IMG/VR virus record: IMGVR_UViG_2711768073_000007
Length of the DNA stretch: 4,665 nucleotides
From: a virus
Taxonomy: Duplodnaviria; Heunggongvirae; Uroviricota; Caudoviricetes
Reading direction: 5' to 3' (one strand)
Shown: piece after piece, positions 1 through 4,665 of the stretch
Layout: the number at the start of each line of letters is the position of its first letter
How positions within the stretch are numbered: position 1 is the stretch's first letter
The notes under the pieces: model-generated
What the model was told of the DNA's origin: nothing
Database searches by the model: none
What the model saw: only the letters and a program-made list of their open reading frames with translations
Program-made: the position numbers and the translations under genes

Positions 1-141
1 CAACGCCACGGGGCCAGCAAAAAAGCCATTACCCGTGCGTTTGATGACGATGTTGAGTTTCAGGAGCGCATGGCAGAACACATCCGGTACATGGTTGAAA
101 CCATTGCTCACCACCAGGTTGATATTGATTCAGAGGTATAA
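1..141 (+). CDS. gam: Gam host-nuclease (RecBCD) inhibitor, C-terminal 46 codons; 5' end lies outside the window
   Basis: In-frame translation from position 1 gives [46 protein letters not shown] followed by TAA at 139-141, which matches the C-terminus of lambda Gam as I recall it. It sits 5 nt upstream of bet, as in lambda. Confidence 0.9.
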
Positions 142-146
142 AACGG

Positions 147-932
147 ATGAGTACAGCACTCGCAACGCTGGCAGGGAAGCTGGCTGAACGTGTCGGCATG
201 GATTCTGTCGACCCACAGGAACTGATCACCACTCTTCGCCAGACGGCATTTAAAGGTGATGCCAGCGATGCGCAGTTCATCGCATTGTTGATCGTCGCCA
301 ACCAGTACGGCCTTAATCCGTGGACGAAAGAAATTTACGCCTTCCCTGATAAGCAGAACGGCATCGTTCCGGTGGTGGGCGTTGATGGCTGGTCCCGCAT
401 CATCAATGAAAACCAGCAGTTTGATGGCATGGACTTTGAGCAGGACAATGAATCCTGTACATGCCGGATTTACCGCAAGGACCGTAATCATCCGATCTGC
501 GTTACCGAATGGATGGATGAATGCCGCCGCGAACCATTCAAAACTCGCGAAGGCAGGGAAATCACGGGGCCGTGGCAGTCGCATCCCAAACGGATGTTAC
601 GGCATAAAGCCATGATTCAGTGTGCCCGTCTGGCCTTCGGATTTGCTGGTATCTATGACAAGGATGAAGCCGAGCGCATTGTCGAAAATACTGCATACAC
701 TGCAGAACGTCAGCCAGAACGCGACATCACTCCGGTTAACGATGAAACCATGCAGGAGATTAACACTCTGCTGATAGCCCTGGATAAAACATGGGATGAC
801 GACTTATTGCCGCTCTGTTCCCAGATATTTCGCCGCGACATTCGCGCATCGTCAGAACTGACACAGGCCGAAGCAGTGAAAGCTCTTGGATTCCTGAAAC
901 AGAAAGCCACTGAGCAGAAGGTGGCAGCATGA
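147..932 (+). CDS. bet: Red-beta single-strand annealing protein (Bet), 261 aa
   Basis: The 261-aa product ([38 protein letters not shown]...) is recognisable as lambda Bet and has the same length. The 5-nt gam-bet gap and the ATGA overlap with exo (929-932) are also as in lambda. Confidence 0.96.
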
Positions 933-1609
933 CACCGGACATTATCCTGCAGCGTACCGGGATCGACGTGAGAGCTGTCGAACAGGGGGATGATGCATGG
1001 CACAAATTACGGCTCGGCGTCATCACCGCTTCAGAAGTTCACAACGTGATAGCAAAGCCCCGATCAGGAAAGAAGTGGCCTGACATGAAAATGTCCTACT
1101 TCCACACCCTGCTGGCTGAGGTTTGCACCGGTGTGGCTCCGGAAGTTAACGCTAAAGCGCTGGCCTGGGGAAAACAGTACGAGAACGACGCCAGAACCCT
1201 GTTTGAGTTCACTTCCGGCGTAAATGTTATTGAATCCCCGATCATCTATCGCGACGAAAGTATGCGCACCGCCTGCTCTCCCGATGGTTTATGCAGTGAC
1301 GGCAATGGCCTTGAGCTGAAATGCCCGTTTACCTCCCGGGATTTCATGAAATTCCGGCTCGGTGGTTTCGAGGCCATAAAGTCGGCTTACATGGCCCAGG
1401 TGCAGTACAGCATGTGGGTGACGCGAAAAGATGCCTGGTACTTTGCCAACTATGACCCGCGTATGAAGCGTGAAGGCCTGCATTATGTCGTGATTGAGCG
1501 GAATGAAAAGTATATAGCGAGTTTTGACGAGATGGTGCCGGAGTTCATCGAAAAAATGGACGAGGCACTGGCTGAAATTGGTTTTGTATTTGGGGAGCAA
1601 TGGCGATGA
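929..1609 (+). CDS. exo: Lambda-type 5'-3' exonuclease (Red-alpha, Exo), 226 aa
   Basis: The 226-aa product ([40 protein letters not shown]...) is recognisable as lambda exonuclease and has the same length. Its start overlaps the bet stop (ATGA). Confidence 0.96.
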
Positions 1610-1788
1610 AACATCCTCACGATAATATCCGCGTAGGCACGATCACTTTCGTCTACTCCGTTACGAAGCGAGGCTGGGTATTTCCCGGCCTTTCTGTTAT
1701 CCGAAATCCCCTGAAAGCACAGCGGCTGGCTGAGGAGATAAATAATAAACGGGGAGCTGTATGCACAAAGCATCTCCCGTTGAGTTAA
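1606..1788 (+). CDS. Small conserved lambdoid protein of unknown function, orf60a-like, 60 aa (alternative start ATG 1600)
   Basis: The ATG at 1606 overlaps the exo TGA stop (ATGA at 1606-1609), giving a 60-aa product [24 protein letters not shown].... The length and 4-nt overlap match the lambda orf60a annotation as I recall it; the six-frame track starts it 6 nt earlier at 1600. Confidence 0.7.
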
Positions 1789-1952
1789 GAACGAGTATCG
1801 AGATGGCACATAGCCTCGCTCAAATTGGAGTCAGGTTTGTGCCAATACCAGTAGAAACAGACGAAGAATTTCATACGTTAGCCGCATCCCTTTCACAAAA
1901 GCTGGAAATGATGGTGGCGAAAGCAGAAGCAGATGAGAGAGACCAGGTATGA
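1761..1952 (+). CDS. Small conserved lambdoid protein of unknown function, orf63-like, 63 aa
   Basis: A 63-aa ORF ([37 protein letters not shown]...) overlaps the previous ORF by 28 nt, the same length and overlap as lambda orf63 relative to orf60a. The product is acidic and predicted soluble. Confidence 0.7.
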   Translation: MHKASPVELRTSIEMAHSLAQIGVRFVPIPVETDEEFHTLAASLSQKLEMMVAKAEADERDQV

Positions 1953-2244
1953 CAACCACGGAATGCATTTTTCTGGCAGCGGGCTTCATATTCTGTGTGC
2001 TTATGCTTGCCGACATGGGACTTGTTCAATGACACCTCAGCAAGAAAACGCCCTTCGCAGCATTGCCCGTCAGGCTAATTCTGAAATCAAAAAAGCCAGA
2101 CAGCAGTTTCCGGATAAAAACGTCGATGACATTTGCCGTAGCGTACTGAAGAAGCACCGCGAAACGGTAACGCTGATGGGATTCACACCGACTCATTTAA
2201 GCCTGGCGATCGGCATGTTAAACGGCGTCTTTAAGGAACGGTGA
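1933..2244 (+). CDS. Hypothetical protein in the lambda orf61 position, 103 aa as drawn; the real product may instead be the 71-aa protein from ATG 2029
   Basis: The ATG at 1933 overlaps orf63 by 20 nt, as lambda orf61 does by the recalled coordinates, but here the frame stays open for 103 codons. An internal ATG at 2029 (MTPQQENALRSIARQ...) is translationally coupled to an upstream small ORF, so the start is uncertain. Confidence 0.5.
   Translation: MRETRYDNHGMHFSGSGLHILCAYACRHGTCSMTPQQENALRSIARQANSEIKKARQQFPDKNVDDICRSVLKKHRETVTLMGFTPTHLSLAIGMLNGVFKER
1949..2032 (+). CDS. Candidate 27-aa hydrophobic micropeptide (MTTTECIFLAAGFIFCVLMLADMGLVQ), alternative frame within the orf61-position ORF
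   Basis: Its ATG overlaps the orf63 stop (ATGA at 1949-1952) and its TGA stop overlaps the ATG at 2029 (ATGA at 2029-2032). The product has one continuous hydrophobic stretch of about 20 residues, consistent with a single transmembrane helix. There is no independent SD, so coupling would be required. Confidence 0.25.
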   Translation: MTTTECIFLAAGFIFCVLMLADMGLVQ

Positions 2245-2264
2245 ACATGAAAAGCAAAATCATC

Positions 2265-2290
2265 AGGGAGCTACAGGCTCCTTTTTTATT
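2265..2290 (+). terminator. Putative rho-independent terminator or attenuator inside the pL-type operon
   Basis: GGAGC (2267-2271), loop TACAG, GCTCC (2277-2281), followed directly by TTTTTTATT (2282-2290). The stem can extend to about 7 bp with A-U and G-U pairs. It lies in the gap between the orf61-position ORF and the TraR-like gene. Confidence 0.4.
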
Positions 2291-2342
2291 GTTCGCATTC
2301 ATCCTCAAGCGTATTAACCAACAATTCAGGGATTAATGGAAG

Positions 2343-2561
2343 ATGGCAGACATCATTGATTCGGCATCAGAAATCGAAGAATTACAGCGCAATACAGCAA
2401 TAAAAATGCGTCGTCTGAACTACCAGACTGTATCCGCAACTCATTGTTGTGAGTGTGGCGATCCGATAGATGAGCGAAGACGCCTGGCTGTTCAGGGTTG
2501 TCGGACTTGTGCAAGTTGCCAGGAGGAGATCGAACTTAAGAACAAACAATGGGGACTGTGA
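2343..2561 (+). CDS. TraR/DksA-family C4 zinc-finger protein, 72 aa (phage-encoded probable RNA polymerase secondary-channel binder)
   Basis: The product contains CCECGDPIDERRRLAVQGCRTCASC, i.e. CxxC-(17)-CxxC with the G-PI-E-RR signature, closely resembling the zinc-finger region of F-plasmid TraR. The size is typical of TraR-like proteins. Confidence 0.8.
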   Translation: MADIIDSASEIEELQRNTAIKMRRLNYQTVSATHCCECGDPIDERRRLAVQGCRTCASCQEEIELKNKQWGL

Positions 2562-2608
2562 TGGCCTCAAAGCAGCAAATTTCAACATCGTCCAACTGAG
2601 GTGTAAAA

Positions 2609-2887
2609 ATGTTCAGAATCATTTTTCCTAACACCTGGTACGTCGACCACCACGGCACTCCCTGCAAAATCCTGCGTTCTACCCACAACAAAGTTCACTA
2701 CATCCGAAAAGGCAGAACATGTATCGCCAGCATGTTCCGCTTTAATCATGACTTTGAACCTGTGAATAAAGCTGATGCAGATCGGATAGCAGAAGAGATC
2801 GAAACGGCAGAACACATTAAGAAGTTACGTGACATGCGTTCAAAAAGCAGAGGTAACCATGGAATCATACAGCCTCACACTCGATGA
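2609..2887 (+). CDS. Hypothetical protein, 92 aa, function unknown
   Basis: Good SD (GAGGTG, 2598-2603) 5 nt before ATG 2609, co-oriented with the operon. The 3' end overlaps the xis start by 29 nt. I recognise no motif; basic N-terminal half, acidic central segment. Confidence 0.55.
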   Translation: MFRIIFPNTWYVDHHGTPCKILRSTHNKVHYIRKGRTCIASMFRFNHDFEPVNKADADRIAEEIETAEHIKKLRDMRSKSRGNHGIIQPHTR

Positions 2888-3230
2888 GGCCTGTCAGTTT
2901 CTTAAGATATCCAGACCAACCGCCACCAACTGGATACGAACAGGCCGCCTACAGGCAACACGTAAAGATCCAACCAAGCCAAAATCTCCTTACCTCACAA
3001 CACGGCAAGCCTGCATTGCGGCGCTTCAGTCTCCGCTGCATACTGTCCAGGTGAGCGCGGGTGATGGCATAACAGAGGAAAGAAAATGTCACTCTTCCGC
3101 AGAAATGAAATATGGTATGCCTCGTATTCGCTCCCGGGCGGGAAACGAATTAAGGAATCTCTTGGCACAAAGGACAAGCGGCAAGCTCAGGAGTTGCACG
3201 ACAAGCGAAAAGCAGAACTCTGGCGAGTAG
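2859..3230 (+). CDS. xis: Excisionase-like DNA-binding protein (Xis / recombination directionality factor candidate), 123 aa from ATG 2859 (track gives GTG 2829)
   Basis: SD AGAGG before ATG 2859. The N-terminal about 55 aa ([32 protein letters not shown]...) look like a phage excisionase/AlpA-type helix-turn-helix, and the gene sits immediately upstream of the integrase. The frame runs 145 nt into int in a different frame, so the true C-terminus is uncertain. Confidence 0.6.
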
Positions 3231-4249
3231 AAAAGCTAGGGGATTTACCTGATGTCACTTTTGAAGAGGCCTGCCTAAGATGGCTTGAGGAAAAAGCTGA
3301 TAAAAAATCTCTCGATTCAGATAAAAGCCGGATTGAGTTCTGGCTTGAACATTTTGAGGGTATAAGGCTTAAAGATATCTCGGAGGCAAAGATTTACTCT
3401 GCTGTAAGCAGAATGCATAACAGAAAGACGAAAGAAATATGGAAACAGAAAGTTCAGGCCGCCATCAGGAAAGGTAAAGAACCGCCTGTTTATGAACCAA
3501 AGCCAGTATCAACTCAGACAAAGGCAAAGCATCTTGCCATGATAAAGGCCATTCTCCGTGCTGCAGAACGCGACTGGAAGTGGCTGGAAAAAGCGCCTGT
3601 CATCAAGATACCAGCGGTCAGAAACAAGCGAGTCAGATGGCTGGAAAAGGAGGAAGCAAAACGCCTTATTGATGAGTGCCCCGAACCACTGAAATCTGTC
3701 GTCAAGTTTGCGCTGGCAACTGGTCTGAGAAAGTCGAACATCATAAATCTGGAATGGCAACAAATCGACATGCAGCGACGAGTTGCCTGGGTGAATCCAG
3801 AAGAGAGCAAATCAAACCGCGCCATTGGTGTGGCGCTGAACGATACCGCCTGTAAAGTGTTGCGTGATCAAATAGGCAAGCATCACAAATGGGTGTTTGT
3901 ACATACCAAGGCGGCTAAGCGAGCAGATGGAACATCAACGCCTGCGGTCAGGAAGATGCGCATCGACAGCAAGACATCATGGCTATCAGCTTGTCGTCGT
4001 GCAGGAATTGAAGATTTCCGTTTCCATGACCTCAGACACACCTGGGCAAGCTGGCTGATTCAGTCAGGCGTCCCATTATCAGTGCTTCAGGAAATGGGCG
4101 GATGGGAGTCCATAGAAATGGTTCGTAGGTATGCTCACCTTGCGCCTAATCATTTGACAGAGCATGCGAGGAAAATAGACGACATTTTTGGTGATAATGT
4201 CCCAAATATGTCCCACTCTGGAATTATGGAGGATATAAAGAAGGCGTAA
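3086..4249 (+). CDS. int: Tyrosine site-specific integrase, 387 aa, DLP12 IntD-like, argU-targeting type
   Basis: N-terminus [33 protein letters not shown] is typical of the arm-binding domain of P4/DLP12-family integrases. The C-terminus carries the catalytic signature: [14 protein letters not shown], and VRRYAHL with the catalytic Tyr codon at 4130-4132. The stop lies 15 nt from the tRNA 3' end. Confidence 0.95.
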
Positions 4250-4264
4250 CTGATTGAATTGTAA

Positions 4265-4341
4265 TGGCGCGCCCTGCAGGATTCGAACCTGCGGCCCACG
4301 ACTTAGAAGGTCGTTGCTCTATCCAACTGAGCTAAGGGCGC
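4265..4341 (-). tRNA. argU: tRNA-Arg (anticodon UCU), 77 nt with encoded CCA
   Basis: The reverse complement of 4265-4341 folds as a cloverleaf: acceptor GCGCCCT/AGGGCGC, D-arm GCTC-AGTTGGATA-GAGC, anticodon arm ACGAC-CTTCTAA-GTCGT (anticodon TCT), T-arm GCAGG-TTCGAAT-CCTGC, discriminator G and CCA. It matches E. coli argU as I recall it. Confidence 0.95.
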
Positions 4342-4372
4342 GTTGATACCGCAATGCGGTGTAATCGCGTGA

Positions 4373-4400
4373 ATTATACGGTCAACCCTTGCTGAGTCAA
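4373..4400 (-). promoter_or_regulatory. Probable sigma70 promoter of the tRNA-Arg gene
   Basis: On the - strand: -35 TTGACT (4395-4400), 16-bp spacer, -10 TATAAT (4373-4378). The -10 lies 31 nt upstream of the mature tRNA 5' end and is followed by a GC-rich discriminator-like segment (tcacgcg). Confidence 0.6.
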
Positions 4401-4583
4401 TGGCTTTTGATCTGGTTGCTGAACAAGTGAACGACCGCGTCTGATTTTCTGATTTATTTCGCTATAGCGGCAAACAAACGCACACCGCTGCGCGTCTGAA
4501 TCAAGAAAACCCGTATTTTCATGTATCAAAGTACAATTTACCGCCCTAACGGAAAATTGTCCGCTCCTATGAGACTGGTAACT

Positions 4584-4665
4584 ATGAAACTGGATTTGCC
4601 CCTATATTTCCAGACACCTGTTATCACTTACCCCATCACTGGCCCACTGCCGCAGATATTCCCGT
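4584..4665 (+). CDS. Possible 5' end of a host ORF running off the window (MKLDLPLYFQTPVITYPITGPLPQIFP...); in-frame ATGs also at 4521 and 4569
   Basis: An open frame runs from 4521 to the window edge with no stop. No convincing SD and no recognisable motif, so this could be non-coding intergenic sequence. Confidence 0.2.
   Translation, partial: MKLDLPLYFQTPVITYPITGPLPQIFP

Follow-up and report, generated by a model that had tools for sequence, protein, structure and literature searches.

A candidate 27-codon gene for a hydrophobic peptide between orf63 and the orf61 position in the early operon of lambdoid phages

Gene order in the early region and features of the 27-codon frame

Bacteriophage lambda is the reference temperate phage, and its exo-xis region is under study for its part in modulating the induction of Shiga-toxin prophages. 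The window analyzed here (the whole stretch of 4,665 nt from the IMG/VR record IMGVR_UViG_2711768073_000007) represents the left-arm early region of a lambdoid prophage, with integration at tRNA-Arg(UCU) (4265-4341, minus strand). The genes and junctions relevant to this work are listed below with the source of each assignment.

Ending at 932, plus strand: bet (ORF list and PGAP gene ends of a near-identical genome)
929-932, plus strand: ATGA junction of bet and exo (matches the PGAP gene ends of the near-identical genome)
929-1609, plus strand: exo (ORF list and PGAP)
1606-1609, plus strand: ATGA junction of exo and orf60a (matches the PGAP gene ends of the near-identical genome)
1606-1788, plus strand: orf60a/DUF1317 (ORF list and PGAP)
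1761-1952, plus strand: orf63 (DUF1382), with its TGA at 1950-1952 (ORF list, PGAP and profile match)
1933-2028, plus strand: upstream extension in frame with the 71-aa gene, giving an ORF of 103 aa, or of 93 aa when started at ATG 1963; regarded as non-coding in this frame
1949-1952, plus strand: ATGA in which the orf63 stop (TGA 1950-1952) overlaps the peptide start (ATG 1949-1951)
1949-2032, plus strand: candidate 27-codon peptide ORF (ORF list; frame-specific conservation)
2029-2032, plus strand: ATGA in which the peptide stop (TGA 2030-2032) overlaps the start of the 71-aa gene (ATG 2029-2031)
2029-2244, plus strand: 71-aa gene at the orf61 position (PGAP CDS; WP_000188870.1, PHROG 303)
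2091-2096, plus strand: run of six A within the 71-aa gene, seven A in laboratory lambda (alignment and ORF lists)
2265-2283: the terminator nearest to the peptide ORF, beyond the 71-aa gene; identical with t2 of Bloch et al.
2343-2561: orf73 (TraR/DksA), after the 71-aa gene (ORF list and PGAP)
Downstream of orf73, in this order: DUF4222, an excisionase-like gene and intD

The 71-aa ORF is in frame with an ATG at 1933, which yields a 103-aa ORF. The original prediction proposed to read this region as two genes, of 27 and 71 codons, the former with ATGA overlaps at both ends and both placed in a chain of four such junctions. Every coordinate of the 27-codon ORF holds, and the four junctions of the chain are all present (929-932, 1606-1609, 1949-1952 and 2029-2032).

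The frame that opens at ATG 1949-1951 and ends at TGA 2030-2032 would encode MTTTECIFLAAGFIFCVLMLADMGLVQ. With a GRAVY value of 1.62 and a best 19-residue Kyte-Doolittle window of 2.33, which starts at residue 7, this sequence contains a hydrophobic segment long enough to span a bilayer; it begins with MTTTE, continues with a hydrophobic core of ~20 residues, and has no Lys, Arg or His (net charge -2, due to E5 and D22). As Lys and Arg are missing, it does not bear the positive-inside signature common to membrane peptides, but basic residues are also missing from KdpF, and hence the 27-aa peptide could still be a small single-pass membrane protein. The original prediction allowed for a chance frame, which now appears unlikely: in composition-preserving shuffles of the 76-nt spacer the frame alone stayed open in 34% of cases, an open frame with the observed hydropathy was obtained in just 0.15%, and among the 28 ATG-initiated ORFs of 20-45 aa found in six frames of the window the 27-aa peptide is the most hydrophobic.

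KdpF (29 aa), AcrZ, MgtS and other small single-helix membrane proteins of E. coli usually modulate a larger membrane protein. The 27-aa peptide resembles them in its size (<50 aa) and in its single hydrophobic helix, which in our case is predicted, but it shows no sequence similarity to them and is encoded by a phage, in an operon of the coupled type. Another group of short and very hydrophobic peptides from mobile elements is represented by the type I toxins (Ibs, ShoB, TisB, DinQ and Hok), and toxicity of the putative peptide by membrane damage would, by analogy, fit a pro-lytic role. Unlike these toxins, the 27-aa ORF lies in the middle of an operon and overlaps its neighbors, and neither an antisense RNA gene nor a promoter of its own was detected. 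No NCBIfam toxin model matched the peptide, searches of PHROGs, NCBIfam and Pfam returned nothing significant, and tblastn against phages matched this locus alone.

Other functions of the segment were considered at the level of nucleic acid. Folding of 1930-2050 gave z = +1.0, with 176/200 shuffles folding at least as well as the native sequence, and a consensus scan of 1700-2400, which weak promoters can escape, found no sigma-70-like site on either strand; an RNA element or a promoter in the spacer was therefore rejected. The leader peptide or attenuator model was checked as well, and we found neither a stable alternative structure nor a terminator directly after the 27-aa ORF. We also rejected a programmed frameshift that would fuse the peptide to orf63 or to the 71-aa protein, as the peptide frame is interrupted by a stop at 1934-1936 and inspection revealed no X XXY YYZ heptamer in the right frame.

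Distribution and substitution pattern

The 92-nt segment that includes the ORF was counted 4,260 times, in 3,144 of the 5,426 complete E. coli genomes (~58%), always followed by the 71-aa gene and preceded by either orf63 or a DNA adenine methyltransferase gene. Of phage genomes, 175 carry the peptide ORF, those of lambda, DE3, phage 21, HK630, 933W, VT2-Sakai and Phi24B among them. None of the 60 RefSeq records that we sampled carries a PGAP feature for it; in a genome 99.9% identical to the window PGAP starts the gene at 2029 (WP_000188870.1, 71 aa) and leaves 1953-2028 empty. Phage records vary: some start the gene at 1963 (93 aa), lambda at the equivalent of 1933, and many annotate nothing. 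The exact peptide has already been called on 981 contigs in a large protein collection, and a few draft genomes as well as UniRef (A0A0A2SGE8) list it as a "hypothetical protein". A full-text literature search with the peptide sequence found no paper, and the peptide is absent from the supplements of the Ribo-seq paper on small genes of EHEC Sakai. Given these calls and the outcome of the literature search, the peptide is a machine prediction that has never been curated or studied.

For the analysis of substitutions we used 331 loci, of which 108 were retrieved by protein- or BLAST-based searches and 223 by a DNA pattern in which ATGAC, 75 nt and ATGACACCTCAGCA were the sole constraints, so that in the latter both junctions and their spacing were preset. 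The 84-nt ORF is represented by 31 haplotypes and is intact in this set, with the exception of a Q27-to-stop change in 5 loci; the ATGA overlaps occur in 331/331 loci, 223 of which had been selected by a pattern requiring them. Between 1953 and 2028, 13 alleles were seen at least four times (the allele-count thresholds, i.e. >=4, >=2 and all, were picked after the data had been seen). Read in the 27-aa frame from 1949, they are distributed over codon positions 1/2/3 as 3/1/9 and comprise 9 synonymous and 3 nonsynonymous changes, plus the Q27-to-stop change at the last codon, whereas the same alleles read in the 103-aa frame from 1933 give 9/3/1, i.e. 2 synonymous and 9 nonsynonymous changes plus 2 that create stops. 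An alignment across relatives with such a count had been proposed in the original prediction as a way to tell the two frames apart, and it favors the shorter one. Compared to an expected fraction of 0.27, the excess of synonymous changes in the 27-aa frame corresponds to P = 0.0017 for alleles seen at least four times, P = 0.004 for those seen at least twice and P = 0.037 for all alleles, and to P between 0.002 and 0.011 in the 108 loci that were not chosen by the DNA pattern; these values are moderate because all copies are 92-100% identical and contain only 13-24 polymorphic alleles in total. In a comparison of six frames over 1953-2028 the 27-aa frame scores best. Some rare variants are nonsynonymous in this frame (12/24 alleles), and the nucleotide diversity of the segment (0.024) is near that of the flanking regions.

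The same count over codon positions in neighboring genes gave 0/0/13 for the C-terminal part of the 71-aa gene, 6/6/22 for orf73, 7/6/16 for orf60a and 7/7/8 for orf63. Judged by these substitutions, the 27-aa frame looks at least as coding as its accepted neighbors, equal to orf60a and above orf63, for whose protein an NMR structure has been solved. At the DNA level, just 24/175 phage genomes reach 99% identity over the 76 nt, yet the peptide is identical in 138/175; of the 7 nucleotide changes in the most divergent type (1H12, L106) 5 are silent. A search for broken copies of the 27-aa frame, which the original prediction regarded as a sign against the peptide if the 1933 frame were preserved, turned up one real length variant between the two ATGA motifs among the IMG/VR contigs (+2 nt, on a contig whose orf63 contains an insertion as well), besides the loss of the last codon mentioned above. 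The pattern of changes suggests that the amino-acid sequence of the 27-aa peptide is maintained by selection.

Mosaic variants, the start of the 71-aa gene and the orf61 annotation

The A that precedes the TGA of the orf63-type stop is kept in five different upstream contexts, one of which is a Dam-like methyltransferase gene. In this Dam-type mosaic, which comprises 39 loci and includes BL21, a 185-aa Dam-like methyltransferase with the NPPY motif takes the place of orf63, and homology to the window starts exactly at the ATGA at 1949. The stop codon of the unrelated methyltransferase again overlaps the peptide ATG, and 4 nt before this ATG the new upstream sequence supplies GGGAGG (-10.3 kcal/mol). 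In another mosaic (P0046 type, L104), present in about 100 complete E. coli genomes, a 250-aa gene precedes GAGGCCAAT-ATG and a 71-aa protein whose N-terminus differs; homology to the window extends from near 2047, and there is no peptide ORF. Here the 71-aa gene starts at the equivalent of 2029 and has its own GAGG Shine-Dalgarno sequence, which fixes 2029 as the real start of this gene; a Shine-Dalgarno sequence of its own appears precisely when the peptide ORF is missing. As the 71-aa gene exists without the peptide in these genomes, the peptide is not an obligate partner of the 71-aa protein, and the suggestion of such a partnership in the original prediction is weakened.

ATG 1933 is replaced by ACG in about 50 loci (the Stx-phage haplotype) and is absent from the 39 Dam-type loci, i.e. 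it is missing in ~27% of the 331 loci, while ATG 1963 is conserved. The predicted pairing of the 2029 start with the anti-Shine-Dalgarno sequence (-3.9 kcal/mol) is the second-weakest of the 13 starts scored in the window; annotated gene starts range from -4.9 to -7.7 kcal/mol and are all stronger, and the values for the peptide start at 1949, ATG 1933 and ATG 1963 are -5.6, -4.9 and -3.8 kcal/mol, respectively. The weak Shine-Dalgarno sequence at 2029 fits termination-reinitiation.

In an AlphaFold model of the 103-aa ORF residues 1-23 have pLDDT <50, and the three confident AF2 helices (35-58, 64-81 and 86-96) are all located within the 71-aa part. The low-confidence N-terminus agrees with PMC8614690, where residue 24 of the 93-aa form was modeled as the beginning of the fold. 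A fold search with the 103-aa model found no PDB match at E <1 and lent no support to the name "ZapA" or to the published suggestion of a homeodomain. More divergent relatives of the 71-aa protein could not be used for the frame test, as the family is confined to lambdoid phages of the E. coli group; apparently "distant" protein matches are frameshifted copies, and matches in other genera are contamination with lambda DNA.

On the basis of these comparisons we judge 1933-2028 to be non-coding in the frame of the 71-aa gene, and we take 2029 as the true start of this gene and 71 aa as the true product at the orf61 position. The lambda orf61 (NP_040613), the 93-aa "Orf61" of Stx phages (vb_24B_7c, 933W L0070) and PHROG 303 all correspond to the same locus, with the 71-aa gene as the conserved core and the peptide ORF inside the annotated N-terminal part. 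These annotations read 1933-2028 or 1963-2028 in the frame of the 71-aa gene, whereas the evidence presented here points to coding in the +1 frame, for the 27-aa peptide. Our analysis supports the view that the 103-aa ORF, the 93-aa "Orf61" of Stx phages and the 61-aa "orf61" of lambda are annotation artefacts, which would arise from wrong-frame read-through of the peptide gene. The division into 27 and 71 codons put forward in the original prediction is thus preferred over a single 103-aa gene on the grounds of substitutions, mosaics, start conservation, Shine-Dalgarno strengths and the PGAP start at 2029, and is probably right.

In lambda, the identical peptide ORF is found at NC_001416 30925-31008 (minus strand). 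Within the 71-aa gene lambda has seven A in the run that has six in the window and in most relatives (2091-2096), and the gene is frameshifted; such frameshifted variants at the A run are recurrent. As a consequence of the extra A, the annotated lambda orf61 (61 aa) is a chimera, in which a wrong-frame leader is joined to residues 1-21 of the 71-aa protein and these to a shifted tail, and it ends early, unlike the 71-aa gene of the window. The lambda Orf61 has been described as one that "appears truncated", with no mention of the upstream peptide ORF (PMC8614690). Laboratory lambda therefore has a broken 71-aa gene and an intact peptide ORF.

These features bear on the published mutants. Bloch et al. 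2014 described a frameshift mutant of lambda "orf61" with a C deleted in CTTCATATTCTGTGTG*TTATGC (PMC4195576 Table 1); this C corresponds to window position 2000, which belongs to codon 18 of the peptide ORF and precedes the start of the 71-aa gene. Phage development after induction was delayed in this mutant (PMC4195576). The orf61 deletions of Dydecka et al. 2018 removed the peptide ORF too (PMC6213356), and deletion of lambda orf61 led to more lysogens and more survivors. Expression of the annotated orf61 yielded insoluble aggregates (Dydecka et al. 2018, PMC6213356). The published mutants show that the segment matters, yet the peptide, the coupling and the annotated protein stay inseparable in these data.

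According to ribosome profiling of lambda, as cited in PMC8614690, the new ORFs in this region are a 7-aa and a 31-aa one only. The latter, "orf2313" (Liu et al. 2013, as cited in PMC8614690), offers a useful comparison, as it is also a tiny ORF of the same operon, placed directly after the 71-aa gene (window 2241/2247-2336), with a hydrophobic middle and with an overlap with the preceding stop (GTGA here, ATGA in lambda). It differs from the 27-aa ORF in sequence and in carrying the hairpin of the t2 terminator, and in the collected loci its region shows no coding-type substitution pattern. According to the cited summary, and in contrast to the 27-aa ORF, orf2313 has a reported translation signal.

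Competing readings and the proposed role of the peptide

The suggestion that the long ORF is real, i.e. that a 103-aa protein (or one of 93 aa from ATG 1963) is made and the 27-aa frame is an overlapping accident, has on its side its use by phage GenBank records and PHROG 303, a frame that is open from 1933 and the conservation of ATG 1963. It is nevertheless hard to reconcile with the absence of ATG 1933 from ~27% of the loci, with 2 synonymous against 9 nonsynonymous and 2 stop-creating changes, of which 1/13 is at a third codon position, and with Shine-Dalgarno values of -4.9 (1933) and -3.8 (1963). The L104 mosaic replaces everything upstream of ~2047 and starts at the equivalent of 2029, residues 1-23 are modeled with low confidence, and the published expression gave insoluble aggregates (PMC6213356); we regard the long ORF as very unlikely. 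The periodicity could also originate from an antisense gene, namely the minus-strand ORF at 1831-2016 (61 aa), as its third codon positions coincide with those of the 27-aa frame and the common alleles give 7 synonymous and 6 nonsynonymous changes in it. This ORF scores below the sense 27-aa frame, however, and its ATG (the complement of 2014-2016) is destroyed by a C-to-T change at 2014 in 11 loci. Two-thirds of it overlaps orf63, where its wobble positions fall on second positions of orf63 codons, the synonymous sites 2020 and 2028 lie outside it, and no promoter-like site was found on either strand, so that we give it hardly any credence. Improbable, if less extreme, is the view of 1953-2028 as an untranslated spacer in which the open hydrophobic frame and the wobble pattern are due to chance. 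It would agree with the lack of annotation in PGAP and many phage records, with the 34% of shuffles that keep the frame open, with the small number of polymorphisms and with a diversity of 0.024 close to that of the flanks, but it does not explain why three-base periodicity and a synonymous excess are specific to one frame, or why the ATGA is recreated with an unrelated upstream gene and a strong Shine-Dalgarno sequence. No RNA structure or promoter was found to account for the conservation, and on this view the 71-aa gene would have to rely on a very weak Shine-Dalgarno sequence, 76 nt from the nearest terminating ribosome.

The remaining alternative accepts translation, but only as a relay: the 27 codons would be translated just to bring ribosomes from the end of orf63 to the weak 71-aa start, and the peptide would be a degraded by-product. 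This would be consistent with the ATGA overlaps at both ends, with the 2029 start being among the two weakest Shine-Dalgarno pairings scored, with the 71-aa gene having its own Shine-Dalgarno sequence where the peptide ORF is absent, with a peptide ORF that in 331 loci never occurs without the downstream 71-aa gene, and with a peptide that has neither basic residues nor homologs. A relay, however, needs just an open frame with properly placed ends, yet the amino acids are conserved (9:3; identical in 138/175 phage genomes), and the extreme hydrophobicity, reached in 0.15% of shuffles, is left unexplained. We therefore find this alternative rather unlikely. The conservation of the amino-acid sequence argues for a function of the putative peptide beyond that of a ribosome relay, which may involve a target in the host membrane, toxicity or a share in the pro-lytic "orf61" phenotype.

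The reading that we favor, and consider fairly likely to be correct, is that the pL early (exo-xis) operon of lambdoid phages has a true small gene at 1949-2032, which would be translated by coupling and would act both through a membrane-type peptide and as a relay. Ribosomes that end orf63 at TGA 1950-1952 may restart at the overlapping ATG 1949, aided by a modest GAGAG Shine-Dalgarno sequence, and the predicted 27-residue product could form a single helix in the inner membrane. Termination at TGA 2030-2032 would then allow a restart at the overlapping ATG 2029 and synthesis of the 71-aa protein, so that the 27-aa ORF could be at the same time a product in its own right and a relay that feeds the 71-aa gene. 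We infer translation, coupling and membrane insertion, as well as any role in the pro-lytic orf61 phenotypes, from the architecture and conservation of the locus. It is tempting to speculate further that the peptide, and not the annotated Orf61, is the active product behind the lambda "orf61" phenotypes, and that it serves as a membrane-acting early factor of lambda and Shiga-toxin phages that biases the choice between lysis and lysogeny; this idea is prompted by the broken 71-aa gene and intact peptide ORF of laboratory lambda and by the frameshift in codon 18, and is put forward as a doubtful one.

In this early operon of phages the 27-aa ORF probably represents an uncharacterized gene for a small hydrophobic protein, and it provides a clean test case for relay-type translational coupling via a micro-ORF. 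If the peptide gene is real, RefSeq annotation lacks a conserved hydrophobic micro-protein that ~58% of complete E. coli genomes, BL21(DE3) among them, would encode. The map of lambda would then gain one gene, and orf61 would become a 71-aa gene with a frameshift in laboratory lambda. It would also follow that the published orf61 reagents (deletions, frameshift mutant, yeast two-hybrid clones and structural models) had a wrong-frame N-terminus and removed or disrupted the peptide ORF, so that the phenotypes would need to be reassigned. The main value of the finding would be in a corrected annotation of lambda orf61 and in a second look at the published mutants.

The 71-aa gene and its upstream mosaics

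In RefSeq, many copies of the 71-aa protein encoded at 2029-2244 are named "cell division protein ZapA". The name is based on a Pfam match that falls below threshold (E = 0.014, 16.1 bits vs a cutoff of 23.8), and a Foldseek search of the PDB with the model of the 103-aa ORF returned no match at E < 1.

Upstream of the gene, about 12% of loci have a 185-aa Dam-like N6-adenine methyltransferase with the NPPY motif in place of orf63, and the mosaic junction falls exactly on the ATGA of the candidate 27-codon peptide ORF. Roughly 100 complete E. coli genomes carry a 250-aa gene where both orf63 and the peptide ORF would otherwise lie; there the N-terminus of the 71-aa protein differs (MTIEHNN...) and its gene has its own Shine-Dalgarno sequence.

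Loci carrying the upstream mosaics
Dam-like methyltransferase: L028, L039, L049, L074, L082, L088 (867-1424); BL21-AI NZ_CP047231
250-aa gene: L104, 741-1716

Downstream features

2241-2336, 31-aa ORF MNMKSKIIRELQAPFLLFAFILKRINQQFRD, start GTG at 2241 (29 aa if ATG 2247)
2265-2290, hairpin AGGGAGC-TAC-AGGCTCCTT with a T-run after it, resembling a rho-independent terminator
2859-3090, excisionase/AlpA-like HTH gene between DUF4222 and intD

The start of the 31-aa ORF overlaps the stop of the 71-aa gene, as GTGA in the window and as ATGA in lambda, where the corresponding 31-aa "orf2313" was reported from ribosome profiling (as cited in PMC8614690). Substitutions within 2241-2336 carry no coding signal (1/4/5 at the three codon positions; 5 synonymous and 5 nonsynonymous). 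The hairpin lies inside this ORF, with the 71-aa gene on one side and orf73 on the other, and has the same sequence as "t2", a prediction of Bloch et al. 2014 (PMC4195576).

Farther downstream, the excisionase/AlpA-like gene is called an incomplete pseudogene by PGAP in a near-identical genome (L001). The DUF4222 stop sits at a further ATGA (2884-2887).

A frameshift-prone A-run and lambda-like contigs

The 71-aa gene contains an A6 run at 2091-2096, which is also found in most relatives; laboratory lambda (NC_001416, about 30860-30866) has A7, and its 71-aa gene is therefore frameshifted. The run is a repeated frameshift site in prophages (copies P0057, P0061, P0068 and P0104), and the copy in locus L112 is labelled "frameshifted" by PGAP. 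The A7 frameshift is also present in low-coverage genome contigs (L007-L020) that match laboratory lambda here. Several are about 48.4-48.5 kb long, the others shorter, and they come from assemblies of Shewanella, Pseudomonas, Bradyrhizobium, Kitasatospora, Oceanobacillus and others. These contigs look like contamination of the assemblies with lambda DNA.

Follow-up and report, generated by a model that had tools for sequence, protein, structure and literature searches.

The interval that precedes xis in the 4,665-nucleotide stretch of viral DNA analysed here (IMG/VR record IMGVR_UViG_2711768073_000007, hereafter the window) reads as the distal half of the exo-xis region of a lambdoid prophage integrated at argU with an IntD integrase, and it is highly probable that its contents are known lambdoid exo-xis early genes, including a TraR protein of the Orf73 type, with a swap-in slot after orf73 that is held by a DUF4222 gene. 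The exo-xis region has been in the literature for two decades and the block is well studied; since one of its genes is of established function, these are ordinary early genes rather than unidentified cargo. Sequenced E. coli genomes match the window at 100% identity, and phage ev243 matches the interval at 99.9%; the identical E. coli chromosomes are annotated in the order bet, exo, DUF1317, DUF1382, hypothetical, TraR-DksA, DUF4222, intD and tRNA-Arg. An earlier note on this DNA had placed the interval between exo and xis of a lambdoid phage, and this is borne out both by synteny and by the flanking exo (929-1609) and xis/int genes. The stop of exo is overlapped (ATGA) by the start of orf60a (DUF1317; 1606..1788, + strand; Pfam DUF1317 E 2.1e-39, also annotated by PGAP where the same locus occurs identically in E. 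coli), inside which lies a predicted hairpin, t1 (1670-1692; -17.6 kcal/mol, z -2.8), that had been predicted previously (PMC4195576). There follow, on the same strand, orf63 (DUF1382; 1761..1952; Pfam DUF1382 E 3e-31, solved chain 8dsb_A E 2e-33), which is near-identical to lambda orf63, and then in order the 27-aa peptide, the 71-aa Orf61, a 29/31-aa ORF, Orf73, the DUF4222 protein, xis and int. The xis gene (2859..3230, +) encodes an HTH_17-type excisionase of 123 aa (PHROG 2907 E 5.9e-46 over residues 1-116; Pfam HTH_17) and overlaps both the end of the DUF4222 gene and the start of int (3086..4249, +), which encodes an IntD-type tyrosine integrase (Pfam Phage_integrase E 5.5e-47; intD in the identical genomes). 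At the position of xis, PGAP retains merely a 66-nt pseudogene fragment. The attachment-site tRNA, argU, is a tRNA-Arg(TCT) at 4265..4341 on the minus strand (ARAGORN; Rfam tRNA 72.1 bits), and a search of the window with Rfam returned only this tRNA and no other structured RNA or sRNA.

The position and gene order are those of the exo-xis regions of lambda and of Phi24B/933W (orf60a-orf63-orf61-orf73-ea22...), and Pfam, PHROG and lambda synteny together place orf60a, orf63, orf61 and orf73 in that order directly 3' of exo. Near-identity to lambda and the Stx phages covers orf60a, orf63, the 27-aa ORF, the body of orf61, orf73 and the t1 and t2 hairpins. Unlike lambda, Phi24B and 933W, the prophage is without ea22, ea8.5 and orf55 and carries a single DUF4222 gene instead; there is no ORF resembling ea22, the fifth member of the block (PMC8614690), between 2562 and xis, where the DUF4222 gene fills the space. 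The xis/int pair also differs from that of lambda in being of the HTH_17/IntD (argU) type. The three ORFs described in the earlier note are all present on the + strand at 1933-2244 (103 aa, with an internal ATG at 2029 that gives 71 aa), 2343-2561 (72 aa) and 2609-2887 (92 aa), and they are not chance readings, since family matches were obtained for all three (PHROG 303/26061; Pfam zf-dskA_traR, 37.3 bits; DUF4222, 69.4 bits) and each shows a coding-type substitution pattern.

The notion of a variable region between exo and xis needs to be narrowed. All 179 phage records that match positions 1930-2345 are 95-99% identical, and orf60a-orf63-orf61-orf73 is therefore a conserved block and not as a variable cargo slot; variability between phages is limited to the segment after orf73, from about 2562, and to that extent the claim of a mosaic region stands. 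The survey of the slot that had been proposed revealed at least seven alternative contents across phages, all of them after orf73. In 33 of 93 viral contigs drawn at random, the gene next after orf73 encodes a DUF4222 protein; DUF4222 is the most common and minimal occupant of the slot, represented here by one gene fused end-to-start with xis. The description of these small accessory genes as non-essential agrees with the non-essentiality of their lambda counterparts in a CRISPRi table (PMC10695390). A scan of genome contigs was uninformative on diversity, as most of what it returned was contaminating lambda DNA in the assemblies of other, unrelated species.

The gene at 2343..2561 (+) encodes a TraR-family C4 zinc finger protein of 72 aa (Pfam zf-dskA_traR; PHROG 54 E 3.6e-26) that is 87% identical to lambda Orf73, and the assertion that the interval has no assignable function fails on this protein, as its lambda counterpart has been characterised. 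The zinc finger occupies residues 33-64 (PF01258, 37.3 bits against a gathering score of 24.9) with CxxC...CxxC evident in the sequence; residues 1-26 are identical to lambda Orf73 and include the N-terminal DxxDxA motif as D3-x-x-D6-x-A8 (M-A-D3-I-I-D6-S-A8). There are full-length matches to the TraR chains 5w1s_M and 6n57_M, and with about 73 aa and no DksA coiled coil the protein has the size of the TraR subfamily. The NCBIfam model TIGR02419 (C4_traR_proteo) was a near miss, with 53.9 bits against a cut-off of 59.7, which is outweighed by the 87% identity to Orf73. Compared with lambda Orf73, the protein has 72 rather than 73 aa and ends in EEIELKNKQWGL where lambda has EDLELISKQRGSK, but the DxxDxA motif, the C4 zinc finger including the extra cysteines of Orf73, and the genomic position are shared. 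Lambda Orf73 binds in the secondary channel of RNA polymerase and inhibits rrnB P1 and r-protein promoters, the inhibition of rrnB P1 being independent of ppGpp; the DxxDxA motif is required for activity, and phage yield is increased 3-4 fold (PMC9239242). A conflicting report, that orf73 lowers phage yield on infection, is discussed in the same study (PMC9239242). Because of the 87% identity, the 72-aa protein is expected to be a secondary-channel binder like lambda Orf73, and it would then inhibit rRNA and r-protein promoters without ppGpp, slow the growth of the host and raise phage yield.

The product of orf61 is a different matter, as the gene is intact in this prophage and broken in lambda. 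Full-length Orf61 (2029..2244, +; PHROG 303 E 3.6e-43; 71 aa in PGAP) is a basic protein (pI 10) with a three-helix AF2 model (pLDDT 89.8; helices 3-26, 32-49 and 54-64), and its frame shows 27 synonymous against 28 non-synonymous variants (P = 9e-6). An alignment of the window with lambda, phage 434 and Escherichia sp. E1V33 locates an A6 run at 2090..2095 (+) that is A7 in lambda, where it shifts the frame of orf61 and leaves the two halves in different frames, as can be seen in the lambda ORF list; the 61-aa lambda 'orf61' is thus, as judged from this alignment, a frameshifted derivative, and the reference lambda allele a pseudogene. The earlier note had named both 71 and 103 aa for this gene, and the 103-aa reading from 1933 finds no support: about 20 remote homologs with 32-65% identity have 66-89 aa (most 69-75) and most start at the aligned Met, and the 80 nt upstream have no coding signature in that frame. 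It is nevertheless worth asking whether the 103-aa form, or one of 93 aa, is the true product, with the 27-aa frame owing its openness to chance, given that both frames are open, that a 93-aa form is annotated in many records and was the one modelled in PMC8614690, and that in E1V33 (L088) an ATGA-coupled start feeds the long frame. That reading is quite unlikely. Read in the long frame, the variants in 1951-2028 divide into 4 synonymous and 21 non-synonymous (P = 0.84), compared with 14 and 10 in the 27-aa frame, the N-terminal extension is missing from the remote homologs, prophages of the P0025 type have a 250-aa gene followed directly by the 71-aa gene so that the extension has no counterpart, and the AF2 and RoseTTAFold models of the 93-aa form diverge over residues 1-23 (PMC8614690). 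The 71-aa product is 97-98% identical to the longer Orf61 forms, and corresponds to residues 23-93 of vb_24B_7c, the Stx-phage Orf61 with an annotated length of 93 aa, which was likewise given a three-helix model (PMC8614690). A homeodomain-like DNA-binding fold has been proposed for Orf61 (PMC8614690), but structural matches to the present model were heterogeneous helical bundles with no homeodomain among the top 60, and the proposal is therefore uncorroborated here; no solved structure was found among sequence relatives of Orf61. Two further identities were considered and rejected: ZapA, the name given by NCBI to many 71-aa copies, gives a Pfam match below the gathering score, and matches to ankyrin/DARPin (through the C-terminal TPxHLxLAxGxLNG motif) and to repeat proteins are weak and amount to motif-level resemblance only.

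Between orf63 and the 71-aa gene lies the 27-aa ORF (1949..2032, +), encoding the hydrophobic peptide MTTTECIFLAAGFIFCVLMLADMGLVQ, which is probably a real, translated and functional phage membrane micropeptide. A possible micropeptide had been anticipated at this position, and it is substantiated by an ORF in another frame that is intact in 188 of 189 copies, is joined by ATGA overlaps to orf63 upstream and to the 71-aa gene downstream, and shows 14 synonymous and 10 non-synonymous distinct variants (P = 3e-4), 15 of the 24 falling in codon position 3. Its ATG is found overlapped by the TGA stop codon of three different, unrelated upstream genes. The peptide has a GRAVY of 1.62 and a 17-residue hydropathy maximum of 2.44, and its sequence is identical in lambda, but the ORF is lacking from the lambda and PGAP records examined and appears in databases just as 'hypothetical protein'; a full-text literature search with the peptide string gave zero matches. 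RNA structure over the region is no better than in shuffled sequences (z +0.43). A coding-type substitution pattern was found in the 27-aa, 71-aa, 31-aa and orf73 frames and was absent from alternative frames, although the power of the test is limited, given that orf63, a real gene, has no synonymous excess (10/32). In Escherichia sp. E1V33 a 13-nt deletion joins the start of the micropeptide to the orf61 frame, so that this genome, at least, can do without the peptide. No gene of this kind was called upstream of the remote Orf61 homologs examined, and the peptide therefore appears to be restricted to the lambda-type module of E. coli. Since the lambda orf61 is a frameshifted remnant and the published delta-orf61 mutants also delete the 27-aa peptide, the phenotypes ascribed to lambda orf61 may really be those of the peptide.

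Immediately after the stop of the 71-aa gene there begins a further short ORF (2241..2336, +; from the ORF list) encoding 31 aa from GTG 2241 or 29 aa from ATG 2247 (MNMKSKIIRELQAPFLLFAFILKRINQQFRD), with a stop 6 nt upstream of the orf73 ATG. It is conserved in lambda and has an annotated RBS in phage 434, and its coding signature is weaker (10 synonymous and 12 non-synonymous variants, P = 0.004, in that frame only). Ribosome profiling revealed a 31-aa ORF, orf2313, in the same region of lambda (PMC8614690), and this appears to be the same ORF. Inside it, and upstream of orf73 and the DUF4222 gene, a terminator scan found the intrinsic terminator t2 (2265..2292, +; hairpin 2265-2283), which has an 8-bp stem, GGGAGCU-ACA-GGCUCC(U), followed by a U-run; the hairpin has a predicted energy of -10.2 kcal/mol (z -3.27), and none of 200 shuffles was equally stable. 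The same element was predicted in lambda and Phi24B, and lambda mRNA drops 3' of t2 (PMC4195576). Reading of the short ORF through t2 could couple translation to read-through of the terminator and to the expression of orf73.

The last gene before xis (2609..2887, +) encodes a protein of 92 aa and pI 9.9 with a DUF4222 domain at residues 3-53 (Pfam PF13973; 69.4 bits against a gathering score of 27). Its identification, together with that of the 71-aa product as full-length Orf61, disposes of the remark that nothing in the sequence identifies a known system; the profile and structure searches proposed earlier gave a family for each product, but for DUF4222 and Orf61 no relative of solved structure, profile searches of PDB sequences having returned none for DUF4222. 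The one studied member of the family is RgdR (ECs1581), which has a global regulatory effect and binds DNA non-specifically, with activation of LEE1/T3SS and repression of motility among the RgdR and C1493 phenotypes (PMC3378721). Sequence comparison makes the 92-aa protein a distant relative of this regulator: both are small, basic, phage- or satellite-borne proteins (99 aa in RgdR) with a DUF4222 domain above threshold (82 bits in RgdR) and a basic C-terminal segment, but they share merely 24% identity. The RGD tripeptide of RgdR (residues 20-22, reportedly of functional importance) occurs in none of 31 lambdoid-type homologs, the RgdR segment MRGDIYRD aligning to NTWYVD. The settings also differ, the present gene lying in the lambdoid early-left operon beside xis and rgdR upstream of a PICI primase in the PICI-like CP-933C / Sp7 of E. 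coli O157:H7; many of the host strains here are without LEE. Because of the 24% identity and the missing RGD motif, transfer of the RgdR role is weak. DUF4222 loci in Salmonella, Citrobacter and Enterobacter prophages have the gene in the same position, 0-2 genes before xis/int, with a TraR-like gene upstream in most loci examined, though not in Citrobacter (L317); this diversity of context comes from individual locus look-ups, the alignment-based locus search having given only 100%-identical copies.

What the DUF4222 protein does may be read in more than one way. The structural model has a small Tudor/SH3-like beta-barrel (about residues 10-41) and a long C-terminal helix (54-81), from which it could be supposed that the protein is a Tudor-like RNA-polymerase-binding factor which, with Orf73, makes up a two-part module for the reprogramming of host transcription. 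Contact with the beta-lobe is known for the C-terminal domains of UvrD/PcrA and for the CarD RID, and serves as the model for such a reading. The idea is unlikely, as small beta-barrels are among the commonest folds, sequence identity to the matches is 2-11%, the best Foldseek E is not below 0.026 with TnsB, PWWP and ribosomal proteins in the top ranks, and the PDB profile searches were empty. It is rather improbable, too, that the protein is an accessory factor or regulator of excision/integration and not a host-directed early gene, even though the last 29 nt of its coding sequence overlap the start of xis and DUF4222 genes lie directly, or almost directly, upstream of three unrelated xis types (the HTH_17/IntD type of this prophage, the DUF1233 type of L006 and, in L113, Exc paired with an icd-site integrase). 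In L009 the xis/IntD pair of this prophage occurs with a GGDEF gene instead of DUF4222, RgdR lies in PICI elements upstream of the primase and far from int, DUF4222 is missing from those xis-proximal regions of lambda and phage 434 that were examined, and its place as the last gene of the operon before xis may be a matter of position alone.

A further alternative is that of the earlier note, in which the interval would serve as cargo space for genes of an unknown system with a role in host takeover, anti-defence or superinfection exclusion. The position after orf73 is indeed mosaic and is taken in other phages by unrelated genes, among them reverse-strand membrane proteins (as in phage 434) and, in L009, a moron for a GGDEF diguanylate cyclase, and Orf73 is broadly a host-takeover factor (PMC9239242). 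The reading is nonetheless very improbable. PADLOC, which covers defence systems and leaves anti-defence genes outside its scope, gave no match with E below 0.001 to a known anti-phage system in 7 products, four of the five coding units lie in the block that is 95-99% conserved among the 179 phage records, unlike swap-in cargo, and the packing of the genes is of the operon type. They are co-oriented with the early leftward operon, as had been proposed, and a consensus scan found no promoter-like site in the interval, nor did it detect the p1 promoter predicted in PMC4195576; because of this, and since each gene overlaps the next or lies close against it, they are best regarded as members of an operon and not as morons.

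As early operon members, the exo-xis genes would by analogy with lambda be transcribed from pL under N antitermination, both pL and N lying outside the window; the location of t2 ahead of orf73 and the DUF4222 gene counts against this. The ATGA overlaps that connect orf63, the 27-aa ORF and the 71-aa gene suggest termination-reinitiation coupling. With less certainty than for Orf73, and because of the analogy to RgdR and the genetics of Orf61 (studied in PMC6213356), the small basic proteins Orf61 and DUF4222 would most likely be accessory regulators that tune the programme of lysis-lysogeny and induction via DNA or the transcription machinery.

As originally posed, the finding is of little importance, the region having long been described and one of its genes having a published mechanism, but the micropeptide gene and the DUF4222 fold are modest new leads. 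The 'orf61' gene model should be redrawn as two genes, one for a 27-aa membrane peptide and one for a protein of 71 aa, which makes the existing delta-orf61 mutants double mutants. The short ORF across t2 suggests translational control of the output of Orf73 and of genes downstream, and translation across t2 might account for differences in the levels of orf73/ea22 between phages and inducers. The DUF4222 barrel gives work on the RgdR-type regulators of pathogenic E. coli a lead that can be tested, and if DUF4222 did bind RNA polymerase, this would explain how RgdR controls the T3SS and motility without sequence-specific DNA binding.

The window runs in the orientation opposite to the usual lambda map, with bet (147-932), exo (929-1609), a run of small ORFs between exo and the excisionase gene, xis (2859-3230) and the integrase gene (3086-4249) all on the plus strand and a tRNA-Arg(TCT) gene (4265-4341) on the minus strand. 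Bases 1-4590 recur at 100% identity in the chromosomes of sequenced E. coli strains, where PGAP calls bet, lambda exonuclease, DUF1317, DUF1382, a 71-aa hypothetical protein, then a TraR/DksA family regulator, a DUF4222 protein, intD and tRNA-Arg, and Escherichia phage ev243 is 99.9% identical over 1600-3100. These matches and the gene order mark the window as the left arm of a lambda-like prophage, with argU as its integration site. Identity with most of the matching E. coli genomes ends at 4590, ETEC4091 alone spanning the full window, in two pieces, and thus the last 75 bases (4591-4665) are strain-variable host flank past argU. The xis ORF (123 aa), which overlaps the start of the integrase gene by 145 nt, matches PHROG 2907 over 116 residues (E 5.9e-46); PGAP, for the E. 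coli locus of identical sequence, retains just a 66-nt 'incomplete' pseudogene fragment, and the intact xis is probably under-called by RefSeq annotation.

Between exo and xis (1933-2887) the earlier note had named three ORFs, all of which are present where it placed them, each with a recognised family match. The 103-aa ORF matches PHROG 26061 and PHROG 303 in a profile search, and the TraR-like label of the 72-aa product of orf73 (2343-2561, plus strand) was borne out by Pfam zf-dskA_traR (37.3 bits, cut-off 24.9) and PHROG 54, 'DksA-like zinc-finger protein'. The 92-aa ORF (2609-2887, plus strand) had been left without a family but belongs to Pfam DUF4222 (69.4 bits, cut-off 27) and PHROG 285. 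Nor does the proposal that function is unassigned across the interval stand, since the mechanism of orf73 has been demonstrated in its lambda ortholog and the other genes fall in named families. Purified lambda Orf73 competes with DksA for RNA polymerase, inhibits rrnB P1 (IC50 ~50 nM) and also rpsT P2 with no need for ppGpp, slows host growth and gives a 3-4 fold higher phage yield after induction, this last effect requiring D3 and D6 of a DxxDxA motif (PMC9239242). The window protein, identical to lambda Orf73 at 62 of 71 residues (87%), retains M-A-D-I-I-D-S-A and all cysteines and gives full-length matches to TraR structures, so that the lambda function can be expected, with good confidence, to carry over to it. 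The only test failed was the NCBI TIGR02419 cut-off, which was narrowly missed (53.9 vs 59.7 bits).

In lambda, read over 27500-33000, the exo-xis region is collinear with the interval, and its orf60a, orf63 and unannotated orf73 are nearly identical to the window copies. The 61-aa orf61 of lambda has its first 54 residues in common with the window 103-aa ORF and diverges thereafter, the remainder of the window Orf61 protein being present in a different lambda reading frame. [quoted passage not shown] A genome contig search also found the lambda-type allele, as a 214-nt match including the A7 frameshift, in contigs of ~48.4-48.5 kb and in fragments (L089-L102 and L105) recorded under Shewanella, Pseudomonas, Bradyrhizobium, Paenibacillus, Kitasatospora, Oceanobacillus and other names; these seem to be phage lambda DNA that has contaminated the assemblies of unrelated genomes. 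[quoted passage not shown] Window Orf63 matches chain 8dsb_A (E 2e-33), which carries the label 'Xis (Excision72)' though the protein is no excisionase but a member of the DUF1382 Orf63 family.

Flanked by orf63 and the Met at 2029 is a second open frame (1949-2032, plus strand), whose product is MTTTECIFLAAGFIFCVLMLADMGLVQ. It is joined to orf63 upstream and to the 71-aa ORF (2029-2244, plus strand) downstream by stop-start overlaps, each reading ATGA. It is intact in 188 of 189 complete copies from viral contigs and other loci, and 15 of the 24 distinct nucleotide variants lie at its third codon positions. Read in the 27-aa frame, 14 variants are synonymous and 10 non-synonymous (expected synonymous fraction 0.24, P = 3e-4), compared with 4 and 21 of 25 distinct variants when the same region is read in the long orf61 frame (P = 0.84). 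Corresponding figures were 23 and 26 for orf60a (P = 7e-4), 27 and 28 for the 71-aa gene (P = 9e-6) and 34 and 34 for orf73 (P = 2e-7); the test is not very sensitive, since orf63, which is certainly a gene, gave 10 and 32 (P = 0.2). On this comparative evidence the 'orf61 position' is two genes, a 27-aa peptide and a 71-aa Orf61, a corrected gene model that is new here.

In eight contigs (L020, L083, L074, L055, L009, L030, L069 and L063) orf63 is swapped for a Dam-like N6-adenine methyltransferase gene (NPPY motif), the recombination junction being exactly the micropeptide ATG. Homology to the window begins at that ATG (1949), which the methyltransferase TGA overlaps, with a GGGAGG Shine-Dalgarno sequence ahead. 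A third upstream gene, in Escherichia sp. E1V33, likewise ends in a TGA overlapping the 27-aa ATG; a 13-nt deletion there then moves reading into the orf61 frame, the sole counter-example to the 27-aa ORF. With a GRAVY of 1.62 and a 17-residue hydropathy maximum of 2.44, the peptide is strongly hydrophobic; no unusual RNA structure was found in its region (z +0.43), database copies are uncharacterised 'hypothetical protein' entries only, and a literature text search found no paper quoting its sequence. Published delta-orf61 mutants carry an 87-nt scar in place of the entire annotated orf61 (PMC6213356) and so would lack the 27-aa ORF as well.

The 71-aa Orf61 has support of its own: when 1.8 billion representatives were scanned in full with HMMER, about 20 remote homologs emerged (32-65% identity), all of 66-89 aa and most of 69-75, in most of which the aligned Met is the start; in one E. 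coli prophage type a 250-aa gene is followed directly by the 71-aa gene without extension. The remote homologs are located between exo/recT and xis/int, in one case in the nin region. A TraR-like gene follows the closest of them (P0195, 65% identity) and also follows orf61 in two near-identical E. coli variants (P0025 and P0038). Orf61 is basic (pI 10.0) and a regulatory role is plausible. Many NCBI records name it 'cell division protein ZapA', which appears to be a propagated over-annotation, since the sole support found was a sub-threshold Pfam match (16.1 vs 23.8 bits). Its C-terminal part (window 2185-2235) contains a motif, GFTPTHLSLAIGMLNGVF, like the ankyrin-repeat consensus (G-TPLHLAA--GH--V), with weak matches to ankyrins, DARPins and long repeat proteins; this was judged a motif-level resemblance.

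Just after the 71-aa stop, a 29-aa ORF (ATG 2247; 31 aa from GTG 2241) runs on the plus strand to 2336, its stop 6 nt ahead of the orf73 ATG. Terminator t2, with its hairpin (-10.2 kcal/mol, z -3.27) and U-run, falls within the ORF. A coding signature, though a modest one, is seen in this frame and no other (10 synonymous and 12 non-synonymous variants, P = 0.004), and the annotation of phage 434 gives the ORF a ribosome-binding site. Ribosome profiling detected a 31-aa ORF in the corresponding part of lambda (PMC8614690), which we infer to be the same ORF. Ribosomes crossing the t2 hairpin could lessen termination there, which would couple translation to orf73.

Homologs of the DUF4222 protein (54-100% identity) occur widely in prophages of Escherichia, Salmonella, Citrobacter and Enterobacter and have a conserved core of ~79 aa, the C-terminal tail differing with the downstream junction. 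The only studied member, RgdR (ECs1581) of the PICI-like element CP-933C, is an activator of LEE1/T3SS and a repressor of motility whose DNA binding is non-specific (PMC3378721, PMC10877973, PMC6092414). It is 24% identical to the window protein (pairwise E 4e-6), which lacks its RGD motif; the similarity places the window protein in the family, but the RgdR phenotype is not simply transferable. A link with the integration module is possible, as DUF4222 genes lie just ahead of three unrelated excisionase types and that of the window overlaps the xis start by 29 nt, yet the same xis/IntD pair occurs without DUF4222 in contig L009, and RgdR is located upstream of primase.

The earlier note had also described the interval as a variable slot, which holds downstream of orf73 but not for 1930-2345, where each of the 179 phage records carrying the stretch shows 95-99% identity. 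After orf73 there are at least seven alternative contents: a single DUF4222 gene, as in the window; an ea22-like gene followed in turn by DUF551 and other genes, a second and diverged DUF4222, and a DUF1233 xis; reverse-strand membrane proteins (phage 434); ea22, ea8.5 and orf55 (lambda); a dATP/dGTP pyrophosphohydrolase with DUF551 and ea8.5; a GGDEF diguanylate cyclase on the reverse strand, with xis/IntD as in the window; and a short ea22. Among 93 contigs drawn via the t2 sequence, and hence unselected for downstream content, window-type DUF4222 directly follows orf73 in 33, of which 22 have the window's xis/IntD. In L009 (4769-6070, minus strand) the gene replacing DUF4222 encodes a 433-aa membrane diguanylate cyclase (Pfam GGDEF, E 7e-39), a textbook moron with the potential to change how the lysogen signals through c-di-GMP.

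The suggestion of defence or exclusion functions found nothing in its support, no product matching PADLOC models at E <0.001, although anti-defence functions could still be present; no promoter-like sites were found within the interval and an Rfam scan returned the tRNA only. The original observation was right and its framing partly so. With a demonstrated mechanism for one gene, named families and a common arrangement, the interval is the already known exo-xis region, common in sequenced E. coli, and not an unassigned cargo slot. What is new is small: the corrected gene model, the short ORF spanning t2, and the predicted Tudor/SH3-like fold and recurrent position of DUF4222.

Follow-up and report, generated by a model that had tools for sequence, protein, structure and literature searches.

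The window analyzed here, a 4,665-nucleotide stretch of viral DNA (IMGVR_UViG_2711768073_000007), is the end of a lambdoid prophage's left arm, in which all genes lie on the plus strand (Table 1). Genes of the bet, exo, orf60a, orf63 and orf61 types precede a short gene for a zinc-ribbon protein, the subject of this report, and blastn aligned window positions 1-2538 colinearly with lambda 32956-30418 at 97.0% identity, from bet into that gene. The initial annotation had assigned the gene to an early operon, and these neighbors, colinear with the lambda pL region, bear this out: it belongs to the prophage's leftward early (pL) operon. Complete E. coli genomes show an S24 peptidase gene (repressor-like), kil and gam on the upstream side, oriented the same way, and fimZ downstream; at least 80% of the window was found in one place in 659 of 5,426 such genomes. 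Over window positions 1-4316 the sequence matches the record of Escherichia phage PhiR68_2 at 100% identity and phages ev243 and 2G7b at about 99%, and the phage genome records stop inside the tRNA-Arg(TCT) gene, at about window position 4316. This tRNA was the sole match to Rfam across the whole window at gathering thresholds, with no other structured RNA found.

Table 1. Features of the window (positions counted from its first nucleotide)
Feature	Position	Strand	Basis
bet, RecT family	147-932	+	Pfam; 97% nucleotide identity to lambda
exo, YqaJ family	929-1609	+	Pfam; 97% nucleotide identity to lambda
orf60a-like, DUF1317	1600-1788	+	Pfam; lambda annotation
orf63-like, DUF1382	1761-1952	+	Pfam; lambda annotation
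orf61-like, full-length	1933 or 2029 to 2244	+	PHROG 303
Terminator-like hairpin, 8 bp stem, 3 nt loop, then TTTTTTATT; about 50 nt upstream of the orf73-type gene	2265-2292	+	Pattern scan
Possible Shine-Dalgarno sequence AGGGA, 10 nt 5' of the ATG (inferred, weak)	2328-2332	+	Read from sequence
orf73-type gene, TraR-family zinc-ribbon protein, 72 aa	2343-2561, stop codon included	+	ORF list; PF01258; lambda Orf73 identity; RefSeq
D3-I-I-D6-S-A8 (DxxDxA) motif, codons 3-8, tip of N-terminal helix	2349-2366	+	Read from sequence
C4 zinc ribbon CxxC-17-CxxC, codons 35-59 (C35, C38, C56, C59; extra C36, C53)	2445-2519	+	Read from sequence; alignment to TraR
R46-R47, codons 46-47, counterparts of R48 (contacts rim helices) and R49 (contacts beta'Si3) in TraR	2478-2483	+	Alignment to TraR
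C-terminal helix, codons 57-70, with conserved E64 (TraR E66)	2511-2552	+	AlphaFold2 helix
End of lambda nucleotide homology, mosaic junction in the last ~8 codons of the gene	2538		blastn; identity 0.48 in bin 2501-2600
DUF4222 gene	2609-2887	+	Pfam
Excisionase	2859-3230	+	PHROG 2907, E=5.9e-46
Tyrosine integrase, intD-type	3086-4249	+	Pfam; RefSeq
tRNA-Arg(TCT), prophage integration site	4265-4341	-	ARAGORN; Rfam

Several neighboring loci differ from existing records. The orf61-type gene is here one continuous ORF of 103 amino acids, or 71 from the ATG at 2029; reference lambda carries an extra A in a poly-A run (window 2083-2088; indel at 2088) that cuts Orf61 to 61 amino acids, and the truncation of lambda Orf61 relative to its Stx-phage homologs has already been noted (PMC8614690). 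A hydrophobic ORF of 26 codons, MTTTECIFLAAGFIFCVLMLADMGLVQ (1951-2031, plus strand), situated after orf63 and before the internal orf61 start, matches PHROG 26061 (E=1.2e-17). It may encode a small membrane peptide and could be related to the extra small ORFs detected by ribosome profiling of lambda. A second small ORF, MNMKSKIIRELQAPFLLFAFILKRINQQFRD, with 31 codons and a GTG start, spans the hairpin between orf61 and the orf73-type gene (2241-2336, plus strand); it has no PHROG match, and ribosome profiling in the corresponding region of lambda found a 31-amino-acid peptide, orf2313 (PMC8614690). Downstream, the excisionase ORF has 123 codons, overlaps the integrase start (3086) by 145 nt and is covered by PHROG 2907 over residues 1-116. 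At this locus the PGAP annotation is limited to an 'incomplete' helix-turn-helix pseudogene of 22 codons, and a comparable xis overlapping int is annotated in phage SfI; the ORF is probably a real full-length Xis that is mis-annotated in RefSeq. The last ~79 bases of the window (4587-4665) are the terminal sequence of an IS3-family element, matching 2,420 plasmid records, and strain ETEC4091 carries the same ~79 bases at an IS3-family transposase gene inserted in fimH. Because the match to other E. coli genomes ends at 4590, and the fimZ coding sequence in them starts at about window position 4584, the element lies at the very start of fimZ in the source genome.

No sigma-70-like promoter was found on either strand between window positions 1500 and 3200, and a promoter belonging to the gene itself was rejected on this basis. 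Together with the operon context, this absence fits transcription from the distant pL. In lambda, the pL operon is read through by N antitermination. The terminator-like hairpin at 2265-2292 and its T run are identical in lambda, but as a significant regulatory element it is not compelling: its fold z-score is only -1.7, and the pattern scan found three terminator-like sites against 1.9 expected from shuffling. Another such hairpin, likewise not statistically compelling, lies inside orf60a (1670-1692, plus strand), at roughly the position of lambda terminator tL3, judging by the lambda fragment that plasmid pKD46 carries. A literature search on tL3 gave no paper that places it; the papers it brought up concerned recombineering and other constructs.

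The ORF itself is uninterrupted from ATG to TGA over 72 codons, and its product is MADIIDSASEIEELQRNTAIKMRRLNYQTVSATHCCECGDPIDERRRLAVQGCRTCASCQEEIELKNKQWGL. The initial annotation had described a CxxC-(17)-CxxC zinc ribbon and a 'G-PI-E-RR' signature in this 72-amino-acid product, and a reading residue by residue recovered both: C35-x2-C38 and C56-x2-C59 are separated by 17 residues, and the string corresponds to G39, P41-I42, E44 and R46-R47. The same segment reads E44-R-R-R47-L48, the form (ExxRL) present in lambda. Beyond the four presumptive zinc ligands, which align with TraR C37, C40, C58 and C61, the product has two further cysteines, C36 and C53, the second of them in the pattern G-C53-x-x-C56-x-x-C59. 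The N-terminal D3-x-x-D6-x-A8, with the same residue numbers as in F TraR, had not been mentioned before. In TraR, R48 contacts the rim helices and R49 contacts beta'Si3, and the C-terminal helix contacts betaSi1 (PMC9239242). The candidate Shine-Dalgarno sequence AGGGA is conserved in lambda; a GGAAG adjoining the ATG is not conserved there. Three ORFs overlapping the gene (2382-2588 and 2353-2514 on the minus strand, 2470-2631 on the plus strand) had no Pfam or PHROG match at E<=0.1.

Profile searches placed the product in the DksA/TraR family. Residues 33-64 matched Pfam PF01258 (zf-dskA_traR; E=2.8e-9) with 37.3 bits, above the gathering score of 24.9 bits, and residues 1-70 matched PHROG 54, 'DksA-like zinc-finger protein' (E=3.6e-26). 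Among PDB sequences searched with phmmer, the best match was E. coli YbiI (PDB 2KGO; E=1.2e-5), followed by F TraR (E=7.7e-5), which aligned over residues 1-69. YbiI resembles the product across the zinc ribbon, but it is longer (a 108-residue PDB chain) and matches only residues 31-67. The product missed the cut-off of NCBIfam TIGR02419 (C4_traR_proteo), scoring 53.9 against 59.7 bits, yet it matched the profile over its full length (1-64 of 64) with E=2e-14; the product thus falls slightly short in a curated score rather than missing a feature. All the other sequence and fold features tested for the TraR-type branch were present. We found 226 homologs in a collection of 5.8 billion proteins, and those with names are called 'TraR/DksA family transcriptional regulator'.

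Residue conservation was counted in two sets: 98 full-length close homologs, and 118 representatives of 50%-identity clusters derived from an exhaustive HMMER search with 613 matches at E<=0.001 (Table 2). Among the representatives, 106 of 118 jointly keep an acidic residue (D or E) at positions 3 and 6 together with A8. Loss of the zinc-ribbon cysteines in homologs would have spoken against the zinc-finger assignment made at the outset; since all four ligand cysteines are kept together in 105 of the 118 representatives, no such loss is seen.

Table 2. Conservation of residues of the product in two homolog sets
Residue	98 close homologs	118 cluster representatives
D3	92 D, 6 E	99 D, 12 E
D6	95	111
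A8	95	110
C35	98	115
C38	96	115
R46	94	111
R47	96	108
C56	93	112
C59	90	107
E64	95	94

An AlphaFold2 model built with an alignment of 92 sequences (mean pLDDT 84.9) predicts a helix at residues 5-27, a ribbon at 33-56 (block-mean pLDDT 93-96) and a second helix at 57-70. When the model was compared with the PDB using Foldseek, the top match was TraR bound to RNA polymerase (RNAP; 6n57_M; E=9.4e-4, probability 1.00, TM 0.57, rmsd 4.9 A), and below it ranked YbiI, then TraR 5w1s, then DksA-RNAP complexes. The agreement of the predicted fold with TraR is moderate by TM score, and we liken it to the 4.0 A difference, in the relative angles of the helices, between a published model of lambda Orf73 in free form and RNAP-bound TraR (PMC8614690). 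Structure prediction and comparison with TraR and DksA, the check that had been proposed, thus put TraR first and the DksA chains lower. With PF01258 above its cut-off, the PHROG 54 match, the TraR alignment and the TraR-like predicted fold, the original TraR/DksA-like assignment is upheld, and by sequence, motifs and predicted fold the product is a TraR-type member of the family.

Comparison with the characterized members sharpens this placement. F TraR (PDB 5W1S, 6N57 and others) has 73 amino acids and shares with the product the three-element architecture, the D3/D6/A8 numbering, the CxxC-17-CxxC ribbon and the equivalents of its R48/R49 and E66, in addition to being the top fold match. Unlike the product, TraR has four cysteines rather than six and is encoded in the tra operon of a conjugative plasmid, and the two proteins are only about 30% identical. 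A 'DksA-like zinc-finger protein' of phage 186 is 42% identical to the product. E. coli DksA shares the PF01258 C4 zinc finger and binds the RNAP secondary-channel site proposed for the product, and the acidic residues at its tip are functionally analogous to D3 and D6. The product might accordingly be imagined to act as DksA does, as a weak RNAP binder requiring ppGpp as a cofactor, and membership in the same zinc-finger and secondary-channel family is what speaks for this. DksA, however, is about twice as long (140-142-residue PDB chains), carries its acidic residues on a coiled-coil tip and needs ppGpp for full activity, whereas the 72-residue product is predicted to have a single N-terminal helix and no coiled coil. 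In the fold search the DksA chains come after TraR, and their TM is only 0.28 when normalized to the 140-142-residue chains; both TraR and lambda Orf73 work without ppGpp and at lower concentrations than DksA (PMC9239242). On length and architecture, DksA proper and a DksA-type mechanism were rejected, and we consider that a ppGpp-dependent mode of action has virtually no chance of being correct.

The closest characterized relative is a lambda protein. The RefSeq record of lambda (NC_001416) has an unannotated gap between ea22 and orf61, and this gap holds a 73-codon ORF, read at 30395-30613 on the minus strand, which is Orf73 (also Orf2310) of the literature. In a gap-free alignment, 62 of 71 residues (87%) are identical between lambda Orf73 and the product. 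All six cysteines, DxxDxA, R46/R47, ExxRL and E64 are shared, and so is the position in the pL operon after orf60a-orf63-orf61. The nine replacements fall at residues 27, 29, 30, 49, 62, 63, 66, 67 and 70, none of them a hallmark position, and five of the nine lie in the C-terminal helix. At the extreme C terminus lambda has KQRGSK and the product KQWGL, a tail one residue shorter. Downstream, lambda continues with ea22-ea8.5-orf55-xis-int, whereas here the DUF4222 gene is followed by an argU-type xis/int module. Both the different tail and the different downstream gene can be attributed to the mosaic junction at ~2538. A conserved exo-xis block preceding orf73 has been described (PMC8614690), and ea22, the fifth gene of that block, is not downstream here, where the DUF4222 gene stands instead; this is a difference of context only. 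Other lambda-like phages, Lambda_4C10 and 4A7 among them, are ~97% identical to the window up to position 2838, so they have the DUF4222 neighbor in common with it. From identity, hallmarks and operon position, we infer that the prophage carries here its own allele of lambda orf73. Because the C-terminal replacements and the altered tail fall in the helix predicted to contact betaSi1, the potency or promoter range of the allele could differ from that of the lambda protein.

Nineteen codons differ from lambda orf73, ten of them synonymously, and the resulting Nei-Gojobori dN/dS of 0.19 points to purifying selection on the ORF. This bears on whether the gene is an unexpressed or decaying remnant in a defective prophage, with no current function. 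The terminator-like hairpin with its T run ~50 nt upstream, the weak candidate Shine-Dalgarno sequence and the end of the IS3-family element at the start of fimZ, a sign of local genome flux, would all be compatible with decay. The ORF is nevertheless intact as well as constrained; the prophage sequence to 4316 recurs, identical or 99% identical, in PhiR68_2, ev243 and 2G7b, and phage SfI encodes an identical protein. Transcription from pL is moreover antiterminated by N. In lambda itself, which has the same hairpin, ribosome profiling found orf73 highly expressed within 20 min of induction (PMC9239242). We therefore regard a functionless remnant as extremely unlikely.

The activity of the lambda ortholog has been worked out by Gopalkrishnan et al. 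(mBio 2022, PMC9239242). Purified lambda Orf73 competes with DksA for its site on RNAP. Like TraR, it is an inhibitor of rrnB P1 (IC50 about 50 nM), and it has no need of ppGpp; rpsT P2 is also inhibited without ppGpp. The D3N and D6N variants are defective or weakened in vitro, and D3A/D6A in lambda orf73 reduces phage yield. Induced Orf73 complements a dksA deletion on minimal medium, and expression of Orf73 from pL in vivo brings pre-rRNA and rpsT mRNA down to 29% and 45%, respectively, of their orf73-minus levels. Host growth is slowed, and phage yield after mitomycin C induction rises 3-4-fold (PMC9239242). Activation at thrABC, argI and rpoH P3 is weak if it occurs at all, and the lambda lytic promoters tested were unaffected (PMC9239242). 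F TraR, by comparison, activates amino-acid, rpoH P3 and F tra promoters, and P2 Orf82, another TraR homolog that inhibits rrnB P1, lacks A8 and has an IC50 that is five-fold higher (PMC9239242). Donaldson and colleagues modelled Orf73 on TraR in RNAP and listed four hallmarks: DxxDxA, the C4 finger, ExxRK (ExxRL in lambda) and, in the C-terminal helix, an acidic residue (PMC8614690).

These experiments divide what the initial annotation had proposed. A TraR-like action on RNAP, with inhibition of rRNA promoters, agrees with the behavior of lambda Orf73; the accompanying effect on amino-acid promoters does not, given the weak or absent activation of thrABC, argI and rpoH P3. Likewise, the expectation that the targets would be new information holds for this allele only, as rrnB P1 transcription, dksA-background phenotypes and modelling on TraR are all published for the lambda ortholog.

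Taking these observations together, the product of this orf73 allele is very probably a TraR-type factor, binding in the RNAP secondary channel and inhibiting rRNA and ribosomal-protein promoters. For the product, RNAP binding, promoter effects and the influence on phage yield are carried over from the experiments with lambda Orf73, 87% identical to it. Transcription of the gene would take place after prophage induction or infection, within the N-antiterminated pL early operon, in which it follows gam-bet-exo-orf60a-orf63-orf61. The 72-amino-acid protein would fold with its C4 zinc ribbon set between an N-terminal and a C-terminal helix. The first helix would enter the RNAP secondary channel and bring D3, D6 and A8 near the active site. 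Contacts with the rim helices and beta'Si3 would be made by R46 and R47 of the ribbon, and that with betaSi1 by the C-terminal helix. Acting without DNA binding and without ppGpp, the protein would shift the conformation of RNAP such that promoters with short-lived open complexes, those for rRNA and ribosomal proteins, are inhibited. Host growth would then slow, with resources passing to phage production.

The physiological outcome of Orf73 is disputed, while its biochemical activity is not. An earlier study, as cited in PMC9239242 and PMC8614690, reached the opposite result on yield, reporting that orf73 lowered lytic phage yield, and called the gene pro-lysogenic. It could thus be argued that the main job of the protein does not run through RNAP at all, and that it blocks initiation of host replication ('bin') or biases the choice between lysis and lysogeny via another partner, its TraR features being secondary. 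Earlier genetics, as cited in PMC9239242, implicated lambda orf73, along with three genes next to it, in the inhibition of host replication initiation, and deletion of orf73 reduced survival and lysogenization (PMC8614690). Lambda Orf73 also inhibits the dnaA promoters in vitro, though only at high concentration (IC50 ~420 nM for P2 and 1.7 uM for P1; PMC9239242). Replication and lysogeny phenotypes can, however, follow from effects on RNAP, through rRNA transcription, supercoiling or DnaA synthesis, and direct RNAP binding and promoter inhibition dependent on D3 and D6 have been demonstrated for lambda Orf73 (PMC9239242). All the RNAP-contact hallmarks are kept in the product, on an ORF under purifying selection, and the remaining members of the 'bin' cluster (ea22, ea8.5 and orf55) do not figure among the genes found downstream of orf73 in the window. 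A main function outside RNAP is in our estimation very unlikely, and action through the secondary channel is the reading we retain.

The two extra cysteines deserve separate comment. They have been treated as a feature of lambda Orf73, and the authors of that work suggest that they may explain its poor activation (PMC9239242). In our counts, C36 is rare, being found in 6 of 118 representatives. C53 (window 2499-2501; V55 in TraR) is no lambda peculiarity: 89 of the 98 close homologs have it, which makes it near-invariant in the Orf73 clade, and so do 62 of the 118 closest family representatives. These counts and the published remark on non-activation raise the idea that proteins bearing C53 form a functionally distinct branch of TraR-type factors, inhibition-only or sensitive to metal or redox state, and that the mosaic C-terminal helix of the present allele could shift the promoters that respond. 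We think this idea unlikely, as matters stand. Should the extra cysteines account for the missing activation, much of the family may be inhibition-only.

The assignment reached here is correct and already known, in the sense that a close ortholog has been characterized biochemically, genetically and by modelling; the prevalence of C53 is the one small point that goes beyond the papers considered here. At the gene's position, RefSeq lists WP_000763385.1, 'TraR/DksA family transcriptional regulator', with one such genome 100% identical across the gene, while the identical product of phage SfI is recorded as a 'hypothetical protein'. The gain for annotation is that the SfI and PhiR68_2 records could carry the label of an Orf73/TraR-family RNAP-binding regulator in place of 'hypothetical protein'. 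Beyond correct annotation the finding has little importance, and its residual value is comparative. Natural alleles of orf73 vary mainly in the C-terminal helix, the element that contacts betaSi1 in TraR, and these alleles, along with a widespread fifth cysteine, bear on why lambda Orf73 inhibits transcription yet barely activates it.
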